NCBI GenBank assembly: GCA_038150265.1
Contig: JAYOTF010000016.1
Location: 1 to 64,000, forward strand
Length of the DNA: 64,000 nucleotides
Reading direction: 5' to 3'
Source: Deltaproteobacteria bacterium
GTDB lineage: Bacteria; SAR324; NAC60-12
In this document: positions 1 through 64,000 of the stretch, in pieces
Numbering within the stretch: position 1 is the first letter of the stretch
How the letters are laid out: every line of letters begins with the position of its first letter
Notes under the pieces: generated by a model
Database searches by the model: none
The model's input: the letters and a program-made list of their open reading frames with translations, nothing else
What the model was told of the DNA's origin: nothing
Position numbers and translations under genes: made by a program

Positions 1-1
1 C

Positions 2-358
2 GCCTTCATTGGCTCTCCGCGCATCAACCTGCTCTCCGGCCACCTCAGGCAAGGCGTCCTGAGCTTTGACCACTTTCAGCTCACTGGGTTCTCGGCCCTT
101 CCCGATCAGCCCGTTCGAGTTGGCATTCGCCCAGAAGACCTGCAGGTGACCCCGGAAAGCACCACCCCAGTGAAGATCGACCTCGTGGAAGAGCTGGGCT
201 CGGACGAGCTGCTGTACTGCGTCAGCGCTGCCGGTCATGACTACCGGCTGCGACGTCCCGGAGGCAGCGGTCACCGCGCCGGAGACGAAATCGGCGTTTC
301 GGTGGTGTCCGAGAAGGTGCACCTCTTTGATCCTGCTTCCGGACAGCGCCTCAACTGA
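2..358 (+). CDS. 3' end of MalK-like sugar ABC transporter ATP-binding protein (partial, begins before window)
   Basis: Frame from position 2 reads AFIGSPRINLL...VGIRPEDL...VEELGSD...VHLFDPASGQRL, the typical MalK/UgpC C-terminal (TOBE) region. Confidence 0.85.
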   Translation, partial: AFIGSPRINLLSGHLRQGVLSFDHFQLTGFSALPDQPVRVGIRPEDLQVTPESTTPVKIDLVEELGSDELLYCVSAAGHDYRLRRPGGSGHRAGDEIGVSVVSEKVHLFDPASGQRLN

Positions 359-365
359 CCTCCGG

Positions 366-410
366 GGTCCGGACCGGGTTTTTCTCTCTCTCCACCGGGT
401 CCGGACCTTT
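366..410 (+). terminator. Hairpin formed by two GGTCCGGACC palindromes; possible terminator or operator
   Basis: GGTCCGGACC at 366-375 and 398-407, just after the stop codon and followed by TTT. Confidence 0.4.
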
Positions 411-552
411 CGTTCCTTCCTTCGCAGTTCCTCCCCAATCGGGCCCGCGTTCCGCAAGTGACGCCACCGGGTCGATCGTGCTTGTGCAGGCGAAAAAGTC
501 GGTCTAAGCTGCTTTTATTGCTTTTCGATCCAACCCGCTGCTGAACCCAACC

Positions 553-1233
553 ATGCCCAAAGCGACTCCTGATGCATCGGCGATCCTCCGGGGCGCCCTG
601 GACCTTTACATTGAGGGGCCGGAACACTTTACCGTGGCCAAACTGGCCAAGGAGCTGAAGTGCGAACGCTCAATCATCTACAAGCACTTCCCCAACAAGT
701 CGTCCCTACTCCGGGGCTACTACCAGCACACCTTCAACCGCTACCTTGAAGCCTGTGCCGCCACTCCGGACTTTGAGCAGTTCAGTCTGGAAGAGAAGCT
801 CTCGCACCTGATCTACACCCACCTGGACCTGTTTCAGGAGGAGCGCGAGTTTGTGGAAGAGACCTTTGGGAAATTCGTCTTCAAGGCCGAGCCCAAGTCC
901 GCGTTTCAGAAGAGTGTGGAAGGTCGCATTGCAGAGTTCCTTTCTCACTCCGAGGGCGATGTTGCCATCCTTGGGGGCAAGAACGTGGCGGAGTTCCTCA
1001 CGCAGGAGGCCTTCTACCTCATCAAGTTCTGGCTCAAGGACGACAGCGAGGGCAGCGAGCAGACCATTGAGCTGGCGGACAAGCTGATCCGCTTTGCTTC
1101 CGAAGCGCTGCAGCTTCAGGTGGTCAGTCGCGGACTGGAGCTTGGGCGGGCGATGCTCGAAAAGAACGTCCTCAAGCTCAAACCCGAAGGCTTGAACCGC
1201 GCCGCGCTCACCCTCTTGAAGCGGTACACATGA
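553..1233 (+). CDS. TetR/AcrR family transcriptional regulator
   Basis: N-terminal HTH FTVAKLAKELKCERSIIYKHFPNKSSL; overlaps the next gene (ATGA). Confidence 0.85.
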   Translation: MPKATPDASAILRGALDLYIEGPEHFTVAKLAKELKCERSIIYKHFPNKSSLLRGYYQHTFNRYLEACAATPDFEQFSLEEKLSHLIYTHLDLFQEEREFVEETFGKFVFKAEPKSAFQKSVEGRIAEFLSHSEGDVAILGGKNVAEFLTQEAFYLIKFWLKDDSEGSEQTIELADKLIRFASEALQLQVVSRGLELGRAMLEKNVLKLKPEGLNRAALTLLKRYT

Positions 1234-2543
1234 CCGACCTGCCCACCAATCGTTTCTACCGCAGCAGCCGCATCGCCCGGGCGGGCTTGCAGGCGAGCGG
1301 CAACTACCTGCGGCACTACGTCGGGAACGCCCTGCCTGGCGAACGCTTCCGGGAAAGCAAGGAAGACCTCAACCGCAAGAATGCGCTGTCGCTCTTCCGG
1401 GAGCTGAGCGTGCTCCGGGGCGCGGCCCTCAAGCTGGCTCAGGGACTGAGCATGGATACCGGAGTGCTGCCTCCGGAGTTTGCGGAAGTGATGGCCAACT
1501 CGCAGTACCGCGTGCCGCCGATGAACCGGGCGATGGTCCGGGCGCAGTTTCAACGCCTGTTCGGGAAGCCTCCGGAAGCGCTGTTCCAGAGCTTTGACGC
1601 CGAGGCCTTTGCTGCGGCCACCATTGGACAGGTGCACCGGGCGGAGTCGAAAGACGGCCGGGCGCTGGCTGTGAAGATCCAGTACCCAAACGTGCGCCAG
1701 AGCATTGAAAGCGACCTCGCGCTGGTGCGGTTGCTGGTCTCGCGCCTCTTCACGGGCGAAGACCTCGACGCGCACCTGCAGGAAATCAAGGAGCGCTTTC
1801 TCGAAGAAACGGATTACACCCGGGAAGCCGAGAACCTGAACCACTTCCGGAACTTCTACCAGCACCCCGGTGTGGTGACCCCGGAGTTGCTTCCCGAGTA
1901 CTCGAACGACCGGGTGCTCACGATGACGCGGCTGGAAGGCCAGCACCTGGACGCGCTGCTCCACGACGAACCTTCCGCCGAGGTCCGGAACCGCTACGGG
2001 CAGATCCTCTGGGATGTCTTTCACGATCACCTGCGGCTCCGGCACTTCAGCCTGCATGCCGATGTTCACCCCGGGAACTTCCTCTTCCGGGCCGATGGCA
2101 GCGTGGGCATCATCGACTTCGGCTGCGTCAAGACCTTCCCGGAAGACTTCCTCGAATCGTGCATCCGGCTGGTGCAGAACTTCCTCCTGCAGGACCTTGA
2201 GGCCTTCCGGCAGCAGCTGATCGACCTCCGCTTCCTCCAGGGCACCGCCGCCTCGCGCGAACGAGACGACCAGATCTTCGACATCCTCCAGAGCCTCGCG
2301 GTCATTGTCGCCCAGCCTTACCAACAGGACCGCTTCGACTTTGGCGACCCCCGCTTTCAGGAGCAGCTCAACGCCGTCTTCCTGCAGGCGTCCACCCTCC
2401 GGGAAGCTCGGGGCTCGGCCCACTTCATCTTCTTCAACCGCATCGTCTTCGGCCTGATGTCGATGCTGATGAAGCTCAAGGCCCAAATCCAAACCGGCGA
2501 CGCCGCGAGCATGGTCCGGGAGTGGCCCGTTCACCTTTCGTGA
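1230..2543 (+). CDS. ABC1/AarF/UbiB family atypical kinase
   Basis: Motifs AAATIGQVHRA, AVKIQYP, HADVHPGNF, IDFGC. Confidence 0.92.
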   Translation: MTDLPTNRFYRSSRIARAGLQASGNYLRHYVGNALPGERFRESKEDLNRKNALSLFRELSVLRGAALKLAQGLSMDTGVLPPEFAEVMANSQYRVPPMNRAMVRAQFQRLFGKPPEALFQSFDAEAFAAATIGQVHRAESKDGRALAVKIQYPNVRQSIESDLALVRLLVSRLFTGEDLDAHLQEIKERFLEETDYTREAENLNHFRNFYQHPGVVTPELLPEYSNDRVLTMTRLEGQHLDALLHDEPSAEVRNRYGQILWDVFHDHLRLRHFSLHADVHPGNFLFRADGSVGIIDFGCVKTFPEDFLESCIRLVQNFLLQDLEAFRQQLIDLRFLQGTAASRERDDQIFDILQSLAVIVAQPYQQDRFDFGDPRFQEQLNAVFLQASTLREARGSAHFIFFNRIVFGLMSMLMKLKAQIQTGDAASMVREWPVHLS

Positions 2544-2556
2544 CGCGCTCCCGCTG

Positions 2557-3510
2557 ATGCATCCGGTGAGCGGACACGCGGCCCCCTCTCAGGGGCTGCC
2601 GGTCGTCCACAATCCCCATTACGACGTTCCGGACTGGGACTCGAAGCACCGATTTCCCATGAGCAAGTTCACGCTGCTCCGGGAATACTTGCTGCGCGAC
2701 GGCATCATTCGGCGCGAACAGCTCCGGATTCCGAACATGGTGGACCGCACCCTGCTCGAAGGCGTCCACGTTCCGGAATACATTGAGGCATTTGTCACCG
2801 GCACCCTGGACGCCCGGGCGATGCGGCGGATTGGCTTTCCGTGGACGGTCGCGCTCGTGCGGCGCACCCTCACTGCCGCTGGAGGCACCCTGTTGGCGGC
2901 TCGGCTGGCTCTGGAATATGGGATGGCCTGCAATTCCGGAGGCGGTACGCATCACGCCTTCCCCGACTTTGGCTCCGGCTTCTGCATCTTCAACGACGTT
3001 TCAGTCGCCATCCGGCGGTTGCTCCGCGAAGGCAAGGTGCAGCGCGTTTTGATTGTGGACCTTGATGTGCACCAGGGCGACGGCACCGCGTGGATTCACC
3101 GTGAGGAGCCCCACGTCTTTACCTTCTCCATGCACTGCCAGGCCAACTTTCCCTTCCGGAAGCAGCAGAGCGACCTTGATGTGCCACTGGAAGTGGGGCT
3201 GGAAGATGCGGCCTATTTGCACGAACTCGGCACCCGGCTTCCGGACCTGATGAGCGCGGTGAAGCCCGACCTCGTGATGTACAATGCCGGAGCCGACCCG
3301 CACGTGGACGACCCGCTCGGCAAGCTGGCGTTGACGTCTTCCGGAATGCTGGAACGTGATTTACTGGTGTTCCGGACGTGTGCGCAGGCAGGGGTGCCCG
3401 TGGCCTCGGTGATTGGTGGGGGATACAGCAAGGACATCCCGGCCCTCGCCCGGCGGCACGCCATCGGACATCAGGCCGCGAGTCAGGTGTTCCGGGAGTT
3501 TCACCTCTGA
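2557..3510 (+). CDS. Histone deacetylase family protein
   Basis: HRFPMSK, GGTHHA, GFCIFND, DLDVHQGDGT, GADPH, GGGY motifs. Confidence 0.93.
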   Translation: MHPVSGHAAPSQGLPVVHNPHYDVPDWDSKHRFPMSKFTLLREYLLRDGIIRREQLRIPNMVDRTLLEGVHVPEYIEAFVTGTLDARAMRRIGFPWTVALVRRTLTAAGGTLLAARLALEYGMACNSGGGTHHAFPDFGSGFCIFNDVSVAIRRLLREGKVQRVLIVDLDVHQGDGTAWIHREEPHVFTFSMHCQANFPFRKQQSDLDVPLEVGLEDAAYLHELGTRLPDLMSAVKPDLVMYNAGADPHVDDPLGKLALTSSGMLERDLLVFRTCAQAGVPVASVIGGGYSKDIPALARRHAIGHQAASQVFREFHL

Positions 3511-3514
3511 GGGG

Positions 3515-5587
3515 TCAGAAGTAGAAGCGAGCCTTTCCGGGCGCGCTGCCAAAGTCATAGGCGCTCCGTTCATGCTTGATGACCTCCACGGCGTCCTCCG
3601 GAAACTCCCGGATGAAGCGGGAGCGAGAAAAGCGTTCCGGCCCGGCATAGGATGAAGCCATCACCGGAGCCGTCAGCATCAGGTGCCGCTTTGCTCGGGT
3701 GAGCGCGACATAAAACAGCCGGCGCTCCTCTTCCAGCTGCTCCTCCGTTTCCATGCTCCGCTGGTGGGGAAACAGCCCCTCCGTCAGACCAATCAGGTAC
3801 ACTGCCTCCCACTCCAGTCCCTTCGCCTGATGAATCGTCGTCAGGGTCAATACGTCTTCCTCGGCCTTTTCCTGCGCGTCGTGATCCGTCACCAGTTGGG
3901 TCCCTGCAAGGGACAGCTCATTGAGGAAGGATTCCAGCGAGCGGTAGTTGGCGGCATACTCCTGAAGGTAGTGGACGTCATTCTCACGCTGAGGGGCGTT
4001 CTCGAAGCTGTTGAAGAGCAGGGTCCGGTAAAACTTTTCATAAAGGACCCGGAGCATGAGTCCGGGGGTGGTGCCGTCCTGCAGCATTTCCTGAAAGCAA
4101 TCGAGGAGGCTGTTCCAGTCGGCTCGGGCCTTGGCTGGAATGAGCTTCTGCAGGTCGAGGTTCTCCTTTGTGAGCCGGACCGCCTGCTGCGTCTGGAAGA
4201 CATTGAAGATGCGGTAGGCCGTGGTATTGCCCACGCCGGGAAGCAGCTTCAGGATGCGCATCCAGGAGATCTCATCCAGGGGGTTGTGCAGGACCTTGAG
4301 GAAGGCCGTCAGGTCCTTGATGTGCGCCTGCTCAAAGAACTTGACGCCGGAGTGGATGACAAACGGAATTCCGGCCCGCGTCAGCTCCACCTGCAGCGTC
4401 GCCGACTGGACATGAGTCCGGTAGAGGACCGCCATGTCCCTCAGCGGCACCTCGCGGTCCCGGAGTTCCATGATGCGGTCGATGACATGAATGGCCTCCT
4501 CCGGGCCATCCCACAACTCATGAATGACGGGCTTCTCCCCACTGGGCAAGCGCGTGTAGAGGTGCTTCTCAAACTGCCGGGTATTGTGGTTGATGCTGGC
4601 ATTTGCCACCGCAAGAATTTCCGGTGTGCTCCGGTAGTTTTCTTCCATCCGGAACAAAGTGGCCTGGTAGCGATCAGGGAAGCCAAGAATGTTTTGAAAA
4701 TCTGCTCCACGCCAGCTATAGATCGATTGAGCGTCGTCTCCCACGACCATCAGGTTCCGGTGGGACCGGGTGAGGGCGTCGAGGATGCTGGACTGCACCT
4801 GATTGGTGTCCTGGTACTCGTCGACCAGCACAAACTCGGTCTGCCGGACCAGTGGCAGGGAGGCTCCTTCCCGGATGAGCAGTTCCAGCCAGTTTTCAAG
4901 CAGGTCGTCAAAGTCCATGACCTGGTTGCGACGTTTCTTCAGGCGGTAGGTCCGTTGTACCTCCAGGAGCGCCTCGAGGTGTTCCTCAAAGTAGGGGTAA
5001 TCGCCCTTGATGAGCTGGTCGAGGTGAAAGTGCCGCTCCGGGTACGGGTGCTCCAGCAGCATCTGGGCGGTGCAGAGGCGGTTAAAGGCTCCGGAAAACA
5101 GATCCTGCAAAACGGCCACCTTGGGAAATTGCTTGTTGGGCTTGCCGACCACCTCGGCAAGCGCCGCCTTGAGCAGATCCTTGGCATCGGAGGTGTCCAG
5201 AATGCTGAAGTTGCTTTCGTACTGCAGGGCCTTGGCGTAACGCCTCAGGAAGCGGCTTCCCATGCTGTGAAAGGTTCCGTGGAGGAGCTTCTGGTTGTCT
5301 CGCAGGCTTGCTGCACGGGCCACCCGAGCCGCCATTTCCGTGGCCGCCTTGTTGGTAAAGGTCAGCAGCATAATGGCGCTCGGCGCAATTCCCGACTGGA
5401 TCAAACGGGCCACTCGGTGTGTAATGACACGAGTCTTGCCACTTCCTGCTCCAGCGATCACCAAGGCGGGTCCCTCGTGGTGCGCCACAATCTTTTTTTG
5501 ATCCGGATTGAGTGTTTCGGTGCCGTTCACGATACTGATTGGTTCAGGTTGATCATCTGAACATGCATCGTAGACCACTTCTCTCAA
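3515..5587 (-). CDS. UvrD/PcrA/Rep family ATP-dependent DNA helicase
   Basis: AGAGSGKT, TFTNKAA, VDEYQDTN, VGDDAQSIYSWRGA, ENYRST, TIHQAKGLEW, EERRLFYVALTRAK. Confidence 0.95.
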   Translation of the reverse strand: MREVVYDACSDDQPEPISIVNGTETLNPDQKKIVAHHEGPALVIAGAGSGKTRVITHRVARLIQSGIAPSAIMLLTFTNKAATEMAARVARAASLRDNQKLLHGTFHSMGSRFLRRYAKALQYESNFSILDTSDAKDLLKAALAEVVGKPNKQFPKVAVLQDLFSGAFNRLCTAQMLLEHPYPERHFHLDQLIKGDYPYFEEHLEALLEVQRTYRLKKRRNQVMDFDDLLENWLELLIREGASLPLVRQTEFVLVDEYQDTNQVQSSILDALTRSHRNLMVVGDDAQSIYSWRGADFQNILGFPDRYQATLFRMEENYRSTPEILAVANASINHNTRQFEKHLYTRLPSGEKPVIHELWDGPEEAIHVIDRIMELRDREVPLRDMAVLYRTHVQSATLQVELTRAGIPFVIHSGVKFFEQAHIKDLTAFLKVLHNPLDEISWMRILKLLPGVGNTTAYRIFNVFQTQQAVRLTKENLDLQKLIPAKARADWNSLLDCFQEMLQDGTTPGLMLRVLYEKFYRTLLFNSFENAPQRENDVHYLQEYAANYRSLESFLNELSLAGTQLVTDHDAQEKAEEDVLTLTTIHQAKGLEWEAVYLIGLTEGLFPHQRSMETEEQLEEERRLFYVALTRAKRHLMLTAPVMASSYAGPERFSRSRFIREFPEDAVEVIKHERSAYDFGSAPGKARFYF

Positions 5588-5635
5588 CTCGCAAAATCTT
5601 TCATTGCCTCACCTTTTCTGCTTGAAGACCCTTTC

Positions 5636-7000
5636 ATGAATGAACTGATCGTTTTGATTCAGGAGCTGATTGCCCCCGTCCTTGAGTTCCTGGCCCCCTA
5701 CCTGGAACCCGCCAACGCAGTCCTGGGAGAAGAGGCTCCCTTGATCCTCGGAGGCGGCCTTGCGGGGCTCCTCATCCTCCTCGTTCTCTTTTTGCGCCGC
5801 AAACCCAAGGCCCTGAGCCCGCAGGAAGCAGAAGAGAATGAGCGCGACAAGTACCTCGCACGTCTGGAAAAGGAACGGCAGAAGGACCTGGAACGGCGCG
5901 AAAAGGAAAACGAGAAGCAGCTTGAGGCTCAGCGACAGGAGAAGCTCAGCAAGCTCGAGGCGCGGGAGCAGGAAATCCAGGCCGAGTTGGCGCGCAAGGA
6001 AGCGGAGCAGCGCGAGAAGAAGACCCTGACCAAGTCCCTGGGGGGCACCGAAGCCCCTCCGGCCGAGGCTCCGGAAGCCACTCCAGCCGAGAGCTTCCTG
6101 GAACGCCTCAAGCGTGGCATTGGCAAGACCCGGACGCAGCTGCTGGAACGCCTGGACGAGATCGTCCACGGCAAGCGCGAGATCGATGAGGAGATGCTGG
6201 ACGACCTTGAAGAGGTCCTCATCGGTGCGGACATTGGTCCCGAGACAACCCAGAAAATCCTTGATGCCCTGACCGCCAAGGTGGAGCGAGACGAGCTGAA
6301 GGATCCGGCGGCGCTCCGGGCTGCAATTCAGGAGCAGATTGCCGCCATCATGGACAAATCGGTCCCGGTCCCCTCTGCCGCAGACCGCAAACCGCTGGTG
6401 CTGCTGTTCGTGGGCGTCAACGGTGTCGGCAAGACGACCACCATCGGGAAGCTTGCGGCGCAGTATGCACGAGAAGGAAAGCGTGTCTTGATGGGCGCCG
6501 GAGACACCTTCCGGGCGGCCGCCATTGAGCAACTGGGCGAATGGAGCAACCGCGCCAACTGCGACCTGATGGCCAAAGACGCCGGAGCCGATCCCTCAGC
6601 GGTGCTCTATGAGACGGTTGAAAAAGCAATGGCCGAACACTACGACGTGGTGATCTGCGACACTGCCGGACGGCTCCACACCAAAAAGAACCTGATGGAG
6701 GAGCTGAAGAAGATGGTCCGCGTGATCCGGAAGCTCATCCCGGATGCCCCCCATGAGGTGCTGCTGGTTCTTGATGCGACCACCGGACAGAATGCCATCT
6801 TCCAGGCCCGGGAGTTCAAGGATGCCGCTGAGCTGACCGGAATTGTGGTCACCAAACTGGATGGGACCTCCAAGGGGGGAGTCGTCATCGGGATTGTCAA
6901 CGAGTTCGACATCCCCGTCCGGTACATTGGAGTGGGAGAGCAGGTTGATGACCTACGGCCCTTTGACGCCAAGCAGTTTACCGAATCCCTCTTCGCCTGA
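5636..7000 (+). CDS. ftsY: Signal recognition particle receptor FtsY with N-terminal TM helix and charged coiled coil
   Basis: GVNGVGKTTTIGKLA, DTFRAAA, DTAGRLH, DATTGQN, TKLDGTSKGG. Confidence 0.97.
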   Translation: MNELIVLIQELIAPVLEFLAPYLEPANAVLGEEAPLILGGGLAGLLILLVLFLRRKPKALSPQEAEENERDKYLARLEKERQKDLERREKENEKQLEAQRQEKLSKLEAREQEIQAELARKEAEQREKKTLTKSLGGTEAPPAEAPEATPAESFLERLKRGIGKTRTQLLERLDEIVHGKREIDEEMLDDLEEVLIGADIGPETTQKILDALTAKVERDELKDPAALRAAIQEQIAAIMDKSVPVPSAADRKPLVLLFVGVNGVGKTTTIGKLAAQYAREGKRVLMGAGDTFRAAAIEQLGEWSNRANCDLMAKDAGADPSAVLYETVEKAMAEHYDVVICDTAGRLHTKKNLMEELKKMVRVIRKLIPDAPHEVLLVLDATTGQNAIFQAREFKDAAELTGIVVTKLDGTSKGGVVIGIVNEFDIPVRYIGVGEQVDDLRPFDAKQFTESLFA

Positions 7001-7439
7001 CCCCAGCGCCTCTGCTCCAGCGGGGTTCACGCTCCTGGAGCTGCTGCTGGTGCTGGTCGTTGGAGCCACCCTGGCCAGCGCCACCTGGTTTTCCCTGGCC
7101 CCCTGGTGGCACCGCGTCCGGACCGAGCAACTTGCAGCCGAGTTGCACAGCGCCCTCCGAGAAGCACAGCTCCTTGCCCTCCTTCAGCACCGCACCTACG
7201 GCGTTGCCCTGCACGACCAGCAGTTGGGGCTGCGCTGGACCACTGACGGCACAGAGCAGTTCCTCCCCTGGACTTCCCTTCCTGCAGATGCCACTCTTGA
7301 CGCCACACGCTGGCCCAGCTTCAGCCCGTTTGGCTTTGCCCAGTCCGGAACCCTCACCCTGCACACGGCCACCCATGAGGTCAAACTCGTGGTGAGCCTG
7401 TTTGGCCGCATCCGGCAGGAAGCACCAACCCGGCTGTAA
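6948..7439 (+). CDS. Prepilin-type (GspH/FimT-like) pseudopilin
   Basis: AGFTLLELLLVLVV cleavage/methylation motif; C-terminal FSPFG...VVSLFGRIR; nearest in-frame ATG is at 6948, overlapping ftsY. Confidence 0.75.
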   Translation: MTYGPLTPSSLPNPSSPDPSASAPAGFTLLELLLVLVVGATLASATWFSLAPWWHRVRTEQLAAELHSALREAQLLALLQHRTYGVALHDQQLGLRWTTDGTEQFLPWTSLPADATLDATRWPSFSPFGFAQSGTLTLHTATHEVKLVVSLFGRIRQEAPTRL

Positions 7440-7442
7440 CGC

Positions 7443-7699
7443 CAGGGCAATCGCCTAAAGGGAAGCACCCTGCTCATCGTGAAAAAACAGGAGTGACTCG
7501 CTGGAGGGATTCCCTCGCTGGAGTCATGAAGGGATCGAAAGGTCCGTCCTTCTCGCGAAGGCGAGAATCCAGTCAAGGAATCGAAGGCCATCTGTTCAGT
7601 GACTGGATCCCAGCCTGCGCTGGGATGACCACAAGGCGGCACTCCACACAAAACCTCTAAGCCCATTCTGCCGGCTATTTGTTTCATGCGGTTGCCCTG
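7443..7699. mobile_element. 257-bp non-autonomous MITE with ISAs1-like terminal inverted repeats and 10-bp target-site duplication
   Basis: Left end CAGGGCAATCGCCTAAA, right end TTTCATGCGGTTGCCCTG; identical GCTGTAACGC at 7433-7442 and 7700-7709; no transposase ORF inside. Confidence 0.8.
7546..7629. repeat. Inverted pair of REP-like palindromic units inside the MITE
   Basis: GTCCTTCTCGCGAAGGCGAGAATCCAGT (7546-7573) and ACTGGATCCCAGCCTGCGCTGGGATGAC (7602-7629). Confidence 0.75.
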
Positions 7700-7818
7700 G
7701 CTGTAACGCCGGAGAAAAATCGGGAATTCTGAAGAATGGCCCAGCTTCTGCAATGGGGTAGGAAACCGCTCACCTGGAAGGTGAGGGGTCGTTCGCAACC
7801 CTTGACGCAGGAGATCAC

Positions 7819-8001
7819 ATGGAAGCCATTCTCGCTCGACTCATTTTGCAGTTGGAGTTCCTTGCCAACAACCAGATTCCCCTGTCTCAAGGGCTGGATC
7901 TGCTGGAGGCCTCGGCTCAGAACTGCAGTGAGCTGATTGTTGTCAACGTCCTCCGGGACTCCCTTCAGGAAACCCTCAAGGAGCAAGCTCGCCTTGCCTA
8001 A
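7819..8001 (+). CDS. Small hypothetical protein (60 aa)
   Basis: AGGAG RBS before ATG; protein-like helical composition; fills an intergenic gap. Confidence 0.65.
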   Translation: MEAILARLILQLEFLANNQIPLSQGLDLLEASAQNCSELIVVNVLRDSLQETLKEQARLA

Positions 8002-8019
8002 ACGCGCATCCGAGCAGGT

Positions 8020-8535
8020 TCATTCAGGAAGTTGCTGATACGGCACCTCCCAATTGGGGAGCATGGGCTCCAGCCCAACGTTCAGTCCTTCCACCTGCTC
8101 AACCAGCGTCATCAGCAGTTCCGCCGCCATCACCCCGTCTGGATACACCAGCAACAGTGGATAGTACTCCTTGGTCCCGAACGATCGCTTGATCCGCAGG
8201 TTCTCCTCTTCCAGCCGGACCAGGTACTCCAGCAGATCGTTTCCTCCTCCGTTTAGCTCAAACGCCAGTTCATCCAGCGTAAAGACGCGCTCCTGATTGC
8301 GAAACAGGTCGTAGTACTCAATCTGATTCGCTCGGCACCTGACGTAAATCGGGTTGACGTAGCCCGGCGCTCCCACCCACTGAAACTCCACCTTCTGCGG
8401 AAGCTCCTGCGTCTGCTCCTCCATGGGAGACACCACAAAGCTAATGGCCAGAAAGGCTAACACGCCCATGGTGCTCAGCAGCACACTGAGGAAGGGGAAG
8501 AGCGAGATCGCCGGAGCCTGAGGCGTGCGCTTCAT
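8020..8535 (-). CDS. Hypothetical single-TM protein, ExbD/TolR-like partner of upstream MotA/TolQ protein
   Basis: N-terminal ISLFPFLSVLLSTMGVLAFLAI TM segment; ATGA overlap with upstream gene. Confidence 0.7.
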   Translation of the reverse strand: MKRTPQAPAISLFPFLSVLLSTMGVLAFLAISFVVSPMEEQTQELPQKVEFQWVGAPGYVNPIYVRCRANQIEYYDLFRNQERVFTLDELAFELNGGGNDLLEYLVRLEEENLRIKRSFGTKEYYPLLLVYPDGVMAAELLMTLVEQVEGLNVGLEPMLPNWEVPYQQLPE

Positions 8536-10100
8536 GACGAAGAGGTCGAGGGGCGGGCAGGAGGATCCGGATCCCTTTCAGCATCCGGGTCGGTGCGAGT
8601 TCGGTATCCTGCGGCTTCAGCCTGGGCGATTTCGTCAGCAAGGGAGGTGTCTTCCGCCGAGTTCGAGGGCTCACGATCGGAGTCCGGCGCGTCGAGGTCC
8701 AGCTCCAGGTCGGGCTCCGCAGGTGCAGGAGCCTGGGGCTCCGGAGAAGACGGGGGCTCAAGCGTTGAGGAAAAAACCTCCACCGCGCTCGGAACCGAGC
8801 CCACTGCCTTCGTCACCTCCGGAGGGCTTGGTTCAGCAGCACTCACCTCCGGGACCACTGTTCGGATGGAGGAGGGCCGGATTCGCTCTGCTTTCGGAGG
8901 CGACGCGGGTGAAGCCTCTTCCCGTCCCACTGCAGGCGGCTCACCGGGTGCCACAGGAGGGCCCTTGGGCGGAAGCGTCAGCGAAGACGAGCGGAGCGTC
9001 TCTTCACTCACTTCCAGCGGCCGGGCTTCCGGAGGAAGCACCTGGTCTCCCATCTCCTGAATCAGTGGCTGGAGTGCTGAAACCTGGGCGCTGAGGGCTT
9101 CGGTGCGCTGCTCCACGCCATCCAGCACCGGTGCCACCCGCGACAGCCACTGGTCGGCAAACTCGGTGACCCGCTCCAGCTGCACATCGGCGGCCTCTGC
9201 AATCGCCCGGTCTCCAGGGTGCACATGCAGGTGAGGCAGCAGTTCCTCCAGGCAGTACTCCTCAATGTTGAGCAGCAGGTCTTCCTCAGCCTTGCGGGTG
9301 GAAGACGCAAACACCATCACCGGAATCACCCCAGCAAGGGCCAGGAACGTGGTATTGAAGGCGACCGAGAGGCCACTGGTCACGCCTCCGAGCGCTGAAC
9401 GAAGCTGTCCTCCCAGCGACCCGGAATCGGCCCCGCGGATGAATTCGGAAAACTCACCGATGCTCTGGCCAATGCCAAAGACGGTCCCGATGAAGCCCAC
9501 AATCGGAATGGCCCAGATGAAGACATTCAGCAGCGTGTAGCGGCCCTGCAGGCGGTTGTAATCCAGCTCGGCCTGGTAGTCGAGGATGGTCTTGATTTCC
9601 TCCTTGCGGGGGATGGCCTTGAGGTAAAGGAAGATGCGGCGCACCCGCTGGAAGATGAGGCTGCTCTGAAACTGACGGACCTTCTTCTGCTCCAGGTGCG
9701 CCCCGATTTCCTGAATCCGCTCCTCCAGGTTGCTGACAAACACCCCCTGGCTCAACGATTCGTGCAGCTCGGCATCCAGCAGGGCCTCATAAGCCCGGTA
9801 CTGCCTCCGGTGCGCCCGGAAGCGGTACAGCACCAAAAAGAGGGACCAGACACACATCAGGAAGATCGCCTCGGAAATGCGTCCGGAGAACAGCTCCAGC
9901 AGGAACTGGTTCCGGGTGACCGGAATCGGGAAGACGAGGTAGAAGATTCCGGTCACCATCAGGGCCAGGGTGAACGCCTTCAGGACATCACTGCGCTCGT
10001 GGCTGGAAGAGGTCGCGAGCATGGTGCCGCATCGCTGACAATAAAGAGCAGCCTCAGGGTTGAGGGCGCTGCATCGAAGACATTTCATCCAGTATCTCAA
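8532..10100 (-). CDS. MotA/TolQ/ExbB proton-channel family protein with N-terminal zinc ribbon and Pro/Glu-rich tail
   Basis: CLRC...CQRC zinc ribbon; IPIVGFIGTVFGI...GLSVAFNTTFLAL channel motif. Confidence 0.85.
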   Translation of the reverse strand: MRYWMKCLRCSALNPEAALYCQRCGTMLATSSSHERSDVLKAFTLALMVTGIFYLVFPIPVTRNQFLLELFSGRISEAIFLMCVWSLFLVLYRFRAHRRQYRAYEALLDAELHESLSQGVFVSNLEERIQEIGAHLEQKKVRQFQSSLIFQRVRRIFLYLKAIPRKEEIKTILDYQAELDYNRLQGRYTLLNVFIWAIPIVGFIGTVFGIGQSIGEFSEFIRGADSGSLGGQLRSALGGVTSGLSVAFNTTFLALAGVIPVMVFASSTRKAEEDLLLNIEEYCLEELLPHLHVHPGDRAIAEAADVQLERVTEFADQWLSRVAPVLDGVEQRTEALSAQVSALQPLIQEMGDQVLPPEARPLEVSEETLRSSSLTLPPKGPPVAPGEPPAVGREEASPASPPKAERIRPSSIRTVVPEVSAAEPSPPEVTKAVGSVPSAVEVFSSTLEPPSSPEPQAPAPAEPDLELDLDAPDSDREPSNSAEDTSLADEIAQAEAAGYRTRTDPDAERDPDPPARPSTSSS

Positions 10101-10272
10101 TGAGGGTTGGCTGAGGTTTCACGCTAGAAAACCCGGCAGGAACAATCAAGTTTTCCCCCGGTCTCGGGTCTGGTAAAAGTCCCGGACCTCCAAGCGTTAC
10201 GGGTTTTTTCTTGCATGCCTGCCTTCAGGGGGATCTGTCCCGAATGCTCTTTTTCCTCAAGCGCCCGTTTCC

Positions 10273-10803
10273 ATGAACCTTCGACTCCTGCTCCTGGGCA
10301 GCCTGCTGCTGAGCCTGTGGCTTCCCCACCAGAGCCACGCTTTGCCCATTCAAACGACCATCCTTGGGCCCTCCCAAGAGCCCGTCGGTCGGGCCAACAT
10401 CTACATTGATTATGTTGAATTACTGGACCCAGAAGGCAACCAGAAAGGGAGGATTGGCTTCACGAATGCCCAGGGGCAGTTTCAGATGCTCGTCGTCCGC
10501 GAAGGCGAGGCTCGGGACTGGGTGGGCACTGCGGCCAACCGGCGGCTTTACGACCGATCGGGGAAGCTCCTGGCGTTTTACGACTGGACGACCTTCTGGA
10601 TCTACGTTTATGCTCCGGATGGAACCCGGCTGGGTCAGGCCAAGTGCATCGCCTTCCGGGGGGTCTGTGCCGCAGGCATTGCCGGGTACCTGAGCGGCAT
10701 CCTGGAGCCTGATTATGCGCCTCCCCCACCTCCACCGGATGCGGCGACGGCAGCGCCAGGTCCGGATTCGACCGTTCAGGACATCGCTCCCACAAACTTC
10801 TGA
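10273..10803 (+). CDS. Hypothetical secreted protein
   Basis: Signal peptide ending SHA-LP; beta-rich body; Pro-rich tail. Confidence 0.7.
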   Translation: MNLRLLLLGSLLLSLWLPHQSHALPIQTTILGPSQEPVGRANIYIDYVELLDPEGNQKGRIGFTNAQGQFQMLVVREGEARDWVGTAANRRLYDRSGKLLAFYDWTTFWIYVYAPDGTRLGQAKCIAFRGVCAAGIAGYLSGILEPDYAPPPPPPDAATAAPGPDSTVQDIAPTNF

Positions 10804-10851
10804 GCCCATGCCCGCTTTCCCGCCCAGCCCGCTTCTGACTTCTGGAGCTGC

Positions 10852-12387
10852 GTGATGACAACGCTCCGCCTGATTTTGGGAGACCAGCTCAACGCCCAGC
10901 ATTCATGGTTTCAGGAGGTGCGCCCAGACGTCACCTACGTCCTCATGGAGGTCCGGCAGGAAACCGATGCCGTCCGGCACCACCTGCAGAAGGTGGTCGC
11001 GTTTTTTGCTGCAATGCGCTCCTTTGCCGAAAGGCTCCGGCAGCAGGGACACCGGGTCGTGTACCTGACGCTGGATGATCCGCAGAACCAGCAAACGTTT
11101 CCAGGAAACCTGCAGGCGTTGCTCCGGGCGCATCAGGCCACCCGGCTGGAGTGGATGCTCCCGGACGAGTGGCGGGTGGACCAGCAGCTGCAGGAGTTTG
11201 CCGCCTCCCTTGAGATCGAAACGGAGGCGGTGGACTCCGAGCACTTCTTTGAGCCCAGGGAAACGCTTGCGACGCTGTTCCGGGGCAAGAAGACCTACCT
11301 GATGGAGTCGTTCTACCGCAAGATGCGGCAGAAGCACCAGATCCTTCTGGACGCTGGAAAGCCCGTTGGTGGCAAGTGGAATTACGACCAGGACAACCGG
11401 CAGCGTTACGATGGCGCGGTTCCGCTTCCAGAGCCCCTGCACTTTCACCGAGACGTGTCCGAGCTCGTGCAGCTGCTTCACGAGCAGGGCGTTGTCACCA
11501 TGGGCCACCTGGCGGACCACGACCTCATGTGGCCAACCACCCGGGAGCAGGCGCTTCAGGCGCTGGAAGCCTTTGTTCAAGAGCGGCTTCCGTTTTTCGG
11601 AACCTATCAGGATGCCTTGACCGAAGCGGGGCCCTTTCTCTTTCACTCCCTCCTGTCCTTTGCCCTGAATGTGAAGCTGCTGCACCCCCGGGAAGTGGTG
11701 GAGGCGGCTGTGCAGGCGTGGGAGCAGCGTCCGGACGTCATCAGTCTGGCGCAGGTGGAGGGATTCGTCCGGCAGATTCTGGGGTGGCGGGAGTTCATGC
11801 GAGGCGTGTACTGGGCCCAGATGCCGGAGTACCGGAGCATGAACTTCCTTGAGCATGACCGACCGCTGCCTGCGTGGTTCTGGACGGGCGACACGAAGAT
11901 GCGGTGCCTGCAGCAGGCCATCACCCAGTCGCTCCAGCACGCGTATGCCCACCACATTCAACGCCTGATGGTGACCGGGAATTTTGCGCTGCTGGCAGGA
12001 ATCGATCCCGATGCCGTGGATGCGTGGTACCTTGGCATTTATGTCGATGCGCTGGAATGGGTGGAGGTGACCAATACCCGGGGGATGAGCCAGTTTGCCG
12101 ATGGGGGGCTGGTGGCTACGAAGCCATATGTGGCCTCTGCCAACTACCTGAACCGCATGGGAGACCACTGCACCCGCTGCCCTTATGACCCCAAGTTGAA
12201 AACGGGTCCCCGGGCCTGTCCCTTCAATGCGCTCTACTGGGATTTCTTTGACCGGCACCGAGCACGACTTCAACGCAACCCACGCATCGGCATGACGTAC
12301 CGGACCTGGGATCGGATGGCACCAGAAGCCCAGCAGCAGCTCCTGCAGCAGGCCAGCTGGATCCGGGATCACCTGGAGGCGCTGTGA
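10852..12387 (+). CDS. FeS-BCP cryptochrome/(6-4) photolyase family protein (Agrobacterium PhrB/CryB type)
   Basis: LILGDQL, GGKWNYDQDNR, EGFVRQILGWREF, YAHHIQRLMV, KPYVASANY; four Cys (MRCL, HCTRC, ACPFN). Confidence 0.92.
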   Translation: MMTTLRLILGDQLNAQHSWFQEVRPDVTYVLMEVRQETDAVRHHLQKVVAFFAAMRSFAERLRQQGHRVVYLTLDDPQNQQTFPGNLQALLRAHQATRLEWMLPDEWRVDQQLQEFAASLEIETEAVDSEHFFEPRETLATLFRGKKTYLMESFYRKMRQKHQILLDAGKPVGGKWNYDQDNRQRYDGAVPLPEPLHFHRDVSELVQLLHEQGVVTMGHLADHDLMWPTTREQALQALEAFVQERLPFFGTYQDALTEAGPFLFHSLLSFALNVKLLHPREVVEAAVQAWEQRPDVISLAQVEGFVRQILGWREFMRGVYWAQMPEYRSMNFLEHDRPLPAWFWTGDTKMRCLQQAITQSLQHAYAHHIQRLMVTGNFALLAGIDPDAVDAWYLGIYVDALEWVEVTNTRGMSQFADGGLVATKPYVASANYLNRMGDHCTRCPYDPKLKTGPRACPFNALYWDFFDRHRARLQRNPRIGMTYRTWDRMAPEAQQQLLQQASWIRDHLEAL

Positions 12388-12412
12388 ATTTTCTGGAACC
12401 TTTGGAGCAATC

Positions 12413-12421
12413 TGCTACGAT
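12413..12421 (+). promoter_or_regulatory. Putative extended -10 promoter for tmRNA
   Basis: TG-C-TACGAT located 23 nt upstream of the mature 5' end. Confidence 0.5.
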
Positions 12422-12444
12422 GGGGGTTGCTTTTCGCGAATTGT

Positions 12445-12821
12445 GGGGATGTTCCGGAATTCGACTGTCAGTGGAAGCAACAAGAAGCAAGCCGTGGGTG
12501 GTGTTCGTGGCCACGTTAAAACGATCACCAAAAAAGTTAGCTGCAAACAACGCTGACTACACTCCTGCTCGCGCAGCTGTCGCTGCGTAACTGAGCAGGC
12601 GCCAAGCGGAAGGTTCGCCCAAGACGTTCCGTTCGGTGTCATCTTGAGTTGGGCTGGCAACGCGTCTTCCTCCGCGGCCGTTGCGAGACCTTAGGAGGTG
12701 TTTCAGGATGAGGCGGTTGGATGCCAACACTCCTGGAGAAAACGAGGAGTTCCAACTAAGCTTGTAGAAACTTGGGTGAAAGCTCGTCAGGACGCGGGTT
12801 CAACTCCCGCCATCTCCACCA
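12445..12821 (+). ncRNA. ssrA: tmRNA
   Basis: 5' GGGGATGTTCCGGAATTCGAC; tag ORF ANNADYTPARAAVAA-stop at 12543-12590; 3' T-arm GCGGGTTCAACTCCCGC and CATCTCCACCA end pairing with the 5' end. Confidence 0.97.
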
Positions 12822-12893
12822 CCCCTCCTTTTTTCATCAATCAACTCAACTCCTTAGAGGACTCTCCTCCGCCTGAATTGAACCCCTTTGCCG

Positions 12894-12917
12894 TTTTGTC
12901 GCACTTTTTGTCGCACT
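12894..12917. repeat. Perfect 12-bp tandem repeat (TTTTGTCGCACT)x2, resembling integrase arm-type sites
   Basis: Seen directly about 70 nt downstream of the tmRNA 3' end; function is inferred. Confidence 0.6.
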
Positions 12918-12982
12918 TCGGGGGTTCCTCATGCCAACCTACCTCTCCTTCAAGCCCACCCGCTCCCGCATTGGTTCCTTCT

Positions 12983-13120
12983 GGCGAGAATCCCGTCCAT
13001 GACTCGAGAGCCATCGGTTCAGGGACTGGCCAGCCTGCGCTGGGACGACCACCAAGCGGCAGTCCCCGCCAACCGCCAAGCCCATTCTGCCAGCCAGTTG
13101 TTTCATGTGAATGGCCCGGG
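12983..13120. mobile_element. Degenerate partial copy of the right half of the 7443-7699 MITE
   Basis: Collinear blocks GGCGAGAATCC, GCCATC, CCAGCCTGCGCTGGGA, AAGCCCATTCTGCC, TTGTTTCATG shared with 7560-7699. Confidence 0.75.
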
Positions 13121-13130
13121 TGACGAGTCA

Positions 13131-13159
13131 TTGACACCCGCGAGTGAGGTGAAGATACT
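13131..13159 (+). promoter_or_regulatory. sigma70-type promoter for the tauE-like gene
   Basis: TTGACA-17 nt-GATACT. Confidence 0.6.
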
Positions 13160-13233
13160 GGAAGGCAGAGCCTCTCTGCGGAACCACAGCCTTCTGTGGC
13201 CCTCCGACGGCATCACCTCCTTGTCTTTCTGCA

Positions 13234-14034
13234 ATGCCCCCAATGGATGGATTCGAAATTCTGGCTGAAAGCCCGGTGTACTTCTGGATCATGGCGGCCC
13301 TGGCCGTCCTGGCGGTGGCCATTTCAAAATCCGGATTTGGTGGCGCGCTCGGTTCCCTGAGTGTTCCGATCATGCTGTTTGTCCTGCCCCCTCGGCTGGC
13401 GTTGGGCATCCTCCTGCCGTTGTTTCTGGTCACCGATGTCTGGGTGGTTTATCTTTGGCGGCACTGGCTGAACCGCAGGATCCTTCTCGTCATGTGCACC
13501 TTTGGTCTGCTGGGACAGCTGATCGGCTGGCTGCTGCTGGATGTCTTCAACGACCGGATCCTCACGACCTTGATTGGCCTGATCGCCATCATCACAGCCG
13601 TCAAGTACGGATGGCGTCGCTTTCGGCCGAGCCCCCAAACTTCAGACGAGATTGCCGCAACCGTCGAGCGTCGACTCGTCCCCCGGGGCGCGTTCTGGTG
13701 CGGGCTCTCTGGCATCTCCAGTTTCGTGTCCCTCTCCGGTGGCATCCCCGCCCAGATCTTTCTCCTGCCCCATGCCCTGGCCCGTCAGGTGTTTGTTGGG
13801 ACCCTCAGCGTGTACTTCTTTGTGATCAACCTGGCAAAGCTCCCGTTTTATGCCGAGGCCGACATCTTCACCCAGGAGACCTGGAACACCTCCCTCCTCC
13901 TGCTGCCGGTCATACCGCTGGGCGTGTTCTTTGGACGCTGGCTCAACACGCACCTCAGCGACCGCATCTTCTACGACATCAGCCACAGCGTTTTGCTGGT
14001 GATGGGCGGCAAGCTGCTCTACAGCGTCCTCTAA
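13234..14034 (+). CDS. Sulfite exporter TauE/SafE family membrane protein
   Basis: About 8 TM helices; SKSGFGG, INLAKLPFY motifs. Confidence 0.85.
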   Translation: MPPMDGFEILAESPVYFWIMAALAVLAVAISKSGFGGALGSLSVPIMLFVLPPRLALGILLPLFLVTDVWVVYLWRHWLNRRILLVMCTFGLLGQLIGWLLLDVFNDRILTTLIGLIAIITAVKYGWRRFRPSPQTSDEIAATVERRLVPRGAFWCGLSGISSFVSLSGGIPAQIFLLPHALARQVFVGTLSVYFFVINLAKLPFYAEADIFTQETWNTSLLLLPVIPLGVFFGRWLNTHLSDRIFYDISHSVLLVMGGKLLYSVL

Positions 14035-14091
14035 GCCGAGGACGTTACGTCACTGGGGAGATCAAGGGAACGGCTCCAGGCGATGCGGGAG

Positions 14092-15045
14092 TCAGGAAAG
14101 CAGGGCGTGCGCGGTCTCTTCGTCCGTAATCAGCGAGTGCAGGAATCCGCCACGCAGGGCCCCTCGCAAGGCCTCGACCTTTTCAGACCCTCCGGCCACA
14201 CCGATGACATGCTTCATCTGCCGCAGGTCTTCCAGGCGGGTGGAAATGAGGCGCTGGTGGTGTTCCAGATGCAACGGGGCACCGTTATCGCCAAAGTGCT
14301 CCCCAAAGATTTCTCCGGCGGCTCCGAGGTGGCGGAGGCGCTGCAGTTCTGATTCGGAGCGGTAGCCAAACTCTCGGAACCCGGCGCTTGGTGCGACGGC
14401 TCCAATGCCCACCAAGGCTAGGTCGCAAGAAAGCGCCTTCTGCATGACCGCATGCACCTCCGGCTCATGCAGAAGCTGATTCCGGAGTGCTTCGGAGCTG
14501 ATGAGGAGGGGGGTCGGGATGATGTGGAAGGGATAAAAAAAGCCAGAAAGGACGCTGCCCACGTTTCCCGGACTCTGCACACTGAGGTAGTTGGTGACGC
14601 CCCCACACAGGGTCACAAACTCCACCTCCCGGTTGCTCAGGCGCCCCAGGTGCCGCATCGCCCACACCACAGTTGAGCCCCAACCGAGGCCCACGAGGTG
14701 CTGCTTTTCCTGCAGACGAGACTCCAGAAACTGCGCGGCGGCCTGTCCGAGGCTCTCAGCCATCTGGTCGGCCGGCACGGCTGGAATCAGCATCACCTCC
14801 CGAAGCCCCCAGCGGGCCTTCATCGCCTCTTCGAGTTCAAAGCGCGCGGGGTCTTCTCCAGCAATGTGGATGCTGACCGTTCCGCTGCGTTTGGCTTCAT
14901 TGAGGATGGTGATCACCCGGGCCCGGTTGAGCCCCAGCTTTTCGGCAATTTCCGACTGCGTCATCCCGGTCTTGTAGTAGTACCAAGCGACCCGGGACCC
15001 ATAGAGTTGCTGATCACGCTCAGCAGTGGTTTGCTTCATGCCCAA
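14092..15045 (-). CDS. SorC/LsrR-family sugar-binding transcriptional regulator
   Basis: VAWYYYKTGMTQSEIAEKLGLNR HTH; GLGWGSTV, ALVGIG, LITDEETA. Confidence 0.92.
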   Translation of the reverse strand: MGMKQTTAERDQQLYGSRVAWYYYKTGMTQSEIAEKLGLNRARVITILNEAKRSGTVSIHIAGEDPARFELEEAMKARWGLREVMLIPAVPADQMAESLGQAAAQFLESRLQEKQHLVGLGWGSTVVWAMRHLGRLSNREVEFVTLCGGVTNYLSVQSPGNVGSVLSGFFYPFHIIPTPLLISSEALRNQLLHEPEVHAVMQKALSCDLALVGIGAVAPSAGFREFGYRSESELQRLRHLGAAGEIFGEHFGDNGAPLHLEHHQRLISTRLEDLRQMKHVIGVAGGSEKVEALRGALRGGFLHSLITDEETAHALLS

Positions 15046-15051
15046 CTAAGG

Positions 15052-16713
15052 TTAAGCCGCCTCAGAAACCTCCTCGGCCTCTGTCGTCTGCGGCTTGGAG
15101 ATGACAGGATTGTCGCGGAAGTACTCCTCCCAGCGCTCTTCGCACTGCTCTCCGAAAAGCAAACGGCACGCCTCCTTCAACCCCTGTGAGGCCTTGAGTT
15201 GCTCAAAGGGCACCACCAGCGAAATCTTGGAACGCCGCCGGAGGAAGTCCTCCAGGTGCGTGATCATCTCGCGTTTTGCCGCGTGGGCAATCTCGACACG
15301 CCGGTACTCCGAGTGCTCAATCAAGATTTCACCCATGCTCGGATCCTCGCGGATCTCCTCCAGCATGGTGAAGGCATCAGAGCCATAACGCCGCCAGAGC
15401 CGCTGAGAAACCGGCTCCGCATCTTCCGGACCCGGCAGCTGGTCCAGTCCCATCAGCTTCGCCTGGTGCAGGAACTCCTCACGGACGGAACGCTCAGGCT
15501 CGCCGTACCACTTGCGCTTCGGGTAAATCAACGGAATCCCGATTTCCTGGATAAAGTCGCAGACCTCCTCACCCACATTGAGGCAGTCCGTCAGCTTGCC
15601 TCCGAAGATGCTGATGTGCCGCTCTTGCGCATTCACGTCAATCTCATGCTTGCGGGAGAGCTTCACCCACTCGGCAGACCCCCCGTCGCTTCCGGACTCA
15701 ACCACCAGCGGACGCACCCCCCAGCGCTCGGCAATGATGTCTTCTCGCGTCAGTGGCTGCGACAGGTTGAGGCGCTTGTTGATGTTGTCGAGCACAAAGC
15801 CACGGTCTTCTTCCGTGATGCCCTCCCTCGGGTTCTCCGTCCGGGTGTCGGTGGTACCGATCACCGTCCGGTTCCCCATCGGAATGGCAAAGAAGAGGCG
15901 CCCATCGTCGGCAAAGAAGGTCAGGACCCGCTTGCTCTTGGTCAGGCGCGGCACAATCAGGTGGATGCCTTTGGAATAAACGTGTCGGTGCTCGGTCCGG
16001 ACCTCGCTGAGGGAGTTGAAGCGGTCCACATAAGGCCCACAGGCGTTGATCAGGCTCCGGGAGCGCACCTCAAAGGTTTCTCCAGATTCACGGTCCCGCA
16101 CCTCGGTCACCCAGATTCCATCTTCCCGTTTGCTCCCCAGCGCCTCCACATAGTTGGCCGCCGAGCAGCCATAGTTCATCGCCGAGCGGATGAAGTTGAA
16201 CACAAACCGAGCGTCGTTGTCATGCAGGTAGGCGTCAGAATACTCCATGCCCCCGATGCTCCGGGAGGTGTTGACCACCGGCTCCTCATCGTTGATCAGC
16301 CCCGGCGTCAGCAACCGCGGCGGCTTGGTAAAGAAGTTCCCGATCAGCCAGTAAAAGAGCGCCCCGCCGTAGAGCATGATCGGCGGAAACCGAAACCCTT
16401 GATCCAGGTTCGTGTAAAACCGGATCTCTTCCACCGTGGAAGGATAGCTCCGGATCAGGTGGTTCCGGGACATGCAGAGCTTCCGGACCAACCCGAACTC
16501 GTAGGTTTCCATGTACTTGATGCCCCCCCAGGCCAAATTGGAGGACGACTGACTCGTGAAGCCCGAAAAATCCCCCTTGTCGATCAGGGCGACCTTGGCG
16601 CCTCGGGCGGCCAGCGCTGCCGCTGAAACCGCACCATTGATGCCTGCCCCCAACACCAGCACGTCGTGGGTGCCCTGCTTCATTCGTTTGATGTTATTTG
16701 TCCGCAATCCCAT
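15052..16713 (-). CDS. glpD: FAD-dependent glycerol-3-phosphate dehydrogenase/oxidase
   Basis: GAGINGA, TSQSSSNLAWGGIKY, KGIHL, IGTTD, GVRPL, GGKLT, DFLRRRS. Confidence 0.88.
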   Translation of the reverse strand: MGLRTNNIKRMKQGTHDVLVLGAGINGAVSAAALAARGAKVALIDKGDFSGFTSQSSSNLAWGGIKYMETYEFGLVRKLCMSRNHLIRSYPSTVEEIRFYTNLDQGFRFPPIMLYGGALFYWLIGNFFTKPPRLLTPGLINDEEPVVNTSRSIGGMEYSDAYLHDNDARFVFNFIRSAMNYGCSAANYVEALGSKREDGIWVTEVRDRESGETFEVRSRSLINACGPYVDRFNSLSEVRTEHRHVYSKGIHLIVPRLTKSKRVLTFFADDGRLFFAIPMGNRTVIGTTDTRTENPREGITEEDRGFVLDNINKRLNLSQPLTREDIIAERWGVRPLVVESGSDGGSAEWVKLSRKHEIDVNAQERHISIFGGKLTDCLNVGEEVCDFIQEIGIPLIYPKRKWYGEPERSVREEFLHQAKLMGLDQLPGPEDAEPVSQRLWRRYGSDAFTMLEEIREDPSMGEILIEHSEYRRVEIAHAAKREMITHLEDFLRRRSKISLVVPFEQLKASQGLKEACRLLFGEQCEERWEEYFRDNPVISKPQTTEAEEVSEAA

Positions 16714-16734
16714 GGTTTTGTTTTCCCTTGAAGT

Positions 16735-16785
16735 TAAGCCAATACTAAATAATGAAAATATATATTACAAATGTCAAATTCTTTA
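16735..16785 (-). promoter_or_regulatory. AT-rich promoter/operator region of the glpD operon
   Basis: TTGACA on the minus strand (16772-16777) within quasi-palindrome TTACAAATGTCAA (16765-16777). Confidence 0.5.
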
Positions 16786-16885
16786 ACCAAAACCTCAAGT
16801 GGCCGGGAAAAACCGGCACAGGGCTTGGCGGGAAGTCCGGGACTGTGGTAGCGTGCTTTCTTTACCCTTCCCCCAGTTGGACTCC

Positions 16886-18688
16886 ATGAGCACACCCAAA
16901 AATCCGATCTTCAGCCTCTCCCGGTACATCAAGCCGCACCGGAACCTCTTCGCGTTTGCCTGCACCAGCAGCATCCTGAACAAGATCCTCGACCTCATGC
17001 CTCCGGTTTTGGTGGGATGGGTGATCGATTCCGTGCGACGGCAGCCTCCGGAGTGGATCGCCAATCTGGTCGGAACCGTCGACCCATGGTCCCTGGCCAT
17101 CTTCCTGGCGGTGCTCGGCGTGGTCATCTTTGCCTTTGAGAGCCTCTTTGAGTGGGCCTTTCAGTTTGGTTTCATGAACCTCGCCCAGCGCATTCAGCAT
17201 GCGCTCCGGATGGACGCCTACAACCACATTCAGCACCGGGAGATTGAATTCTTTGAGAACCACCGCATGGGTGAAACCATGGCGATGCTCAATGATGACG
17301 TCAATCAGATTGAGCGGTTCCTCAACACGGGCTTCAACGAGCTCCTGCAGCTAGGCGTGCTGTTTGTGTTTTCGGGAGTGGTGCTTTTTGACGTGTCCTG
17401 GCAGCTCGCAATAGTGGGCCTGCTGCCGGTCCCCGTGATCATCTGGGGCAGCCTGCTCTACCAGCGCCTCATCTCTCCTCGCTACCGACGCGTCCGGGAG
17501 GCCGTTGGGGGGCTGAGCAGCCGCCTGGAAAACAACATCGCCGGCATTCTTGTGGTCAAGAGCTTCACTGCCGAGCAGTTTGAGTCCAAGCGCGTGGAAG
17601 ACGCCTCACGGGAGTACCAGCAGGCCAACTACCAGGCCATTCGCCTCAGCTCCGTCTATGTTCCGCTGATCCGGATGGCCGTGGCATTGGGCTTTGGAGG
17701 GGTGCTGCTGCTGGGAAGTTACTGGGTGCTGGAAGACCAGGGGGTGCTGACGGTCGGAGAGCTGGTGCTGTTTTCCATGCTCATTCAGCGCCTGCTCTGG
17801 CCGCTGACCCGCATGGGCATGACGCTGGATGAATATGAGCGCGCCAAGGCAAGTGCCCGCCGCACCTTTGGGCTACTCGAGACACCGAGCAAGATCCAGA
17901 GCCCAGCGCTGCCACGGATCCTGACACCTCCGGTTCAGGGAGAGCTGAAGTTTGGCCAGGTCCACTTTCGGTATCAGCGGGGAGAAGCGGTCCTCCGGGG
18001 CCTGGACTTTCAGGTGAAGGCCGGAGAAACCATTGGCATCGCGGGGGCCACCGGCGCCGGGAAGTCTACCCTGATCAAGCTCCTGCTGCGCCTCTACGAC
18101 CCCACCATGGGCTCTGTGCAGCTCGACGGCATCGACCTCCGGGACCTGACGCTTCAGGACGTGCGCCGCAACATTGCGCTGGTGAGCCAGGACGTCTACC
18201 TCTTTCACGGCACCATTGCAGAAAACATCGCCTATGGTGCCGCCGAAGTTTCTCTGGAACAGGTGGAAGCCGCCTCGCGCTCGGCGCAGCTGCACGACTT
18301 TGTGATGACGCTTCCGGAGGGGTATCAGACGGTGGTGGGCGAACGCGGCATTCGGCTTTCCGGTGGACAGCGCCAGCGCCTGAGCATCGCGCGCGCGATC
18401 CTGAAGGATGCGCCGATCATGGTCTTTGATGAGGCCACCAGCTCGGTAGACACAGAGACCGAGCGGGCGATTCAGGAGAGCCTCGTCCAGATCACTCGGG
18501 GCAAGACGGCGCTCATCATTGCGCACCGCCTTTCCACCATCCGCCATGCCGACCGCATTCTCGTGCTGAAGGAAGGACAGGTGGTGGAAGAAGGGCATCA
18601 CGACGACCTGGTGCGCCTGCAGGGCACCTATGCCGAGCTGTGGCAGGTTCAGTCCGGAGAGGCCGTCACTCCGGAGATCCTGAACTAG
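16886..18688 (+). CDS. ABC exporter, fused permease/ATPase (MsbA/MdlB-like)
   Basis: 6-TM domain; GATGAGKST, LSGGQRQR, FDEATSSVD, IAHRLST. Confidence 0.93.
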   Translation: MSTPKNPIFSLSRYIKPHRNLFAFACTSSILNKILDLMPPVLVGWVIDSVRRQPPEWIANLVGTVDPWSLAIFLAVLGVVIFAFESLFEWAFQFGFMNLAQRIQHALRMDAYNHIQHREIEFFENHRMGETMAMLNDDVNQIERFLNTGFNELLQLGVLFVFSGVVLFDVSWQLAIVGLLPVPVIIWGSLLYQRLISPRYRRVREAVGGLSSRLENNIAGILVVKSFTAEQFESKRVEDASREYQQANYQAIRLSSVYVPLIRMAVALGFGGVLLLGSYWVLEDQGVLTVGELVLFSMLIQRLLWPLTRMGMTLDEYERAKASARRTFGLLETPSKIQSPALPRILTPPVQGELKFGQVHFRYQRGEAVLRGLDFQVKAGETIGIAGATGAGKSTLIKLLLRLYDPTMGSVQLDGIDLRDLTLQDVRRNIALVSQDVYLFHGTIAENIAYGAAEVSLEQVEAASRSAQLHDFVMTLPEGYQTVVGERGIRLSGGQRQRLSIARAILKDAPIMVFDEATSSVDTETERAIQESLVQITRGKTALIIAHRLSTIRHADRILVLKEGQVVEEGHHDDLVRLQGTYAELWQVQSGEAVTPEILN

Positions 18689-20055
18689 GACGCCTCTGGC
18701 GAGTACATGTCACGCGGTTGGCCTGTCGAGAAGAGCACCTGCCGCCAGAACTCGCTGTTCGGGTCAATGCGCTTCGTCTCCTTGCCCACCTCTTCCAGCG
18801 GCACATGCGTGAAGTGGCCATTCCAGTAGCCGATCATCATGTCGGTCCGTCCACTCATGGCGGCATGCACGGCATTGTCTGCCAGGTAGTAGCAGAAGAT
18901 CGCATCGTGCGGATTCGCCGGGAGGGAGCGGATCAGGTAGCTCGGCTCAATGATCTTCACCGTCACCGGGATCTTGCCCTCAAAGTAGTCGAGGATCTCC
19001 CGCTTGAGGAACTGGCTGATGTCGCGGTAGCGGACGTTTCCAGAGGCATCGCGCTCTTCGCCGGTGTTCCCCATCAGGTCCTGGCCCACGCCTTCCGCCA
19101 CCACAATCACGGCATGCGGGTGCTGGTCCACACCGGCTTTTTTCTCAAACATCCGCTGGATGCTCTGCAACAGGCCCTGCTCCCCCTTGAGGGTAAACGG
19201 CACCTCGGGCACCAGCACGTAGTTCACATCCGGGCATGCCAGGGACGTGTTCGCGGCAATGAATCCGGAATCCCGGCCCATCAGCTTGATGACCACAATG
19301 CCGTAGTTGGTGCCATAGGCCTCCACGTGTGCCGCCTGAACGGCTTCCACCGCCTTGGAAAACGCGGTCTCAAACCCAAAGGTCTTCACGCAAAACGGGA
19401 TGTCGTTGTCAATGGTCTTCGGAATGCCCACGACCGCGATCTTCAGATCCCGGCGCTCAATCTCTTCCACAATCGCATGGGCGCCCCGCAGGGTGCCGTC
19501 TCCGCCAATGGTGAAGAGGATCTTGATGCTGTGCCGTTCCAGACAGTCCACGATCTCCGCCGGGTCCTGAGGCCCCCGGGAACTCGAGAGCATGCTCCCG
19601 CCTTCGTAGTGAACGTTCTTGACCACTTCCGGCGTCAGTTCGATAATGTCATGACGGTACTTGGGAATGAAGCCCTGGTAGCCGTACTTGAACCCGTACA
19701 CGTGAGGGATCCCGTAATTGTGCTGCAGCTGCATCACAATGGTCCGGATCACGTTGTTGATGCCCGGACACAGCCCCCCGCAGGTGACGATCCCGGCTCG
19801 GGTTTTCGATGGATCAAAGTAAATGTTTTCCCGGGGACCCGCCTGTTCGAAGCTTTCTTCCAGGTGTTCTTGGTACTTCGGCTCTCGCGCTTCGTAGAGG
19901 ATGCGGCTGTTGGGCGCAACAAAGTGGAAATCGGACTCGTCGTCCGGACTGTTCAACGAAAGCGGAGAGGGCACACGACAAGGGCCCAAGGATTTGATGG
20001 CAAAACGAGAGGACATAAAAACCTTGGAAATTTTCTGACTTCGTTCAAAGTTCAC
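18685..20055 (-). CDS. pfkA: ATP-dependent 6-phosphofructokinase (long PfkA clade); start may be ATG at 20016
   Basis: TCGGLCPGINNV, GGDGT, PKTIDND, MGRDSG, PSYLIRS. Confidence 0.92.
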   Translation of the reverse strand: MNFERSQKISKVFMSSRFAIKSLGPCRVPSPLSLNSPDDESDFHFVAPNSRILYEAREPKYQEHLEESFEQAGPRENIYFDPSKTRAGIVTCGGLCPGINNVIRTIVMQLQHNYGIPHVYGFKYGYQGFIPKYRHDIIELTPEVVKNVHYEGGSMLSSSRGPQDPAEIVDCLERHSIKILFTIGGDGTLRGAHAIVEEIERRDLKIAVVGIPKTIDNDIPFCVKTFGFETAFSKAVEAVQAAHVEAYGTNYGIVVIKLMGRDSGFIAANTSLACPDVNYVLVPEVPFTLKGEQGLLQSIQRMFEKKAGVDQHPHAVIVVAEGVGQDLMGNTGEERDASGNVRYRDISQFLKREILDYFEGKIPVTVKIIEPSYLIRSLPANPHDAIFCYYLADNAVHAAMSGRTDMMIGYWNGHFTHVPLEEVGKETKRIDPNSEFWRQVLFSTGQPRDMYSPEAS

Positions 20056-20125
20056 GAGAGACTTAGCCTATCACAAACACGCTTTGAAGCAAAAGCGTCT
20101 TCTCTGACACACAGGAGGAAAAGCC

Positions 20126-21349
20126 ATGCAAGCGCTTGCCATGATTCTGGCTGGAGGAGAGGGGACCCGATTATTTCCCCTGACCGCCTCACGAGCCAAG
20201 CCGTCTGTTCCCTTTGGGGGCAATTATCGCATAATTGATTTTGTCCTGAGCAACTTTGTCAACTCCGGCATGCTCCGGATCTTCGTCCTCACTCAGTTCA
20301 AGTCCCACTCCCTCATGCAGCACATGCGGCAGGGGTGGCGGATGTCCGGGATCGTCAACAACTTCATCGACCCCATTCCGGCGCAGATGCGGACCGGACG
20401 CAAGTGGTATGAAGGCACAGCCGATGCCATTTACCAAAACCTCAACCTCATTGACGACACCCAGCCGGAAAACGTCTGCGTCTTTGGGGGGGACCACATC
20501 TACCGCATGGATGTGGAGCAGATGATGAAGCTCCACCGAAAGAAGCGGGCGGAGCTGACCGTGGCCGCCATTCCGGTGCCTATCTCTGAAGCCCATCACT
20601 TCGGCATCATTCAGGTGGATGAAGACTGGCGCATGATCGGCTTTGTCGAAAAGCCCAAGTCCAACCCACCCACCATTCCCGGCGACCCAGACCACGTCCT
20701 CGCTTCAATGGGCAACTACATCTTCACCCGCTCCACCCTGGTCCGGGAACTGATGGAAGATGCGGACAACCCCAACTCCAGCCACGACTTTGGCAAGGAC
20801 ATCATCCCCAAACTCTTCCCCCAGGGAGGCGTCTACGTCTATGACTTCAAGCAGAACCGCGTCCCCGGACAAGAAGAGCAGGAAGTGGGGTACTGGCGAG
20901 ACGTGGGAACCCTTGACGCGTACTGGGAGGCCAACATGGACCTCGTGGGCGTGCACCCCGAGTTCAACCTCTACAACCACCGCTGGCCCGTGCTGACCTA
21001 CAATCCGCCGCTGCCTCCGGCCAAGTTCGTGCACTTCAGCGACCTCCGGACCGGACACGCCATCAACTCCATCGTCTCTGCAGGCACCATCATCAGTGGC
21101 GCCCTCGTTGAAAACTCCGTCATCGGCTACAACGTCCGGGTCCACAGCTTCTCCCACATCGCGGATTCCGTCATCATGGACGGCGTGGAGGTCGGACGGA
21201 GCGCGCAGGTTCGACGGGCCATCATTGACAAGCACGTGCGCATCATGCCCGGTGCCAAGGTGGGCTTCGACCTGGAGCGGGACCGCGAGCGGTTCACCGT
21301 CAGTGACAACGGCATTGTTGTCATCCCCAAAGGATCGGTTGTGGAGTAA
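20126..21349 (+). CDS. glgC: Glucose-1-phosphate adenylyltransferase
   Basis: [43 protein letters not shown]. Confidence 0.97.
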
Positions 21350-21353
21350 GCCC

Positions 21354-22805
21354 TTGCGTATTCTCTTTGTTGCCTCCGAAGTCGACGGGTTCTCCAAGTC
21401 CGGAGGGCTCGCCGATGTTGCCAAAGCCCTCCCCAAGGCGCTCCATGAGCTGGGGCACGACGTCCGCGTCGTGACGCCCCTCTACGCCTCCATTGCGAAC
21501 CAGGACACCTTCACTCGCCTTCCGGAACCGCTGGGCGTGCCCATGGGAAGCCTCGGGGAAGCCTGGTGCGCCATCCGCGCCTCAACCCTGCCCGACTCAC
21601 AGGTTCCGGTCTACTTCCTCGAGCATGAACAGTACTTCGGGCGCCCGGGGTACTACGACCAAAACGGCTGGGCCTACGCCGACAACGCCGAGCGCTTCAG
21701 CTTCCTCTCCCGAGGAGCCCTGCAGCTCTGCCGCGCTCTGCACTGGAGCCCCGAGGTCCTGCACTGCCACGACTGGCACACGGCGCTGGTTCCGTATTAC
21801 CTGAAAATGGAAGCCCCTGACCTTGCCTCTGCCATCTCCGTCCTGACCCTGCACAATGCCGGTTATCAGGGGCAGTTTCCCGGAGGCTGGCGGCAGGCGC
21901 TGACGATTGAAGACGAGCACTTCCAGTCCTGGGCCTTTGAAGACCACGGCGGCCTCAACCTCCTCAAGGGGGGGATTGCCTTTGCGGACCGCGTCAATGC
22001 CGTCAGTCCGGGATACGCGCAGGAACTGCTCAGCCCCCCCGGGAGCCACGGCCTGCATGACGCCATTCTGCGCAAGGGGACCGACTTCTCCGGCATCCTC
22101 AACGGATGCGACTACGGAGAGTGGAGTCCGGAAGCCGACCCCTTTCTTCCGGCTTCCTACTCCCAGACCCAACTCGCTGGAAAAGCGACCTGCAAGGCAG
22201 CGCTGCAGGTGAAGTTCCAGCTTGAGGCCCGCCCGGAGGTTCCCGTCTTTGGCCTGGTCAGCCGCCTCACCGAGCAAAAGGGCTTTGGCCTCCTGATCCC
22301 AGCGCTGGAAGCCGCTCTCCAGTGGGACCTGCAGGTCGTTGCGATGGGCAGCGGTGATGCGGCAACAGCCGCTCAGCTGGCTGATCTGGCCCGACGCTTT
22401 CCGGACAAGATGGGCTGGTGGGAAGGCTACAGCAACCCGCTGGCCCACCTCGTTGAGGGAGGCAGCGACGTCTTCCTCATGCCCTCCCTCTATGAGCCGT
22501 GCGGGCTCAACCAGATCTACAGCCTCCGTTACGGAACCCTGCCGCTCGTCCGGGCCGTCGGGGGACTCAAGGACACCGTGGTCAACTACGACGAAGCCCG
22601 TGGCTCCGGAACCGGATTCCTCTTTCAGGACCCCACGCCAGAAGCCCTGCGTGACACCATCGGCTGGGCTCTGAGCACCTGGTACGACCGACCGGCTCAC
22701 TTCCGGCAACTCGTGCAGCAGGCCATGCAGCAGCGGTTCCCCTGGGAGGAATCCGCTCAAGCCTACGTGGCCCTCTATCAGGACGCGCTGGCGTCCAAAG
22801 TCTAA
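21354..22805 (+). CDS. glgA: Glycogen synthase (probable TTG start)
   Basis: KSGGLADV, HCHDWHT, SRLTEQKG, MPSLYEPCGLNQ; GGAG precedes TTG at 21354. Confidence 0.95.
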   Translation: MRILFVASEVDGFSKSGGLADVAKALPKALHELGHDVRVVTPLYASIANQDTFTRLPEPLGVPMGSLGEAWCAIRASTLPDSQVPVYFLEHEQYFGRPGYYDQNGWAYADNAERFSFLSRGALQLCRALHWSPEVLHCHDWHTALVPYYLKMEAPDLASAISVLTLHNAGYQGQFPGGWRQALTIEDEHFQSWAFEDHGGLNLLKGGIAFADRVNAVSPGYAQELLSPPGSHGLHDAILRKGTDFSGILNGCDYGEWSPEADPFLPASYSQTQLAGKATCKAALQVKFQLEARPEVPVFGLVSRLTEQKGFGLLIPALEAALQWDLQVVAMGSGDAATAAQLADLARRFPDKMGWWEGYSNPLAHLVEGGSDVFLMPSLYEPCGLNQIYSLRYGTLPLVRAVGGLKDTVVNYDEARGSGTGFLFQDPTPEALRDTIGWALSTWYDRPAHFRQLVQQAMQQRFPWEESAQAYVALYQDALASKV

Positions 22806-22822
22806 CCCCTCCGGAGTCTTGC

Positions 22823-23044
22823 ATGCAGCGCTTTGAGTACAAAATCGAAACCGTCGCCGAGGGCATGATCGGCTCCATGGTCCTGGGCGCCTCTTACGTT
22901 TCCGGAGGCAAGCTGGAAAAGATCCTCAATGAACGTGGGGCAGAAGGCTGGGAGCTGGTGATGCAGGTGATCGAAAAGCGTCGGTTCCTGCTCTTCTGGA
23001 GCCGAGAGGCCGTCATCCTGACCTTCAAGCGGGCACTGGACTGA
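22823..23044 (+). CDS. DUF4177-like small protein
   Basis: FEYKI...LNERGAEGWELV...FKR pattern. Confidence 0.8.
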   Translation: MQRFEYKIETVAEGMIGSMVLGASYVSGGKLEKILNERGAEGWELVMQVIEKRRFLLFWSREAVILTFKRALD

Positions 23045-23776
23045 ATGTCGGCGGTGTTTCATCACTCCTGGGCAAGCCACTACGACACCATCTCCCGCCT
23101 CTCCTTCGAGGACTTTTACGAGGATTTCACGGAGTTCACCCTCATCCAGCTCCTGCGGATTCTTCCGGAAGCGGCGCGCGTTCTCGACGTCGGCTGCGGC
23201 ACCGGACGGATCGCCCTGCCGCTTGCCCTCAACGGATTTTCGGTCACCGGAATCGACGCCTCTGCTCCCATGCTGAGTCAGCTCCAGCAAAAGGCCGACC
23301 TGCTGGAATGTGCCCTGGAAGCCCTCCCGACCCCGGTTCAGGACTTCCAGGCCGATGCGCCCTTTGACGCGGCGCTCTGCCTCTTCACCGTCATCAGCTA
23401 CCTGACCGATGACGCGGCGCTCACCGCGGCCTTCCGGGCCATGGCTTCGGCTCTGAAGCCAGGTGGCGTGCTGCTCCTCGACTGTCCGCGGCAAGAGCTG
23501 TTCCACTCCTTCCAGGTGGCCACTCCGCAGCTTGCTCGCCAGATGCGCTTCCAGTCTGCAGGGCCTCGCCTCTATGAGTTTACCGACTCCGGAACCCTTC
23601 ACCTGGGGGAGCAGGTCTTCACCTTTGAGGAGCACTTTCAGATCCGGTACTGGCCGCTTGAAGAAGTTCAGGCGCAGCTGGAAGCCTGTGGTTTTGCATT
23701 GGAAGAGACGTTTCCGGAGGCGTCAGACAGCTACGGCTCCGATTACCTGCTGCTCCGGAAGGTCACGGAGTGGTGA
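23045..23776 (+). CDS. Class I SAM-dependent methyltransferase
   Basis: VLDVGCGTG, GIDASAPML, LKPGGVLL. Confidence 0.9.
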   Translation: MSAVFHHSWASHYDTISRLSFEDFYEDFTEFTLIQLLRILPEAARVLDVGCGTGRIALPLALNGFSVTGIDASAPMLSQLQQKADLLECALEALPTPVQDFQADAPFDAALCLFTVISYLTDDAALTAAFRAMASALKPGGVLLLDCPRQELFHSFQVATPQLARQMRFQSAGPRLYEFTDSGTLHLGEQVFTFEEHFQIRYWPLEEVQAQLEACGFALEETFPEASDSYGSDYLLLRKVTEW

Positions 23777-24344
23777 GCTTCATGCCTGCTGGCTTCAGGA
23801 CGTTGGCGAGCGTTCCCTGAGGAGGCACGGAGCCGTTGTCCGATGGCAGGCGCCAGGCGCTGGCGTCTGAAGTGGTCTCCACCCGCACCAATGCTTCAAA
23901 GCGGAGGTCGGTCTGCGGCGGCACCACCTGCAGCACCAGCCAGCTGGGGTCCGGAGGCGCCTGCACCGCTTCCACCTCCCAGAACACCTCCCAGTTGGCC
24001 AACGCCGGCAACGACGCAGTGGGCAGACTCAGGCGCATGAGCGGCTCCGGAGGGGCTTCCAGCTCCGCCCGGGAGTGCGTGGCCAGCGCCTCCAGTCCCA
24101 GCCAGGCGATGGCCTGGGCGTGTTCGAGCAGCAGCTGGTTTTCCAGCACTGCCTCCGCTTCATGCCGACGGCGCTGCACCGCCTCTTGCCACCGCATCAG
24201 CACGGCGCCCAGCACCAGCAAAACCAGCATCACTGTCACCAGCACAAAACCGTCTGCCAGGCCGCTTCTCGCATGCTGAACAGCTTGACTCGCCCCAGCC
24301 TTTCCCCTAAGATGCAAGCTTTTGTTATACCAGCCTGAATCCAC
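23763..24344 (-). CDS. PilX/GspK-like minor pseudopilin (start uncertain)
   Basis: [16 protein letters not shown] prepilin-like N-terminal segment followed by an amphipathic helix. Confidence 0.55.
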
Positions 24345-24378
24345 GAACCCCCGCTACAATTTAAGAAGGTCACCCATT

Positions 24379-25773
24379 ATGGCCCAAACCATGTTCGAGA
24401 AGATCTGGGATGCGCATGTTGTGCATGAACAGGAAGGAAACACCATTCTGTATATTGACCGACACCTCGTTCATGAAGTGACGTCGCCTCAGGCCTTTGA
24501 GGGCCTCCGCCTGGCTGGTCGACCCGTCCGACGCGTCGATGCCACCTATGCGGTGCCGGACCACAACGTCCCCACCCGCAATCAGCATGAGCCCATCAAG
24601 GACCCGATCTCTCGTCAGCAGGTGGAGACCCTCCGGAGCAACTGTCAGGAGTTTGGCATCACCCTTTTTGACCTGGGAGACAAGCGTTCCGGAATCGTGC
24701 ACGTCATGGGACCCGAGCAGGGCCTGACGCTTCCGGGGGCAACGATTGTCTGTGGAGACTCGCACACCGCCACCCACGGGGCCTTCGGCGCTCTTGCCTT
24801 TGGCATTGGCACCTCCGAAGTGGAACACGTCCTGGCCACCCAAACCCTGCAGCAGCAGCGCCCGAAGACGATGAAGGTCGAGGTTCAGGGCACCCTCCCG
24901 GAAAAAGCCACCGCCAAGGACATCATCCTCGCCATTATTGGAAAAATCGGCACCGCCGGCGGGACCGGATACGTGATTGAATTTGCTGGTGAAGCGATTC
25001 AGGCGCTCTCGATGGAGGGACGCATGACCCTCTGCAACATGGCCATTGAAGCAGGCGCTCGGGCCGGCATGGTGGCTCCCGATGAAAAGACCTTCGAGTA
25101 CCTCAAGGGCCGTCCCTATGCTCCGCAAGGCGAGGCGTATGATCAAGCCGTCGCCGCCTGGAAGCAGCTGCCTTCTGATGACGGGGCCACCTTTGACGCC
25201 GTGGTCACCCTGCAGGCTCAGGACATCCTTCCACAGGTCACCTGGGGCACCAGCCCCGGCATGGTCACCGACATCAACGGCACCGTCCCGGATCCGGCCC
25301 AGATGAGCGATCCGACGGAGCGTCGTGCGACCGAGCGGGCCCTGGCGTACATGGCGCTGCAGCCCAACACGCCGATTCAGGACATTGCCATCGACCGCGT
25401 CTTCATTGGCTCCTGCACCAACTCCCGCATTGAGGACCTCCGGGTGGTGGCCGAGTTTGTCAAGGGCCGCAAGGTCAACCCCTCGGTTCACGCCATGATT
25501 GTTCCGGGGAGCGGACTCGTCCGGGAGCAGGCCGAGCAGGAAGGGCTGGACCAGATCTTCATTGAAGCCGGCTTCGACTGGCGCGAGCCGGGATGCTCGA
25601 TGTGCCTCGCCATGAACGACGACATCCTGCAGCCCGGAGAGCGGTGTGCCTCCACCAGCAACCGAAACTTTGAAGGACGTCAGGGCAAGGGCGGACGCAC
25701 GCACCTCGTCAGCCCCCTGATGGCGGCGGCCGCTGCCGTGTCCGGACACTTTGCCGACCCCCGGACCCTGTGA
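24379..25773 (+). CDS. leuC: 3-isopropylmalate dehydratase large subunit
   Basis: [42 protein letters not shown]. Confidence 0.98.
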
Positions 25774-25819
25774 ATCGGCCCCTCGCGACCCCTGACTCTT
25801 TTTCCTGAATCAAGACACC

Positions 25820-26449
25820 ATGAAGCCATTTACCCAACTCACGGCCCTGACTGCGGTGCTGGATGAAATCAACGTTGACACCGACCAGATCATCCCCAAG
25901 CAGTTCCTCAAGAAGATCGAGCGTACCGGTTTCGGACAGCACCTCTTTCATGACTGGCGCTACCTCGACGACGCAGGCACCCAGTCCAATCCGGACTTTG
26001 TCCTCAACGCCGACCGCTACCAGGGCGCCCAGATCCTCGTCACGGGCGAAAACTTCGGCTGCGGTTCCAGTCGCGAGCATGCGCCCTGGGCGTTGCTGGA
26101 CTATGGCTTCCGCTGCATCATTGCCCCCAGCTTTGCGGACATCTTCTTCAACAACTGCCGCAAGAACGGCATCCTCGCCGTTGTCCTCCCGCCCCAGGCG
26201 ATTCAGGAGCTGTTTGATGAAGTGCAGGGGCACGAGGGCTGCCAGCTGACCGTGGACCTGCCCGCTCAGGAAGTCCACACCCCCGCCGGGAAGGTCTACT
26301 CCTTTGACGTCGACGCCTTTGCCAAGCACTGCCTGGTTCATGGCCTCGATGACATCGGTTGGACCCTCCAGTTTGCGGACCAGATCGACGCGTATGAGCA
26401 AAACGCCCGGGCCGCATCGCCCTGGCTCCACCAGGTCAGCGTCGCCTGA
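25820..26449 (+). CDS. leuD: 3-isopropylmalate dehydratase small subunit
   Basis: [32 protein letters not shown]. Confidence 0.98.
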
Positions 26450-26491
26450 CCTCGCTCGCCATTCTCCGCCTCCTTAGCCAAAAAGGTCGTC

Positions 26492-26749
26492 ATGAAGATC
26501 AACATCAGCATCGAAGCCACCCCGGACGAGTTTCGGCAAACGCTTGGGCTCCCCAACATCAGTGAGCTTCAGCAAACCTTCCTGACGAAGGTCACGGAAA
26601 GCATGAAGGACGGCACCATGGATCCGAACATGATGGCCGATATGCTGGGCCCGTCCTTCAATTTTGGACGACAGATGATGGACACCATGGTCCGGAGCAT
26701 GGACACCATGATGAACACCGACCCTTCCGGAAAAGCCAGCAAGAACTAG
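26492..26749 (+). CDS. Small hypothetical protein (DUF6489-like)
   Basis: MKINISIEATPDEFRQTLGLP N-terminus. Confidence 0.7.
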   Translation: MKINISIEATPDEFRQTLGLPNISELQQTFLTKVTESMKDGTMDPNMMADMLGPSFNFGRQMMDTMVRSMDTMMNTDPSGKASKN

Positions 26750-26808
26750 CGGCTCCGGAGGGCCGACAATCAGAGGGGGGATTCATTCATTGAACTTAGA
26801 GGAGAAAC

Positions 26809-27996
26809 GTGATGAAGCCAAATGAAGTGGTGGTGCTGAGTGGGGTCCGGACGGCTGTTGGGACCTTCGGAGGCTCCCTGAAGGAACAGCCTCCAGTGGA
26901 ACTGGCAGCTGCGGTGGTCCGGGAAGCCCTGAACCGCTCACAGGTCAGCACGGAAGACGTGGAGCATGTCGTCTTCGGAAACGTCATTCACACCGACCCC
27001 CGGGACATGTACCTCGCCCGCTATGCTGGGGTCCGAGGAGGCCTCCCCATTGAAACACCGGCCCTGACCCTGAACCGGCTCTGCGGTTCCGGACTCCAGG
27101 CCATCGTGACCGCCTCACAGATGATCCAACTCGGCGAGGCGCAAGCGGCCGTTGCCGGAGGCGCCGAAGTGATGAGCCGGGCGCCTTACTGGCTTCCGAA
27201 CATGCGCTGGGGCGCTCGCATGAATCATGCGCAGGTGCTGGACGCCATGGTCGGTGGACTCTCCGACCCCTTTGAAAGCTGCCACATGGGGGTCACCGCC
27301 GAAAACATCGCCTCTCGCTGGGGCATCACCCGAGAAGACCAGGATGAGCTGGCCGTGCTGAGCCACCAGCGGGCCTCCACCGCGATCAACGAGGGACGCT
27401 TCACGAGCCAGATCCTGCCACTGGAGATCAAGGAACGCCGCAAGGTCACCCTCTTTGACACCGACGAACACGTCCGGCACGGGGTCACCCTTGAAGACAT
27501 GGCCAAGCTGAAGCCCGTCTTCAATCCGGAAGGCTCCGTCACCGCTGGCAACGCATCCGGAATTAACGACGCGGCTGCCGCCCTGGTGCTCATGAACCGA
27601 GAGGCTGCAGAAGCCAAGGGGCTCAAGCCCATGGCCCGCCTGGTCGGCTACGCCGTTGCGGGCGTTGAGCCGGAAATCATGGGCATTGGCCCGGTTCCCG
27701 CCATCCGGAAGGTGCTGGAAAAGACGGGCTTGAGCGTCGCCGACATGGATGTGATTGAGCTGAATGAAGCCTTTGCCGCGCAGGCCCTTGCCTGTGTCCG
27801 GGACCTCGACCTCCCCATGGAGAAGGTCAACCCGAATGGCTCCGGAATTTCCCTCGGCCACCCGGTCGGGGCCACAGGTGCCCTGATTACCGTGAAGGCG
27901 CTCCATGAGCTTCAACGGACCGGAGGCTCCCACGCCTTGATCTCCATGTGCATCGGGGGAGGTCAGGGCATTGCTGCAATTTTTGAACGCTGCTGA
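26809..27996 (+). CDS. Beta-ketothiolase (BktB-like acetyl-CoA acyltransferase)
   Basis: NRLCGSG, NEAFAAQ, GHPVGATG, CIGGGQG; RBS AGAGGAG. Confidence 0.95.
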   Translation: MMKPNEVVVLSGVRTAVGTFGGSLKEQPPVELAAAVVREALNRSQVSTEDVEHVVFGNVIHTDPRDMYLARYAGVRGGLPIETPALTLNRLCGSGLQAIVTASQMIQLGEAQAAVAGGAEVMSRAPYWLPNMRWGARMNHAQVLDAMVGGLSDPFESCHMGVTAENIASRWGITREDQDELAVLSHQRASTAINEGRFTSQILPLEIKERRKVTLFDTDEHVRHGVTLEDMAKLKPVFNPEGSVTAGNASGINDAAAALVLMNREAAEAKGLKPMARLVGYAVAGVEPEIMGIGPVPAIRKVLEKTGLSVADMDVIELNEAFAAQALACVRDLDLPMEKVNPNGSGISLGHPVGATGALITVKALHELQRTGGSHALISMCIGGGQGIAAIFERC

Positions 27997-28004
27997 CTTC
28001 CTCT

Positions 28005-28505
28005 GTGACCCGCCCCTCACTTGAGTCCAAAATCGTCTCACGCGCTGAGCTTCCGGAGCGCCTCCAACGCCTCCGGGAGCAAGGTCGCCGCCTCGTCTTC
28101 ACCAACGGCTGCTTCGACCTGCTGCACGCCGGACACGTCCGGTACCTGCACGATGCGCGAGCACGGGGCGATGCCCTGATCCTTGGACTCAACGCCGACG
28201 CCTCGGTGCAGCTCCTGAAAGGCCCCACTCGCCCCATTGTTCACCAAGACGACCGTGCCCTCGTGCTGGCAGCCCTGGAGTCTGTGACGCTGGTGGTCCT
28301 CTTTGAAGAAGAGACCCCGGACCTCCTCATCAAGGAGGTGCTTCCGGAGGTCCTTGTGAAAGGAGGAGACTACGTGGCAGAAGAAATCGTCGGGTACGAC
28401 ACCGTGACCCAAAACGGAGGCGAGGTGATCATCATCCCGTTTGTCCCCGGACGTTCCACCAGCACCATCGTTTCCCGGATTCAAGCCGCTGGAACGGACC
28501 GTTGA
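28005..28505 (+). CDS. rfaE2: D-glycero-beta-D-manno-heptose 1-phosphate adenylyltransferase
   Basis: FTNGCFDLLHAGH, LKGPTRP, KGGDY, STSTI. Confidence 0.93.
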   Translation: MTRPSLESKIVSRAELPERLQRLREQGRRLVFTNGCFDLLHAGHVRYLHDARARGDALILGLNADASVQLLKGPTRPIVHQDDRALVLAALESVTLVVLFEEETPDLLIKEVLPEVLVKGGDYVAEEIVGYDTVTQNGGEVIIIPFVPGRSTSTIVSRIQAAGTDR

Positions 28506-28548
28506 CCCCAACCGCACGGACTCTCCACCCTTTTCTGGAAAAACAACC

Positions 28549-29481
28549 ATGATCATTGTGACCGGCGGTGCCGGATTCATTGGGAGCAACCTCATCCGTG
28601 GACTCAATGAGGCCGGAGAGGACAACATTCTGGTGGTGGACAACCTCAAGAATGCCGCCAAGCACCGGAACCTGAACCGCCTCAAGGTCGCAGACTTCCT
28701 GGACAAGTTCGAGTTTCCCGACCGGCTAGATGCCCTCCCTTCCGTCAAGGCGGTGTTCCACCAGGGCGCTTGCTCGGCAACGACCGAAAGCGACGGGGAG
28801 TACATGATGCGCAACAACTACCAGTACTCCAAGCAGCTCCTGCACTGGTGCCTGGAGCGGGGCATTCCCTTTCTGTATGCCTCCAGCGCCTCGGTTTACG
28901 GGAACGGCGATGACGGATTTGCGGAAGACCCGGCGTGCGAGTACCCGCTGAACGTGTACGCCTACTCCAAGTTTGCCTTCGATAACTACGTGCGCCGCCT
29001 GATGCCACAGATCCGGAGCCAGGTGCTGGGCCTCCGTTACTTCAACGTCTATGGCCCCCAGGAGAACCACAAGGGGCGCATGGCTTCGGTCGCCTTCCAC
29101 CTCTTTCACCAGCTCCAGGAGTCGGGAACCATGAAGCTCTTTGAAGGAAGCGACCGCTTCCGGCGGGACTTCATTCATGTGGAAGACACCGTCCGCATGA
29201 ACCTCCACTTCTGGAAATCCGGGGTGAGCGGCATCTTCAACTGCGGCACCGGCAATGCTCGGAGCTTTGAAGACATCGGCCGCATCCTCAAGGAACAGCA
29301 CGGCCAGGGCACCCTGGAGTTCATCCCCTTCCCGGACGACCTCAAGGGCAAGTATCAGGAGTTCACCGAAGCCGACCTTGCCCAGGTCCGGGCCGCAGGG
29401 TACTCTCAGGAATTCCTCTCGCTTGAAGAAGGGCTTCAGCGCTACTTCGAACGGCTCGCAACAAGCGGAGGCTACCTCTGA
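28549..29481 (+). CDS. rfaD: ADP-L-glycero-D-manno-heptose 6-epimerase
   Basis: MIIVTGGAGFIGSN, HQGACSAT, YASSASVYG, RYFNVYGP, KGRMASV. Confidence 0.96.
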   Translation: MIIVTGGAGFIGSNLIRGLNEAGEDNILVVDNLKNAAKHRNLNRLKVADFLDKFEFPDRLDALPSVKAVFHQGACSATTESDGEYMMRNNYQYSKQLLHWCLERGIPFLYASSASVYGNGDDGFAEDPACEYPLNVYAYSKFAFDNYVRRLMPQIRSQVLGLRYFNVYGPQENHKGRMASVAFHLFHQLQESGTMKLFEGSDRFRRDFIHVEDTVRMNLHFWKSGVSGIFNCGTGNARSFEDIGRILKEQHGQGTLEFIPFPDDLKGKYQEFTEADLAQVRAAGYSQEFLSLEEGLQRYFERLATSGGYL

Positions 29482-29574
29482 AGCGACACGGCTTCAGCAC
29501 TTGAAGGAGCCTGAGGTGCCGAGGAATTCGCCTCCGCTTCAACTCCTTTGGAACAGTCTGATGGAGAAGACTGG

Positions 29575-30057
29575 ATGGAAGTTCAAAACAACATGGTCGT
29601 CGGCATGCACTACACGCTCAAGAACGACTCCGGAGAGATCATCGACTCCTCAGAAGGACAGGCGCCGCTGATGTTCCTTCAGGGAGGCGGGAACATCATC
29701 AAGGGGTTGGAGTCGGCCCTTGCAGGGAGCAAGGAAGGTGACTCCCTGAATGTCGTGATTGAGCCGGAAGATGCCTACGGCGCCTTCAATGAGGAACTCG
29801 TCCAGCAGGTGCCCAAGGCGGCCTTCCAGGGCGTGGAGACGCTGGAGGTGGGCATGCGCTTTCAGGCCCAGACCGATGACGGCCAGATCCCCGTCCGCAT
29901 TGCGGCCATTGAAGGCGACCAGGTGACGGTGGACGCGAACCACGACCTTGCCGGCGAGCGCCTGCACTTCGATGTCACCATCACCAGCGTCCGGGAAGCC
30001 ACTGACGAAGAGTTGGAGCACGGACACGTCCATGGTGAAGGTGGCCACCACCATTGA
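29575..30057 (+). CDS. slyD: FKBP-type peptidyl-prolyl isomerase SlyD
   Basis: IIKGLE, PEDAYG, DANHDLAG, His-rich C-terminus. Confidence 0.95.
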   Translation: MEVQNNMVVGMHYTLKNDSGEIIDSSEGQAPLMFLQGGGNIIKGLESALAGSKEGDSLNVVIEPEDAYGAFNEELVQQVPKAAFQGVETLEVGMRFQAQTDDGQIPVRIAAIEGDQVTVDANHDLAGERLHFDVTITSVREATDEELEHGHVHGEGGHHH

Positions 30058-30072
30058 TCCGGTTCGGCTCCC

Positions 30073-30426
30073 ATGAAGCGTACGCCTGACTCGGTGCTGG
30101 TCTACTCCAGCGAATCCGGAGCCCTCTGCCCCCAATGCGGGGCGCCGGTGGATCAGTGCCCCTGCAACCCGTCAGCGCATCCCAAGGATCCTCCGGGAAC
30201 GGTGCGGTTGAGCTTCTCAGCCAAGGGTCGCAAGGGAAAGGCCGTTACGCTCCTCTCCGGAGTCCCACTGGCTCCAGCGGCACTTGCCGCATTTGCCAAA
30301 ACCCTGAAGAAGCAATGTGGCTCCGGTGGCACCGTGCACCAAGGCGTCATTGAGCTTCAGGGGGACCATCGCTCCAAACTGCAACCCCTGCTTGAGGCAG
30401 AGGGTTGGAAGGTCAAACGGGTCTAA
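30073..30426 (+). CDS. yciH: SUI1/YciH translation initiation factor family protein
   Basis: KGRKGKAVT, LKKQCGSGGT, IELQGDHR; N-terminal CxxC. Confidence 0.9.
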   Translation: MKRTPDSVLVYSSESGALCPQCGAPVDQCPCNPSAHPKDPPGTVRLSFSAKGRKGKAVTLLSGVPLAPAALAAFAKTLKKQCGSGGTVHQGVIELQGDHRSKLQPLLEAEGWKVKRV

Positions 30427-30435
30427 ATTCCTGCC

Positions 30436-31326
30436 ATGACAGCTGCCACTTCCTCTTCTCCTTCCACCGCTCCCACCTTCCGGTTTCCCGGATGGCGAGC
30501 CCTGGACAAGAAAGCCTGCTTCACTCCGTCTCACCTCACCTGGGAGCGTCCGCTCGACCTGCATCCGGAGGCGGAGGTCACACGGTTCCTCATCCTCGGA
30601 GACACCGGCTCCGGCAATGAGGATCAGCACCGTGTGGCGCAAAACAGCTGGAAGACCTGCCAGGAACGCGGGGCCGACTTTGTGCTGCTGCTGGGAGACA
30701 ACTTCATCCAGCAGGGGGTGTCCGGACTGGAAGACGAGCAGTGGCGGACGAAGTTCGAGGAGGTGTATGAGCACGAGCTGCCGTTTTACGCCGTGCTCGG
30801 CAACCACGACCTCCGGGGCGACTGGCGGGCGCAGATCGCCTACAGCTACCAGAGTGAGCGCTGGATCATGCCCGGCGTCAACTATTCCTTTCAGGCGGGG
30901 CCCCTGGAGCTGTTCGGGATCAACACCACCTGTACCGTCTGCTCCCTGTGGACCCTGCAGCGTCCGAAGCGGACCCCGTGGCGGCTCGTCTTTGGGCACC
31001 GCCCCCTGGCCACCCGCGGCCGACACCGCGGGATGACGTGGCTCGAACGCCAGCTCATCAAGTGGGCGCATCCGGACGTCTACTGTGCCGGACACAACCA
31101 CCTGCTGGAGCACACCCGCTGGGGCGGCATCGACCTCATCACCTCCGGAGGCGGGGGCAACCCCATTCATCCGGCGCTGTATTCCGATGTGCCCGAGGGC
31201 GAATTTCTGGAGGAAACAATGGGGTACGTGTGGATGGAAGTGACGACCACCCGGCTGGAGGCCCACTTCTTCAATGACAACGGCGAGTTCCGTTACGTGT
31301 TCTCGCGTACCCGTCAGGAGAGCTGA
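30436..31326 (+). CDS. Metallophosphoesterase (purple/tartrate-resistant acid phosphatase-like)
   Basis: GDTG, GDNF, GNHD, GHRP, GHNH motifs. Confidence 0.88.
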   Translation: MTAATSSSPSTAPTFRFPGWRALDKKACFTPSHLTWERPLDLHPEAEVTRFLILGDTGSGNEDQHRVAQNSWKTCQERGADFVLLLGDNFIQQGVSGLEDEQWRTKFEEVYEHELPFYAVLGNHDLRGDWRAQIAYSYQSERWIMPGVNYSFQAGPLELFGINTTCTVCSLWTLQRPKRTPWRLVFGHRPLATRGRHRGMTWLERQLIKWAHPDVYCAGHNHLLEHTRWGGIDLITSGGGGNPIHPALYSDVPEGEFLEETMGYVWMEVTTTRLEAHFFNDNGEFRYVFSRTRQES

Positions 31327-32819
31327 GGTCGCTCTGAAGGAAGGGACAGCGTCACCTTGGTGCCCTGTCCCGGAGCACTCTGGAGGTGCAAGGCGCCGTA
31401 CTGAAGCTCCATGAGCTCCTTGCAGAGGATCAGCCCCAGTCCGGTGCCCTTCTCATTGGCCGTGCCCAGGGTGGTTCCTGACTGATCCAGCCGAAACAGC
31501 CGGGCCTGCTGCTCCTGCGTCATCCCCACGCCTTCGTCCTGAATCTGCACCAGCACATCCCGTCCCTCCATCCAGGCGTCTACCGAAATGCACCCACCGG
31601 TGTGTGTGAACTTGACGGCGTTGGTCAGCAGGTTCTGCAGCACCAGCGACATCATGGTGCTGTCGGCAAAGACCCGCAGGTTCCGGGGCACCTCGTGCCG
31701 TAACGCAATGCCCTTGCGCATCGCGTTTCCACGCACCAGGTCAAAGGTGTTCTCCACCAGGTCGGTCATCCCCAACGGCTCGGGCGCATAGCCGAGCTTC
31801 CCGGACTGCAACCGGGTCCACTGCATCAGGTTCTCAATCAGGTTGAGCAGGTTCCGGGCTCCCGTGTGGATGTGCTCGGCGTAAGAACGCAGCTCCTCCG
31901 GTGTGAAGCCCTGGAGGTCGCCCGAGAGGATTTCCGAGAAGCCCAGGATGGAGTGGAAGGGACTCTTGAGGTCATGTGAGATGACGGAGAAGAGCTTGTC
32001 CTTGTTGGCATTGAGCAGCTTCAGCTCCTCCTCCAGGGACTTCTTCTCCGTGATTTCCATCTGCACGCCCACGTAGTGCGTGACCTGGCCCTGTTCGTTC
32101 TTGAGCGGCCCCAGGGACAACTGGTTCCAGAAGGGGACTCCATCCTTGCGGTAGTTGAGCAGCTCCACGCGGCAAGGGCGCTCCTCTCGCAACGCCGACC
32201 GGATCTCTTCCACCGCCTCAGACGCCGTGTCACCGCCCTGCAGGAAGCGACAGTTCTTCCCAATCACCTCTTCCGGCTCATACCCCGTGATGCGGGTGAA
32301 GGCGCCATTGGCATAGATGATCGGACGGTCCGGACGCTGGAAATCCGCAATCGTGATGCCCTCCTGCGTGTCTTCCACGGCCCGGCGGATCAGGCTCAGC
32401 TGCTCCTCCATGTACTTGCGTGGCGTCACGCTCTCATGAGAAATCGCTGCCCAGCGCTGCCCCTCGGCACAAAACGCAATGGCCCGGAGCAGAAACCAGC
32501 GCCGCTCCTGGGGCGAGTGGCACGGGTACTCCCACTCAAAGCTCTGCAGGTCCCCTTCCAGCACCCGCTTCAGCCGCTCCGCAATCAGCGAGGCTTCCTC
32601 CTGCTCTGCGCCACAGGACGTTTCACAGACCTTGATGTAGTTGCTGCCAATACCGCTACTGGATTCCTCCCAGCCGTTCTCCATGCCAAATTGCCGCCAC
32701 GCCGCATTGACCGCAACAATCTCTCCGGAGCCATCCAGAATCGCCAGGTGGGAGTCCAGAGAATCCAGGGCTGCTTGCAAAAACGCGGGCATGGGAAGCA
32801 CGATTCGTGTGGTATCCAT
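31314..32819 (-). CDS. PAS-LOV sensor histidine kinase (putative blue-light receptor)
   Basis: LOV signature GKNCRFLQG with NYRKDG and FWN; H-box SHDLKSP; N-box NLLTNAVKF; G-boxes DEGVG and GTGLGL; no TM segment. Confidence 0.93.
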   Translation of the reverse strand: MDTTRIVLPMPAFLQAALDSLDSHLAILDGSGEIVAVNAAWRQFGMENGWEESSSGIGSNYIKVCETSCGAEQEEASLIAERLKRVLEGDLQSFEWEYPCHSPQERRWFLLRAIAFCAEGQRWAAISHESVTPRKYMEEQLSLIRRAVEDTQEGITIADFQRPDRPIIYANGAFTRITGYEPEEVIGKNCRFLQGGDTASEAVEEIRSALREERPCRVELLNYRKDGVPFWNQLSLGPLKNEQGQVTHYVGVQMEITEKKSLEEELKLLNANKDKLFSVISHDLKSPFHSILGFSEILSGDLQGFTPEELRSYAEHIHTGARNLLNLIENLMQWTRLQSGKLGYAPEPLGMTDLVENTFDLVRGNAMRKGIALRHEVPRNLRVFADSTMMSLVLQNLLTNAVKFTHTGGCISVDAWMEGRDVLVQIQDEGVGMTQEQQARLFRLDQSGTTLGTANEKGTGLGLILCKELMELQYGALHLQSAPGQGTKVTLSLPSERPQLS

Positions 32820-32919
32820 AGCGTGCTTTCTGGGTTGGGTTGAGAGAGTCTTCTGCGGAAGTGCAGCAGATAATGCGGGAAGCTGTGGTCCGAACCGCCC
32901 TTTCTGGAGGGAAACTCGT

Positions 32920-33052
32920 GACAAATTTATTGTAATATGAGCTAATATGAGAAAATTGTAAACGTGTTTCCAATTTTCTTTTGTAAACTAACACGAAATT
33001 CACGAATTCTCACGTGAAATAGGGGCTGGACGGGTTTGGTGCCTGAAATGCA
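32920..33052. promoter_or_regulatory. AT-rich divergent control region with direct repeats and a weak sigma54-like element
   Basis: TAATATGAG x2, TTGTAAAC x2; TGGTGCCTGAAATGCA (GG-N10-GC) at 33037-33052. Confidence 0.45.
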
Positions 33053-33160
33053 GACAGATGGGGATCACATCGGTGTGCTTTTGCGTTAACCCCTGAAGAG
33101 ACGGGCCTCATGGGAGCACCAACAGAGTCCACTTCCGGAGACGCTCAAACCAAGGAATCC

Positions 33161-35089
33161 ATGAAAATCTTAATCATTGACGATGAGCCCTACGTCGAGG
33201 CTCTGGTCAAAGGATGGTTCCGGGGGACCAGCTATCAGTTCGACTACCTGGCCAACGGCGAGCCGCTGATGCACAATGGCGCCAGCATGGTGAGCGAGTA
33301 CGACCTCGTTTTGCTGGACAAACAGATGCCCGAGGTCGACGGCCTGGAACTCGGCAAGCGCCTCCGGGAGCTGTACCCCAACCTGGTCACCGTGATGGTC
33401 ACCGGGTTTGAAAGCACGGAAACGCTCGTCTCGGCGTTCCGGGACTGCGGGTTTGACGACTACATCTCCAAACCCTTCGACTCGCGCAAGCTCCAGGACG
33501 CGCTCCTGCGGGCGCAAAAGCTCTTGCAGCAGCGCAAGGCCTACTCCAGTGAGTACCAGCTGAACGAGTCGCTGCGCATGCGGGCCGTGGAGCGTCCTCA
33601 TGCACTGGTCGGACAGTCTCCCCGTTTTCAGGAAATGCTGGGGCTGGTCCACAAGTTTGCCCCGCTCGATGGCCCGGTTCTCATCCGGGGCGAAACCGGC
33701 AGCGGGAAGGAGCTCGTGGCCCGCGAGATCTACAAGTACAGCCGCCGCTCCGCAGGCCCGTTTGTCGCCGTCAACTGTGGGGCCATTCCGGCCGAGCTGT
33801 TTGAGAGTGAGCTGTTCGGACACGAAAAGGGCTCCTTCACCGGCGCCATCAGCAAGAAGGAAGGCCTCGTCAAGCTGGCCGATGGAGGCACCCTCTTCCT
33901 CGATGAAATCGGAGACACGCCCCTGCCGCTGCAGGTCAAGCTCCTCCGGATGCTGCAGGAAGGCGAGATCCTCCCCGTGGGCAGCACCCGGACCCTGAAG
34001 GTCAACGTCCGCGTCATCAGCGCCACCAATCAGTCGCTGGAAGAACTCGTCAAGGCCCGCCAGTTCCGGGAAGACCTCCTCTACCGCCTCAACGTCTTCT
34101 CCATTCATGTCCCCAGCCTCCGGGAACGCATTGAAGACATCCCCCTGCTGGCCCAGCATTTTGTGGAGAAGTGCGGGAACCTGAACCCCCTGGTTCGCGA
34201 CATTGAACCCGAGGCCCTGCAGTGGCTGTCGGGCTTGCCCTGGCCGGGCAACATCCGGGAGCTGGAAAACGTCATCCAGCGGGCCTGTGCGCTGGCCGAA
34301 CAGACCCAGCTGACGCTGCGGGACTTCAGCACCGACCCCACCTTCAACGAGGTCGAAGTGACTCCGCCTCCCGCGGCTCCCAACTTCCTCCGCAAGCCCA
34401 CTGGGTATGCGCGGCTGTGGGAAACCTTCCGGGCCCATGACTCGAAGCTCTGGACCATCCAGAACCTCGAGCAGGCTCGCGAGCAGCTCAAGGAAATCCT
34501 CAGCACCGCCCAGTACGTCAAGTTCGGACACTTCGGGCGCATCCAGACCGAAGAAGACCGCGAGCTGGACCTCTACCTCAGCTACGTCAGCCCCCTGACG
34601 CAGGACCTGGAAGAGGTCTCCATCAAGTTTGCCTTCTACAGCTCCGAATCCATTGGACGGGCGCCCATCTCGCCAACCCTGCAGTTCCGGGGAGACCGCA
34701 TCCGCCTCGACTCCGTGGTGCAGCCGGTCAAGAAGGGGCTTCCGGATACCTACCTCTTCAACCTGCTCTACCCCACTCGGCACCGGAACCAGACCATCAG
34801 CATCTCACAGCAGCACGTCATCCGGGCCCTGGTCCTCCGGTACGCCCAACTCGACGTCCCCCCTCGTCCTCTGAAAAAAATCTTCAGCGAGGTCATGGAC
34901 TTCCTGGTGGATGACGAGTTGATGAACCAGGGCTGCGAACTGCCTCACGATGGGTTGGAAGCCATGCGGGGCTGCCTCTGCAGCAAGGCACACGTCTTCT
35001 CCGGATTCTCCAGCAAGCTCAAAGCGAATCCGGACCTCGTCCACGCAGAAATCCTCAAGGTCTTCAATCAATACGGAATCGCTGCCTGA
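33161..35089 (+). CDS. NtrC-family sigma54-dependent response regulator with atypical long C-terminal domain
   Basis: REC (IIDDE, LLDKQMP, SKPF); AAA+ GETGSGKE, ESELFGHEKGSFTGA, FLDEIG, WPGNIREL; alternative start at 33110. Confidence 0.93.
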   Translation: MKILIIDDEPYVEALVKGWFRGTSYQFDYLANGEPLMHNGASMVSEYDLVLLDKQMPEVDGLELGKRLRELYPNLVTVMVTGFESTETLVSAFRDCGFDDYISKPFDSRKLQDALLRAQKLLQQRKAYSSEYQLNESLRMRAVERPHALVGQSPRFQEMLGLVHKFAPLDGPVLIRGETGSGKELVAREIYKYSRRSAGPFVAVNCGAIPAELFESELFGHEKGSFTGAISKKEGLVKLADGGTLFLDEIGDTPLPLQVKLLRMLQEGEILPVGSTRTLKVNVRVISATNQSLEELVKARQFREDLLYRLNVFSIHVPSLRERIEDIPLLAQHFVEKCGNLNPLVRDIEPEALQWLSGLPWPGNIRELENVIQRACALAEQTQLTLRDFSTDPTFNEVEVTPPPAAPNFLRKPTGYARLWETFRAHDSKLWTIQNLEQAREQLKEILSTAQYVKFGHFGRIQTEEDRELDLYLSYVSPLTQDLEEVSIKFAFYSSESIGRAPISPTLQFRGDRIRLDSVVQPVKKGLPDTYLFNLLYPTRHRNQTISISQQHVIRALVLRYAQLDVPPRPLKKIFSEVMDFLVDDELMNQGCELPHDGLEAMRGCLCSKAHVFSGFSSKLKANPDLVHAEILKVFNQYGIAA

Positions 35090-36447
35090 TGCCCCAGCCG
35101 TCCCTCTTCCTGTTCCGCCGGGATCTGCGGTTGCACGACAACACGGGCCTGCTTCATGCGCTTGCGCAGGGGGCTCCCGTTTTGGCCGCCTTCATCTTTG
35201 ATCCTCGCCAAACGGAGCCGCACCCGTATCGCAGCGAGCCCGGATTTGCCTTTCTGCTGAATGCCCTTCAGGCCCTTGACCACGAGCTGCGCGCCTCCGG
35301 AGGGCGCCTGCACTGCTTCCAGGGACCTCCGGAAGACGTCCTCAAGGCGCTGATTCCTGAGCTCTCGTCGGTGCACGTCAACCGAGACTTCACGCCCTTC
35401 AGTCGCCAGCGTGATCAGCAACTCGAGGCCCTCTGCCAGGAACACGGCACTCCCTGGACCGCGCACAACGACCTCCTCCTCTTGCCTCCGGAAGCTGGAG
35501 TGAAGGCCAACGGAAGCCCCTACACCGTTTTCACTCCGTTCTACAAAAACGCTCAGAAGCAGCTCATTGACACTCCGGTGCCCTTTACGCAGGGCTCCTT
35601 TGTCACCGAAACGCCTCAAGCCGCTGTGGCCTTCCAGACCTCGCTGGAGGCCTTTGGAACCCCAGAAGCCGGAGGACGTCCGGAAGCGCTCAAGATCCTC
35701 CAACGTGCTGCCGACTTCCAGCAGTATGAAGGCACCCGTGATTTCCCGGAACAGGCGGGCACCACCCGCCTCTCGGCGCACCACAAGTTCGGAACGGTTT
35801 CAGCGCGGGAAAGTTGGCACCACCTCGCTCAAGCCCTGGGTGCCGACAGCGGACTCGTCCGGCAGCTGTACTGGCGGGACTTCTTCACCCACATCGCCTG
35901 GCACTTTCCACATGTGTTTGGGCAGGCCTTTCAGAAGCGCTTCGACGCGGTTCCCTGGAAAAACAACCCGGCGCACTTTGACGCGTGGTGCCAGGGAAAA
36001 ACCGGGTTTCCCATTGTGGATGCCGGCATGCGGGAGCTGAACGAGACCGGCTACATGCACAACCGCGCCCGGATGATCACGGCGTCCTTCCTGACCAAGA
36101 ACCTGCACATCGACTGGCGGTGGGGCGAGCGCTACTTTGCCCAGAAGCTGGTGGACTACGACCCCTGCGTCAACAACGGAAGCTGGCAGTGGGCGGCCTC
36201 CACCGGATGTGACGCGCAGCCCTACTTCCGGATCTTCAATCCGTGGCTCCAGCAGCAGCGCTTCGACCCTGCGGCTCGTTACATCCATCGCTGGGTTCCC
36301 GAGCTTCAGGGCACCTCCCCCCGGCTGCTGTCCAAGCTCGAGGACTCCCCACAGGCGCTGCTGGGGTACCCGGCGCCCATCGTTCAGCACAAGGCTTCCA
36401 GCCAACACGCCAAGCAGATGTTTGCCCAACTTTCCTCCTCAGCATGA
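35089..36447 (+). CDS. phr: CPD DNA photolyase / cryptochrome family protein
   Basis: FRRDLRLHDN, YTVFTPF, QLYWRDF, GYMHNRARM, WRWGERYF, RIFNP; TGATG overlap with upstream gene. Confidence 0.95.
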   Translation: MPQPSLFLFRRDLRLHDNTGLLHALAQGAPVLAAFIFDPRQTEPHPYRSEPGFAFLLNALQALDHELRASGGRLHCFQGPPEDVLKALIPELSSVHVNRDFTPFSRQRDQQLEALCQEHGTPWTAHNDLLLLPPEAGVKANGSPYTVFTPFYKNAQKQLIDTPVPFTQGSFVTETPQAAVAFQTSLEAFGTPEAGGRPEALKILQRAADFQQYEGTRDFPEQAGTTRLSAHHKFGTVSARESWHHLAQALGADSGLVRQLYWRDFFTHIAWHFPHVFGQAFQKRFDAVPWKNNPAHFDAWCQGKTGFPIVDAGMRELNETGYMHNRARMITASFLTKNLHIDWRWGERYFAQKLVDYDPCVNNGSWQWAASTGCDAQPYFRIFNPWLQQQRFDPAARYIHRWVPELQGTSPRLLSKLEDSPQALLGYPAPIVQHKASSQHAKQMFAQLSSSA

Positions 36448-36833
36448 CCTCCCGACTTCTTCCCTGGTGGCTCGGCCTGCACGCCCTGACGTTTTGGGCG
36501 CTCGGCGCGCTCTTCCTCCTTGATCCTGAAACCTGGGGCACTCAGGTTTCCCTCACGCCCGCTCACCCTGCCGGCATTGCCGAGCTGATGACGCTTTACG
36601 GCGGGCTGGAGTGTGCCCTCGCGGCGCTGCTGACCTGGGGCGTCCTGAAGCCTCACTTCCGGATCACGGCCCTGCAGATCCTGCTCGTCTGCTACGCGGG
36701 CCTCACGTTCGGGCGGACCCTGGGGCTCCTCCGCCATGACCTCTGGGACCACGGGTTCACGCTGCAGCTGTTTGCCATTGAAGCCGGCACCACCCTCATC
36801 AGCGCGTTCTTCTACTTCCGAGGCCAGTCATGA
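36444..36833 (+). CDS. DUF4345-like membrane protein
   Basis: 4 TM helices; ELMTLYGGLE and FGRTLG motifs; ATGA overlaps at both ends. Confidence 0.7.
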   Translation: MTSRLLPWWLGLHALTFWALGALFLLDPETWGTQVSLTPAHPAGIAELMTLYGGLECALAALLTWGVLKPHFRITALQILLVCYAGLTFGRTLGLLRHDLWDHGFTLQLFAIEAGTTLISAFFYFRGQS

Positions 36834-37816
36834 GCGCTTCTCCCCAACACTGCATCGTCATCGGCGCCGGTATCTCCGGGCTCATGGCCGCTACCGAAAT
36901 GCAGGCCTTTGGGCTCCGGGTGACCGTGCTGGACAAGGGACGCGGCGTTGGAGGCCGGATGGCCACCCGACGCATCAACACGGCCTCCGGACCGGCTTTG
37001 CTCGATCATGGCGCCCAGTTCTTCACGGTCCGGGACCCGCTGTTTGCAGAATGGGTGCAGCAGTGGCGAACCCTGGAGCTCGTTCAGGAGTGGACCCGGG
37101 GCTTCGGCAAGGAAGACGGGCACCCCCGCTACTTCTGCCCCAACGGCATGACTGCCATTGCCAAGCACCTCGCTTCCCAGCTGACCGTCCGGACGCAAGC
37201 GCGCGTGCAGACCCTGCACCTCCGTGACGAAGGGTGGCAGCTCACGCTTGAGTCCGGAGAGGTGCTGCAGGCAGACGGACTCCTGCTGACGGCCCCGGTG
37301 CCCCAAAGCCTGACGCTGTTGCGGTCCGGGAACCTGGAGTTGACGCAGCAGGACCAGAAGAACCTCGAGTCCCTGCAGTACGACCCGTGCCTGGCAGCAC
37401 TTGTTCTTGTGGAAGAGAGCCCGGCGCTTCCGGAGCCTGGGGCCCTGCAGCTTCATGCGGAACCGCTGGCATGGATTGCCGACAACGCCCGGAAGGGCAT
37501 CTCCGATCGCCCCGCGCTGACTCTGCATGCGGGTCCGGAGTTTAGCGCCGCCCACTGGGACGCCGACCCGCAGGCCACCGCTCAGCGACTGATGGACGCC
37601 GCTCAGGAGCATGCCACCTTCCAGCCCATTGAAGCGCAGCTGCACCGCTGGCTCTACAGCCAGCCCCGGAATCCGTGGCCGGAGCCTTCGTACCTTCCGC
37701 AGTGTGTACTGCCACTGGCACTGGCTGGAGATGCCTTTGGACACGCCCGTGTCGAAGGCGCGACCCTCTCTGGACTGTCGGCAGCCGAGCAGCTCCTGAT
37801 CCGTTTTTCCCGCTGA
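36830..37816 (+). CDS. Renalase-like FAD-dependent oxidoreductase
   Basis: IGAGISGL, DKGRGVGGRMATRR, DHGAQFFT, HRWLYS, VEGATLSG. Confidence 0.9.
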   Translation: MSASPQHCIVIGAGISGLMAATEMQAFGLRVTVLDKGRGVGGRMATRRINTASGPALLDHGAQFFTVRDPLFAEWVQQWRTLELVQEWTRGFGKEDGHPRYFCPNGMTAIAKHLASQLTVRTQARVQTLHLRDEGWQLTLESGEVLQADGLLLTAPVPQSLTLLRSGNLELTQQDQKNLESLQYDPCLAALVLVEESPALPEPGALQLHAEPLAWIADNARKGISDRPALTLHAGPEFSAAHWDADPQATAQRLMDAAQEHATFQPIEAQLHRWLYSQPRNPWPEPSYLPQCVLPLALAGDAFGHARVEGATLSGLSAAEQLLIRFSR

Positions 37817-37856
37817 TGCACCTGTTTGTTTTGACTCCTCTTGACCTGAATCCTGT

Positions 37857-38882
37857 ATGAAGACTGGAATCCTCCTTGTCAACCTGGGCACTCCGGACGC
37901 GCCCCGTCCTCCGGAAGTCCGCCGCTACCTCAAGCAGTTCCTCAGTGACCCTCGGGTCATTGACATCAACCCGGTGCTGCGTTGGCTGCTGCTGAACCTG
38001 ATCATCCTCCCGATCCGCTCCCGCAAGTCCGCCAAGATCTACCAGACGGTCTGGACAGAAGCCGGGTCGCCTCTGCTGGTGTTTGGGCAGCAGCTGCAAA
38101 GCGCGCTTCAAGAACGCATGGGCGAAGTGCCGGTGGTACTGGCAATGCGCTACGGGAACCCGTCCATTGAGTCGGCCATGACGCAACTGCGGCAAGCCGA
38201 GTGTGACCGGGTCGTGATGGTGCCGCTGTTTCCGCAGTACGCCTCCAGCTCCTCCGGATCGGCCATTCAGGCGGTTTATGAGGAAGCTGGGCGGCACTGG
38301 AACACGCCTCACCTGGACGTCGTGCCTCCCTTCTTCGACCGGACTGAGTTCCTCCAGGCCTTTGCTGAAATCGGAGCGCCGTACCTTCAGGAGCGTCCGG
38401 ATCACGTTCTGTTCAGCTTCCATGGCATTCCAGAACGCCACGTCCGCAAGAGCGATGACACCGGAAAGTGGTGCCTGAGCCAGCCCGATTGCTGCGCCAC
38501 CTTGCGTCCGGAAAACCGAAACTGCTACAGCGCCCAGTGCTACCACACGGCCCAGCGCCTCGCCGCGCTGCTGGGGCTTCCAGAAGGAAGCTGGTCGGTG
38601 TCCTTTCAGTCTCGGCTGGGACGCGACCCGTGGCTCAAGCCCTACACCGACCACGTCATTGAGGAGCTCGGGCAGGCAGGAAAGAAGCGACTGGCCGTTT
38701 TCTGCCCCGCCTTTGTGGCCGACTGTCTGGAAACGCTGGAAGAAATTGGCGAGGAAGCGCTGGAGACGTTCCAGGAAGCCGGAGGCGAGCACCTGCAGCT
38801 CATCCCCTCCCTCAACGCCCACCCGGCTTGGGTCTCAGGGCTGGAGCAGCTCGTCCGGGAGCACCTGCCTGAGCCCGTCTGA
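37857..38882 (+). CDS. hemH: Ferrochelatase
   Basis: LVNLGTP, AMRYGNPS, PLFPQY, SFHGIP, FQSRLG, DCLETLEE. Confidence 0.96.
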   Translation: MKTGILLVNLGTPDAPRPPEVRRYLKQFLSDPRVIDINPVLRWLLLNLIILPIRSRKSAKIYQTVWTEAGSPLLVFGQQLQSALQERMGEVPVVLAMRYGNPSIESAMTQLRQAECDRVVMVPLFPQYASSSSGSAIQAVYEEAGRHWNTPHLDVVPPFFDRTEFLQAFAEIGAPYLQERPDHVLFSFHGIPERHVRKSDDTGKWCLSQPDCCATLRPENRNCYSAQCYHTAQRLAALLGLPEGSWSVSFQSRLGRDPWLKPYTDHVIEELGQAGKKRLAVFCPAFVADCLETLEEIGEEALETFQEAGGEHLQLIPSLNAHPAWVSGLEQLVREHLPEPV

Positions 38883-38941
38883 AAGCGCCCGGTTCTTGCA
38901 TTTTCGGGGGCAGCCCGCATCGTTTCCTGACAGGAGCCCCC

Positions 38942-39328
38942 ATGAAATTCATTGAGCTGTCGCGGAGTAACTACTTCCGCGTGACCAGTCGCTCGGCCTT
39001 CAACGCCATCTGCGTCTCCTACGGCCTCCGCCCCCTTGCTCCGCAGTCTGGTGCCAAGCGTGGAGAGGTCAGCTTCGTCATTTCTGATGGCAAGTCCACC
39101 AAGGGAGAGAGCATCCACTCCTTCAAGAAGGAGCTGGCGGCCATTCTGGAAGACGGTGAGGTGTGTATCGTCCGGACCATCGGGTTCGTCCAGGACTCAA
39201 TTGAGGAACTGCACGGCAAGACGATTGCGTTCAATTCCTCAGGCGAGGAAATCGTCATCGACCTGGATGACGTCTATGGGCAGGTCGAAGAAGAGTGGGA
39301 CGCCTCTGCTTCACCAGTAGAGGAATGA
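38942..39328 (+). CDS. Hypothetical protein (128 aa)
   Basis: AGGAG RBS; gene-like codon usage; followed by a hairpin. Confidence 0.75.
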   Translation: MKFIELSRSNYFRVTSRSAFNAICVSYGLRPLAPQSGAKRGEVSFVISDGKSTKGESIHSFKKELAAILEDGEVCIVRTIGFVQDSIEELHGKTIAFNSSGEEIVIDLDDVYGQVEEEWDASASPVEE

Positions 39329-39334
39329 GGACCG

Positions 39335-39352
39335 CCCCTGGCGAACCAGGGA
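39335..39352. terminator. Short hairpin between convergent genes
   Basis: CCCTGG-CGAA-CCAGGG. Confidence 0.45.
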
Positions 39353-39365
39353 CGCCCGGCAGGCT

Positions 39366-40211
39366 TCAGTCTGCGATGGTCCGCTGCGTCTGTTCGCCGA
39401 GGCCTTCAATGCCCAGCCGCATCGTCTGCCCGGTCTTGAGGTAAATCGGCTCCGGCTTCTGTCCCATGCCGACTCCGGGAGGAGTTCCGGTTGAGATGAT
39501 GTCTCCAGGCTGAAGGCTGAAGAACTGGCTGAGGTAGCTCACCAAATGGGCCACGCCATACACCATGGTCTGGGTGCTGCCGTTCTGGTAGCGATGCCCA
39601 TCCACTTCCAGCCACATTCCCAGGTTCTGCGGATCGGGCACTTCGTCTCGTGTCACCAGCCACGGACCAATCGGTCCGAAGGTGTCGCAGCTCTTGCCCT
39701 TCACCCACTGCCCGGCCCGCTCCAGTTGGAAGGCCCGCTCGGAGAGGTCGTTGACCACGCAGTACCCCGCGACGTGTTCCAGCGCCTGCGCCTCGTCGAC
39801 GTACTTTGCCGGCTTGCCAATCACCACGCCCAGCTCCACTTCCCAGTCGGTCTTTTCAGAACCTCGTGGAATGCGCACGTCGTCATCCGGACCACAGATC
39901 GCGCTCGTCGCCTTGAAGAAGATCACCGGCTCTGGCGGCACCTGCATTCCGGATTCGGCGGCGTGGTCGGCATAATTCAGTCCAATGCAGACAAACTTAC
40001 CCACCCCCTGCACACAGGGCCCCAGCCGAGGATTCCCAGACACTTCCGGGAGAGACTGCGGGTCAAGCCCCGCGAGGTGACTGAGGTTTTCCGGAAGCAA
40101 CGTCTCTCCACCAACGTCTGTGATGACGCCGGAGAGGTCTCGGATGGTTCCATCTGCGTCCAGCAGTCCCGGCTTCTCTTCTCCCGGATTTCCGTAGCGC
40201 AACAGCTTCAT
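39366..40211 (-). CDS. Fumarylacetoacetate hydrolase family protein (LRA6-like 2,4-diketo-3-deoxy-L-rhamnonate hydrolase candidate)
   Basis: CIGLNYADH, DWEVEL, NDLSER, KGKSCDTF, TGTPPGVG; lies next to the rhamnose cluster. Confidence 0.88.
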   Translation of the reverse strand: MKLLRYGNPGEEKPGLLDADGTIRDLSGVITDVGGETLLPENLSHLAGLDPQSLPEVSGNPRLGPCVQGVGKFVCIGLNYADHAAESGMQVPPEPVIFFKATSAICGPDDDVRIPRGSEKTDWEVELGVVIGKPAKYVDEAQALEHVAGYCVVNDLSERAFQLERAGQWVKGKSCDTFGPIGPWLVTRDEVPDPQNLGMWLEVDGHRYQNGSTQTMVYGVAHLVSYLSQFFSLQPGDIISTGTPPGVGMGQKPEPIYLKTGQTMRLGIEGLGEQTQRTIAD

Positions 40212-40271
40212 GTGGTTCCTTGTGTGTGAAGGGTGTTTGGATGATCGTCAGGGCTTCCTGCTCAGGAGCAG

Positions 40272-40949
40272 TCAACCGGACTCGGAAAGTGCCTCGGAGC
40301 GAGGCACGAGGATGTTTCGTCGAGACCACGCGACAATGTGCTCCTCCAGCTCATGGATCGCCTGTTCCAGGGGACCCGTCTGGATCAGCCGGGCCATCTT
40401 GCGGTGTCCCTCGAGCGAGGCCTGAGTCGCTTCATCAGAATGGGAGATGTAGTGGCGCATCGTCTCAATCATGGAGTTGATGTGGTCGTAGTGTTCCAGC
40501 AGGAAGCGGTTGCCGCTCAGGAGGAAGAAGCTGCGGTGGAACTCCGTGTCAAGGCTCAGGTAGGCCTCTCGGTCCGGACTCTGCTGGTGGACCTCCATGC
40601 GGGCCAGCACCGACTCCAGGGTTTCATGCAGGGCGACCGAGTTCCGCTGCACCGCATACCGCAGCGCCTGAGACTCCAACGCAAAGCGCAGCTCGCAAAA
40701 CTCTACCAGTTGCTCCTGGTCCATGGAGAAGACCTTGTAGCCCTTGTGGGTCTCCGACACCACCAGCCCCTCGGACTTCAACAGCGAAAGGGCTTCTCGA
40801 ACCGGAGTCTTGCTGATGCCCAACGCCTGCGACAGCGAGGCCTCCGTCAGCGCCTGCCCCAGCTCCAGCTCCCCCCGGATGATGCCCTCACGGATCGCCT
40901 CCACCGAGGCCTCCACCAATGACTTCGGACGCTTCTCCAGTTCCAGCAC
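40272..40949 (-). CDS. GntR (FadR/FCD) family transcriptional regulator (start approximate)
   Basis: LGISKTPVREAL wHTH; LDTEFH and GNRFL FCD motifs. Confidence 0.9.
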   Translation of the reverse strand: MLELEKRPKSLVEASVEAIREGIIRGELELGQALTEASLSQALGISKTPVREALSLLKSEGLVVSETHKGYKVFSMDQEQLVEFCELRFALESQALRYAVQRNSVALHETLESVLARMEVHQQSPDREAYLSLDTEFHRSFFLLSGNRFLLEHYDHINSMIETMRHYISHSDEATQASLEGHRKMARLIQTGPLEQAIHELEEHIVAWSRRNILVPRSEALSESG

Positions 40950-41137
40950 AAACAATTTCCCCCTGTAGTGATGATGCTCAAGAATCGCGGGATGCTCCCC
41001 ATTGTACGGCACTTGGAAAAAAGTGCTTGCCCTTTAGCTCGTCTAAACAAATATTAGACATTGTATATGATATCTCAAGCAAGAATTCGTGCAGGAGGTA
41101 TCAGCATCCCCAAGCTCCCTTACTCCCTGGAGGATCC

Positions 41138-42121
41138 ATGAAACGGTTGAAATCATTGTTTATTGCCGCCACGGCCCTGAGCCTACTGGCCGTTCCGCTG
41201 CAGGCTCAGACGCGCATTGCCATGGTGGTCAAGAGCCTCGGCAACGGCTTCTTTGAGGCGGCTCGAGACGGGGGCATGGACGCGGCCAAGGAACTGGGTG
41301 ACGTCGAGTTGATCTACACCGGACCCACGGCTGCCACCGCTGAGGGCCAGATTGAGGTCATCAACTCGCTGATTGCTCAGCGGGTGGACGCGCTGGTGAT
41401 CTCGGCCAATGATCCGGACGCGCTGGTCCCCATCACCAAGCGAGCCATGAGCCGTGGCATTGCTGTGGTGTCCTTTGACTCCGGAATCGCCAAAGACGGC
41501 CGGATGATGCACCTCAACCCTTCCAACAACGCCCTCATTGGCTACAAGCAGATCAAGATGATCAGCGACACGCTGGGCGGCAAGGGAGAGATTGCCATCC
41601 TCAGCGCCACCGCGCAGGCCACGAACCAGAACATCTGGATTGAGGAAATGAAGAAGACCCTCAAGAATTCGGAATTCAAGGGCCTCAAGCTCGTCAGCAC
41701 CGTCTACGGCGATGATCAGTCGGACAAGAGTTACCGCGAGGCCCTGGGGCTGTTCAGCAGCCACCCGAACCTCAAGGGCATCATCGCGCCGACCACCGTT
41801 GGCATTGCCGCTTCTGCGAAGGCGGTGGAAGACAAGGGCCTCGTTGGTCAGATCTATGTCTCCGGACTGGGGCTGCCTTCCGAAATGATCGGACACGTCA
41901 AGGCAGGCTCGGTCGATACCTTCGCCATCTGGAATCCGATCGACCTGGGCTACACGGCGACCTACCTCGGGTATCGCTTTGCCAAGGAGCAGGTTTCCAA
42001 CAACCAGGTGGAAGCCGGGCGCATGGGCACCATCACGTTCGATGAGAACGGGGAAGCCGCCATGGCCGAGCCGTTCACCTTTGACAAGGGGAACATCGAC
42101 CAATTTGCTCAGATCTTCTGA
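41138..42121 (+). CDS. rhaS: Rhamnose ABC transporter substrate-binding protein
   Basis: Signal peptide; VKSLGNGFF, ATNQNIWI, WNPIDLGY, typical of the rhizobial RhaS family; GGAGG RBS. Confidence 0.88.
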   Translation: MKRLKSLFIAATALSLLAVPLQAQTRIAMVVKSLGNGFFEAARDGGMDAAKELGDVELIYTGPTAATAEGQIEVINSLIAQRVDALVISANDPDALVPITKRAMSRGIAVVSFDSGIAKDGRMMHLNPSNNALIGYKQIKMISDTLGGKGEIAILSATAQATNQNIWIEEMKKTLKNSEFKGLKLVSTVYGDDQSDKSYREALGLFSSHPNLKGIIAPTTVGIAASAKAVEDKGLVGQIYVSGLGLPSEMIGHVKAGSVDTFAIWNPIDLGYTATYLGYRFAKEQVSNNQVEAGRMGTITFDENGEAAMAEPFTFDKGNIDQFAQIF

Positions 42122-42147
42122 TCGAGCCGGACTCGCTTCTCTCCTGG

Positions 42148-42185
42148 CACCCTGTCATGGGAATCGTTTTTCCTGGGACAGGGTG
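42148..42185 (+). other. Intercistronic stem-loop after the SBP gene (possible mRNA stabiliser)
   Basis: CACCCTGTC...GACAGGGTG with additional inner pairing. Confidence 0.6.
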
Positions 42186-42197
42186 TTCATTTCTCAC

Positions 42198-43709
42198 GTG
42201 GCTTCCGTGACGGCACCTCTCCTTGAGCTCAGTGGCATCAGCAAGCGCTTCCCGGGCGTCCGGGCGCTGCACCAGGCAGCCTTCCAGCTGCATCCGGGAG
42301 AAGTGTTGGCCCTCATCGGCGAAAACGGCGCCGGCAAGTCCACCCTCGTCAAGATCCTCACCGGGCTCTACACGCCCGACGACGGCACGCTCCACCTCAA
42401 CGGCACCCCCACCCGCCTCAGCTCTGCCCGAGACGCCTGGACCGCTGGCATCACCGCCATCCACCAGGAAACCGTGATGTTCCAGGAACTCAGCGTCGCC
42501 GAAAACATCTTCATCGGCCACCTGCCTCAAAAAGGCGTTCGGGTGGACTGGGCCGAAATGAAGCGCCGAGCCCAGGAACTGCTGGACCAGCTGGAGGTGG
42601 ACCTGCACCCGGATGAGCGCTTGAAGAACCTGAGCATCGCGCAGCGGCACATCGTCGAAATCGCCCGGGCGCTTTCGCATGATGCGCAGATCGTCATCAT
42701 GGATGAACCCACGGCCGCGCTCTCGCAGCGGGAGGTTGAAGACCTCTACCGCATCGTCCGGAGCCTCCGGGAACAGGGCAAGGGCATCCTCTTCATCTCC
42801 CACAAGTTTGAAGAAGTCTTTGAGCTGGCCGACCGCTACGTCGTTCTGCGAGACGGCGAGGTTGTGGGAACCGGCGCCATGGAAGCCGTCACTCAGGAAG
42901 ACCTCGTGCGGATGATGGTCGGACGCCCGGTGGATCAGGTCTTCCCGAAGGTGACGGTTGAGCCTGGACCCGTCCTCCTTGAGGTGGAGAACCTGCGGCA
43001 TCCCACCGAGTTTGCCGACATCTCCTTCTCCCTGCGGTCCGGGGAGATCCTTGGCTTCTACGGGCTCGTCGGGGCTGGACGGACGGAGGTCATGCAGGCC
43101 CTGTTCGGGCTCACCCGTCCTTCCGGAGGCACCATCCGCCTGGAAGGCCAACCGGTTGCGCTTGCTCGCCCTGCCGACGCCATTCAGGCCGGCATTGTCT
43201 ATGTTCCGGAAGATCGTCAGGGCTCCGGAGCCATCCTCCCGCTGAGCATCCGAGACAACATCACCCTGCCTTTGCTCAGGGAAGTCGTCGGGGGCTGGAA
43301 GCTGAACACGGAGCGCGAGCTGCAGCGGTCCCGGGAATACGGAACTCGCCTGGACCTGAGGGCCTCAAACTGGGGCCAGCACGTGGAGGAGCTGTCCGGA
43401 GGCAACCAGCAGAAGGTGGTGATCGCCAAGTGGCTCGCCACGCAGCCCAAGGTGATCATCCTCGATGAGCCCACAAAGGGCATCGACGTGGGTTCCAAGT
43501 CTGCCGTCCATGCCTTCATGGGCGAGCTGGTTCAGCAGGGCCTCGCCGTGATTCTGGTCAGCTCCGAGCTTCCGGAGGTGCTCGGCATGGCCGATCGCAT
43601 CGCCGTGATGCGATCCGGACGCATTCACCAGGTCTTCTCTCGAGAGGAAGCGTCTGCAGAAAAAATTGTTGCCGTGGCCCTGGACACCCCACTTCCGGAG
43701 GTCGCATGA
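42198..43709 (+). CDS. Sugar ABC transporter ATP-binding protein (RbsA/RhaT type, GTG start approximate)
   Basis: GENGAGKST, MDEPT, LSGGNQQK, DEPTKGID; two ABC domains. Confidence 0.93.
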   Translation: MASVTAPLLELSGISKRFPGVRALHQAAFQLHPGEVLALIGENGAGKSTLVKILTGLYTPDDGTLHLNGTPTRLSSARDAWTAGITAIHQETVMFQELSVAENIFIGHLPQKGVRVDWAEMKRRAQELLDQLEVDLHPDERLKNLSIAQRHIVEIARALSHDAQIVIMDEPTAALSQREVEDLYRIVRSLREQGKGILFISHKFEEVFELADRYVVLRDGEVVGTGAMEAVTQEDLVRMMVGRPVDQVFPKVTVEPGPVLLEVENLRHPTEFADISFSLRSGEILGFYGLVGAGRTEVMQALFGLTRPSGGTIRLEGQPVALARPADAIQAGIVYVPEDRQGSGAILPLSIRDNITLPLLREVVGGWKLNTERELQRSREYGTRLDLRASNWGQHVEELSGGNQQKVVIAKWLATQPKVIILDEPTKGIDVGSKSAVHAFMGELVQQGLAVILVSSELPEVLGMADRIAVMRSGRIHQVFSREEASAEKIVAVALDTPLPEVA

Positions 43710-44689
43710 GCAGACGCCCCCACCACCGTGAATGGGTTCTGGGCGGGCTCGTCCTCAGCCTGATGCTGCTCATTGGGGTACGCGCGCCGGTCTTTCTCTC
43801 TTGGGAAAGCCTGGATGCGCTGCTGACCGATGTCTCCATTTTGACGATGATGGCGCTCGCGCAGATGCTCGTCATCCTGACTCGGGGAATCGACCTCTCC
43901 GTCGCCTCGAACCTCGCGCTGAGCGGAATGGTGGTCGCCCTGCTCGGAAAGGCGGCTCCGGACCTGCCGCTGCTGGTGCTCATCGCCCTTGCCGTCCTCA
44001 ATGGCGCTGTGCTGGGCATCGTGAATGGAGGCCTCATCGCCGGCCTGGGCATTCCGCCCATTGTGGTCACCCTGGGTACCCTGAGCATGTTCCGGGGCCT
44101 GATCTTTGTGATCAGTGGCGGCGAGTGGATTTCCTCACACGAGATGCCCGCCGCATTTCTGGACTTTCCTCGGGAGCGGTTACTGGGGCTGACGCACCTG
44201 GCGTGGTTGGCGCTGCTGATGCTCGTTCTGGTTCACTTTCTCCTCAAGCACAGCCGGATCGGCCGGGAGCTGTATGCCCTTGGCGGCAACCCGAAGGCAG
44301 CGGTGTACGTGGGCATCCCCATCGCACGGCGCCAGCTCTTCGTCTACACCTTCACCGGAGCCGTGTCCGGACTGTGCGGGTACCTGTGGGTCGCCCGGTA
44401 CGCCATCGCCTACACCGAGATCGCCTCCGGGTTTGAGCTGCAGGTGATCGCAGCGTGCGTGATCGGAGGAGTCAGCATTGCCGGAGGCATTGGCTCGGTC
44501 GCGGGATGCGTCCTTGGGGCCTTGTTCCTCGGTGTGATCAACAACGCGCTCCCGGTCATTAACGTCTCTCCCTTCTGGCAGATGGCCATTTCCGGAGCCG
44601 TCATCCTCGCCGCGGTCGTAGTCAACTCCCGAGAGGAGAAGCAGCAGGGCAAGCGCATCCTCCCGGTTTCGGAGGCGCCTCATGGATAA
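43706..44689 (+). CDS. Sugar ABC transporter permease (RhaP-like)
   Basis: RGIDLSV, VTLGT, ELQVIAACVIGGVS. Confidence 0.92.
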   Translation: MSRRPHHREWVLGGLVLSLMLLIGVRAPVFLSWESLDALLTDVSILTMMALAQMLVILTRGIDLSVASNLALSGMVVALLGKAAPDLPLLVLIALAVLNGAVLGIVNGGLIAGLGIPPIVVTLGTLSMFRGLIFVISGGEWISSHEMPAAFLDFPRERLLGLTHLAWLALLMLVLVHFLLKHSRIGRELYALGGNPKAAVYVGIPIARRQLFVYTFTGAVSGLCGYLWVARYAIAYTEIASGFELQVIAACVIGGVSIAGGIGSVAGCVLGALFLGVINNALPVINVSPFWQMAISGAVILAAVVVNSREEKQQGKRILPVSEAPHG

Positions 44690-45686
44690 ATCCGTCCGGC
44701 CCCAGGATTCTGCGCGTGTCATTCCCGATCGTCTGCCACTGGGCCTGAAGGAGGCGCTGCTGCGCTGGGAGGTGCTGCTGGTTGTGCTGCTGGCGCTGGT
44801 CATTGCCGTCAACTCCAGCCTCTCCCCCTACTTCCTGGACCTCTACAACCTGGCAGACAGCACCGTCAATTTTTCCGAGAAGGCCCTGATCGTCCTCTCA
44901 ATGACACTGGTGATCCTCTGCCGCGACATTGACCTCTCGGTAGCGTCCATCATTGCGCTGGCGTCCGTGGGCGTGGGCCTCGCACACCAGGCGGGCGTTC
45001 CGGGAGAGGTGTTGCCGCTGGTCGGAATTGCCATTGGCCTGCTTGCGGGCGCCCTGAACGGCTGGATCGTCACGCGCTTTGCGGTTCCGTCCATCGTGGT
45101 CACCATCGGCACCATGTCCCTTTACCGGGGCATCGCCTACGTGGTCCTGGGCGACGAAGCCTTCACCCGCTACCCGGCGGAGTTTCTTTTCTGGGGTCAG
45201 CACTACGCGTTTGGGCTGATTCCGCTGGAGTTCCTCATCTTCCTCGGGTTTGCCCTCGTCTTCGGACTCGTCCTGCACGGGACCGTGCTGGGCCGGCACC
45301 TCTATGCCATTGGCAACAACCCCGTTGCCGCTCGCTTCACGGGCCTTCCCGTCGACCGCTACCGGCTGGGCCTCTTCATGGTCAGTGGCTTCATGTCCGG
45401 CATTGCTGCCGTACTGCTGACAGGACGCATTGGGAGCACCCGTCCCAACATTGCCATGGCCTGGGAACTGGAGGTCGTCACCGTCGTTGTCCTCGGTGGT
45501 GTCAGCATCATGGGGGGCTCCGGGACCATTCCGGGCGTCGTCCTTGCCGTGTTCCTGATGGGCATGGTGACCTTTGGGTTGGGCCTGATGAATGTCCCCG
45601 GAATCGTCATGACCATCTTCATCGGAGGCTTGCTGATCACCTCCATTGCGCTGCCCCTTGTGGTGCGACGCCTCACTCGCTCCTGA
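44682..45686 (+). CDS. Sugar ABC transporter permease (RhaQ-like)
   Basis: RDIDLSV, STRPNIA, ELEVVTVVVLGGVS. Confidence 0.92.
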   Translation: MDKSVRPQDSARVIPDRLPLGLKEALLRWEVLLVVLLALVIAVNSSLSPYFLDLYNLADSTVNFSEKALIVLSMTLVILCRDIDLSVASIIALASVGVGLAHQAGVPGEVLPLVGIAIGLLAGALNGWIVTRFAVPSIVVTIGTMSLYRGIAYVVLGDEAFTRYPAEFLFWGQHYAFGLIPLEFLIFLGFALVFGLVLHGTVLGRHLYAIGNNPVAARFTGLPVDRYRLGLFMVSGFMSGIAAVLLTGRIGSTRPNIAMAWELEVVTVVVLGGVSIMGGSGTIPGVVLAVFLMGMVTFGLGLMNVPGIVMTIFIGGLLITSIALPLVVRRLTRS

Positions 45687-45775
45687 ACGGGCTCCGTCAT
45701 GCAATCGCCTGCTTTCCGGATGCCCTTCACTTTCATTGATGCTTCACCTTCCCTTGATTCTGAAAGGAGGTTCGA

Positions 45776-46528
45776 ATGAACCAGATTGACCTGCACGGCC
45801 AGAGTGCCGTGGTCACCGGAGCCGCCCAGGGCCTGGGCTTTGCCATTGCTCAGCGCCTGTTTGAGTCCGGCGCTGCCGTCAGCCTGTGGGACGTCGATGG
45901 TCCCATGCTGGAGCAGGCTCTTGAGCAGCTCGGTCCCTCCGACCACCTTCACACGCAGGTGGTTGATGTCGCCAACCTGGCTTCGGTTGAAGCGGCCACG
46001 GCAGCGACCCGGGAAGCCTTTGGACGCGTGGACATCCTCGTGGCAAACGCCGGGATCGCGGGTCCCAACCACAAACTCTGGGAGTACCCGGTGGAGGCCT
46101 GGCAACAGGTGATGGACATCAACATCAATGGCGTCTTCCACTGCAACCGCAGCCTGGCCCCGCTGATGGTGGCCCAAAAGTATGGGCGCATCGTCAATGT
46201 CGCCTCCATTGCCGGCAAGGAGGGCAACCCGAACGCTTCTGCCTACAGTGCCTCCAAGGCCGCTGTGATCGCCCTGACGAAGTCGCTGGGGAAGGAGCTG
46301 GCCGGGCTCGATGTGGCCGTCAACTGCATCACCCCGGCTGCCGCCCGGACCCGCATCTTCGACCAGATGACCCAGGAGCACATCGACTTCATGCTCTCCA
46401 AGATCCCCCGGAACCGCTTCCTCGAAGTCAAGGAAGCCGCTGCGCTGGTGGCCTGGCTCGTCTCTCCGGAAAACTCCTTCACCACTGGGGGCGTCTTTGA
46501 CCTCAGTGGCGGCCGAGCGACCTACTGA
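45776..46528 (+). CDS. SDR oxidoreductase (LRA5-like 2-keto-3-deoxy-L-rhamnonate 4-dehydrogenase candidate)
   Basis: TGAAQGLG, NAG, ASIAGKEGNP, YSASK; AGGAGG RBS. Confidence 0.85.
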   Translation: MNQIDLHGQSAVVTGAAQGLGFAIAQRLFESGAAVSLWDVDGPMLEQALEQLGPSDHLHTQVVDVANLASVEAATAATREAFGRVDILVANAGIAGPNHKLWEYPVEAWQQVMDININGVFHCNRSLAPLMVAQKYGRIVNVASIAGKEGNPNASAYSASKAAVIALTKSLGKELAGLDVAVNCITPAAARTRIFDQMTQEHIDFMLSKIPRNRFLEVKEAAALVAWLVSPENSFTTGGVFDLSGGRATY

Positions 46529-46536
46529 GGAGGGAC

Positions 46537-47727
46537 ATGACACCCGTCACCATCAAAGACGTCCGGGCCTACGTCCTCGAGCAAACCGGGTCCGGCGGCG
46601 ACTATCATGACCGCGAAGCCGGGCACTGGCTCGTGGACTCCCTCATTGCCACCCCGATGTCGGCGTACCCGGACTACAGGCAGTCCCGGACGAGCTTCGG
46701 CATCAACGTCATGAACAGCATTGTTGTTGAAATCGAAACCTCCGATGGCACCGTTGGTGTTGGGGCCGGACAGGGCGGAGCGCCCGCGTGCTACATCATT
46801 GAGAAGCACTTCAAGCGCTTCCTCATGGGGCAAGACCCCCGGCAGCTGAACCGCTTCTGGGACCAGATGTTCCGGGCCAGCCTCTACTACGCCGGGAAGG
46901 GCGTTCCACTCTGGGCCCTGAGTGCCGTGGACCTGGCCCTCTGGGACGTCCTGGGGCTGCTGCGGGACGAGCCCGTGTACCAGATGATCGGCGGTGCCGT
47001 GCGAGATGAGATTGCCCTCTACTGCACCGGGATCCGTCCGGACGTCGCGCAGGCCAATGGCTTCATTGGTGGGAAGATGCCCCTCGCCCACGGTCCTGCT
47101 GATCGACTGGAAGGCATCCGGGCCAACCGGGAAGCGTTCCAGGCCATGCGAGAAAAGGTGGGGCCGGACTTCATGCTGATGGCCGACTGCTGGATGGCCC
47201 TGGATGTGCCCTATGCAACAGAGCTCGCCTATGCCCTCCGGGACCTGAACCTGTACTGGCTGGAAGAGGTGCTGCCGCCCTACGACTTTGACGGACACCG
47301 ACTCCTCAAGGAACGGGCGCCCTGGATGCGCTGGACCACTGGCGAGCACGAATACACGCGTTACGGCTTCCGGAAGTTGATTGAATCGCGCGCAGTCGAT
47401 ATCATTCAGCCGGATGTGATGTGGTGCGGCGGCCTGACGGAGCTGTTGCGGATTTCAGCCCTTGCCGCCACCTATGACGTCCCGGTGGTGCCTCACGGAA
47501 GCGGTGCCTACAGCTATCACTTTGTGATCACGCAGCCGCACTGCCCCTTCTGTGAGTACCTCAACACCAGCCCGGACTGCCTCACCTTTCCGGCCGTGTT
47601 TGGGGACATGTTCACCAACGAACAGCTTCCGGATCAGGGCCGGATCCGCCTCACGGAGGCTCCGGGGTGGGGACTGACGCTCAACCGAGAAGCCCTCAAC
47701 CTGGTCCGTCCTTACGCGGAGGAATGA
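46537..47727 (+). CDS. rhmD: L-rhamnonate dehydratase (enolase superfamily)
   Basis: GGDYHD, IATPMS, SFGINV, GEHEYTRYGF, QPDVMWCGG, VPHGSG. Confidence 0.92.
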   Translation: MTPVTIKDVRAYVLEQTGSGGDYHDREAGHWLVDSLIATPMSAYPDYRQSRTSFGINVMNSIVVEIETSDGTVGVGAGQGGAPACYIIEKHFKRFLMGQDPRQLNRFWDQMFRASLYYAGKGVPLWALSAVDLALWDVLGLLRDEPVYQMIGGAVRDEIALYCTGIRPDVAQANGFIGGKMPLAHGPADRLEGIRANREAFQAMREKVGPDFMLMADCWMALDVPYATELAYALRDLNLYWLEEVLPPYDFDGHRLLKERAPWMRWTTGEHEYTRYGFRKLIESRAVDIIQPDVMWCGGLTELLRISALAATYDVPVVPHGSGAYSYHFVITQPHCPFCEYLNTSPDCLTFPAVFGDMFTNEQLPDQGRIRLTEAPGWGLTLNREALNLVRPYAEE

Positions 47728-48647
47728 TGGAGTTTTGGGATCCCCACTTTCACATCTGGGATGTATCGGCCCGGACGTCGAGCGGCCAAGACGGCGGCGT
47801 CCTCTTTCCGGTCCATGGGCACCCGGTGTACGACCTCAAGGCCTACGAAGCCGACCTGGCCGCGTGTGGGCTGGAGCACTCCGGAGGAGCGTTTGTGGAG
47901 GTCGTCAGCGTCTGCCACCTTCCGGAAGATGGCTGGCCCTATGAGTCGGCCTGTCTGGCAGAAGCGTGGTGGGTCTCCCGTCAGCTGGAGCGCTCTCCGC
48001 ATCCGTACCGGCTGGTCGCGACCGCGCCCCTGGAGTCTCCACAGATCGACTCGGTGCTCCACGCCCTGACGCGCTACCCCGGGGTGTGCGGCATCCGTCA
48101 GATCCTCAACCATGAGCCTTCGTGGCCCCGGAACGTCCGGCTCGGGAACCTGCTGGAGCATCCGGATTGGCGAGCCGGCTTTGCCCGCCTGGAGGCGTTC
48201 GGCCTTTCCTTTGACCTTCAGCTCAACCCCCACCAGTTTTCTGCCGCAGCAGCCCTGCTGGAGTTGCATCCGGAGGTGCCGGTCATCATCAACCACCTCG
48301 GCTGCCCAACGGCTTCCGATCTCGAAGACGGCACCGTTTACTGGTCGGGCATGAAGGCCCTCGCCGCTCTCCCGCAGGTGTCTCTGAAGCTCTCCATGCT
48401 GGCCTATCCGGATCCTCACTGGGATGCTCCGGAGTCTCCGGTGCCGGCGCTCGTGCACCAGCTCATTGACCTGTTTGGGGTCGATCGGTGCTTCTTTGCC
48501 TCCAACTTTCCGGTGGACCTGAAAGACGGCTGGCCTGCCGAACGCCTCTTCACGGGCTTCCGGACCCTCGCTGAAGCCTACACGTCTGGAGAACAGCAGC
48601 AGCTGTTTGCCCACAATGCCCGCCGCGTTTACGGAGCCTCCTCATGA
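47724..48647 (+). CDS. Amidohydrolase_2 family sugar lactonase (LRA2-like)
   Basis: DPHFHIWD, GLSFDLQ, INHLG, FASNFPVD, NARRVY. Confidence 0.85.
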   Translation: MMEFWDPHFHIWDVSARTSSGQDGGVLFPVHGHPVYDLKAYEADLAACGLEHSGGAFVEVVSVCHLPEDGWPYESACLAEAWWVSRQLERSPHPYRLVATAPLESPQIDSVLHALTRYPGVCGIRQILNHEPSWPRNVRLGNLLEHPDWRAGFARLEAFGLSFDLQLNPHQFSAAAALLELHPEVPVIINHLGCPTASDLEDGTVYWSGMKALAALPQVSLKLSMLAYPDPHWDAPESPVPALVHQLIDLFGVDRCFFASNFPVDLKDGWPAERLFTGFRTLAEAYTSGEQQQLFAHNARRVYGASS

Positions 48648-49672
48648 CCCCTCTACCGACTCGGCCCCTAGGCACTTCCGGGCTGGAACTTCCGGCGCTT
48701 GGCTTGGGTGGCGCGCCCCTCGGTGAGCTGTTTCAGCGCCTGCCAGAGGCTCAGGCCCAGGCCACCCTGCAGGCTGCGTGGGAGTCCGGAATCCGCTACT
48801 TCGACACGGCGCCCTGGTACGGACATGGCCTCAGCGAGCACCGAACGGGGCACCTGCTCCGGCAACAGACGCCCGGGAGCTTCCTCTGCTCCACCAAGGT
48901 CGGACGCGTCTACACGCGCTTCCGGGGGCATCCGGATCAGGCTCCACGTCAGCCGTGGGCAGGGGGACTGCCCTTCACCCTTCGCTTCGATTATTCCTAC
49001 GATGGCATCATGCGGTCGTATGAAGATAGCCTGCTGCGGCTGGGGCTGAACCAGGTGCAGGCGCTGGTCATCCACGACCTCGATTTTGGCTACCACCGGA
49101 CAGAGGCCCACGTTGCCCGAAAATTCAAGGAGCTCGAAAGTGGCTGGAAGGCGCTGGATGAGCTGAAACGCTCCGGAGAGATTGCCGCCATTGGCGCAGG
49201 CATCAACGAGGAGGCGCTGATGATGCGGTTCCTCGATCAGGTTCCGCTGGACTTCTTCCTGGTGGCCATGCCGTACACGCTGATGGATCAGGAGGTACTC
49301 GATCAAGAATTTCCCGCCTGCGAGCAGCAGGGCGTGGGGATCGTGGTGGGGGCTCCGTATGCATCGGGCATTCTGGCAACGGGTCCCGCCCCAGAGGCAA
49401 AGTACCGCTACGCCCCCGCCTCTCCGGACGCACTGGAGAAGGTGCGGCGCCTCTCGGCCATTTGCGCCCGTCACCAGGTTCCCCTCAAGGCGGCGGCCCT
49501 GCAGTTTCCCCTTGGGCACCCGCTGGTTGCATCCATCATCCCGGGCGCCTTCACACCGGAGCAGGTTCAGGAAAACCGGCAACTGCTCGACATTTCCATC
49601 CCAACCGATCTCTGGCAGGAGCTTCAGCACGAAGGCCTCTTGCGTCCGGACGCTCCCGTTCCTGCAGGCTAA
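48644..49672 (+). CDS. Aldo/keto reductase (D-threo-aldose 1-dehydrogenase-like)
   Basis: GLGGAPLG, FDTAPWYGHGLSE, STKVGR, FDYSYDG, ALQFPL. Confidence 0.9.
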   Translation: MTPLPTRPLGTSGLELPALGLGGAPLGELFQRLPEAQAQATLQAAWESGIRYFDTAPWYGHGLSEHRTGHLLRQQTPGSFLCSTKVGRVYTRFRGHPDQAPRQPWAGGLPFTLRFDYSYDGIMRSYEDSLLRLGLNQVQALVIHDLDFGYHRTEAHVARKFKELESGWKALDELKRSGEIAAIGAGINEEALMMRFLDQVPLDFFLVAMPYTLMDQEVLDQEFPACEQQGVGIVVGAPYASGILATGPAPEAKYRYAPASPDALEKVRRLSAICARHQVPLKAAALQFPLGHPLVASIIPGAFTPEQVQENRQLLDISIPTDLWQELQHEGLLRPDAPVPAG

Positions 49673-49719
49673 GGAACAGGATTGAGGAACTGGGGCATTT
49701 CACCTTCGATTCATTGGCG

Positions 49720-49784
49720 GGCTTCCCGCCTGCGCAGGAATGACCCCGCTCCGTCTGTCATCCCGGCGAAGGCGGGGATCCAGT
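49720..49784. repeat. REP-like inverted doublet of the same family as 7546-7629
   Basis: GGCTTCCCGCCTGCGCAGGAATGAC (49720-49744) and GTCATCCCGGCGAAGGCGGGGATCCAGT (49757-49784). Confidence 0.75.
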
Positions 49785-50001
49785 CCTTGTATGAAGGGGC
49801 TTGCGTCAATGAAAATGCTCCATTTACTGAACGCTCACTCCCAGGACTTCTGGGCGCCCCGCACTTGATTGCCCCCGAAGCACCCGCTACACTGCCACCT
49901 TTACCCGCCTCCGTCCCCGTTACGGCATCATGGGTTTGGAGTCTGTCACCGATGCATCCATTGCGACCCTGCTGAAGCTTCCCACACGCCCCTTCCTCCT
50001 C

Positions 50002-50877
50002 ATGTTTGACTCCGGTTTTGAAACCCGACGGATCCCGACCTCCGGGGCGGAAATTCACCTGCGGCATGGAGGCTCGGGGCCCCCGCTGCTACTGCTGCAC
50101 GGCTACCCGCAAACGCACGTCCTCTGGCACCTCGTCGCGCCTCGCCTGCAGACGCGCTTCCATGTGATCTGCCCAGACCTGCGGGGCTACGGCGACAGCT
50201 CCAAACCCGCGGACACCGACCCGCATGCGGCCTACTCCAAACGCGCCATGGCGCAGGACTGCGTGGAGGTCATGGCGGCACTGGGCTACTCCGAATTTGC
50301 GGTTGCAGGACACGACCGAGGCGCCCGGGTGACGCACCGGCTGGCACTCGACCACCCGGAACGGGTTCAGCGGGCCTGTGTCATGGACATCGCCCCGACC
50401 TACCAGATGTTTCAGAGCACCGACCAGGAATTTGCCACCAGCTACTACCACTGGTTCTTCCTCATCCAGCCGCCGCCGCTTCCGGAACGTCTGATTGGGG
50501 CGGACCCCGAGTTTTACCTACGTGAGACGCTGAAGCGCTGGAGCGGTCCGGACGCCACCTTCTCGGAAGCCGCGGTGCAGGAATACCTCCGCTGCTTCCA
50601 GACGCCAGAGGCCATCCATGCCTCGTGTGAAGACTACCGGGCGGCCGCAAGCATTGACCTCATTCATGATGCCGCAGACCAGGATCAGCTCCTGGAGTGT
50701 CCGCTACGGGTGCTCTGGGGCAACCAGGGCTTTGTGCACCGCAAGTACGACGTCCTCGCCGTCTGGCAAACCCGGGCTCATCAGGCCTCTGGGCGCGCGC
50801 TGGACTGCGGGCATTTTCTTCCAGAAGAGGCTCCGGACGCCGTGACGCAGGAGCTGATTTCTTTTTTTGCAGATTGA
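50002..50877 (+). CDS. Haloacetate/fluoroacetate dehalogenase family alpha/beta hydrolase
   Basis: LLHGYPQTH, GHDRGARV (Asp nucleophile), YYHWFF, CEDYRAAA, CGHFLPEE. Confidence 0.88.
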   Translation: MFDSGFETRRIPTSGAEIHLRHGGSGPPLLLLHGYPQTHVLWHLVAPRLQTRFHVICPDLRGYGDSSKPADTDPHAAYSKRAMAQDCVEVMAALGYSEFAVAGHDRGARVTHRLALDHPERVQRACVMDIAPTYQMFQSTDQEFATSYYHWFFLIQPPPLPERLIGADPEFYLRETLKRWSGPDATFSEAAVQEYLRCFQTPEAIHASCEDYRAAASIDLIHDAADQDQLLECPLRVLWGNQGFVHRKYDVLAVWQTRAHQASGRALDCGHFLPEEAPDAVTQELISFFAD

Positions 50878-50980
50878 CTCTCACCCCCGCCATCCGTAAA
50901 GCTCTCGAAAACGCTGGCGCCTCGTGCAGGTGTCAGCCCATTCCCGCAGCTTCCGACTTCCTCAACACGACTGACTGTTC

Positions 50981-53900
50981 ATGAACGCTCTTTCCTCCGT
51001 CCCCTCGTCCGGACGGGTGTGGATCACCTTTTACCGTGCCTGGCACCAGACGGGTGACCTGGCGGTGGTCGACGCCCTCGCTGAAGCCCTCATGGCCCAG
51101 GGGCTGGATGTTTCTGCTTTTTACGCCTACTCCCTCCGCGAACCGGAGGCTCAGGAGGCCCTGCTGCAACGAGCGGAACAGGAGCCCCCCGATGTGCTGT
51201 TAACGCTTCAGAGTTTTTCGATTGGTCGGCTGGATGAGCGGGTCTCGTTTCTCGAAACGCTGGGGTGCCCCGTCCTGCAGGTCATTGCTTCCACAGAAAA
51301 TCGGGAGGCCTGGGAACGCAACCCCCGGGGGCTGACGCCCTCCAATGTGGCCATGTCGGTCGCGCTTCCGGAAACCGATGGGCGGGTGCTGACCACAGTG
51401 GTGGGCTTCAAGGAGGCACAGGAGGCCCACGCCGAGCTGGAATTTCAGGCCAAGGCCGTGGTGCCCGACCCGGCTCAGATCACTTACGTGGCCACCCTTG
51501 CCGCCAACTGGGTCCGGCTGCGTCGGCAACCGAATGCTGACAAACGCCTGGCCATCATTCTTGCCAACTACCCCAACCGCGACAGCCGCCTCGGCAACGG
51601 CGTGGGGCTGGACACTCCGGCCAGCGTCCACCGCTTCCTCCAACGCCTCCAGGAAGCCGGGTACGACGTCGGGACGCCTCCGGAGAGCGGCGACGACCTG
51701 ATCCGGCAGCTGCAGGCGGGCATGACGAACGATGAGGAGCAGAGCTACGGCCACCCGGTTGCGCAGGGCCTCTCCGGACACGCCTTCCACCAGCACCTCC
51801 GGACGCTCCCGGAGTCTCTGCAGCATGCCCTGCGTCGCCAGTGGCCCGAGGCCCTCCCTCCGGAAGACGCGGCACAGATTCCGGTGGCCGGCCTGCAGCT
51901 CGGAAACGTCTTCATCGGCATTCAGCCTCAGCGCGGGTTTGGCCTCCAGACCCAGGCCATCTACCACGACCCGGAGCTGGCCCCACCGCCACACTACCTC
52001 GCCTTCTACCAGTGGATCCGGGACTCCTTTGGCGCGCACGCCCTGATTCACTTTGGCAAGCACGGCAACCTGGAGTGGCTCCCCGGAAGGAGCGTTGCCC
52101 TGGGCCCAGACGACTTCCCCCAGGCAGTGTTGGGGCCAGTTCCACACCTCTACCCCTTCATCGTCAATGACCCCGGAGAGGGCACTCAGGCGAAGCGCCG
52201 GACCTCTGCCGTGATTGTCGATCACCTCACGCCTCCCCTGACCCGGGCGGGGCTCTACGATGACCTCGACCGCGTTGAGCGCCTGCTGGAAGAGCATGCT
52301 CACTGTGAGACGCTTTACCCGGAACGCGCCCATGAGCTGGAGCATGAGATTGAGCACCTCCTCGAAGAAGCGCCCTGGCGCGCCGAGCTTCCGGAAGAAG
52401 ACGACTGGCTCAATGCCCTCAGCAACTACCTCTGCGACCTCAAGGAAAGTCAGATCCGCTCAGGCCTGCACATCTTTGGTGAGGTGCCTCAGGGGGAGCG
52501 GCGCATCGACTTCCTCCTCAGCCTGCTCCGGATGTCGTCTCTGGAGCGTCCGGGCCTGCTGCAGGCGCTGCTGAATCAGCCGGCCACTTTTGATGTCGAC
52601 CTCCTCAGCCGCGCCGAGCGGGATGACGTCGAAGCCCAGGCCCGGGCCTGGATCGCCCAGGAGGTGGGGCTGGAGCATGAGGGCACCGCGCTCCCCGCCC
52701 ATGAGGCCCTGGCGCCACTCCGGCGCTGGCTGCAGGAGACCGTGATTCCCCGGCTGGATCGCTGCACACTGGAGCCCCAGCGCCTGCTAGACGGGCTCTC
52801 GGGCAAATTCCTTTCGCCCGGCCCCTCTGGGGCTCCCACACGAGGGCGGCTGGATGTACTGCCAACTGGCCGAAACTTCTACTCGGTGGACCCGCGCGTC
52901 ATTCCCACGCAAACGGCATGGCGGGCGGGGAAGCTGCTCGCAGATGGCCTCCTGGAACGCTACCGGGCGGACCACGGTGAGTGGCCCAAAACGCTGGCGC
53001 TGGTGATCTGGGGGACCTCCAACATGCGCACAGGTGGCGACGACCTCGCCCAGGCGCTGTGGCTCTGGGGCTGTGAACCGGTCTGGGAGCCCGTCTCCGG
53101 ACGCGTGGTGGACTTTGAAATCATCCCTGCCGCCACCCTGGGACGTCCGCGCGTAGACGTTGTGCTCCGGGTTTCGGGCATGTTCCGGGATGCCTTTGGA
53201 GATGCCATGCGGCTGCTCTCCACGATTCCGAAACGCCTTGCCGCCCTGGAGGAGCCCGAGGAGCTCAACCCGATCCGGGCTGCCTGGCTCGCTGATCAGC
53301 AACAGCTTCAGCAACAGGGCTACCCCACGGAAGCCGCCGCCCAACTCGCAGAACTGCGGGTCTTCAGCTCCGGACCCGGCTGCTATGGAACCGGCCTGCT
53401 GCCCCTCATTGATGCCGGAAACTGGGAGTCGCGTCAGGACCTGACCGATGTCTTCCTCAAGTGGGGAGGGCACGCCTACCGAGCCGATGGCTCCAGCAGC
53501 GAGGAGATCGACCTCCTGCGCAGCCGCCTCTCTTCCGTGGAAATCGTCCATCAGAATCAGGACAACCGGGAACACGACCTGCTCGACTCTGATGACTACT
53601 TTCAGTTTCAGGGGGGACTGCATGCGGCGGTCGCACAGCTCCGGGGACAGGCTCCTGCCACCTATCACGGAGACTCGTCCAACCCGGAAAAGATTCGGAT
53701 CCGGACCCTGCAGGAGGAATTCAACCGCGTCTTCCGCAGCCGTGTGCTGAATCCGAAGTGGATCAACGGCATGCGCGAACACGGCTACAAGGGAGCCTTT
53801 GAGATGGCAGCAACGGTCGATTACCTCTTCGGTTACGACGCCACCTGTGACATTGTTGCGGATTATCAGTATGAGGAAGTCGCCAACAAGCTGTTGCTGG

Positions 53901-54067
53901 ATCCGGAGCAGCAGCAGTTCTTCCGGGAGCACAACCCACTCGCACTCCGGGACGCTGCCCAGCGCCTGCTGGAAGCCCATGAGCGTGACCTCTGGAGCGA
54001 GGCCAACCCGGAAACGCTGGATGCGCTGGAAGCGGCTCTGGTGGAGGTCCAGGGCGAGCTGGAGTGA
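50981..54067 (+). CDS. cobN: Cobaltochelatase subunit CobN (lacks the usual N-terminal segment)
   Basis: ANYPNRD, GKHGNLEWLPG, NDPGEGTQAKRR, LPTGRNFYS, QDNREHD, HGYKGAFE. Confidence 0.93.
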   Translation: MNALSSVPSSGRVWITFYRAWHQTGDLAVVDALAEALMAQGLDVSAFYAYSLREPEAQEALLQRAEQEPPDVLLTLQSFSIGRLDERVSFLETLGCPVLQVIASTENREAWERNPRGLTPSNVAMSVALPETDGRVLTTVVGFKEAQEAHAELEFQAKAVVPDPAQITYVATLAANWVRLRRQPNADKRLAIILANYPNRDSRLGNGVGLDTPASVHRFLQRLQEAGYDVGTPPESGDDLIRQLQAGMTNDEEQSYGHPVAQGLSGHAFHQHLRTLPESLQHALRRQWPEALPPEDAAQIPVAGLQLGNVFIGIQPQRGFGLQTQAIYHDPELAPPPHYLAFYQWIRDSFGAHALIHFGKHGNLEWLPGRSVALGPDDFPQAVLGPVPHLYPFIVNDPGEGTQAKRRTSAVIVDHLTPPLTRAGLYDDLDRVERLLEEHAHCETLYPERAHELEHEIEHLLEEAPWRAELPEEDDWLNALSNYLCDLKESQIRSGLHIFGEVPQGERRIDFLLSLLRMSSLERPGLLQALLNQPATFDVDLLSRAERDDVEAQARAWIAQEVGLEHEGTALPAHEALAPLRRWLQETVIPRLDRCTLEPQRLLDGLSGKFLSPGPSGAPTRGRLDVLPTGRNFYSVDPRVIPTQTAWRAGKLLADGLLERYRADHGEWPKTLALVIWGTSNMRTGGDDLAQALWLWGCEPVWEPVSGRVVDFEIIPAATLGRPRVDVVLRVSGMFRDAFGDAMRLLSTIPKRLAALEEPEELNPIRAAWLADQQQLQQQGYPTEAAAQLAELRVFSSGPGCYGTGLLPLIDAGNWESRQDLTDVFLKWGGHAYRADGSSSEEIDLLRSRLSSVEIVHQNQDNREHDLLDSDDYFQFQGGLHAAVAQLRGQAPATYHGDSSNPEKIRIRTLQEEFNRVFRSRVLNPKWINGMREHGYKGAFEMAATVDYLFGYDATCDIVADYQYEEVANKLLLDPEQQQFFREHNPLALRDAAQRLLEAHERDLWSEANPETLDALEAALVEVQGELE

Positions 54068-54070
54068 GCC

Positions 54071-54943
54071 TCAGGGACGGTCCCGAGACCGCTCCACGCG
54101 CTCAATGGCGGCATCAAACAACGCCTGACGCTCGCCCAGCCGGGCGCCGTCCCGGTAGTACATGAGGGCTCCGGAGGGATTTCCGCGCCGCTCCTCAAGG
54201 TAGCCAAGAGCATACTGCCGCACCGCCTCATCGGCCTCATGCCCCTCCAGGCGCTCAACCGCTGCCTCATACAGCCCCAGTTCCATCATATCGACGGCAA
54301 GGCGATCGGCCTCAATGCCGGTGCTGACCACTTCCTGCCGCTTGAGGTAGGGCTGCAGAAGCTGCTGCAACGCCTGCTTCATCTGCGCCATCACCTGATG
54401 CGTCGGAAGCGCTGGAACCACGCCGCTGGTGGTCGCGGAAAACGGGGTCGTCAGCGTCCGGGGAGGTCGTCCCGCTTCCTCCAGCGTGACGGTCAGCTGG
54501 CCTGCCTGGGAAACGGAGGTCTCCACAAAGCTGAGGGACGCCTTCCGGGAGCGGCAGGGGTTGCGTTCCTGGAGGTAGTTGCAGGACTTGAGGGACACCG
54601 AGCGGGAGCCCTTGCGGAAGGCATGAGCCGGCTCGGAGACCTGAGCCCTGACGGTCAGGCGGGCGGAGTCTCCGGTGGGCTGCACCTGGTTCTGCCCAAA
54701 CGCCTGCAGGAGCGTTCCGGTGACCTGGGTGTTCTGCCGGATGACGTATCCGTTTTCCTGCAACAGCTGCCGAACCACGTCTGCAGCAGGCTCCGAATCG
54801 GGCGTTACCGGCTCCACCAGCACCGGCTTCGTGGTCAGGACCTCGGCTGGAGGCACCTCGAGGGTGGTTTTCAGTTCTGTGGTGGTGCTGCACCCCAGCA
54901 GGAGCAGCGCCAGTGTGGCGTTAATCCAGCGTTGTTTCAGCAT
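54071..54943 (-). CDS. Hypothetical lipoprotein with C-terminal TPR-like helices
   Basis: Lipobox LLLG-C; C-terminal YALGYLEERRGNPSGALMYY. Confidence 0.75.
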   Translation of the reverse strand: MLKQRWINATLALLLLGCSTTTELKTTLEVPPAEVLTTKPVLVEPVTPDSEPAADVVRQLLQENGYVIRQNTQVTGTLLQAFGQNQVQPTGDSARLTVRAQVSEPAHAFRKGSRSVSLKSCNYLQERNPCRSRKASLSFVETSVSQAGQLTVTLEEAGRPPRTLTTPFSATTSGVVPALPTHQVMAQMKQALQQLLQPYLKRQEVVSTGIEADRLAVDMMELGLYEAAVERLEGHEADEAVRQYALGYLEERRGNPSGALMYYRDGARLGERQALFDAAIERVERSRDRP

Positions 54944-55937
54944 CCAGAGCCTTCAGGTTGCGGAGGGCATCCACGTAGAGGCGCTTGTAGCCTCCGGCAG
55001 CAATGGCCTTGCCGTAGTAGTCGGCAGCCACCACTCGGTCACCATACGCGTGGTAGATCAGCCCCAGGTTGTAGAGGTCGGTCGACGACTCAAACAGCGG
55101 ATCCTGCACCGCCTGCTCCAGCACCGTCCGGGCTTCCTCAAGCTTTCCGGCCTTGAGCAGGTCAATGGCTTCAGAGTGGTTGCCTTCATCAATCTCCAGC
55201 CGCAGCTTGAGGGCCAGGGTGCCCAGCTCATTTGCCAGCAAGCGCCCGAGGCCTCCAGCGACCTTCTGCGCCAGGGCCGCTTCATCTTCATAGGGCGTTT
55301 CCAGCACGCCGGAACCGCTGAGGCTGCGATGGAGGCGGAACTCATCAGCCTCGTTGAGGAAAATGGCTCCGCTGTAGCTCAGGGACACCTTGCCTGTGGC
55401 GCCACTGGTCACCCGGATTTCATCCCAGGCGGAATCTTCGGTTTTCTGGCAAGCCTGATACTTCGGAGGCGGATTCTTGAGGTACTGGCAGCGGCTGGCA
55501 CGCCGGTAGAAGCCCAGGACGCCTTCCTGCTCAAACGCCCCGGTCTGCAGCCCCACCTGGACGCGAAGGCGAATGAGGGCCTCAATGTCAGGGCTCCTGA
55601 AGCCGGAGGTCGGACGCAGGGCCTGCAATCCGGAACGGATGCGCTCATACTCCGCCCGAGTGAGGACGGACTTGCCATCAAAGGAAAGGGTTTCGGCCAC
55701 TGCAGCCGCGACGACCTCCGGATCCAGCGGAACCTGTCCGGAGCGGAGCACCTGTCCGGAACGGGTGGACACCGCCAGCTCGGCAAAGTCCGCGGGGTCG
55801 GCTTCCACCTCAACAACCAGCACCTGTGCTCGCACCAACGCCGGGTCATTTGAAACCGTCCGCTGGATTTCAACAAAGTGCCGGCTGCAGCCTCCCACCA
55901 TGAGGAGCAACCAGGCGGCCCTAACGAGTAATCTCAT
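54921..55937 (-). CDS. Hypothetical lipoprotein with C-terminal TPR
   Basis: Lipobox VGG-C; LYNLGLIYHAYGD...YYGKAI TPR. Confidence 0.75.
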   Translation of the reverse strand: MRLLVRAAWLLLMVGGCSRHFVEIQRTVSNDPALVRAQVLVVEVEADPADFAELAVSTRSGQVLRSGQVPLDPEVVAAAVAETLSFDGKSVLTRAEYERIRSGLQALRPTSGFRSPDIEALIRLRVQVGLQTGAFEQEGVLGFYRRASRCQYLKNPPPKYQACQKTEDSAWDEIRVTSGATGKVSLSYSGAIFLNEADEFRLHRSLSGSGVLETPYEDEAALAQKVAGGLGRLLANELGTLALKLRLEIDEGNHSEAIDLLKAGKLEEARTVLEQAVQDPLFESSTDLYNLGLIYHAYGDRVVAADYYGKAIAAGGYKRLYVDALRNLKALDAETTLD

Positions 55938-56493
55938 ACGCTCGCTTCTCCTCCACGGTGCTGGTACCGGCTCCGGTTTCCCCCTTCGCCTGCAGCCTGA
56001 GGGCATACCGTTCTCCAGCACTCAGGGCCAAAACCAGCTCGGTGCCTTCGTCAATGCGGTAGAGCAGGACGCTGGCATGCGTGGCCGTCCCCTCGGTTTG
56101 TTCAGTGGTCCGGACCAGCTCATTCCAGCTACGGCTCCAGTTGCAGCGCTCCCCGCAGCTTCCGGACTCTGATCGGTCTTCCAGGCGGGTCACCGCATAC
56201 GACCGGGGACGCCCGTTCACCTTCCGGTTCAGGCCAAAGAGGACGTAGTAGCGTCCGGGAGTTTCCTGGTTGAAGTCTGCAAAGCGTGGCACCCCCCGGA
56301 CCGAAACCCCCTTCGCCTGAAGCTGCTGAATCAGCTCCTGCTGGAGGGGGTTGTCCATGCACTCGCAGAAGAGCACCGTGTATCCGGAACGGATCGGGAC
56401 CGGTTTGGCCGGGAGGTCGTGAACCCGCACCGACTGGTCACTGCAGCCCCCCGTCAGCACCAGCAGGACGAATCCGAGCAGCGCCTTCCTCAT
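55921..56493 (-). CDS. Hypothetical lipoprotein
   Basis: MRKALLGFVLLVLTGG-C lipobox; overlaps both neighbours. Confidence 0.7.
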   Translation of the reverse strand: MRKALLGFVLLVLTGGCSDQSVRVHDLPAKPVPIRSGYTVLFCECMDNPLQQELIQQLQAKGVSVRGVPRFADFNQETPGRYYVLFGLNRKVNGRPRSYAVTRLEDRSESGSCGERCNWSRSWNELVRTTEQTEGTATHASVLLYRIDEGTELVLALSAGERYALRLQAKGETGAGTSTVEEKRAYEITR

Positions 56494-57188
56494 AAGCGCC
56501 ACCCCACGGTGAAGGCCACAAACACCGAAGCCTCCGGGTTGGTGTCGGTCACAAATTGCTGGTACGTTGCCTGTTGACGCTCCCAGACCGGGTCGGAGGT
56601 CGTCGCAAACTCGAGGCTGGTTTCGGTCACTGGAGTGGTCCGGGAGAGGGCAGCCAGCTGGACGGCATAGTAAGCGTCTTGCTGGTCGTACCCGATCCAG
56701 GTGTTGGAGTACTGCAGGAAGGGACCCAGGTAAACCACCTCAAGGGAGGCCTGCTGTTCGGTCACCACAGCGTTGGTCGTGCGCTGCTGCACCACCTCAT
56801 ACTGCGTGGCTTGTCGCATCAGGCCGAGGTCCCAGCGGTGGACGTACTGCTCGAAGCGGTAGTACAGCTCCAGGGTTCCGCTCTGCAGGGTCAGTTCCGC
56901 CTGATAGGTGCGGGTTCCCACCGCCTCGGTCTGGGACTGCAGGCGCTCATCGGTGCTCGCGGTCAGGAAGTTGTAACCGACCCCGTACCCCTTCACGCTG
57001 GTCACCCCCATTTCTACGGACACCGGCAGGAACGCGTCCATCCGTCCCGAGAAATACGGGAGGCTGAGGCCAAGGTCCCAGGTAGCAGCCTGTCCGGAAG
57101 CGGGAAGGAGTCCCACCAGCAGAACCACCAGCGCCCCCGTGTGACGCAACCGGGCCTGAAGGTGTGGCAAAACAGGAGGCAACAGCAT
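56490..57188 (-). CDS. Putative outer-membrane beta-barrel protein
   Basis: Signal peptide ending GQA-A; alternating amphipathic strands; C-terminal FVAFTVGWRL beta-signal-like end. Confidence 0.6.
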   Translation of the reverse strand: MLLPPVLPHLQARLRHTGALVVLLVGLLPASGQAATWDLGLSLPYFSGRMDAFLPVSVEMGVTSVKGYGVGYNFLTASTDERLQSQTEAVGTRTYQAELTLQSGTLELYYRFEQYVHRWDLGLMRQATQYEVVQQRTTNAVVTEQQASLEVVYLGPFLQYSNTWIGYDQQDAYYAVQLAALSRTTPVTETSLEFATTSDPVWERQQATYQQFVTDTNPEASVFVAFTVGWRL

Positions 57189-57369
57189 CCGAAAAAATAA
57201 GGGAACGAGGAGCCTTGCGGCAAGGAGCGTCAGTCTGCGAAACTTCCGGACAAGTTGCAATTGCTTTGGGGGCGTCCCGCCACCTCGCTGCAGCGGAAGC
57301 CCTTCCGCCCGTGTTCCAGGGCACCACTCCAAGGTGCTTTGAGATCGTGCGGGAGGCCAACACCGAGAA

Positions 57370-58239
57370 TTACGGACGCGCTTCGGATGGAGGCGTGGGG
57401 GGACGCTCCACCTTCACCCAACGGGGCATTCCCAAGCGAGCATCGGTCAGCTCGTAACGATAGGTCAGGTACGGAAGCAGGGCCCGGCGGCACTGCAAGC
57501 GAATGGTACCGTCGGCCTCCAGCTCATAGTCCAGTTCCAATGCGGCCCGCTCGCTCGCGGCAAGACGTGGATTGACCTGATAACACACTTCCACAATCTC
57601 GTGCCAATCTCGGTCTTCCTTCCCACTGCGCCACTCAATCCACTGATCCGTCTCCGGATCATGCGTGATGGGCACCACGCTCAGGATCCGTCCCAGGTTG
57701 AAGTCCATGTAACGCCGACGCTGGTGACAAAAGGCCCGCAGGTGGTAGCGGTAGTCGGCATAAGCAATCTGGTTGGGAGACACCACCCGCTCCGAGCGCC
57801 GAGACGCTGATTGATAGGTCATCTGAAGCACCTGCTGCTCCAGCAGGGCTTGCACGAGCACACGGACCACCTCCTCATCCAACCGGATCCGGGTCAACGA
57901 GTCCACATCTTCCACCCGGAACTCCTCCCAATCCTGATTTTCCCGATACTGTGAAATCAGCCACCCGGCTCGGATCGCTCCCAAAAAGAGACGAGGCGAG
58001 GCGTGGATGTGCTGAGGCTGGAAGGCATCTTTCATGATCTTTTGCTTGCGAGAGGCATCATAACGGAGCGCCTCCGGATGCTGCTCTTCATATCGGCGCA
58101 AGGACTCCTGGGCACTTTGCCGATTCACCTCAAACACCTCCATCAGGTGCCGTGCCTTAACGCCTCCGTACCAATTCACCATATGCTCAATGAAGGCAAA
58201 GCGCAGCAGTTCCGAAATCTTCATGTGGATGATTTTCAT
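57370..58239 (-). CDS. WYL-domain transcriptional regulator (CapW/BrxR type)
   Basis: wHTH RFAFIEHMVNWYGGVKARHLMEVFEV...YDASRK; WYL domain YQS...SPNQI...RYHLRAFCHQRRRYMDFNLGRI; C-terminal NPRL...DY...RRALLPY. Confidence 0.9.
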   Translation of the reverse strand: MKIIHMKISELLRFAFIEHMVNWYGGVKARHLMEVFEVNRQSAQESLRRYEEQHPEALRYDASRKQKIMKDAFQPQHIHASPRLFLGAIRAGWLISQYRENQDWEEFRVEDVDSLTRIRLDEEVVRVLVQALLEQQVLQMTYQSASRRSERVVSPNQIAYADYRYHLRAFCHQRRRYMDFNLGRILSVVPITHDPETDQWIEWRSGKEDRDWHEIVEVCYQVNPRLAASERAALELDYELEADGTIRLQCRRALLPYLTYRYELTDARLGMPRWVKVERPPTPPSEARP

Positions 58240-58299
58240 ACAGGTTGGCCCCTCGCGCCAATTGACGAAACCCGCGGGCCTGTTTAGTTTGAAGGCACA

Positions 58300-58336
58300 G
58301 TCACCCGTTGCAGTACCGGGGTGACGGATCCTGTCA
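58300..58336. promoter_or_regulatory. Candidate WYL-regulator operator (overlapping inverted repeats)
   Basis: GTCACCC-N12-GGGTGAC (58300-58325) and TGAC-N7-GTCA (58322-58336) between divergent genes. Confidence 0.45.
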
Positions 58337-58390
58337 GTCTTTTGTCTGGGGCAGTGTTCCTCAGGCCGCCTCAAATCCCAAGGAGATTTT

Positions 58391-59050
58391 ATGCAAAACC
58401 AGTCAATCGAAATTTTCCGAAAAACACTAAATTCATTCTACCAAGACCAGGGGAAAGACGCCCCAAACGATGTCACGTACCTGACTGCCGCCTATGAGCA
58501 TACAGAAGCCCTCTGGTGGGAGAACCTCAAACGCGTCCCAACCGTACGGTACCTGCTCATCGGAGAAGCGCCTCTTTATGGGGAAAAGCAGGCCTACATC
58601 TACAACGACCAGACTCCGGGCACCGCGTTTCTGGGGAAGCCCACCATCGCGCAGCTGCTCCGCCTTCAGGGAGAAAACGGAGCCCTCGCTGACAAAGCAG
58701 CGATGCTTGAGGCCATGCGTCAGCTGGGATTGGTGGTCCTGGATCTGTTTCCCTTTGCCTTCAACGCGCAGACGCAGTTCAACTATGCGGGCCTCTCTCC
58801 ACAGACCCGTGCCACCTTGGCAGAGCAGTGTGGGCCCTGGCACTTGAGCCCCAAACTGGAAGCCCTCCTGCAGAAGGGGCCCAAGGTGCTGCCCTGCGGA
58901 ATTCGTTACGTCCGTCTGGAGGCCTTTGCCAAACAGGTGCTCCAGGCAGTCGCTCCGGATCCTCAACGCCTTCAGATTGAGCTGGCCTGCCAGCGTCGCG
59001 CCAACGCCCCCCTGGACCTGGAACAGCTGGCTCGGCACCTGGCTTCCTGA
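58391..59050 (+). CDS. Hypothetical protein, possible uracil-DNA-glycosylase-like fold
   Basis: Strong RBS AAGGAG; YLLIGEAP motif followed by YIY and GLVVLDLFP. Confidence 0.7.
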   Translation: MQNQSIEIFRKTLNSFYQDQGKDAPNDVTYLTAAYEHTEALWWENLKRVPTVRYLLIGEAPLYGEKQAYIYNDQTPGTAFLGKPTIAQLLRLQGENGALADKAAMLEAMRQLGLVVLDLFPFAFNAQTQFNYAGLSPQTRATLAEQCGPWHLSPKLEALLQKGPKVLPCGIRYVRLEAFAKQVLQAVAPDPQRLQIELACQRRANAPLDLEQLARHLAS

Positions 59051-59141
59051 ATGCCTTCAGGCGCTTCCACACAGAAGGCTCCAGGCCACTTCCTGCAACG
59101 GCTCTGTCGGCTCTTGCGACTCTGCAACCTTGAGACGTCCA

Positions 59142-59300
59142 ATGATCAGTCCCCTGACCATTTTCGTAGTTGTGATTTATTTTGGTTGGCCCCTGCTGCT
59201 GGCCATTGCCATCTGGCAGGCCCTGCCTCAGGGGTTCCGGAACTTTCTGCAGCTGCTGTTCTGGGGGATGATGCTCGTCATCCTCATCACCTCGTGCTAG
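59142..59300 (+). CDS. Small 2-TM membrane protein (52 aa)
   Basis: MISPLTIFVVVIYFGWPLLLAIAIW...LLFWGMMLVILITSC; two hydrophobic helices. Confidence 0.55.
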   Translation: MISPLTIFVVVIYFGWPLLLAIAIWQALPQGFRNFLQLLFWGMMLVILITSC

Positions 59301-59341
59301 TCACCTGATGACACGCTCAAGGAGGAAGTGCCTTCCCTGGT

Positions 59342-60736
59342 TCATGAGAGCAGCTCCGGAAGCCGACACTGCACGCACCCTTCGTAGAAGTTGTGGCAGA
59401 AGTCCTTGTGCAGCTCCAGCAGGCCCTGACGCTCCCCCAGCCCATTGAACGTGAGCCCGGGGAACTGCTTGAGGTGCAACCGGTGTTGCATGAAGCGCAG
59501 CTTCTGGTTGCTGGCTTCTCCGGGAAGCGCCAGGAACAGCCGAAAGAGCAGGCGCTCCAGCTCCTCCTCTCCGCGCTCCCGGGCATACGCCACAAAAAAC
59601 GGCAGCAGCGCGTTGGCCCACAGCAGCACCTGCCGCTCGCGTCCCACCAGCTCCCGTCCGGAGCCCAGGTTCCACGGTTCCCAGTCCGGAGTCGTCCACA
59701 AGGCGGCAGTACGAGCCAGGGCCTCCTTCCGGAGGGAGCCCGATGACGCATGAGGCTTCAGGTCCACCAGCACCTGTAGCCAGGCCCGGAGCAACCCGGT
59801 CTGTTGCGTCTGCTGGAGGTGGTGGAACAGGGCCAGCAGGCGACGCTCTGGCGCGTGGTGAGGGCGGTAGCGCTGACGGGGCGCCTGGACCTGCTGCTGA
59901 TCCGGACGTGCCTCCCAGAGGCTCTTCCAGTGCAGGAACTCCCGTCGCAGCGTCGGGTCGGTTCCTTCCGGAGGAGTCGCCTGAAGCAGGCCACAGGCGC
60001 CAAACCAGACGGACAGCACCTGAGGACGGCTGCTGCGCCACGGCTGGGCCAGGGCCTTTTCCAAAGAGCGCAAGGGGTACCGCTGGGCCAGCTCCTCAAA
60101 ACGAGCGGCATGCGCGGTTTGCCCCAGGGCCTTGAAGAGCTGCTGGAAGAGCAACTCCTCCGGATCCTCCCGGGACCACCGTTCCTGAAGCACCTGGGCT
60201 CGGGCCAGAAGCCGTTGTTCCGCCGCATGCGCCACCACGCGCCTGAGGGTCATTTCCTGCTCGGGCCCCAGCGACGCCCCGCACCGCCCAGGCAGCTCGT
60301 CCTGCTCCCGGAGCTGAGTGCGCCACTCCGGAAGCGCCTGCTGCAGGTCCTCGAGGCTCTGGCTCAGGTACGGCGCCAGCTCCAGCTGCGGAACCGACTG
60401 GCCGTCTTCCCGGACGATGGCCCGCTGCGAATCCCCGTAAAGAATCACGTGCAGCACCACCGCATTGTAGGCGGGGTTTTCATGATGCCGGTGGTGGTAC
60501 CATCCGGAACTGCGCCAGTGCACCTCCACCGCGCCCAGGGCCTCTCGGGCTGAGGCACCGCTTCCCAGCTCAATGCGAGCCTCCTGAAAGTCCGGGCCCT
60601 CGCTGGGGTTCCGCCACCCGGGAAACGTCACGGTCACCGGCTCCTGGTCAAGGGTCTGCAGGGGTGCGTGGTGGAACCGCTGTTGGCTCCAGATCAGCTG
60701 CAGGAAGTCTTCATGAGGGAAAGTCGAGGCAGGCAT
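59342..60736 (-). CDS. DUF2851 family protein (start approximate)
   Basis: EDFLQLIW, GPDF, GAVEVH, WYHHRHHENPAYNAVVLHV, QGLLEL..C...C..C C-terminus. Confidence 0.8.
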   Translation of the reverse strand: MPASTFPHEDFLQLIWSQQRFHHAPLQTLDQEPVTVTFPGWRNPSEGPDFQEARIELGSGASAREALGAVEVHWRSSGWYHHRHHENPAYNAVVLHVILYGDSQRAIVREDGQSVPQLELAPYLSQSLEDLQQALPEWRTQLREQDELPGRCGASLGPEQEMTLRRVVAHAAEQRLLARAQVLQERWSREDPEELLFQQLFKALGQTAHAARFEELAQRYPLRSLEKALAQPWRSSRPQVLSVWFGACGLLQATPPEGTDPTLRREFLHWKSLWEARPDQQQVQAPRQRYRPHHAPERRLLALFHHLQQTQQTGLLRAWLQVLVDLKPHASSGSLRKEALARTAALWTTPDWEPWNLGSGRELVGRERQVLLWANALLPFFVAYARERGEEELERLLFRLFLALPGEASNQKLRFMQHRLHLKQFPGLTFNGLGERQGLLELHKDFCHNFYEGCVQCRLPELLS

Positions 60737-60900
60737 AGCAGGTACCTGGGCAAACGAGGCGACGGGCAAGGCGGCAGGAGTTCCCAGGGGCACCCCGTGT
60801 GCCGGCAGCGTTGCCTTGCAAACCACCTCGGGAGCCCCCATACTTGGGATGCTTGACACCATACCGCAAGCCCCCCTCCAACCTCAATGCCATCTTCCTC

Positions 60901-61818
60901 ATGAACCCGCTTCCTCCTGATGCTGCTCCGGTGACCCGTTGTGGCTTTGTTGGCCTGATCGGACGTCCGAATGTTGGGAAATCCACCCTGCTCAACCGAC
61001 TCACCGGGCGCCCGCTTTCCATCACCGCCCACAAGCCCCAGACCACCCGGAACCGGTTGATTGGCATCTGCACCGAGGGTGACACGCAGACCATCTATGT
61101 GGACACCCCCGGCATTCACGAAGGCTCCCGGGCCCTCAACCAGCGCATGAACCAGTATGCCATTGACTCCCTGCGGGAGCATGACCTCAACCTCTGGCTG
61201 ACCACGCCCTTTGCCCCCGGAAGGAATGAGCCCCGTCCGGAAGACCTCAAGGTGCTGGAACTCCTCCGGCCGCAGCTCCATCAAACGGTCCTCATCATCA
61301 ACAAGGTCGATCAGGCCAACCAGGAGCAAGTGCTCCAGACCATCGCCCACTTTCAGAGCGAGCCCTTCCTCGAGGTCGTTCCCATCTCGGCGCTCCGGGG
61401 CGAGAACCTGGAGCCCATTCCCCCCATCGTGAAGCGGCACCTTCCGGAGTCGCCCTTCTACTTTGAGAGCGACCAGATCACCGACGCCAGCGAGCGCTTC
61501 CTGGCGGCTGAGTTTGTGCGGGAGGCCTTGTTTCGGAGGCTGGAGCAGGAACTGCCCTATTCCATTGCCGTTCAGGTGGAGCAATTTGAGGAATCGGCCA
61601 AGCAGGTCCACATCCACTGTGTGATCTGTGTGGAACGCGACTCGCAGAAGGGAATTGTCATTGGACACAAGGGCGCCATGCTCAAAGCCGTCGGAACCGA
61701 TGCCCGAAAGAAAATTGAGCGGTTGTTGGGGGTGAAGGTGTTTTTGGCACTGCACGTGAAAGTGTTGAAGCAGTGGACCAACAACGCTCTCTACCTGAAA
61801 GACCTTGGCTACGAATAA
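60901..61818 (+). CDS. era: GTPase Era
   Basis: GRPNVGKST, PQTTR, DTPG, NKVD; KH domain QKGIVIGHKG. Confidence 0.97.
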   Translation: MNPLPPDAAPVTRCGFVGLIGRPNVGKSTLLNRLTGRPLSITAHKPQTTRNRLIGICTEGDTQTIYVDTPGIHEGSRALNQRMNQYAIDSLREHDLNLWLTTPFAPGRNEPRPEDLKVLELLRPQLHQTVLIINKVDQANQEQVLQTIAHFQSEPFLEVVPISALRGENLEPIPPIVKRHLPESPFYFESDQITDASERFLAAEFVREALFRRLEQELPYSIAVQVEQFEESAKQVHIHCVICVERDSQKGIVIGHKGAMLKAVGTDARKKIERLLGVKVFLALHVKVLKQWTNNALYLKDLGYE

Positions 61819-63442
61819 GAAGACCCCCAAGAAAGCAGCAAAACCCGCAGCCCCCAAGGCTGCCTCCGCGCCCCAAGCACCCAAGCGCGCCGCTCCTCCC
61901 AACAAGTGGATCAACCGGATCCTCGGGCTGTCGGCCCTTTCCGGGATTTTCGTGTTTGTGGGGCTGTACAACTGGGAGATCGGGCTCCTGCTGCTCGGAC
62001 TCATGACCACCGTCGGCGGCTTCGCCTTCATCCTGCGCAACGCCAGCACCCTCGTGCCAGCAGAAGCCGTTTCAGGGGAAGGCGCCCGTGCCGCTTCCGA
62101 TAATATCTTCGAGCGCTTCCGGAGCCAGCACCAGCTGCCTCCCACCAAGGAGCGCCAGGCTTCACCACCGCCTCAGGCCAAGCCTCTGCAAGAGGTCCCT
62201 GCAGAGCCCCTCGAAGACGACGATCCACTCGGCGCGGCCCTGAAGTCGAAGAGCACGCCAGCACCTCCGGAACCGGCAGACGCCTCTCCTTTTGATGAGA
62301 TGCTGGGTTCCCTCGACGAAGCGCCTCCGGCACCCGAACCGCCTGCGGCCGAACCCGCGCCCGTGGCTCCCAAGCCTGTGGCTGCGACTCCCAGGCCCGA
62401 GCCCAAACCGACGGCTGCTGAAACCCAGCCGGAGCCCAAGCCGATCGCTGCCGCGCCCGAACCCGAACCGACGGTTGGGGAACCCGAGCCTGCGCCTCCG
62501 GAGCCGGCACCCGAGCCGCCCACCCGACCCCTGAACGCCACGACTCAACCCGTGCCGCCCAGTCAGCCTGTCGCTGCGTCTCCGGAACCGGAGCCCGCTT
62601 CCGCTCGTGCTGAAGAAAAACCGACGGCGGCCCCCGAACCGCCTCCTGTGGTCCCGGAGTTGGTCGAGCTGTCTGAAGATGACCTCTTCGGAGATGACGA
62701 CGACGATGACCTCTTTGCCGACGCACGCTTCACGCTTCCGGCCGAAGAACCCAGCCGGCTCCCTGAAACCACGCCTCCGATGCCATCGGGGCCCGTCCAG
62801 CCAGAGCCGCCTCGCCCGTCGAATTCAAAGGCTCGGACCCGTGAGGAACGTCTGGAAGATGCGGAGTCGTTGCTGAAATCCGCCAAGCGAGCGTTTCAGG
62901 CCCAGCAACTGGATGAGGCTCGCATCAACCTGGAAAGCTACCGTTCTCTGCTGAAACGCCTCCGGGCCCAGCCTTCCGCGGAAGCCCTGGAGCTGCAGAC
63001 ACAGATCAGCCTCATGCAAGGTGACACTCAGCAGGCTCAGGCCTCTCTGGGGGAAATCCGTTCCGGAAGCGAGGCTTCCAAACAGGCGGAGTCGCTGAAG
63101 CTGATGGAAGACCTCGCCGCGTCACTTGAAAAGAAGCAGGCGTACAAGGAGGTTCAGCCCATTTTGCGAGAGCTGCTGGAGGTGTACGAGGGGCAGAAGC
63201 GCTGGAGAGAGGCCGATCAGGTCTGTGACCGCTTGACTCAGGCCCTTGAGGCGTTGGGCGCCGAAGAGGAGTTGATGACGTTGCTGAAGCAACAGCGAGG
63301 GATCAAGCAGACCCTGCAGGACCGTCCGGGCGAAAGCCGGCTGCTTGACCGCCTGGGGACGCTCTCGCATCAGCGAGGCGACCTGGAGGCGACCCGGAAG
63401 TACTACGAGGAGAACCTCAAGCTCCGGGCGGAACGAGTCTGA
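61805..63442 (+). CDS. Hypothetical membrane protein: 2 TM, Pro/Glu-rich linker, C-terminal TPR-like domain
   Basis: TTG start overlapping era; PEP-rich low-complexity region; helical C-terminus LDRLGTLSHQRGDLEATRKYYE. Confidence 0.7.
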   Translation: MATNKKTPKKAAKPAAPKAASAPQAPKRAAPPNKWINRILGLSALSGIFVFVGLYNWEIGLLLLGLMTTVGGFAFILRNASTLVPAEAVSGEGARAASDNIFERFRSQHQLPPTKERQASPPPQAKPLQEVPAEPLEDDDPLGAALKSKSTPAPPEPADASPFDEMLGSLDEAPPAPEPPAAEPAPVAPKPVAATPRPEPKPTAAETQPEPKPIAAAPEPEPTVGEPEPAPPEPAPEPPTRPLNATTQPVPPSQPVAASPEPEPASARAEEKPTAAPEPPPVVPELVELSEDDLFGDDDDDDLFADARFTLPAEEPSRLPETTPPMPSGPVQPEPPRPSNSKARTREERLEDAESLLKSAKRAFQAQQLDEARINLESYRSLLKRLRAQPSAEALELQTQISLMQGDTQQAQASLGEIRSGSEASKQAESLKLMEDLAASLEKKQAYKEVQPILRELLEVYEGQKRWREADQVCDRLTQALEALGAEEELMTLLKQQRGIKQTLQDRPGESRLLDRLGTLSHQRGDLEATRKYYEENLKLRAERV

Positions 63443-63451
63443 GGCCAGGCC

Positions 63452-63832
63452 TCAGTAGAAGCATCCTTCCGGAGTCGATTGCCCCAGCTGGACCCCGTAA
63501 CTGTCGGCTTCAAACTGCAACTCTGCAAGAAGCCGGCACCCGCGAATGCGCCGCTCCCGTACCACATAAAACTCGTTGATCCGTGGCGACGTGTCGGTTT
63601 CCAGCCGCGCAAAGGTCTGGATCGCCTCGACCGTATTCTCTTCCGCCAAACGCAGGTAGCGGGGTTGTCGATTGACCCTCCAGCTGTCAAAATAATTCAA
63701 ACTCCACCCCAGGTACCGATCTCCTTCTCCCAAACGACTGGTGAAGGGGCGAGGTTCCATCCAGACCGGAGTGCTGCAGGCTCCCAGCAGGCTGAGGAAC
63801 AGAATGAAGGCAAGGGCGTTTTTCCCAAACAT
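63452..63832 (-). CDS. Hypothetical lipoprotein
   Basis: Lipobox LLGA-C; AAAGGA RBS before ATG. Confidence 0.7.
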   Translation of the reverse strand: MFGKNALAFILFLSLLGACSTPVWMEPRPFTSRLGEGDRYLGWSLNYFDSWRVNRQPRYLRLAEENTVEAIQTFARLETDTSPRINEFYVVRERRIRGCRLLAELQFEADSYGVQLGQSTPEGCFY

Positions 63833-63920
63833 GAAGCTTCCTTTGTGAGAACAGCGCGTCAAATGAGTTCTTCACCTTCCTTATCGGCATGAGGCGCCAA
63901 AACTTGAGCCGGAGCTTCGC

Positions 63921-64000
63921 ATGAGCCGCACGATTGTGGTGGGCGATGTTCACGGCTGCTACACCGAGGTGGGCGACCTCCTGGAGCAGGTCCGGTTTGC
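63921..64000 (+). CDS. Metallophosphoesterase (PPP/ApaH-like), N-terminus only
   Basis: GGAG RBS; MSRTIVVGDVHGC motif; runs off the window. Confidence 0.8.
   Translation, partial: MSRTIVVGDVHGCYTEVGDLLEQVRF

Follow-up and report, generated by a model that had tools for sequence, protein, structure and literature searches.

Gene organization of the locus

The window analysed here is a stretch of 64,000 nucleotides (positions 1-64,000 of contig JAYOTF010000016.1, assembly GCA_038150265.1, Deltaproteobacteria bacterium; SAR324; NAC60-12) from an uncultured aquatic SAR324 bacterium, whose 97.8% complete genome we labelled G000. In this window the gene for a LOV histidine kinase is divergent from that for a sigma-54 activator, which is followed by phr, a DUF4345 gene, a renalase-like gene and hemH (Table 1). 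Contigs from three of four public runs gave read depth in 30/30 bins with no indels listed, no single piece spanning the whole stretch. The gene couplings described in the initial annotation were all recovered: the activator stop overlaps the phr start in TGATG (35087-35091), the DUF4345 and renalase-like genes are both coupled through ATGA (36444-36447 and 36830-36833), and hemH closes the row, uncoupled, after a 40-bp gap. There is a single hemH match in the G000 genome, and linkage of the renalase-like gene and hemH is restricted to the genus of G000 (3 genomes), two points that weigh against the regulon model proposed below. Missed at that stage were the novel C-terminal domain of the activator, the loss of a single-receiver gene from G000 and the unlinked regulon members.

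Table 1. Features of the kinase-activator locus (coordinates refer to the window)
Feature	Position	Strand	Evidence and remarks
PAS-LOV-HisKA-HATPase_c histidine kinase, soluble, 501 aa	31314..32819	-	Pfam; His282, N, G1, G2 boxes intact
LOV domain	32034..32399	-	NCRFLQ (Cys190), LNYRKDG, FWNQ, GVQ
N-terminal PAS domain (PAS1)	32415..32790	-	conserved motifs NY..C and YPCH..E.RWF
Candidate enhancer site 1, TGACAAATTTATTG	32919..32932	.	117 bp before promoter; p=0.006 vs 500 shuffles
Candidate enhancer site 2, TGAGAAAATTGTAA	32948..32961	.	29 bp after site 1
Candidate sigma-54 -24/-12 promoter, TTGGTGCCTGAAATGCA (GG-N10-GC)	33036..33052	+	faces activator-phr operon
Sigma-54 enhancer-binding protein (activator), 642 aa	33161..35089	+	Pfam REC + Sigma54_activat + AAA_lid
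Activator C-terminal domain, 229 aa, no known family	34400..35086	+	predicted alpha/beta fold, pLDDT 86.5, pTM 0.85
CPD-type DNA photolyase phr	35089..36447	+	Pfam; start overlaps activator stop
DUF4345 small hydrophobic protein	36444..36833	+	Pfam, E 4e-9
Renalase-like FAD oxidoreductase	36830..37816	+	PDB 4zcc, E 5e-30
Ferrochelatase HemH	37857..38882	+	Pfam; CX5CCX9C insert

A soluble LOV kinase of the HisKA class

The kinase had been described as a soluble PAS-LOV histidine kinase with an intact photoactive cysteine, and this description holds. GKNCRFLQG is present, with Cys190 encoded by nucleotides 32250-32252, and a membrane segment is absent (maximum Kyte-Doolittle value over 19 residues, 0.97). 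The photoactive Cys of GXNCRFLQ is accompanied by the conserved flavin-binding Asn and Gln residues; 89 solved sequences match the LOV domain at E<=1e-25, and this LOV motif is the sole one found in the predicted genes of G000. A search of G000 for rhodopsin was negative, as it also was for the control set. The H, N, G1, F and G2 boxes of a HisKA sensor kinase are all present. A longer reading frame starting at TTG 32924 was excluded by alignment.

The LOV kinases of Caulobacter (LovK), Brucella and Erythrobacter are of the HWE/HisKA_2 class and feed the general stress response. They are likewise soluble, and a LovR-like single receiver, as in the Caulobacter LovK-LovR pair, occurs in most SAR324 relatives. 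The SAR324 kinase, in contrast, belongs to the HisKA class (PF00512), and it scores 152 bits against the NCBIfam model for general-stress LOV kinases (NF052306), which has a cut-off of 450.

In an alignment of 11 kinases the DHp motif SHDLKSPFHS was invariant (11/11). The kinases of two relatives, G008 and G017, have lost the entire LOV domain while kinase, activator and motifs were retained, which implies that LOV is dispensable for the module and counts against a light-driven model. These observations bear on an alternative that we regard as unlikely, in which the activator does run a sigma-54 photostress regulon but receives its main input from redox or oxidative stress through the N-terminal PAS domain, with LOV only tuning the output or a single receiver relaying or draining the signal. 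Such an input would fit the LOV-less kinases with their retained PAS1, DHp motif and regulon, and also the conserved residues of PAS1 (a domain whose sequence has no PDB match), which include Cys and His. It would further fit the single-receiver gene that precedes the kinase at most loci and is co-oriented with it in G001, g2, G004, G008 and G017; its product could be the true substrate of the kinase. Against a PAS-borne main input, 9 of the 11 aligned kinases, from four genera, have retained a LOV domain whose Cys is intact, the G010 kinase has LOV without PAS1, and a BLUF gene in the G008 cluster could stand in for the missing LOV. The receiver gene, moreover, has been lost from G000 and G002, yet kinase and activator are intact there.

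A sigma-54 activator with an unmatched C-terminal domain

The initial annotation called the regulator NtrC-type, which proved right for the REC-AAA+ part and wrong for the C-terminus. The receiver has the DD, D, T and K residues (including D53, T81 and K104), and L[IV]KGW is found in its helix 1 in 12/12 clade members. Together with the DHp motif of the kinase, these conserved docking residues favour a cognate pairing. The AAA+ domain has Walker A (GETGSGKE), Walker B, the arginine fingers and a loop that reads GSFTGA in G000 and GAFTGA in most orthologues. Position 33161 is probably the start and is preferred because an in-frame ATG at 33110, excluded by alignment, is missing in G002. The protein falls below every NCBIfam equivalog cut-off shown (for NtrC, 358 versus 559 bits).

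The group I enhancer-binding proteins NtrC, ZraR and AtoC share with this activator the REC-AAA+ core, the catalytic motifs and paired sites 90-150 bp before a -24/-12 element, but where they have HTH_8 the SAR324 activator has 229 residues of another kind. HTH_8 was matched neither at E 0.01 over the whole protein nor at E 10 over the domain, while five other G000 activators have typical HTH tails as judged by eye. The 229 residues match no Pfam family even at E 10 and no PDB sequence; the predicted model gave no Foldseek match at E<=0.001, a best Z of 2.0 in a wide structure search and no usable match in the Atlas. This lack of fold matches is no proof of a new fold. A hit bearing the domain shares its cluster with WP_386718914.1, a protein of the named species Litoribrevibacter euphylliae. 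Folded alone, the helical half reached pLDDT 62 and all its matches lay below Z 5; compared with the three-helix bundle of winged-helix/PadR-like DNA-binding domains, that pLDDT-62 model gave as its best match the AphA-like structure 2rkh (Z 4.8, rmsd 3.3, 73 residues aligned). We infer that the C-terminal domain is the DNA-binding output domain.

Candidate sigma-54 promoters and paired palindromes

As would be expected of a sigma-54 system, rpoN was found in the G000 genome, and conserved -24/-12-type sites together with a TGATAAATTTATCA-like palindrome precede the activator operon as well as unlinked cfa operons. The 29-bp spacing of the two candidate enhancer sites is identical in G001 and G002. 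The combination TTGGT-N8-TGCA precedes the activator in both genera that have phr behind it, and among 1079 G000 upstream regions it occurs only once, before the activator itself. Upstream of the oxidoreductase a -24/-12 element was found in 9 of 12 genomes that carry the activator and in 0 of 4 genomes with ChrR or MerR, against a background of 5/1483 (three loci with a start that was not located were excluded). The same relaxed -12 element is present at glnK orthologues in 4/5 other genomes. A palindrome model trained on seven sites from three other genera gave p<=0.006 in 6/6 regions of the genus of G000, and the unlinked cfa operon of G010 has a perfect palindrome and a -24/-12 site (p=0.002). 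A combined scan that took in 711 regions of G000 placed the activator at rank 3, gpx at 4, cfa at 5 and PTPS-folE at 6.

Some observations weaken this picture. The promoters depart from the tGGcacg/tTGCt consensus, and a sigma-54 matrix alone ranks the two of them 21 and 100 of 1483, both of which count against the model. In genus g2 the palindrome falls short of significance (best site, 0/12 regions at p<0.05), one of four control regions scores p=0.03, and an unsupervised search for palindromic motifs converged on AT-rich sequence only. Since the motifs were first spotted by eye in data that included the window, the tests on the intergenic region were not blind.

Several other candidate regulon members gained no support. 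Sites at gpx and folE are confined to G000 and G002 (0/28 other folE loci and 0/3 other gpx loci). The DASH cryptochrome ranked 440 of 1483, the DPRP photolyase-like gene at window position 10855 showed no motif by eye, and the upstream region of G010 phr has neither the palindrome nor the -24/-12 motif.

The same parts might follow another logic, with a dark-active kinase, a light-switched phosphatase or an activator whose novel domain lets it act independently of sigma-54, whether by repression or in the manner of a sigma-70-type regulator; we consider this improbable. Among known LOV kinases the sign of regulation differs from protein to protein. The missing Fis HTH and, in G001, the overlap of enhancer site 1 with the start codon of the receiver gene would also suit such a scheme, as would the closest precedent, AlgB, which when phosphorylated represses its outputs (PMC6932827). 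What argues against it is that GAFTGA or GSFTGA, Walker A and B and the arginine fingers are kept in 24/24 family rows, GSFTGA being listed as tolerated and compatible with activation (PMC4641369), that the target operons have conserved -24/-12 sites, and that positions 31000-39500 contain a single sigma-70-like site, which equals the shuffle mean and faces the kinase.

Linkage and cargo among SAR324 relatives

The synteny survey proposed with the initial annotation showed the kinase-activator linkage to be kept across five genera. The activator clade comprises 15 genomes, with the LOV kinase adjoining the activator in 11; two of the other four are cut by contig ends and two have a LOV-less kinase. 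Kinase-linked activators form one clade (12/29 tree rows, support 99/97), and among 88 genomes of the SAR324 phylum 13 of the 14 with this LOV also have the C-terminal domain, although these relatives are non-independent samples.

The cargo of the activator varies by genus and is photoprotective throughout, with phr in two genera and oxidoreductase-DUF1365-cfa in two others. Directly behind the activator, phr is found in 11/15 clade genomes. The cargo of G004 and of contig L162 reads FAD oxidoreductase-DUF1365-cfa-DUF4345-SDR-pyrimidine dimer glycosylase; DUF4345 also occurs in the cfa cluster of G008, and in both G004 and G017 the kinase has a lipocalin gene behind it. The families of this photostress cargo are described in LitR and RpoE-ChrR regulons (PMC9758184, PMC4336711, PMC6852236).

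That the pair has other targets, with the photostress genes as mere passengers beside it, seems to us very unlikely. It is true that the G010 pair has no photostress gene next to it, that activator paralogues sharing this C-terminal domain occur in unrelated gene contexts, and that in g2 a sugar transporter gene follows phr. Passengers would, however, hardly account for two almost non-overlapping photostress sets behind orthologous activators, nor for the shared motifs that recur at unlinked cfa operons, including that of G010.

The distribution of regulators over the family also speaks against passengers. The same cfa operon is accompanied by RpoE-ChrR in G015 and G021 and by a CarH-like MerR in G054 and G058. 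Among the 45 family genomes searched the three regulator types are mutually exclusive: ChrR exceeds its cut-off in 2 and MerR is found in 4, and none of these carries the activator. In G000 an rpoE-chrR pair was not found (TIGR02451 stayed under its cut-off, and a two-cupin orphan has no adjacent sigma gene), nor was a LitR/CarH-type MerR-B12 regulator or the MerR of the relatives; the sole PF02607 match is a 1263-aa frame, taken as MetH from its length. We give an even chance to the view that three regulator types displaced one another at one operon within one family, the LOV-sigma-54 route being additional to LitR/CarH and RpoE-ChrR and the C-terminal domain a new DNA-binding class that recognises TGATAAATTTATCA.

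A putative blue-light switch over photoprotection genes

Taken together, we find it rather likely that the LOV kinase and the sigma-54 activator form a blue-light two-component switch over a photoprotection regulon. The light-to-sigma-54-activator reading of the initial annotation is thus supported at the level of sequence, because of the five-genus linkage, the varied photoprotective cargo, the conserved -24/-12 sites and the RpoE-ChrR or CarH-like replacement in sister genera; direct light-dependent phosphotransfer is a predicted step. In the proposed mechanism, a flavin-Cys190 adduct would alter the kinase or phosphatase output, and phosphate would pass from His282 to Asp53 of the activator. 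The activator would then bind paired TGAY-N6-RTCA-like sites via its novel C-terminal domain and remodel the sigma-54 polymerase. Transcription of activator-phr-DUF4345-renalase(-hemH) would create a positive feedback loop, and the unlinked oxidoreductase-DUF1365-cfa operon would be transcribed too, as would perhaps gpx and PTPS-folE in the genus of G000.

The closest precedent is BphP-AlgB(-KinB) of Pseudomonas aeruginosa, in which a photoreceptor kinase phosphorylates an NtrC-family regulator with GAFTGA (PMC6932827). There, the photoreceptor is a biliverdin phytochrome, the regulator has an HTH C-terminus and the outcome is repression of biofilm and virulence (PMC6932827), whereas the SAR324 module combines LOV, a novel domain and photoprotective cargo. 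Class II LitR with a short LOV protein (PplR/PpSB-LOV and PmlR2/PmSB-LOV of Pseudomonas) likewise directs LOV input to phrB, ufaM, an FAD oxidoreductase, SDR and folE, so that the target sets overlap; it differs in being a MerR-type regulator with a kinase-less short LOV, and involves neither a phosphorelay nor a sigma-54 activator (PMC9758184). The RpoE-ChrR (ECF11) singlet-oxygen regulon of Rhodobacter and Shewanella differs in that reactive oxygen sets off an ECF sigma/anti-sigma switch (PMC6852236, PMC4336711). A literature search of mostly open-access main texts found neither a LOV kinase-sigma-54 activator pathway nor this SAR324 locus, and LOV and photolyase are unmentioned in the main text of PMC8364033.

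Because sigma-54 promoters stay silent unless an activator is present, the compact kinase-activator-promoter set could be used to switch expression tightly with blue light. The locus also supplies a candidate new DNA-binding domain along with its predicted binding site. If the proposed reading is true, the small number of known light-stress regulators would grow by a LOV-to-sigma-54 route, and a single widespread aquatic family would have exchanged regulators while the regulon stayed fixed.

Organization of the kinase-activator-photolyase locus

The kinase-activator-photolyase feature of G000, the SAR324 genome of the window, is real. Every gene of the six-gene layout described in the initial annotation was found at its place, and the claimed junctions hold (TGATG, ATGA and ATGA, then a 40-bp gap ahead of hemH). 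All 30 bins of the stretch were covered by contigs of three public runs with no listed indels, and the holders with at least half of the sampled words were labelled as estuary or aquatic metagenomes, one being unlabelled. The kinase had been described as soluble with a photoactive Cys, which agrees with its NCRFLQ motif and with the absence of a membrane segment from its sequence. The LOV segments LNYRKDG, FWNQ and GVQ are also present, 89 solved sequences (by name mostly LOV proteins) match this domain at E<=1e-25, and its LOV motif is the single one in 2992 predicted genes of G000.

Coordinates of features in the window and in related loci (L, loci from genomes or metagenomes; C, contigs of G000)
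Feature	Position	Strand	Remark
Six-gene layout	31314-38882
Kinase	31314-32819	minus	PAS-LOV-HisKA-HATPase, by domain matches
Activator	33161-35089		receiver and AAA+ domain (sigma-54 type, GSFTGA) both intact
Activator C-terminal domain	34400-35086	plus	last 229 residues
HemH insert	38472-38525		CX5CCX9C, residues 206-223
DPRP (photolyase-related) gene	10855-12387		PF04244, E 4.5e-80
Orthologous kinase, G008/G017	L017:3454-4695; L018:5338-6573		LOV domain cleanly deleted
BLUF gene, G008	L069:5285-5719		in stress cluster
Stand-alone BLUF protein, G000	L090:5189-5617 (C3)		amid acyl-CoA and thiolase-type genes
72-aa gene, G000	L091:6314-6532 (C2:136313-136531)		no known family; top -24/-12 score and palindrome-like site in combined scan
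Glutathione peroxidase (gpx), G000	L089:5049-6943 (C29:38048-39942)		apparent signal peptide; divergent from PTPS-folE
-24/-12-like site, G010	L027:10254-10549	minus	faces threonine dehydratase gene; receiver-kinase genes in other genera
glnK upstream site, G000	C29:32304

The spacing of the HemH insert is that of Myxococcus-type [2Fe-2S] ferrochelatases. Photolyase-family genes in G000 number three: phr, DPRP and a DASH cryptochrome on C38.

An activator with a putative output domain of no known family

Designation of the activator as an NtrC-type regulator held for the receiver and the sigma-54 AAA+ domain but not for the Fis helix-turn-helix, which was not found in the protein and which separates it from classic NtrC-like proteins. 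Its named relatives are SAR324 proteins. No Pfam family or PDB sequence matched the C-terminal domain, a profile of which retrieved only 16 proteins from 1.84 billion representatives and was found in 18 of the 88 SAR324-phylum genomes searched. In the full-length matches examined the domain occupies the output position, behind the receiver/AAA+ module. Its predicted fold is confident (pLDDT 86.5, pTM 0.85), and structure searches returned no match to it. Modelled alone, the helical half gave weak structural matches (top Z 4.8, an AphA-like factor), about 20 of 50 rows being PadR-like or other winged-helix proteins with titles judged by eye; because this model is poor, these matches only hint at a possible winged-helix kinship. 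In the distant protein P0033 an apparent HTH-like segment, seen by eye, precedes the domain, and DNA binding by the domain is therefore something that we infer. Two to five paralogous activators with the same domain occur in each of the related genomes G004, G008, G010 and G017, in unrelated signalling contexts (L019, L022-L026, L028, L030-L032).

Conservation of the kinase-activator pair

When 24 domain-bearing activators were placed in a tree with 5 outgroups, the 12 kinase-linked activators formed one clade (support 99/97), which three further genomes of g2, the other phr genus, extended to 15 genomes in five genera. A LOV kinase adjoins the activator in 11 of these 15 (G000, G001, G002, G004, G010, G014, G020, G024, G060, G061, G063); the locus is cut by contig ends in G003 and G062, and in G008 and G017 the same kinase is present but has lost its LOV domain. 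Across all 11 aligned sequences the kinase docking helix is identical. Most loci have a single-receiver gene ahead of the kinase. This gene is missing in G000 and G002, the best match elsewhere in G000 being a distant one (36% identity); its first helix is unlike that of the activator and varies from genus to genus. Both the LOV-less kinases and this gene keep alive a redox-first or indirect relay, which we consider improbable. The BLUF gene of G008 might be a sensor swap for the deleted LOV domain; no BLUF gene was found in G017, whose genome is 88% complete. G002 shares the stand-alone BLUF protein of G000.

Behind the activator, phr was found in 11 of the 15 clade genomes, from g2 and g1 (the genus of the window: G000, G001, G002), while the DUF4345-renalase-hemH tail is limited to the three g1 genomes. 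G004 and metagenome contig L162 carry instead genes for FAD oxidoreductase, DUF1365, cfa, an SRPBCC-like protein (our own reading, with no Pfam match), DUF4345, SDR and pyrimidine-dimer glycosylase. The beginning of this oxidoreductase-DUF1365-cfa cluster is visible in G017. In G008 the cluster, presumably adjacent to the activator, lies on a separate contig that begins at the oxidoreductase, with extra BLUF, AhpC-like, MAPEG and phr genes. These families overlap LitR and RpoE-ChrR regulons described in three reports (PMC9758184, PMC4336711, PMC6852236).

Within the same family, rpoE-chrR is divergent from the oxidoreductase-DUF1365 operon in G015 and G021, and a CarH-like MerR gene, scoring below the CarH cut-off, precedes it in G054 and G058. 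Across 45 family genomes ChrR exceeded its cut-off in two and this MerR was found in four, and none of these six has the activator. This mutual exclusion is a pattern rather than a statistical test, because many of the 45 genomes are incomplete and related.

Candidate promoters and activator-binding sites

The rpoN gene is present in G000. In g1 and g2 the activator is faced by TTGGT-N8-TGCA, which has the sigma-54 GG-N10-GC spacing; of 1079 upstream regions of G000, one contains this sequence. Ahead of the oxidoreductase, GGYAY-N5-TTGY was found in 9/12 activator-bearing versus 0/4 ChrR/MerR genomes (background 5/1483 G000 regions), counts that are in-sample because the pattern was derived from these very sites. 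In G010, one of the three misses, the site precedes the operon start, which lies two genes further upstream. The glnK orthologues served as an independent control: those of G000 and four of five other genomes showed TGGCAY with a TTGCT or the same relaxed TGAA ending, and low palindrome scores. Sigma-54-type promoters of the lineage often have TGAA or TGTA at -12, not TTGCT (upstream of glnK in G000, G001 and G020).

A candidate activator-binding palindrome near TGATAAATTTATCA, between kinase and activator, was first spotted by eye and was not recovered by an unsupervised motif search. Allowing up to two mismatches, G000 has 13 sites, one of them 174 bp ahead of the unlinked cfa operon. A matrix built from seven sites of three further genera (g3, g7, g9) gave p<=0.006 in 6/6 g1 regions, p<0.05 in one of four controls, and no best site at p<0.05 in 12 g2 or 9 paralogue regions. 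When the unlinked operon of G010 was inspected later, it proved to have a perfect copy (p=0.002); phr of G010 has neither a -24/-12 site nor the palindrome. Sites are often paired, as in L162, 27-33 bp apart and 90-165 bp ahead of the promoter. With both matrices combined over 711 G000 regions, ranks 1 and 2 were small unknown genes and ranks 3 to 6 the activator, gpx, cfa and PTPS-folE. Between gpx and PTPS-folE, sigma-54-like sites point both ways around a central palindrome, of which G002 has a near-perfect copy. Outside G000, only G002 bears out the gpx and folE sites; both genes may be genus-specific regulon members.

A putative light-to-promoter relay

The wiring resembles that of BphP-AlgB (PMC6932827), and the output that of LitR and RpoE-ChrR; the pair belongs to none of these systems. 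Our literature search found no published description of a LOV kinase wired to a sigma-54 activator. A relay from light through kinase and activator to sigma-54 promoters is the most likely reading, and we infer all of its biochemical steps. Blue light would form a flavin-Cys190 adduct in the LOV domain, which would shift kinase output and probably place more phosphate on Asp53 of the activator; the activator would then bind paired palindrome sites and open the sigma-54 promoters that drive its own operon and the cfa operon.

Follow-up and report, generated by a model that had tools for sequence, protein, structure and literature searches.

A WYL-type repressor gene head-to-head with a gene for a predicted UDG-fold protein: a candidate base-excision defence islet in a SAR324 bacterium

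Does a WYL-domain regulator gene lying head-to-head with a gene of no named family mark an antiphage DNA glycosylase in this genome of an uncultured marine SAR324 bacterium? An earlier note on the window (the whole stretch of 64,000 nucleotides analysed here) had proposed as much from its letters: a minimal WYL-controlled defence unit built on a UDG-like protein, possibly with a membrane partner. To our knowledge, DNA-glycosylase defence has been known only since 2024, and the characterised UDG-superfamily enzymes that provide it are three: Brig1, Brig2, and Brig3. Every element of the proposal that could be tested here held (regulator, fold, module, family context, and PADLOC), and the reading is supported to that extent. 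Our preferred explanation is that the locus is a candidate horizontally acquired, repressor-gated base-excision defence against phages, to which we assign a probability of about 0.5.

A Foreign Islet among Housekeeping Genes

Three genes were found where they had been described: at 57370 through 58239 on the minus strand, and at 58391 through 59050 and 59142 through 59300 on the plus strand. They occupy an islet (57273 through 59349) with no counterpart in two same-genus genomes, G001 and G002; when the window is aligned with these, the matching DNA runs up to 57272 and 57093, respectively, and resumes at 59350. In G002, the flanks of the islet lie on two contigs, each running into other genes, of which one appears cytochrome-c-peroxidase-like and one HicB-like when read from their translations. 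The G+C content is 0.52 to 0.55 across 57750 through 58750 versus 0.62 to 0.68 in the flanks. The islet borders show no tRNA, no integrase, and no convincing flanking direct repeats, and the setting in the window is one of housekeeping genes, with no defence island. The islet is accessory and foreign; horizontal acquisition of its three genes belongs to the explanation of the whole locus that we favour, and we hold it at the same even odds.

A BrxR/CapW-Type Regulator and a Divergent Control Region

The minus-strand gene (57370 through 58239) encodes a wHTH-WYL-WCX transcription regulator of 289 residues, recognised by Pfam (WYL, E = 3e-13), by the PADLOC WYL models (E = 4e-15), and by phmmer against PDB sequences. 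Upstream, its reading frame remains open as far as a TTG at 58374. A GAGG-type ribosome site precedes the ATG at 58239, which is also where homologues start. The phmmer search matches BrxR (7t8k) with E = 5.3e-29 across residues 9 through 264 of 289, CapW with E = 7e-22 (7tb5), 2e-20 (9c5g), and 1e-16 (7tb6), 7qfz with E = 3e-14, and PafBC with E = 0.065. Judged by sequence, the regulator is a full-length member of the BrxR/CapW type, as had been suggested.

In the available parts of the published accounts, capW lies upstream of the operon it targets, in opposite orientation, and the sites bound are palindromes over the -10 element (PMC9122588), ssDNA releases CapW (PMC11662680), and defence systems accompany 48% of BrxR homologues (PMC9122601). 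The likeness of our regulator to solved CapW and BrxR proteins extends over its full length, and the likeness to CapW includes gene order; the regulator gene lies head-to-head with its presumed target operon across 151 bp, upstream and on the other strand. It differs in what it would control: the presumed targets here are a UDG-fold enzyme and a 52-residue membrane protein, not CBASS, BREX, or restriction genes.

We aligned the divergent control region (58240 through 58390) between the WYL gene and the 219-residue ORF with those of the three closest loci, which are metagenomic (L010, L011, and L012). The invariant columns comprise TTGAC and, 17 nt on, the T, A, and T at hexamer positions 1, 2, and 6. 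From these we read a candidate promoter for the plus-strand genes (TTGACG at 58262 through 58267, 17 nt, TAGTTT at 58285 through 58290); a consensus promoter scan of the control region called none. A weak inverted repeat (58293 through 58306 and 58319 through 58332; 79% complementary) adjoins the candidate -10 and, by eye, is not conserved in L011. The AAGGAG ribosome site (58380 through 58385, plus strand) that precedes the ATG of the 219-residue ORF is invariant in the four aligned loci, as is CAAGGAGA ahead of the ATG.

The 219-Residue Protein Has a Predicted UDG-Superfamily Fold

The gene at 58391 through 59050 encodes a protein of 219 residues in which YLLIGEAP, the motif that had prompted the comparison with UDGs, forms residues 54 through 61. 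Its AF2 model has a pLDDT of 96 and shows an α/β/α sandwich in which four parallel strands form the sheet; most of the chain can be superposed on solved UDGs. The Foldseek matches listed from the PDB are all UDG, SMUG1, or TDG, except for a cutinase (1ffd) at rank 42; among the matches listed, the best E is 5.7e-3 and the TM scores are 0.39 to 0.46. An unbiased VIA search of 48,161 chains returned only UDG-superfamily members in its top 15. Among solved structures, those of two repair enzymes, SMUG1 and UNG, are nearest, and no Brig entry is found among the PDB structure matches. In the ESM Atlas, 1 of the 30 nearest clusters has PF03167, on 24% of its members. The model confidently predicts a UDG-superfamily fold, the link being at the level of the fold only, and we regard the protein as a candidate DNA glycosylase of an unnamed family.

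Sequence comparison gives a different answer. The protein has no Pfam (PF03167) or NCBIfam match at E ≤ 0.1, and hhalign assigns a probability of 0.75% against 25 family-4 UDGs of relatives and of 0.2% against a Pfam-positive UDG that neighbours the family gene in another locus (L031). The description of the protein as UDG-like thus stands for the fold (AF2, Foldseek, and VIA) and fails for sequence profiles (Pfam, NCBIfam, and hhalign). Sequence searches of the PDB gave spurious matches only, either summed weak repeats (pentatricopeptide designs) or WW-domain fragments.

In the family alignment, two residues do not vary (E59 and P61) and A60 between them is at least 90% conserved; they directly follow the strand formed by residues 54 through 58. 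The IGEAP at the end of strand 1 resembles the IGEGP of the host family-4 UDG; hhalign yields no alignment between them. Strand ends carry an invariant Glu and a near-invariant Asp. The region of motif B has no His, and the segment after strand 4 contains no 90%-conserved column among 107 sequences. Residues 205 through 209 are N-A-P-L-D in the subclade and N-M-S-L-D-R or G-G-G-I-D in many members; the segment after the last strand may be compared with the MUG-type N-P-S-G-L-S. An Fe-S cluster was considered and rejected, as the family has no conserved cysteines.

An Accessory Gene beside a Canonical UDG

Among 88 genomes of the phylum, the family occurs only in that of the host (G000); the other 87 lack it, both same-genus genomes included. 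The host retains a canonical family-4 UDG (G000:C73:2265-2705), the only gene found by a PF03167 search of its genome, and a canonical UDG is present in 26 of 26 relatives. (Scanning the host contigs with a five-sequence alignment of the 219-residue family gave one match, antisense to a YebC-like gene, which we judged spurious.) The 219-residue family differs from family-4 UDG (UDGa) in lacking the Fe-S cysteines, the H-P-S motif B, and the K-C-R-P-P segment, and its gene is accessory whereas that of the family-4 enzyme is core. SMUG1, the family-3 UDG (human SMUG1-DNA, 9gm2; Geobacter, 5h93 and 5h98), is 13 to 16% identical, with no similarity through the Pfam UDG profile; it is a housekeeping repair enzyme, whereas the gene studied here is accessory and lies beside a defence-type repressor gene.

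These comparisons bear on the view that the locus encodes a damage-inducible repair glycosylase, in which a regulator like DriD, PafBC, or SiwR would govern an enzyme that excises a damaged base from host DNA, for instance a pyrimidine that has been oxidised or deaminated, and has no role against phages. The structural proximity of SMUG1 and UNG speaks for it, as do an adjoining RmuC gene in L012 and the position of the islet outside any defence island in the window. Damage-response WYL regulators also exist; in the parts of the reports available, DriD and SiwR control DNA-damage repair regulons, and such regulators sense ssDNA too (PMC10853764, PMC10693628, and PMC12041258). However, the regulator is far nearer to BrxR and CapW (E = 5e-29 to 1e-16) than to PafBC, the neighbours of the family are defence systems and mobile-element genes, and the gene is so patchy beside the universal canonical UDG of the relatives that a core repair role is disfavoured. 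We consider a repair function rather unlikely.

The Three Genes Form a Conserved Module

The third gene of the module (59142 through 59300, plus strand) encodes a hydrophobic protein of 52 residues with about two transmembrane segments and no Pfam match. A 51-residue homologue (57 to 63% identity) with the same MISPLT start is found at the same place in L010, and an 80-residue ORF with two transmembrane segments takes that place in L012; the sequence of L011 ends just past the same start. The downstream small membrane ORF is therefore complete in L010 and L012 and represented by its start only in L011, so that the hydrophobic gene described earlier is both present and conserved in the closest relatives.

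The WYL gene and the UDG-fold gene are paired in all three closest loci and in none of the 77 others; the anticipated linkage of homologues to WYL genes is thus upheld near the window and absent from the rest of the family. The head-to-head arrangement is repeated in L011 and L012, and in L010 the WYL gene survives as its first eight residues only, at the contig edge. The flanks vary among the three loci. (A 93-residue fragment beside the L011 module was considered as integrase-like and dropped for want of Pfam support.) Nei-Gojobori dN/dS values are 0.19 for the 219-residue gene against its homologues, 0.09 for the WYL gene against L011, and 0.23 for the 52-residue gene; the homologues are 57 to 77% identical and synonymous sites are near saturation, which makes the values approximate. 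The ratios indicate that all three genes are under purifying selection. The module of regulator, UDG-fold gene, and small membrane gene is conserved, and only one small subclade has the WYL and membrane partners.

A Large Unnamed Family in Defence Hotspots

The 219-residue protein had been called an orphan; it belongs instead to an unnamed family of 243 clusters (defined at 50% identity), whose representatives were retrieved by a profile search at E ≤ 1e-3, 175 of them at E ≤ 1e-10. All members carry the name "hypothetical", and the family has no Pfam, NCBIfam, or PADLOC match. The locus thus adds a large unannotated family of the same fold, invisible to these three resources and found in defence hotspots from marine SAR324 to gut bacteria.

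A defence-type gene lies no more than three genes away in 10 of 32 representative loci and in none of the remaining 22; 13 of the 32 loci are shorter than 3 kb, and the counts come from partial data. Nine of the ten were identified by PADLOC (neighbour cut-off E ≤ 1e-8): Thoeris, an NsnA/GmrSD-like gene, two type I R subunits, AbiEii, PDC-S01, a caspase, SoFic with a methyltransferase, and CapP. The tenth, SIR2 with STAND, was identified by Pfam. As a control, 50 further ORFs from the window were run through PADLOC, and 4 of them gave matches, all to generic helicase, ATPase, or AAA domains. At the locus itself, PADLOC matches nothing except the WYL protein, in agreement with the earlier note, which had recognised no known defence system. 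In two clusters of gut elements, the family gene is followed by exchangeable cargo, with Thoeris in 12 of 26 loci and SIR2-STAND in 11 of 20; other gut cargo comprises Hachiman, an OLD/AriA-like ATPase, MjaI and BglII restriction-modification, and a kinase with PP2C. By these neighbour counts, which are not a formal enrichment test, the family adjoins defence systems and mobile islands, and the defence context expected of it is found both in the representative loci and in the gut cargo slots.

A Candidate Base-Excision Defence

Brig1, Brig2, and Brig3 are UDG-superfamily glycosylases directed against phages with modified bases (PMC11078745; 10.1101/2025.10.29.685425; 10.64898/2026.02.25.707755). 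As far as these sources were available, Brig1 requires E147 where repair UDGs have Asn (PMC11078745), and Brig3 requires D127, which we assume to be positionally equivalent to E147. The NCBIfam model of Brig1 (NF047634, antiviral_Brig1, cut-off 230 bits) matches neither the 219-residue protein nor anything else in the genome. The motif after strand 1 is E-A-P in our family versus N-P-S in Brig3, and the available text of the three Brig papers mentions a WYL regulator 0 times and describes no small membrane partner. Compared by description only with Brig2 and Brig3, the family may be the Brig2 family (>500 homologues); by the same kind of comparison, it may be one of 11 integron UDG-like clusters (10.1101/2025.10.29.685425). 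The literature searched, as far as its text was accessible, describes no WYL-regulated UDG-like gene, and within that scope a UDG-fold enzyme paired with both a BrxR/CapW-type repressor and a very small membrane protein is undescribed.

In the mechanism that we propose, a homodimeric BrxR/CapW-type repressor on the shared 151-bp region would hold the rightward operon low. Upon phage attack or DNA damage, ssDNA by-products would bind the WYL domain and the repressor would be released, as for CapW. The induced 219-residue enzyme would then flip a non-canonical, phage-modified base into its pocket and cut the N-glycosidic bond; the abasic sites left behind would keep the phage from replicating, as is the case for Brig1, Brig2, and Brig3. 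The putative pocket lies at the C-terminal edge of the four-stranded sheet and would be composed of E59-A60-P61 after strand 1, D118 and P121 after strand 2, R172-Y173 after strand 3, and conserved aromatics. D118 would occupy the position of the base-reading Asn of repair UDGs, and because an acidic residue replaces this Asn, a cytosine- or adenine-type (amino-bearing) target is hinted at. The 52-residue membrane protein would be a conserved accessory. If active, the enzyme would add to the modified bases known to be open to bacterial attack and would provide a new base-specific glycosylase for mapping DNA modification; the islet would be a compact 2-kb cassette for studying how a WYL repressor gates a DNA-damaging effector.

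Domain Fusions and Mobile Elements

Fusions within the family join it to PIN (P0122, E = 1.7e-16) and to the DNA/RNA-binding modules HARE-HTH, sigma-70 region 1.1, and S4. In P0023 and P0028, the N-terminal region has an R-N-x-F-x-H motif and weak HEPN matches below cut-offs (E = 0.026 to 0.085); a fused HEPN domain is possible in both. These fusions, and the conservation of the downstream membrane ORF in the WYL subclade, are points in favour of a non-catalytic, signalling protein, which would sense modified or foreign nucleic acid by base flipping and leave abortive infection to a separate effector (the membrane protein, or a fused PIN or HEPN RNase). Most members, however, are stand-alone proteins of ∼200 to 240 residues with no obvious effector. 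The membrane ORF is missing from the rest of the family; a hydrophobic small ORF follows in 5 of 27 loci with enough DNA downstream, and 2 of these 5 belong to the WYL subclade. The invariant Glu and near-invariant Asp at strand ends would also fit catalysis. We think a purely sensory role rather improbable.

A mobile-element backbone or counter-defence gene would serve its carrier element (by conditioning the element's own DNA or incoming DNA, for example), and defence cargo would be a mere neighbour. The arrangement of the two gut clusters suits such a gene: the family gene is constant, directly after a PriCT-type primase gene (38 of 80 loci), and the later genes vary. An integrase is nearby in L057, and a single homologue among 50,697 phage records lies in a record deposited as phage. 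Against this, screening 2.9 million viral contigs with the pattern used gave no confirmed relative, and a search of 72,556 plasmids found none; these same searches, with the one phage record, led us to reject a phage origin. In the window and in L010 through L012, moreover, a defence-type repressor gene accompanies the family gene, and no replication or transfer genes are nearby; elsewhere, type I restriction R subunits, a GmrSD-like gene, and AbiEii adjoin the family gene with no primase. A backbone or counter-defence role is, in our view, unlikely.

We see little prospect for a gated two-stage defence, in which an ssDNA-sensing BrxR/CapW-type repressor would release a UDG-fold protein whose acidic pocket (E59 and D118) reads a phage-specific modified base, and a flipped-base or abasic-site signal would then pass to the 52-residue protein, or to fused PIN/HEPN RNases in other members, to shut down the cell, the fold acting as a modified-DNA sensor for abortive infection and not only as a DNA-damaging effector. 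We retain repressor-gated base excision as the preferred reading. CapH/CapP-like regulators are also present among the neighbours of the wider family.

A divergent three-gene locus under purifying selection

The three open reading frames described in the earlier note lie where it placed them, the first two head-to-head across a 151-bp spacer. The WYL regulator gene (57370-58239, minus strand) begins at an ATG at 58239 with a GAGG-type ribosome site, where its homologues also begin; the frame is open as far as a TTG at 58374. On the plus strand follow a gene for a 219-aa protein (58391-59050) and one for a 52-aa hydrophobic protein (59142-59300). The strong ribosome site and the motif ascribed to the 219-aa gene were both found: AAGGAG precedes its start and is invariant in four aligned loci (the window and its relatives L010, L011 and L012), and YLLIGEAP forms residues 54-61 of the protein. 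The G+C fraction is 0.52-0.55 across 57750-58750 and 0.62-0.68 on either side. Purifying selection acts on each of the three genes; dN/dS values (Nei-Gojobori, against 57-77% identical homologues) of 0.09 for the WYL, 0.19 for the 219-aa and 0.23 for the 52-aa gene are approximate because synonymous sites are near saturation.

Loci were taken in for 80 of 177 metagenomic relatives, forming 32 clusters at 80% identity. Closest to the window are L010 and L011 (65% identity) and L012 (44%), and all three have a divergent WYL gene upstream, of which L010 retains only the first 8 residues at a contig edge; phmmer with the window regulator found matches in L011 and L012 and none in the other 77 loci. 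L010 encodes a 51-aa homologue of the 52-aa protein, in L011 the contig runs out shortly after the start of the homologue, whose initiation codon and opening residues are the same, and in L012 this position is taken by an 80-aa membrane ORF with two segments. The module is kept in these loci while its outer surroundings vary: the window has an outer-membrane-like gene and DUF2851, L012 has RmuC, and the flanks of L010 and L011 are unrelated sequence. The WYL, UDG-fold and membrane genes thus move together as a unit. In the rest of the family a small hydrophobic ORF lies downstream in 3 of the 24 loci with enough DNA, none convincing.

The regulator is of the BrxR/CapW kind by sequence

The minus-strand product contains a WYL domain (Pfam, E 3e-13) and matches only generic WYL models in PADLOC. 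Against PDB sequences, Acinetobacter BrxR (7t8k) aligns with residues 9-264 of 289 (E 5.3e-29), three CapW entries give E 7e-22 to 1e-16 and 7qfz gives E 3e-14, compared with just 0.065 for PafBC. These alignments support the proposed CapW/BrxR assignment and predict a wHTH-WYL-WCX repressor. The capW genes are described as lying upstream of their own operons in opposite orientation, and CapW as binding ~20-bp palindromes that cover the -10 site (PMC9122588); ssDNA is reported to free CapW from DNA (PMC11662680), and defence systems to accompany 48% of BrxR homologues (PMC9122601).

Columns of the spacer conserved between the window, L011, L010 and L012 comprise TTGAC, 17 nt further on T-A-n-n-n-T, and then the ribosome site, which we read as a candidate promoter for the rightward genes; a consensus scanner made no promoter call in the spacer. 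An imperfect 14-nt inverted repeat follows the candidate -10, and no operator was definable in the 151 bp.

An unnamed family with a predicted UDG-like fold

At E≤0.1 neither Pfam, NCBIfam nor PADLOC matches the 219-aa protein, and a word-indexed search returned 4 relatives. It had been called an orphan, a label that did not survive when 1.84 billion representatives were searched with a profile: 243 match at E≤1e-3, of which 175 also pass E≤1e-10; most have 200-240 aa, and every named member bears the name “hypothetical”. Among 107 aligned full-length members, E59, P61, R172 and Y173 are invariant, and conservation is 90% or higher at L31, W42, A60, Y69, Y71, N72, F80, K102, G113, D118, P121, T128, Y132 and K155. 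Residues 1-170 of two members (P0023 and P0028) form a helical region with an R-N-x-F-x-H motif, of no recognised family, with sub-threshold HEPN matches. A third (P0040, 429 aa) has a ~200-aa C-terminal extension, about 230-429, also of no recognised family.

An AlphaFold2 model built from the family alignment (pLDDT 96.1, pTM 0.92) has four strands (54-58, 114-118, 167-171 and 194-198) with helices on the flanks. A Foldseek search of the PDB gave nothing at E≤1e-3 (best E 5.7e-3; TM 0.39-0.46), and the matches listed are UDG, SMUG1, TDG or poxvirus D4 except for a cutinase (1ffd) at rank 42. The UDG-like fold suggested earlier is supported by the model and its listed matches; a link at the sequence level is undetectable: hhalign gave probabilities of 0.75% against 25 family-4 UDGs of relatives and 0.2% against a Pfam-positive UDG adjoining a family member in locus L031. 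There (179-1739), this 250-aa protein lies in tandem behind the family member and scores above the Pfam UDG cut-off (26.4 versus 24.3 bits); the two superfamily proteins are unrelated in sequence.

UDGs form their pocket at the C-terminal ends of strands, and in the model the invariant and near-invariant residues lie at this end of strands 1, 2 and 3. After strand 1 the protein reads I-G-E-A-P, similar to the I-G-E-G-P of the family-4 UDG that the host itself encodes, and we infer that D118 after strand 2 may occupy the place of the invariant Asn (Y-I-T-N segment) of family-4 enzymes. Brig1 is reported to require Glu147 where Asn is usual (PMC11078745), and Brig3 to require Asp127, with N50-P51-S52 at the glycosidic bond (10.64898/2026.02.25.707755). 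The positional equivalences between the family and these UDG and Brig residues are putative, drawn from secondary structure. The H-P-S form of motif B is missing from the 107-member alignment. An Fe-S cluster is excluded because the same alignment has no conserved cysteines.

Three UDG-superfamily defence glycosylases have been described: Brig1, which targets alpha-glucosyl-hmC (PMC11078745); Brig2, which targets modified thymidines and has >500 homologues (10.1101/2025.10.29.685425); and Brig3, which targets 5hmC with the helper BapA (10.64898/2026.02.25.707755). The family is not Brig1, whose curated NCBIfam model (NF047634) matches neither the 219-aa protein nor the genome; it may yet coincide with the Brig2 family or with one of 11 integron UDG-like clusters (10.1101/2025.10.29.685425). 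The word WYL is absent from the main texts of the three Brig papers, and the accessible literature on Brig glycosylases and BrxR/CapW/WYL regulators yielded no description of a WYL-regulated UDG-like gene.

The wider family neighbours defence genes

We scanned 113 neighbouring proteins of at least 60 aa, up to three genes to each side, at one representative locus for each of the 32 clusters. PADLOC at E≤1e-8 matched 19 of the 113; with PriCT/PrimPol, WYL and RmuC matches set aside, nine loci have defence-type genes: ThsA and ThsB (L037), an NsnA/GmrSD-like protein with an SMC-type ATPase and a PD-DExK protein (L046), type I restriction R subunits (L033, L084), AbiEii (L042), PDC-S01 (L050), a caspase (L081), SoFic and a methyltransferase (L088), and CapP beside an HTH protein (L075). 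By Pfam, L063 also has SIR2 with a STAND NTPase, and L085 and L086 have toxin-antitoxin genes. The linkage to defence genes anticipated in the earlier note was found at nine loci by PADLOC and at L063 by Pfam; the other 22 showed no defence-type neighbour, and 13 of the 32 loci are <3 kb. As a rough control, 4 of 50 other window ORFs reached this threshold, with generic matches only: one UvrD-type helicase, two ATPase domains and one sigma-54-type AAA domain. In L075 (4241-6236) the genes directly after the family member encode an HTH_31 protein and an M78 peptidase, the latter matching PADLOC CapP (E 3.8e-13); this CapH/CapP-like pair would give the family a second kind of regulator pair linked to defence.

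In two large gut-metagenome clusters (26 and 20 loci) a PriCT-type primase gene comes before the family member (38 of the 80 loci) and changing cargo comes after it, which begins about 100-300 bp downstream (L037, L013, L029, L038, L063, L055, L056). The first cluster carries Thoeris (12 of 26 loci), Hachiman HamA/HamB (L013; genes of matching size lie in four more loci), an OLD/AriA/GajA-like ATPase (L029) or MjaI-type restriction-modification (L038 and L034); the second carries SIR2-STAND (11 of 20 loci), a PD-T4-6/Stk2-like kinase with PP2C (L055), BglII-type restriction-modification (L056) or an integrase (L057). With its exchangeable cargo, the primase/UDG-fold pair resembles an integrative-element defence hotspot.

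A proposed repressor-gated base-excision module

The best-supported reading, to which we give a probability of about 0.5, is repressor-gated base-excision defence. The BrxR/CapW-type protein would hold the operon low, ssDNA from infection or damage would free the repressor, and the UDG-fold enzyme would then excise a non-canonical base from phage DNA. That the enzyme is instead a damage-inducible repair glycosylase seems unlikely: a canonical family-4 UDG is encoded by the host as by 26 of 26 relatives, while in searches of 61 relatives and of 88 genomes of the phylum the family itself turned up once each time, in the host (97.8% complete). Equally doubtful is a base-flipping sensor tied to a separate effector; in its favour, fused family members bear PIN, HARE-HTH, sigma-70 region 1.1 or S4 domains, and against it, the conserved acidic residues at the strand ends fit catalysis. 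Slightly less probable still is a mobile-element backbone or counter-defence enzyme, a role in keeping with the primase-linked hotspot, in a family with almost no representatives in virus and plasmid collections (no confirmed relative in viral contigs by the pattern used, 0 of 72,556 plasmids and 1 of 50,697 phage records). A small share of probability is kept for explanations outside these four. Read as gated base excision, the WYL/UDG-fold/membrane module is credible and compact, though unproven.

Surroundings of the islet

Both same-genus genomes align to the window until about 57272 and resume at 59350, with nothing between. In one of them (G002) the flanks lie on separate contigs (C9, C50; loci L006, L004) and run into other genes, which we take from their translations to be cytochrome-c-peroxidase-like and HicB-like. 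Within the genus, the slot that has the outer-membrane-like gene (56490-57332) on one side and the DUF2851 gene (59342-60862, minus strand; Pfam E 2.5e-58) on the other is variable, with islet borders at 57273 and 59349. To the left, four minus-strand genes without family assignment (54071-54943, 54921-56021, 55921-56502 and 56490-57332), one with TPR repeats, form a run whose starts and ends overlap and which is conserved in the same-genus genomes; their N-termini look lipoprotein-like and the last product beta-barrel-like. To the right, the DUF2851 gene diverges from a plus-strand gene (60799-61818) that is presumably era, judging from its G1 motif. With 64 bp of overlap between the 5' ends of the longest ORFs of this pair, one of the two starts has probably been annotated further upstream than it should be.
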